A stretch of DNA of 13,917 nt from Paraphysomonas bandaiensis (GCA_965644295.1 CBFFRP010000560.1:1-13917); one strand, 5' to 3'. Numbered from the stretch's first letter, positions 1 through 13,917 are shown. Numbers and translations: made by a program. Notes: generated by a model from the letters alone, not told the origin.

Positions 1-181
1 AAAGTATGAAGTACTTTAGAGGAGAAAAGGTATATTATAAGTTAAGGACAACTGATGTAAACATGTCAATGTGTGATGACAATGAATGGATATGCATGCA
101 TGTGACATACTATCCATTCATTCATAATACGTAGTGCGTATGTGATAGGAAAACTACGGAAGCGAAGTTTACACTTCAACT
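1..181 (-). repeat. 3' LTR (about 4 bp missing at the window edge)
   Basis: Exact direct repeat of 2563-2743 by base-by-base comparison. It begins AGTTGAAGT on the minus strand, immediately after the PPT. Confidence 0.92.
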
Positions 182-189
182 CTCCCCCT
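182..189 (-). other. Polypurine tract (PPT)
   Basis: Minus strand reads AGGGGGAG directly abutting the 3' LTR start. Confidence 0.85.
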
Positions 190-1046
190 AAAACTAAGCG
201 TACGTATGTAATGAACAACATGAAAACTAGGTACTAAGCTAGATACTGAAGAAAATAGAATGAACTGAAAACCCGAAAAGAAAACCATGATAGTATGATG
301 AATGCATGGGAAAACAAAAGGGAAAGTATCCAACAATAGAATATATATACCATAACTATAAGATATAGTGTGTGCAGAGGACCAGATGGGGCATACCATC
401 TACGAGTCATACACTCCCACTAATATAATATTATATAGGTAATGACATATATATATATAATATATGTATATATATGTATACTGATATTATGAACACAACG
501 GTCATCGTATCGTAGAACCACTATAGTTCTGAAGAAGTCAAACACAAACTTCAAAGCAAATCAATCCACGCTATAGCAAGACACGAAGTTCATACGCAGT
601 AGATGAAGGATTGAATCGAATATATTATGCTTTTAATATTGCCTGAAATGGTTAGACAAACAAAATATAGATAGAATAATATCATAGATACCATCATAAT
701 TTAATGCTCATATCATAAGTATGATACATCAGAATATAAGGTAGATAATTTGCATAACAGGTGAATCTTAATGATTATAATCAATATAGTATTGTATACC
801 TGTCACCTTGAAATGCTTGAAAATCATGAACAGCTGATGAAAATGTTTTCTGTTGAATGTCTACATGACAACAATGAAAGAACAGATGAAACATATTAAA
901 TCACTGGACTATAGGACCAGGTAAATACAAACGCTGAACTGATAATTGCATATTATATCGCATGAAAGTGCGCAATGCAGATTAAGATAATCAGTGCCTC
1001 TATAATAGTAGGGCAGCAGAGTTAAAACTCTGATTGTGAGGCTGTT

Positions 1047-1457
1047 CTACCTGTGGAACAAAACCAGCACTATTCCATACTTGTGGAAATAAAAGATATA
1101 TATATGCCTGCCTTGTAATGATAAGGGGCTAAAATATGATATGCCTGCCATAAATAGGGGGCAATAAACTGATACTCTTTCCTGGGGCTGTTGCGATGAT
1201 GTTCCCGTCGTATTGAAGGAACGACCTTCAGTCTGAGGGGTCATATCGAAAGCCGGCTGTAACGCGATTTCTGAGGTAGCTGGCTCGTTGGCTGCTCCAA
1301 CAGATTTCTCGTCATGCACAATAACATCGGGTTCGGAACTAAGTTTAGAGGGGTCATTCCCGTCGGTATCATCCTCGTGGTTAAGTTCATCGTCGGATTT
1401 ATCATAAATCCGCTCCCGTGCTTGGAAAGGTAAAAGAATGCTGAATGAATTGAACAT
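1047..1457 (-). CDS. Possible acidic, disordered ORF or captured exon inside the LTR element
   Basis: 136-aa ORF with a D/E/S/T/P-rich core (DKSDDELNHEDDTDGNDPSKLSSEP...) in the element's sense orientation. No family recognised. Confidence 0.25.
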   Translation of the reverse strand: MFNSFSILLPFQARERIYDKSDDELNHEDDTDGNDPSKLSSEPDVIVHDEKSVGAANEPATSEIALQPAFDMTPQTEGRSFNTTGTSSQQPQERVSVYCPLFMAGISYFSPLSLQGRHIYIFYFHKYGIVLVLFHR

Positions 1458-2227
1458 CCGTAGTAGCTAGAACCATATAACTATACATGTCCTGAGATAT
1501 CACAATATTGGGAGGGGATACTGCTCTCAACCATAATATATACTGGACGGAAGAGATCAGCACTCAATAATTCATCAGATAGATAAATAGAAAGACATAA
1601 GTCCTGATTGAAGTGCTCTACTGTAAGCCGATATACATGATACGCCAAACAGAGCAACAACAAATGGTGTATAACCATTATATCTGATACATCACCAGAG
1701 AAAGAAGCAGACGAAGATAATGATCCATATAATATATATATGCTGCTGATGAACAGAGCAACATCCTCTGGGAACACATATTGGAATACAAGCTGGTGCA
1801 TAGTGAAACCCTTGTGGATAAGATAAAGCAATCACCATCGTCGAACTCTTGATAAATAACTACTCTCGTTGAATAAAGAGAAGAGAATCCATGCTCTCAA
1901 ACACAACTGCTGTGCGAGACTGACATATAGCTCATATGTGATCTCTTTCTGCAGGGTTGACTCCCTGAGAAGACAATATATACGAGTCAAGGAAAGAATA
2001 TTCACAGCCATCAACGTGAAGTCTAACCACTCCTGGTGTATCACCGGACAAAGCGTCTCAAGGTGTCAAAATCAGCACACATGGTGGAGACAAGTCATCA
2101 AAATCAGACTGGCTGGAATGGACATGTGCATTAGTGTATACACTGTCATCTCCTTAATTTCATATATAACACACTGCAGGAGCTCACACAAGGAACAGAC
2201 AGACTGTCGATTTGTTTTCAGTGCCCA

Positions 2228-2405
2228 AAAAAAAAATGCATATTCTCCGGAAATATTCTCTTAAAAAATAACGATTTTCCGAGTTTTAACAAAAAAGTAC
2301 ATATTTTCCGGAAATTGATTCCAAAACCCACGGATTTTCGAGTTTGAACAAAAAGGTACATATTTTCCCGAAATTGATTCCAAAACCCCCGGATTTTCGA
2401 GTTTT
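2228..2405. repeat. About 3 tandem copies of a ~59-bp unit in the retroelement 5' leader
   Basis: AACAAAAA(A/G)GTACATATTTTCC(G/C)GAAATTGATTCCAAAACCC(A/C)CGGATTTTCGAGTTT starts at 2288 and 2347. A more diverged copy starts near 2229. Confidence 0.9.
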
Positions 2406-2548
2406 CGAGAAACAGCAGAGTTCAAAGGAAGCACATCGTGTATTTCGTCTGTGTACAGATGACAGGCTTGTTTCATATGTTGATGCCGTCATTCCACCAG
2501 TGATGTGGAGGCGAACAAACAAGTAAATAAGGTTGGTTATCGTAACCA

Positions 2549-2558
2549 TCTGCTACCA
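2549..2558 (-). other. Primer-binding site complementary to the initiator tRNA-Met 3' end
   Basis: Minus strand TGGTAGCAGA (plus TCTGCTACCA, the conserved 3' end of many eukaryotic tRNA-iMet) directly abuts the LTR. Adjacent ATCGTAACCA resembles the iMet T-arm ATCGAAACC. Confidence 0.85.
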
Positions 2559-2743
2559 AGTTAAAGTATGAAGTACTTTAGAGGAGAAAAGGTATATTAT
2601 AAGTTAAGGACAACTGATGTAAACATGTCAATGTGTGATGACAATGAATGGATATGCATGCATGTGACATACTATCCATTCATTCATAATACGTAGTGCG
2701 TATGTGATAGGAAAACTACGGAAGCGAAGTTTACACTTCAACT
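2559..2743 (-). repeat. 5' LTR, 185 bp, AGTT...AACT termini
   Basis: Identical to 1-181 over the visible overlap. Terminal inverted repeat AGTTAAAGTATGAA vs AGTTGAAGTGTAAA (11/14). Bounded by the PBS. Confidence 0.88.
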
Positions 2744-2848
2744 AAAATGTATTATCCTTTTCTAGGTGAAGAAGTACCGAATACAGATGTTAATATTGGC
2801 GAAACTACATATTATAGTATAATGTGTATTATTAGGGCAATAAATTAA
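2744..2848 (+). pseudogene. C-terminal remnant of a penton/minor-capsid-like gene interrupted by the LTR element
   Basis: The frame opening at the LTR boundary reads KMYYPFLGEEVPNTDVNIGETTYYSIMCIIRAIN*. It aligns by eye with the C-terminus of the next ORF (RLYAPDL...DTTYWCVSLLF). Confidence 0.6.
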
Positions 2849-2877
2849 TTTTATTTTCTATAATAATTATATATATA

Positions 2878-3354
2878 ATGGAAAATATGCACAGTTTTAC
2901 TTATACTATCTCTTCAGCTAATGCAACTTCAGGTAATGCCGAAGATTGCTATATAGATTTACGACCTTTACCATATAATTATGAGTATTATAATGTGCAA
3001 TGCACCGGCTTTATTATGAATTGTCAAAGCATGGACCAGGTAACAATGCCGAATTATGTGATATTAGTAGCAGATGATATGGCAGAAAACGGTTATTTTC
3101 AGGGTCTAGATTCTAATCAGTGTATAATATCTTATTTATTAACACATCAGACTGTATCACAAATGACTAGCGGCGAAGGTAGCATATTTAGGGTTAAAAA
3201 TATGCGACAACAAAGAAGGATAAGATTTAGGTTATATGCACCTGATTTAACACCATTAAGTGGCGTTGTAGATGATTCCGATACTACATATTGGTGTGTA
3301 TCACTGTTGTTTAGTCCGGTTATTACTGAACCGGCAACATTAGAGTTGAACTAA
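2878..3354 (+). CDS. Short single-jelly-roll, minor-capsid (penton)-like protein, 158 aa
   Basis: Beta-strand pattern. N-terminal TISSANA...DCYIDL parallels VLNSKTA...DCIFIL of the 245-aa penton. C-terminal RFRLY...YWCVSLLF parallels HVQLL...HWSLNLLL. Viral-type start context tatatataATG. Confidence 0.6.
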   Translation: MENMHSFTYTISSANATSGNAEDCYIDLRPLPYNYEYYNVQCTGFIMNCQSMDQVTMPNYVILVADDMAENGYFQGLDSNQCIISYLLTHQTVSQMTSGEGSIFRVKNMRQQRRIRFRLYAPDLTPLSGVVDDSDTTYWCVSLLFSPVITEPATLELN

Positions 3355-4437
3355 ATCTATATGGGTTTTCCAAAATATAGAACCTGAACCCACAGTTTGG
3401 AAATCGTTATATGTATGAATTTCAAAAGTCCAATTATCAGCAACATCATTTATAGTAAATATTAATGGTGCTAGAGTACAACCAACACAGCTAACACTTC
3501 CCCTATTCGCGTCCCATATACCAGGACCATAAAGGGTAGCTCTATCCAGTGTACCATTTTGCTTTACTAACACACGCGCTCTAATATCTGTCCATGATTT
3601 AATACCCATAATTTCAAATGAAACCTGTAACATATAACGCCCTGTATATTGAATATAACCGTTTACGTCAATCATATTTGAATCACCACCTGTAGGTGTT
3701 GTACTTAGCTCTGATGATGTCATATAATGACCGCCAGAGCTTGTTTGATAAGTGGTATTATATGCCATGGATGAAAAAAATGTTACTGGGCCGTCTATTT
3801 CTTCCCAGTAACATTGCTTTTTACTGGTCAGTGTGTCTAAGTTTGTCCTATCTGATGATGTAAAAGCTGTGGTTTGTATAGTGGTGTCTGGGAATTCTAT
3901 TTTTTGATAACAATTAAAGTGATCACAACGTATTTCATCTATTGCACCACCTGATACAGCTTTTAAAATTGTGTTGGTAGGATATGACCACTCATTAGCA
4001 TTGCGGCTTATATCGTCTAACAATGTACTGTAATCACTGCTAAACGCTGTAGCTTGTTCTGTATTATCTGGGAATTCTATCACGCCGTTCGTACCTCTAA
4101 TATCTAATCTACAATTGGTACCTAATAATCTTAACTCTGCGCCTGTACCTGTTATATTATATAAGCCATAATTTTTATTCATTAAAAAGTCACTCGTTAT
4201 GGTTAAATCATCATAACCACCACCAAGATATGATAAGGGTATTAATGTATGTTGTATGTTGGATATATCAACAGTATTATTATATATATCAGTCTGCATA
4301 TCAGTAATATCATTGGTATTAATCAATATATCAGCCGCGTTGTCATTTATAGCATTGGCATTTACACTTATATCAGATTGACACACACAGAGAGAGGGGG
4401 GGGGGTCTTCGACCCTAGCCGTGTTAACCGTGACCAT
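3340..4437 (-). CDS. Fibre/receptor-binding-like protein; N-terminus uncertain or truncated near 4380
   Basis: N-x-x-DI heptads (NANAIND NAADILI NTNDITD MQTDIYN NTVDISN), two IEFPDxTxQxTAF shaft repeats 180 nt apart (4080-4042, 3900-3862), and a beta-rich C-terminal head with TGRYMLQVSF. First ATG is at 4437. The 3' end overlaps the convergent 158-aa gene by 15 nt. Confidence 0.7.
   Translation of the reverse strand: MVTVNTARVEDPPPSLCVCQSDISVNANAINDNAADILINTNDITDMQTDIYNNTVDISNIQHTLIPLSYLGGGYDDLTITSDFLMNKNYGLYNITGTGAELRLLGTNCRLDIRGTNGVIEFPDNTEQATAFSSDYSTLLDDISRNANEWSYPTNTILKAVSGGAIDEIRCDHFNCYQKIEFPDTTIQTTAFTSSDRTNLDTLTSKKQCYWEEIDGPVTFFSSMAYNTTYQTSSGGHYMTSSELSTTPTGGDSNMIDVNGYIQYTGRYMLQVSFEIMGIKSWTDIRARVLVKQNGTLDRATLYGPGIWDANRGSVSCVGCTLAPLIFTINDVADNWTFEIHTYNDFQTVGSGSIFWKTHIDLVQL
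4381..4405 (+). repeat. Compound microsatellite (AC)4(AG)4(G)9; candidate element terminus or slippage tract
   Basis: ACACACACAGAGAGAGGGGGGGGGG lies exactly where the fibre heptad pattern stops. Confidence 0.8.
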
Positions 4438-4740
4438 AAAAACTATTAATTTATACTGACCCTTACCCCTATGGTATCGCTGTGTATCACGTACAAGTGC
4501 TTCCAATATTATACATTACATTTTTTTATACACTTTTTTACATAAAAAATGTCGTGTCACCTTTCACAATAAAAAATGCAAAAAAAATCTTATTTTCACA
4601 AATTTTGCAACAGTATACACTACATTTTTTACAACATTTTTCTTTAAAAAAAACTTTTTTCTAAAAAATAAATATCAGAAATAAATATTTTCAACAAAAA
4701 TGTCAAAAAAAATGCAATCAAAATAAAATAATACTATACA

Positions 4741-4817
4741 TATTAACCCCAGCGATCAACCGACCCTATCAACCAAACGATCAACCGACCCTATTAACCA
4801 AACGATATACCAACCCT
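4741..4817. repeat. About 3 tandem 25-bp repeats (iteron-like)
   Basis: CGATCAACCGACCCTAT(C/T)AACCAAA at 4753 and 4778, a diverged copy at 4803 and a partial copy at 4741. Confidence 0.9.
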
Positions 4818-4910
4818 GACTTAAACACCGAACAATTACAACAGATAGACGGAACAACAGACCTGTTTAACACTATATATAGACATGCCGTATTTCACTC
4901 CCTATTTTAT

Positions 4911-4959
4911 ATATGTAAGAATATAAAACAATTAAAAAAAAATATATAGTTATATTATA
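4911..4959 (+). promoter_or_regulatory. Duplicated upstream element, copy 1 (putative viral promoter)
   Basis: ATATGTAAGAATATAAAACAATTAAAAAAAAATATATAGTTATATTATA directly before ATG 4960. Near-identical to 5809-5859. Confidence 0.7.
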
Positions 4960-5391
4960 ATGTCAAAAGAATTAAAATATTTTCATTGTTGTAGTAATGT
5001 TGATTCCGAGCGTAACGGTAAGTACTACTACAAACATAAAAAGTACATTCATAATGATCCATTTGACTGTCTAAAACATAAGTTAAATAGGCCAGCTGAT
5101 GAAGTCAATGATATAATAAGCAAACGGTTTGAAAAGGGTTTTTTAAGTAGCAATTTTTTTACTTTTAGACCAGCAAACAATACACCTGAATGTTACGATT
5201 GGCATGAAAAATTTATTATTAAATCAGGTTTAAGAGAAAACGAAGGTGATGATGTTCAAGATGAATTTTATCTTAAAAATAAGTTTTGGGAATCAGTTGT
5301 TTATATCATTGAAAATGACGGCGATAAAGAGAAAATGGAAACGGATAAGTGGGTATATTCAATGAATGCTATTGATAAACTAACGTTTTAA
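4960..5391 (+). CDS. Viral hypothetical protein, 143 aa
   Basis: Clean ORF with AT-rich codon usage, preceded by the duplicated promoter-like element. Confidence 0.75.
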   Translation: MSKELKYFHCCSNVDSERNGKYYYKHKKYIHNDPFDCLKHKLNRPADEVNDIISKRFEKGFLSSNFFTFRPANNTPECYDWHEKFIIKSGLRENEGDDVQDEFYLKNKFWESVVYIIENDGDKEKMETDKWVYSMNAIDKLTF

Positions 5392-5430
5392 AAACATTAT
5401 AGAATTATTTTTTTGTAATGATACATTATA

Positions 5431-5760
5431 ATGTCAAAGGCCGAAAGTAATAAATTTTTTTTTATGGAAATGGAAGGTAAAATTTTTAGTGTTAAACGTG
5501 ATCACAAAACAAACGTACAGAACGAAATAGAACAAGGCAAAAAGGAAATGAACATTTTAATAGATAAACAGAATAGCATAAAAGAAGAATTATTAAAACT
5601 TAACAATAAAATAAGTGATAAAAAAATGTCTTTGTTAACAAAGAGGCAGCTATTAGAATTATACCGCGGCAAGAGACGCATACCGTGCTTGAATTTATTC
5701 AAAAAAAATGTTACCGATGTTTATATTGATGATGACACAGACAGCGACGAGGACTGTTAA
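5431..5760 (+). CDS. Small coiled-coil protein with acidic tail, 109 aa (paralog of 5860-6144)
   Basis: Heptad pattern. MEGKIFSVKRDH..VQNEI and LLTKRQLL match the next ORF. Start context attataATG. Confidence 0.78.
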   Translation: MSKAESNKFFFMEMEGKIFSVKRDHKTNVQNEIEQGKKEMNILIDKQNSIKEELLKLNNKISDKKMSLLTKRQLLELYRGKRRIPCLNLFKKNVTDVYIDDDTDSDEDC

Positions 5761-5808
5761 CAGCAATGAAACATTGACCATTAAATTATAATTTATTTCA
5801 ATTATTAC

Positions 5809-5859
5809 ATATGTAAAAATATAAAATAATTAAAAAAAAATATATAGTTATATATTATA
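5809..5859 (+). promoter_or_regulatory. Duplicated upstream element, copy 2
   Basis: Differs from 4911-4959 by 2 substitutions and a 2-nt insertion. Ends at ATG 5860. Confidence 0.7.
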
Positions 5860-6144
5860 ATGAGTGAGTATTTATTAAAGTTGAAAGGTGAAGTATACAG
5901 TATTAGAAAAACGCATATGCCTAAAATTCAGGAAGAGATAAGGAATTTAGACAGAGAAATAGAAGACATGAAAATTACATTATCAGAACTTCAGAAACAA
6001 AAGAAAGAGTTACAAGTAGAGCTATTAAATGAACGGCAATTAATCATATATGAAAATAAAGACGAAGATAAAAGGACTGAATTATTAAGAAAATATGATT
6101 TTCTACACGGTGAATATCGCAGTGATTCTGTAGGATGGAAATAA
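5860..6144 (+). CDS. Small coiled-coil protein, 94 aa (paralog of 5431-5760)
   Basis: LKGEVYSIRKTH..IQEEI and LLNERQLI motifs, with a heptad pattern. Confidence 0.78.
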   Translation: MSEYLLKLKGEVYSIRKTHMPKIQEEIRNLDREIEDMKITLSELQKQKKELQVELLNERQLIIYENKDEDKRTELLRKYDFLHGEYRSDSVGWK

Positions 6145-6320
6145 GGGATAAAAATCCCTAAATTTTCGGGGAAATTATCCCTTAGATATAAAATATCGCA
6201 GTGATTCTGTAGGATGGAAATAAAATATTATAAAAAAATGCAATTGATAAACTGATAAGGTAAATTAAGGGATAAAAACGCGATAATTGTTCGCGAAATT
6301 ATCCCTTAGATGTAAAATAT
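6113..6320. repeat. Interleaved repeats: exact 32-bp direct repeat (6113-6144, 6192-6223) and two 43-nt hairpins (6142-6184, 6266-6308)
   Basis: AATATCGCAGTGATTCTGTAGGATGGAAATAA occurs twice. TAAGGGATAA-N23-TTATCCCTTA occurs twice, each followed by GATRTAAAATAT. Confidence 0.92.
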
Positions 6321-6348
6321 ATAAATATATTATGTGATATACTTATAT

Positions 6349-6564
6349 ATGGACGGCCTAGAATGGGAAATAAACTATGATAATTATGAATTTCCAAAGA
6401 AAAATATTATAGACTTAGACAAAGTAATTAACTTAGACACACCAAAATTAAACAGAAATAATAATATAGATACAGACATGTTGACTTATGATTTTGCAGA
6501 AATAAAAATATCTAATAATGTTAATGGAGAAAATACAGATTGTTCTAAACAGCAAGACAGCTAA
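6349..6564 (+). CDS. Small acidic/Asn-rich viral hypothetical protein, 71 aa
   Basis: ATG at 6349 in tatatATG context (MDGLEWEINYD...). Overlaps the start of the penton gene. Confidence 0.5.
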   Translation: MDGLEWEINYDNYEFPKKNIIDLDKVINLDTPKLNRNNNIDTDMLTYDFAEIKISNNVNGENTDCSKQQDS

Positions 6565-7255
6565 TCAATACCTAAATAATAAAACTACTGATTGTATTTT
6601 TATATTACCAAAGATAGATGTTAAACGACGTCATAAAGCCTATATATCAGTAATTGATGCCTCTATCCCATACTCTTTTTATAATGTTAATTCAACTAAT
6701 AACACACTAAATTATACCTTAAATAGTATTCCATATTCACTTACAATTACAAAAGCCAATTATAATATTAGAACTTTAATAAGTTTTTTACAGTCCAATT
6801 TAGAGCCAGGATTTACAATAACTTATAACTCATCAACTAATAAATTACAATTTACCCATAGTACTTATGATTTTTCTTTTTCAAATACTTCAACCTGTTT
6901 TGAATTATTAGGATTTGAAGATAATACAACCTATTATTCAGATTCATTAATATTATTATCAACAATTGGTATAAATTTATTTACAGTAAGAAACGTTTTA
7001 ATAGCATCGTCAAATTTTGTTTTAAATAATATAAATAGTGCCACACCTAATAAAGCCTCTATTATTACCTCTGTCCCTGTTGATGTTAATGCAGGATCCA
7101 TTATTAATTATAAAAACATTAATAATATTAAGAGCTTAGTACATGATATACATAATATAAATACTTTACATGTCCAATTATTAGACCAAGACGCAGATAT
7201 ATTAGAATTAAACGGTTTACATTGGTCTTTAAATTTATTATTAACTATTGAATAA
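6518..7255 (+). CDS. Minor capsid protein (penton), PLV type; start may be ATG 6524
   Basis: Typical PLV/Polinton penton pattern: I.LNS..A, ASIPYSFYNVNSTNN, NYN..TL...L, LLGF, IITSVPV, INY.N, LLDQD...LELNG.HWSL.L. Lies two genes upstream of the MCP. Confidence 0.82.
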   Translation: MLMEKIQIVLNSKTANQYLNNKTTDCIFILPKIDVKRRHKAYISVIDASIPYSFYNVNSTNNTLNYTLNSIPYSLTITKANYNIRTLISFLQSNLEPGFTITYNSSTNKLQFTHSTYDFSFSNTSTCFELLGFEDNTTYYSDSLILLSTIGINLFTVRNVLIASSNFVLNNINSATPNKASIITSVPVDVNAGSIINYKNINNIKSLVHDIHNINTLHVQLLDQDADILELNGLHWSLNLLLTIE

Positions 7256-7285
7256 AAAATATTTCTCTCAATATAGTATATATAC

Positions 7286-7726
7286 ATGTCAAAACTAGGC
7301 AAAAAGCTAAATCGTAAATTTCGCAAACTAGGTCGTAAGGCCGATCACAGAATACATAAACTAGGACAAAAAACACACGACGTATTAGACAAGGTCCAAC
7401 ATGGAGTAAATAAAGGACTTGATAAATCAGCAAAGGCAATTGACGTAGCAGATAAAATATTAGGCGTCGGCGATAAAACTATACACGCTATTAATAAAGC
7501 AGGATTAAATACAATGCCCGTTGTTGGATCAGCATCTAGACTATTGGAAGCAGGATTACACGAAGGACATAAAGGAGTACATAAGCTACATAAGCTACAC
7601 AATAAAGCCGACAAACACAGTAAAAAAGCATTTAAAAAGGCTCATAACGCAGGTAATAAATTAGAAAAACACAACACAAGAAAAGCTTTAGCTAAGTTAA
7701 CACAAGATGACAGCACATTTATATAA
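7286..7726 (+). CDS. Basic His/Lys-rich amphipathic helical protein, 146 aa (putative core or membrane-lytic virion protein)
   Basis: 11-residue repeats KLGKKLNRKFR / KLGRKADHRIH / KLGQKTHDVLD. Located between penton and MCP, and shares an upstream motif with the MCP gene. Confidence 0.75.
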   Translation: MSKLGKKLNRKFRKLGRKADHRIHKLGQKTHDVLDKVQHGVNKGLDKSAKAIDVADKILGVGDKTIHAINKAGLNTMPVVGSASRLLEAGLHEGHKGVHKLHKLHNKADKHSKKAFKKAHNAGNKLEKHNTRKALAKLTQDDSTFI

Positions 7727-7774
7727 ATTATATTTTATTATACTATAAAAAATATTTATCTATTTATAGTATAT

Positions 7775-9133
7775 ATGTCAGGATTACCAAAAAACGTATT
7801 ATATACAAATAATATAAATTCAAGTTATGCGCGTAATTATCAGAATAATATAGCTCCACAAAATGGTTTGGGGCCATATGGTGCAGGAGAGACCATAATT
7901 ATTAATGTTCCTACCGGTCGTAATCTCGTAATGTCGGGTGCTGATTCACTTTTAAAATTATCATTGATTGCTACCACAGAAACATCTAACCCCGCGACTA
8001 CGTCAGACTTTGTTAGACTAGATAAGGCCGGTATTCATTCACTAATATCAAGAGTTCGTGTGTTTCATGGCTCTACTTTACTTTCAGATATTCAAAATTA
8101 TAATAATCTAGTCGGTGAGCTCATGGTTTTACAACAGTCCAGCGACTCTTTTATCAATAAGCATTCAATTTTAACGGGTACTGAAACTTTAGCCCCCATT
8201 GATGCAACCGCAAATGTTACCGATCACTTGACAGTGGGACAAAGTTTAAACGATCTTGTACAACTAGCGAATGGAGCCAGTACAGCTAAAAAATATTATA
8301 CAATTCCAATAGTGAATTTTTTAAGCTACAGTGATAAATATATTCCACTGTTCGCAATGACCGGCGCGCCTCTACGTCTAGAAATAACTCTGGTTAATAA
8401 TCCACTAGAGGGCATATGCTGCGATAAAACCATATCTTCAATAGCAGTTAATGATGTTGAATATATTTGTAATTTTATGGAGTTATCAGATGATGCAATG
8501 GGTACAATTAATAAGGCTTCAAATGGAGGACCTATAAAATGGGTTGTACAAGATTACAGAAATTATTCACATACTGGAAATATTGCCGCTAACGTTGAAC
8601 TTAGTGTTCCCGTACCTGCTAAATTTAACTCTTTGAGATCTCTCTTTTTCAGTATGCGTACTAAGCACGCTGGAGAAGTCACCTATTTCCCTCTGTCATC
8701 AAATCATTTCGGTCTAGAGTCATACAGTGTCCGACTAGGTAGTAAGACTGTACCAACTAAAGCACCCAGTTGTATTCCTGAATTTTTCGGCGAATTGGTC
8801 AGAGCTATTGGAAGCGTAAGCGATTTGAATCATGAGCCCTCTATTAATTCAATAAGTTATAGTTTACAAGATCCAGTAGCAAATGCTGAGGTAGCCGGTG
8901 ATATGACTAACCTTTCAACATCATCCAACTTTTACTTGGGTTTAGATCTAGAAAGTTACAGCAGCTCAGGCATGGAAACAGTATATCAGGGTTATAATTC
9001 TAGCACTGACGATATATTTTTTATGCCTCGTTTTAGCTCATCCGCTAGTACTGTGACCGCACGCATAGATACATACGCTTATTTTGATCAAGTCATTTTG
9101 ATTGAAAACGGTTTCGCAACATTGCAATATTAA
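7775..9133 (+). CDS. Major capsid protein (double jelly roll), PLV type, 452 aa
   Basis: Size, beta-rich pattern and PLV MCP-like motifs (LPK..LY, AR.Y...IAPQNG, GETIIINVP, SLISRVRVFHGS.LLSDI.NYN.L, KYIPL......LRLEI.L, SLRSLF, F.LGLDLE, terminal YFDQVILI.NG). Gene context agrees. Confidence 0.88.
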   Translation: MSGLPKNVLYTNNINSSYARNYQNNIAPQNGLGPYGAGETIIINVPTGRNLVMSGADSLLKLSLIATTETSNPATTSDFVRLDKAGIHSLISRVRVFHGSTLLSDIQNYNNLVGELMVLQQSSDSFINKHSILTGTETLAPIDATANVTDHLTVGQSLNDLVQLANGASTAKKYYTIPIVNFLSYSDKYIPLFAMTGAPLRLEITLVNNPLEGICCDKTISSIAVNDVEYICNFMELSDDAMGTINKASNGGPIKWVVQDYRNYSHTGNIAANVELSVPVPAKFNSLRSLFFSMRTKHAGEVTYFPLSSNHFGLESYSVRLGSKTVPTKAPSCIPEFFGELVRAIGSVSDLNHEPSINSISYSLQDPVANAEVAGDMTNLSTSSNFYLGLDLESYSSSGMETVYQGYNSSTDDIFFMPRFSSSASTVTARIDTYAYFDQVILIENGFATLQY

Positions 9134-9215
9134 ATTTATAAAAACCTTTAGATTTTTAAAAAAATAAAAAATTAAAAAATTTATTATTTAAAAAATAATA
9201 TATATTTGTATATTA

Positions 9216-10014
9216 ATGAGTACAAAAGAGAGTTTTGAAAAGTTTGATTTAGAACACCTTGATAACCTGACTTATGAACAGTCAAAAACTTACGTAACAA
9301 ATTATTTTTTCCCACTTACAAGCGGTGCACATGCATATAGAACAGGGCATAAAAAATTTAGCATTATGGAACACAAAAAAGTTAAAGAAACGTATTTTAA
9401 CAGAATGGATAAACGGATAGCAAAATATTATTTCACTGAATTTAAAGGGCTTCGTGAAATAGTTTATGAATTAGGCAAAGGTATATTCCCTGATAAAAAG
9501 AAATTAAATTTAGCCGCTCAGTTTGCACATGACTATAAACCATATGAAGACTTTGATGATGAGAGTAAGGAAGGTGTACAGGCGTTTTTATCATATATTA
9601 AAGAAATATTGGCATCCAATGATCAGGCACAATATGAATATTTATTGAAGTGGTTTGCAAACATGACAAAGGGTAATAAAAACGAATCCATTATATTTTT
9701 AAAAGGCCCTCAGGGTATAGGTAAATCAACCATATCCCTATTTATGAATACTTACGTACTTGGCCGTGACCTGTGTTTAGAGGCTGGCGCGGACGTATTG
9801 ACATCTAAATTTAATTCAGATCTAGGAGGTAAATTATTTGTATATTTTGAAGAACTAGAAAAACAAAGCAGGGCTGATTGGGACGCAATCAATACTAAAT
9901 TAAAACGATATACGACGAGCGACGTCTATATAATAAATCAAAAGCATGAGTCAACATATCAGGCTGCAAATATTAATAATTATTTAATTAATGCAAATTA
10001 CAGTTTAAACGAGG
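9216..10014 (+). pseudogene. SF3/D5-like helicase, interrupted by LTR insertion at 10015
   Basis: Walker A GPQGIGKS (9705-9728), Walker B LFVYFEE, motif C NYLINAN (~9978-9998). The ORF tail after ...SLNE (10015-10133) is read-through into LTR sequence, and the helicase C-terminal part is missing. Confidence 0.85.
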
Positions 10015-10396
10015 TGTTGTCATCCCCGTATAGGAGGTTGGCTGTCATTGGAGTGAAAGCTTGGTTTGAGAGTATACTGCTGTATATTGCACTATACTGT
10101 GGATGTATAGTATACAGGATATATACAGTGTAGACAGCCAGCTACAGTAGGGTAACGGTATACCATTATACGGTGTATGATGACAATACGGTGTAGGATA
10201 TGTACAGTCCAATATGTACAGTGGATTAGTATAGAGTAAGGGCATATATATATGTCCAAAGTGTAAGCTGTAGGTGTAGTCTGTGATAGAAGACAGATTA
10301 GAATGCTAGTCATTATTATCACAGATAACCTCTGATAAAACAAGTTAATAACACTATCATTACTATCAACTTGTGGCTTGTTATTGCCTTACAACA
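10015..10396 (+). repeat. Putative 5' LTR, 382 bp, TGTTGT...ACAACA
   Basis: Canonical TG..CA ends with a 6-bp terminal inverted repeat, starting exactly where helicase similarity and AT-richness end. TATATATA near 10245. Short internal repeats (ATACGGTGTA at 10168 and 10186; ATATGTACAGT at 10198 and 10212). The partner LTR is not in the window. Confidence 0.68.
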
Positions 10397-12519
10397 TTAA
10401 CTTGTTCTCGAGAGTATGTTATCTGAAGCATGTCGCTCCAGCAGTGTGGTTACGATGACCGGAAGAGCAGAGAGAGTATGTATGTATATGGAGTATAGGA
10501 GTGTTGTTTTTGAGTTTGAGGAGACTGTGGAAGAGGAATTGAAAAAGGCTTATATCACGGGTATTTGGAGAACACAGATCACCAGCCGTTTGCTCCTGTG
10601 GTGGCCTCTTGGAGTGTTTATCGAATAAGGAGGCCCTTGTGTACAAAATAATGACTATTCGAGTGGTTCAACGGCGTAATAGGAGTGTAACTAGTGCAAG
10701 TAATTCTTTGTTGGGGATTGGATTGACTTTTATGGTTTCTTCTGGGTTGATTGGTTTATAATGTACCAAGGTGGCATCAATATTCCTCCTGTTCTGGCTT
10801 TTCCGGGAACATTAGCCTCGCCTTCATTGGGCGGTGAGAAGTCAATGACAGAGATTGGAATGCGTGGAAAGTGGTGATCTTCGATACAGGATCTTACGTA
10901 TTATGATTTTTGCGAATGTCCGGTTGTTGTCTGTGATCGTCAAACATAGAGTACGATCAAGAGGGCGATGTTATAATTAGTGAAAAATATGAGTTAGATC
11001 CAGTGGAGTATCGACAGAGTGTATGCAGCGGTTTGTTGGGGTAAATAAGGGTCAGAATCAATAGGAGGATGCATGCATGATGGCCCTTGTGGATTCAGGA
11101 GCAAACAGAAGTGCTATCCTCAAATTGTTGCTGCTGTGTTGAGGTAGAGAGTATATTTGAGTGTGGGATCGGCATGGAGATTTGGTTATACGACAGCCGT
11201 ATATATTATTACGTAAGGCATATACATCAGTTGGATTATGTTGATATCAGAGCCTTAGTTGAGTGTGAATATAATGTTCAGGAGGGTTCAGTAGATGACT
11301 CGAGATATGTATCAGGTGTTGGCAATTTAGAAAATGGTGCTTGTTGCCAGGAGTTACTGTTATAATCCGTCAGTGATAGAGGAGGTGTATTTACATCAGA
11401 TGTTTCGCATGTTTGCTACTAGCTAAGGGCAACCTAATCTGTTGCATCGAACAGTTGTTTCCGGGATTCATATTGTGATAGTTGGACATATGATTGGATT
11501 GGATTATATATATATAATATATGTGTGTGGACGTGTCAAGAAGATATAAATGGGCGTCGTTGGTAAGAGAACACGAGGAGTCGGAAGATCTATATATTGG
11601 CTGCAGTTGTGTCAACTCGTGCGTTTCTATAAATAGATGGTCATGAGGTTAAGGTACTTAGTCTCGTTGCGAGAATTGTTGTAGAGCCGGCAGCTCATGA
11701 AGCATAGTTTTAAAAGCTTGCGGTATGGTCGATGCCAACAGTGGATAAAGGAGTACCGGTTGTTCTTGCGCATCAGTTTCATAAAAGCTTTTAGTGGAGA
11801 ATATACTCCGTATTATTGGGTAGCGGCCGGTGGTGTCAGTGGTATTGCATCACAGTAGCAGTTAAAATTTTGTGTTTGTACCGCATGCAGAGTTTGAATT
11901 TGGGTATAGGCTCAACTTGTGGTACAAAAAAAAAATTATATATACCGGGTCGAAAGGAAGTGGAAAGTTCTATGTGCATGGAGATGTGCGGGTGGTGAAG
12001 TTAGGAGTTGAAAATTATGTTAAATGAATGAAAGATTCAGGAGATGGTTCCTACGATTGATGAGAAATGGACCAGAGAGTTATAAATCAGTTCAAGGACT
12101 TCTGTGGGAACTGTTGAGTTGTGTGCGGCATCATGGTACTCTAACCATAAATAGATATGTTTGGTCAAGAGTTCAGGAGGGTGTATAGGCAATGGAAACA
12201 GTACACATGATCAGGAGGGTGTGCTACAGGAGAGCAGCATATATGTTACAGGGGTCTGGTTTGGTTGTGTCGTGCATGTGGCTATAAGAGTTTATTTAGA
12301 GATCGACAACCTATTCAAAGGTATATACACCCGCCGAGTGACAGCAACACGAGGGAAACCCGAGAGTTAAAATTAAGGTTATTTTTATTCAAGGACCTAG
12401 TAGGTATACAAAGCAGCAGAGCGTTTATTTCGTTTGGTTGGTTTCTGGGATTTGTACTGTTATTATTCGACTGCGTGAAGTTACGATTTCTTTTGAAAGA
12501 AAGAGTTATTATGTTGCGA

Positions 12520-13790
12520 ATGAGGTGTCAGCGTATCAAAGTTTTTTTTATTGGGAGAGACTGAATGATCAGGGTGAAAGTTTTGTCAGTGTGATCAGTT
12601 ATAGTTCTTCGTCGTTCTTCACTGTTTCAATGAATGCAAAAGAAGAGTTAATTCGGAATAAGTTGAAAAGTGTCTCAAACATATAACAGGGTATATGTTA
12701 CATGGTGAAGTAGAGTACATATATTTTGTTCTGCAATTTGTATGGATTTAGTTGATGATCTTAATAGATTGTGTGAGAATCTTTGAGACAAAGTAATTCG
12801 GATGTTCAGTTGTTCGTTATGAGTTATGTTCAAATATTGTGCTACAATTATAAAGGAAAGGAGTGATTGGTATTTCGACAATGCCGGTTCAGTGTTCGAC
12901 AGCTTGTGAATTCAAGGACCATGCAACATTATTTAATTCGTGCAGTGGTACAGTGTGTGTGTTTTCTTTTTTCCTCGAATGACCCGTTGTTATTTATATT
13001 CCAATGGTTCTTAAAGTTACGCATTCGTGATGGTTGTGTGTGATGTTACGAAGAATATTTGTTCAACAGTATCATATTATCAGGAGTGTTATTGTAGCGA
13101 TGACATTATTTGATCATAAATTTATTGGAGATTTCCTGACAGCAAGTTTCAATTTCGATGATGGTTATCGGCAGCAGTTAAATGAATGACAAATAATTGC
13201 ATCTGCATTCTCCATGTGAGTTTATAATGTTGACATTGTTGGGAGGAGTGTGATACTACTGTATACTCTTTCGAGAGTGTTATTTTCAAACAAATCCATC
13301 ATTACTGCGAAGGATATAATGTCGAAAGAGTTCAATGCATTGGTCGATAGTTTATTTCAGTATGAGTTGGTGATATTATGAAGGAGAACTTGGTCCTTAG
13401 GCACGAACAAGGATCAGAGCTGGTTATATATGGCAGTTCAGAAGGTCGACTACATGGTGATCATTTGTGTGAGTTAAAGTCCAATACTGAGAGATATTTG
13501 GTTTCGAAAATTGCTTGCGGGCTAGGCCTACTTGTGTGCAGTTGGAACCTACTCTAATTTTTGCGAATAATGCGTCGATGATTACTCTGGCGGAGGATTT
13601 TAGTGGAAATCATAAGAGGGTCAAGCATTATATTACAAGAGTAAATTTTTTAATTGAGCAGGTGCGTGAAGGAGTGATAAGGTTTCAACACGTGCCATCA
13701 GAATCAAATGTTGCTGATATTCTGACTAAACCTTTGGGTCCTGTTGACTTTCATCGCCTTCGGCCGTTGTTGCTTGGAATGAAGGAGTAA
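12520..13790 (+). pseudogene. pol: Decayed copia pol (RT remnants, better-preserved RNase H C-terminus)
   Basis: Clear copia RNase H tail: EPTLIFANNAS...HKRVKHY..RVNFL.EQV..G.I...HVPSESNVADILTKPL. A frameshifted WFRKLL lies at 13499. Weaker remnants occur in the expected order: NAKEELIRNK (12633), YCSDDII (13090, cf. YVDD), FNALVDSL (13331, cf. Y..LVGSL). Confidence 0.85.
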
Positions 13791-13917
13791 ACAGGGAAGA
13801 GAAATTGAAATTTATGACATATGCATGATGTGTAGAGTATTTCGTGATATTATAACTAATTATGGTGTTTTTCAGATACTAAATCCACGAGTATTCTCGT
13901 TATCGTTCTGTCTATAG

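Follow-up and report, generated by a model that had tools for sequence, protein, structure and literature searches.

A candidate self-priming Ty1/copia family in Paraphysomonas bandaiensis whose primer-binding position covaries with its own LTR

The window analysed here, a stretch of 13,917 nucleotides from Paraphysomonas bandaiensis, carries a copy of a Ty1/copia family in which the sequence directly after the 5′ LTR is not of the tRNA-complementary type and instead forms a perfect duplex with a segment inside the same LTR. This duplex lies at the LTR boundary, its two arms covary over eight families, and it is retained in a non-autonomous derivative that has transposed. Judging from these sequence relationships, it is quite likely that the copia element starts minus-strand synthesis with its own RNA and not with a tRNA.

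The LTR Boundary and the Duplex

The 5′ LTR is located at positions 10015–10396 of the plus strand (382 bp, TGTTG...CAACA). A search of the host's own 62.5-Mb genome with positions 10010–10440 as the query returned 43 matches. In solo and 3′ LTRs, the similarity ends at query positions 5/6 and 387/388, i.e., at 10014/10015 and 10396/10397 of the window. Because the similarity of more than 40 genomic copies breaks at these points, the LTR comprises 10015–10396 and the duplex begins on its last base.

The sequence at 10396–10406, ATTAACTTGTT, is the exact reverse complement of the 11 nt at 10339–10349, AACAAGTTAAT. The latter, on the plus strand, is the candidate self-primer, and priming would proceed from its 3′ end. 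The predicted primer-binding position, TTAACTTGTT, occupies 10397–10406 on the same strand, and the LTR-terminal A at 10396 is paired as well. When the LTR was compared with the following 20 nt, an 11-nt perfect run was matched by none of 1000 shuffles. Barring point changes in single copies, the primer-binding position is kept across all 5′-LTR copies. The two arms are separated by a loop of 46 nt (10350–10395, plus strand; 27–46 nt in relatives), which would be the template of short minus-strand strong-stop DNA.

Pairing continues across bulges on the outer side of this duplex. The outer 5′ arms (10322–10333, plus strand) consist of CAGATAAC at 10322–10329 and CTCT at 10330–10333, and they pair with GTTATCTG at 10418–10425 and AGAG at 10411–10414, respectively, the outer 3′ arms (10411–10425, plus strand) being located in the leader. 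The minimum-energy RNA fold of 10315–10432 is the same hairpin that the initial annotation had drawn, with an energy of −25.6 kcal/mol versus −15.5 ± 3.1 kcal/mol for shuffled sequences (z = −3.3), and none of 200 shuffles was as good. The outer stem arms are retained in L056, a relative with 81% LTR identity. These bulged stems are family-specific and are not conserved in distant relatives.

Positions 10430–10432 (plus strand) correspond to the start codon of gag in the autonomous partner, as aligned to two genomic copies (L030 and L012) whose gag frames begin with ATG TCG and exceed 500 aa. No TGG is found in the 34 nt separating the LTR from the gag ATG. The initial annotation had described this region as a post-LTR sequence without a TGG-type tRNA site, an 11-nt complement to the LTR, outer bulged pairings, and a stem stopping at the LTR end. 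All of these descriptions hold: no TGG follows CAACA, the complement is exact in every base quoted, the outer pairings are present in the sequence, and the boundary is set by the genomic copies.

Copia Identity and the Autonomous Partner

The interior of the window copy is decayed. It contains no frame longer than 99 aa, and a degenerate, non-coding gag-pol remnant extends over 10433–13560 (plus strand). This interior is 96–98% in common with that of other non-autonomous copies on other contigs (L031, L032, and L034). Since the decayed interior is common to copies on other contigs, the decayed version itself has transposed, and the family is therefore non-autonomous. Two of these copies are full, L031 (4718 bp) and L032 (5070 bp), each with two LTRs and with 5-bp target duplications (CTCAC and CTAAC). 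The LTR pairs of the non-autonomous copies are 99% identical, and the polypurine tract of the family is AGGAGGGTG. For the window copy, the contig ends before the 3′ LTR is reached.

The C-terminal RNase H end of pol, together with its stop codon, is intact and of the autonomous type (13581–13790, plus strand). Its last 69 codons specify a protein sequence 100% identical to that of the open-frame copies C99, C375, and C399, whose open frames are 763–1053 aa long; it differs little from the end of the L076 pol. The autonomous partner is represented by L030, L012, and L076, and its LTR end and post-LTR sequence are the same as those of the window. In the C99 and C557 copies (L030 and L012), gag is open and the LTR is 89–90% identical to that of the window. 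L076, a Tara Oceans metagenome contig of the same family, encodes a Gag of 445 aa, 92% identical to that of the C99 copy, and a Pol of 1045 aa. This Pol matches the copia reverse transcriptase (RT) profile PF07727 (RVT_2) with an E-value of 7e-31, and those of the relatives P0004 and P0012 match it too. The RT corresponds to residues 568–799, with 567 aa preceding and 245 aa following. Residues 101–196 give a weak integrase (rve) match (E = 0.16), and the C-terminus gives one of RNase H-like type, also weak. As read from these profile matches, the layout of the L076 Pol appears to fit the copia order PR-INT-RT-RH. The linkage of the LTR to a copia pol, which the initial annotation wanted confirmed, is shown by the pol C-terminus of the window together with an autonomous partner that carries a PF07727 RT.

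Autonomous and non-autonomous copies are nearly the same over the final ~120 nt of the LTR and the initial ~35 nt of the leader, where a single substitution (position 10417) separates them, whereas the rest of the window interior aligns to the intact L030 gag at just 48% identity. A transposed non-autonomous family has thus kept the 3′ part of its LTR and ~35 nt of leader while its interior decayed, which supports the earlier suggestion that the stem is selected in cis. As a separate matter, C-to-T hypermutation was considered for the ruined pol, the coding strand of which contains 13% C; it was rejected because the intact partner contains 15% C and the substitution spectrum is mixed.

Covariation between the Two Arms in Related Families

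The genomic copies are too alike in the region of the duplex (89–100%) for a covariation test; therefore, public proteins were searched for relatives. The queries were the L076 pol and the polyprotein of one relative, and the encoding contigs were then taken from public metagenomes. Seven further families were obtained (L078/L079, L080, L081, L083, L084, L085, and L087), with Pol identities of 41–54% to L076 or 61–63% to another of the families. The LTR ends of these relatives were inferred, without a second complete LTR, from the common ...CAACA/TTAAC junction and from LTR starts after the polypurine tract.

All seven relatives have, right after the LTR, a perfect Watson–Crick complement of 9–15 nt to their own LTR. 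The LTR arm and the post-LTR sequence are ACAAGTTAAT and ATTAACTTGT in L078 (10 nt paired), AGCTGTAAGTTAAT and ATTAACTTACAGCT in L080 (14 nt), AGCTTTATAAGTTAA and TTAACTTATAAAGCT in L081 (15 nt), AAGTTATAAGTTAA and TTAACTTATAACTT in L083 (14 nt), AAGTTAAAAGTTAA and TTAACTTTTAACTT in L084 (14 nt), and AAGTTATAAGCTAA and TTAGCTTATAACTT in L085 (14 nt). In L087, AATTGTTAA and TTAACAATT form 9 pairs, followed by a 1-nt bulge and 5 more pairs. In 8 of 8 families, including that of the window with its 11 pairs, the duplex starts at offset 0 or +1 from the LTR end, and the LTR-terminal A is included in three. The arm is located 27–46 nt upstream of the LTR end, mostly 39–46 nt.

At offsets 1–10 of the eight families, 79 of the 80 cells are Watson–Crick and none is a G–U pair. 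Compensatory changes on both sides were observed at six offsets (4, 6, 7, 8, 9, and 10). For example, the post-LTR sequence of L083 is matched by the corresponding changes in its arm, as is that of L084, and TTAGC in L085 is accompanied by GCTAA. When arms were swapped between families, the observed pairing was matched in 0 of 7363 permutations. Each family's own arm is its best partner except in L078, whose arm nearly equals that of the window. Among 1000 shuffles, 0–9 equalled the run in six of the seven relatives. The two arms therefore covary across families, and the central proposal of the initial annotation, that an element without a tRNA site pairs its primer position with its own LTR, is supported by this covariation, the check that the annotation itself had called for.

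These comparisons bear on whether the complement could be a functionless inverted repeat that arose by chance or by hitch-hiking. Copies within the genome, being 89–100% alike, cannot by themselves show covariation and would be compatible with such a repeat. Yet, no shuffle of the window equalled its run, and independent families display the same architecture with different sequences. The cross-family comparison effectively refutes a chance repeat, the probability of which we regard as negligible.

A second possibility is that the hairpin is a structural RNA element resembling the U5-leader or U5-IR stem of retroviruses, i.e., a packaging, dimerisation, or translation signal, and that another primer acts elsewhere. 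The stem is stable and conserved, in the window family it extends with bulges past a primer-sized duplex, and the gag start is 10–35 nt downstream; moreover, fungal GalEa copia elements carry a conserved hairpin at the position of the primer site (PMC5445492). However, none of the eight families has another candidate primer site in the stretch from the LTR to gag. The duplex always runs from the first post-LTR base, which only the geometry of priming requires, and the nearly complete Watson–Crick pairing without G–U intermediates fits templated rewriting better than selection for folding. A purely structural role is thus unlikely. Priming is preferred because the duplex starts where the 3′ end of a primer must define the LTR end, and because the interval between the LTR and gag offers no other candidate site.

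Primer Sites of Other Copia Families and the Search for a tRNA

The same genome harbors many intact copia families with frames of 1507–1817 aa. Six other copia families, read from the representatives L067–L074, have TGGTAGCG, TGGCAGCG, or TGGTAGCA immediately downstream of the LTR, an ordinary initiator-tRNA site. The best LTR complement in these families is 4–7 nt long and within the range of shuffled sequences. As the other copia families carry initiator-tRNA sites, the window family is unusual within its own host.

The exact 14-nt complement of the window's site occurs 14 times in the genome: 11 occurrences are sites of the family itself, one is in a diverged copy (L047), and two are in unrelated non-tRNA places. 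ARAGORN detected no tRNA at the exact-match loci fetched or at 17 further sites with one mismatch (282 kb examined). An Rfam tRNA search of the genome scored 63 of 2525 candidates. On inspection of the complement by eye, no reading gave an anticodon loop with U33.

It could nevertheless be argued that, as in Ty5, copia, Osser, and Bianca, the partner of the site is a host RNA, be it half a tRNA, a fragment from within a tRNA, or a different small RNA, and that the LTR complement is incidental. Half-tRNA priming is common among Ty1/copia elements, and the half-tRNA primed group (Ty5, Drosophila copia, Osser, Bryco, Bianca, and FunCo1) resembles the window element in that the primer site has no initial TGG. 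In FunCo1 elements, ATTAAGAGTCT targets a region inside tRNA-Lys, and this site begins with ATTAA, as does that of the window. The core of the site, ATTAACTT, is nearly invariant across families, and the tRNA candidates scored were 63 of the 2525 in the genome. In contrast to these half-tRNA primed elements, whose sites fit the anticodon stem-loop of a particular host tRNA, the window site matches its own LTR and changes together with it. Outside a core of 7–8 nt, the sites vary by family, each matching its own LTR, and L085 alters the core itself with a compensating change in the LTR. Neither our inspection for a U33 loop nor the fetched exact and one-mismatch genomic matches pointed to a tRNA. 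Since the sites differ between families and each follows its own LTR, a common host RNA cannot explain them, and priming by a host tRNA or small RNA is accordingly very improbable.

A Model for Self-Priming

Under self-priming, AACAAGUUAAU (10339–10349) in the genomic RNA would fold back onto 10396–10406, and the RNase H of the element would cut the RNA at the 3′ side of this segment. The freed 3′ end would be extended by the reverse transcriptase over the ~46-nt loop to yield a short strong-stop DNA, which would then transfer to the 3′ LTR. The plus strand would copy the still-attached RNA primer, so that the primer-binding sequence would be rewritten as an exact complement of the LTR arm. 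Such rewriting of the site from the primer would explain why the duplexes are perfectly Watson–Crick, without G–U pairs, in all families. Occasional copying further into the primer RNA might, speculatively, account for the bulged extension that pairs 10322–10333 with 10411–10425. Within this model, the cleavage, the identity of the primer, the start of transcription, and the rewriting of the site are the parts that we infer. The complete proposition, namely that a Ty1/copia clade of marine protists, with relatives in ocean metagenomes and metatranscriptomes, primes reverse transcription with a segment from within the LTR part of its own RNA and rewrites its site in every cycle, is offered tentatively, at somewhat less than an even chance.

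The position of the RNA start is relevant to this model. In public RNA runs, available as assembled contigs, polyA marine metatranscriptomes cover the element but not the flank at 9600–9887. This contrast is compatible with transcription of the element. Apparent contig ends at 10334 and 10363 correspond to 30-nt graph overlaps (k−1) and are not RNA ends. The possible transcript contigs L077, L081, and L082 begin ~20–50 nt upstream of the arm or of the place where the arm would be expected. If these starts are true, the arm may lie within the RNA, unlike in Tf1 and unlike the priming from the element's own 5′ end that the initial annotation proposed. A TATA-like run within the LTR, CATATATATATATG (10245–10258, plus strand), can be read as a possible promoter element.

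Comparison with Known Self-Priming and Hairpin-Bearing Elements

To our knowledge, gypsy elements of the Tf1 type are the only ones with demonstrated self-priming, and for copia there is only a prediction in one plant lineage. The primer of Tf1 is the first 11 bases of its mRNA, which form an 11-nt duplex. For Tf1 it has been shown, and for Tj1 suggested, that a piece from the 5′ part of the element's own transcript anneals to the primer site and, once cleaved, serves to start reverse transcription (PMC4600332). The Tf1/sushi group, which belongs to Ty3/gypsy and includes Tf1 and Tf2 of Schizosaccharomyces pombe as well as Tj1, has no tRNA site, like the window element (PMC4600332; PMC6317226). 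In both cases, a stretch of the transcript of the element's own 5′ LTR is complementary to the post-LTR sequence, with a duplex of 9–15 nt here and 11 nt in Tf1. Yet, the window element is a member of another superfamily, having a copia-type RT (PF07727) and probably an integrase that precedes it. A further difference concerns the primer itself, which in Tf1 consists of the first bases of the mRNA, whereas here the RNA may start ~20–50 nt upstream of the arm. In addition, self-priming of Tf1 has been demonstrated experimentally, whereas that of the window element is predicted from sequence. If the model is true, the primer might be taken from a position other than the very 5′ terminus of the RNA.

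Neumann et al. (2019) predicted self-priming for copia elements of the plant TAR lineage, in 89% of 203 elements, and cited an earlier self-priming proposal for Houba/Osr1 (PMC6317226). The statement in the initial annotation that no such mechanism was established for Ty1/copia is therefore too strong, as both the Houba/Osr1 proposal and the TAR-lineage prediction precede it (PMC6317226). In that study (PMC6317226), a self-primer was defined as an LTR complement of at least 10 bp starting 0–5 bp after the 5′ LTR; the window element has 11 nt at offset 0. The TAR lineage, which includes Houba/Tos5 and Osr1, and the window family are thus both Ty1/copia with predicted self-priming under the same definition. 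They differ in their hosts: TAR elements occur in land plants, whereas the window element has an apparent marine stramenopile host and its relatives are from aquatic metagenomes. Moreover, the TAR prediction was drawn from complementarity alone, whereas covariation between families is shown here. If the model is true and the present clade is unrelated to the TAR lineage, it would represent a further independent origin of self-priming besides that of Tf1/sushi.

In fungal GalEa copia elements, a conserved hairpin replaces the primer site, its role being unknown (Donnart et al. 2017; PMC5445492). GalEa and the window element are both copia without a tRNA site, and in both the hairpin is located exactly at the primer-site position and uses the LTR-terminal A (PMC5445492). 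However, the partner strand in GalEa lies downstream in the leader, its first motif is palindromic, and no U5 complement was found, whereas the partner in the window is inside the LTR.

The report of Maumus et al. (2009) on diatom copia elements makes no mention of primer sites, and our literature search turned up no work that connects self-priming with copia elements from diatoms, stramenopiles, or oomycetes. On the sequence criteria used here, the present families are probably the first documented copia clade of the self-priming type outside land plants. With them, a mechanism already known would gain a new group of hosts, and nothing is overturned. The clade comprises eight natural compensatory variants of the primer duplex and a pair formed by an autonomous element and a recently transposed non-autonomous one, which makes the mechanism directly testable. 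It also provides annotation pipelines with a concrete rule for copia elements that seemingly have no primer site.

Exceptions and Conserved Motifs

Some members deviate from this architecture. A sister family, L077, is a metatranscriptome contig with an exact 18-nt match to a single genomic copy, C127, in which gag has one stop. Its post-LTR sequence is ATTAATCTCTTATCG, and no complement was found within 96 nt upstream. L082 has only a broken version of the duplex (GTTAAT plus AGCT). In a relic (L075/L064), the 14-nt site is kept but the arm has two mismatches, and the closing pair of the outer stem is changed from C–G to U–A. The relic was considered as a refutation of pairing and set aside, since it is a short, decayed single remnant beside host genes and also carries the C–G to U–A change in the outer stem; it is thus uninformative.

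Pairing alone is insufficient as an explanation for the near-invariance of the core TTAACTT across families. The leader motif AGTA.GTTATC.GA is common to autonomous, non-autonomous, and sister families. Its GTTATC.GA portion was considered as a tRNA-Ile-like site and rejected, as the anticodon-loop reading is obtained in the sister family only and GAU is not known as a cytosolic anticodon. Within the loop between the arms, the block ATCAACTTGTG.CTTG is kept even in the sister family L077.

Primer-Site Pairing in the Copia Copies and Their Relatives

[quoted passage not shown] Since the motif is also present in U5, the LTR arm (10339–10349) could instead form a 7-bp pairing there, an option not seen in the related family L078. 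In L032/L005 (C129), a full copy of the non-autonomous family, the primer site starts with C in place of T, at the base equivalent to window position 10397. The resulting CTAAC is identical to that copy's own 5-bp target duplication, a match that is probably a coincidence.

The sister family L077, which corresponds to the element at C127:202242 in the genome, is a single-copy family with a Gag identity of 53–55% and is present in a metatranscriptome. It retains the block ATCAACTTGTG in U5 and the motif AGTAGTTATCAGAG in the leader, the sequence between the LTR and gag, and the complement between LTR and primer site is absent in this family. The relative L086 (Pol identity of 41%) contains, before its LTR, three tandem copies (28–195) of a unit ending in CAGAGGGGTG, which is polypurine-tract-like; the LTR end and the primer site of L086 were not located.

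In one public contig (run X1, loose end), the LTR is joined at window position 10377 to another sequence, GGGCGACTAGCTCAATTGGTAGAGC..., which resembles a tRNA gene in its 5′ part. This junction may represent a truncated LTR beside a tRNA gene, and the tRNA-like sequence has no complementarity to the primer site.

Structure and Genomic Copies of the Element

The window copy is chimeric: it belongs to the degenerate non-autonomous family up to ~13560–13622 and to the autonomous family beyond (region ~13560–13917). Its autonomous-type end shows 100% protein identity with the autonomous genomic copies on C99 and C375 and near identity with positions 4600–4830 of L076, the autonomous partner on a Tara metagenome contig. 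Past 13622, the continuation of the other non-autonomous copies differs from that of the window copy.

In L032, the pol remnant is separated from the 3′ LTR by a tandem array of ~129-nt units (3840–4660). The length of this array differs from copy to copy, which accounts for the element sizes of 4.7 kb versus 5.1 kb. A comparison of L023 (C419:3506–3925) with window 9990–10440 revealed an identical flank upstream of the LTR, indicating that contigs C419 and C560, the latter being the window's contig, carry the same insertion; they may be two haplotypes, or the region may be duplicated.

Region Left of the LTR

The AT-rich stretch that precedes the LTR (2744–10014) has a viral appearance. It includes an ORF matching DUF5901 (6518–7255), and an ORF matching DUF5906 (9216–10133, E = 6e-15) extends 119 nt into the LTR, indicating that the end of the DUF5906 gene was cut off by the copia element. 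Farther left, a 181-nt direct repeat (1–181 and 2563–2743, 100% identical, with a spacing of 2562 nt) could represent the paired LTRs of another, unrelated small element.
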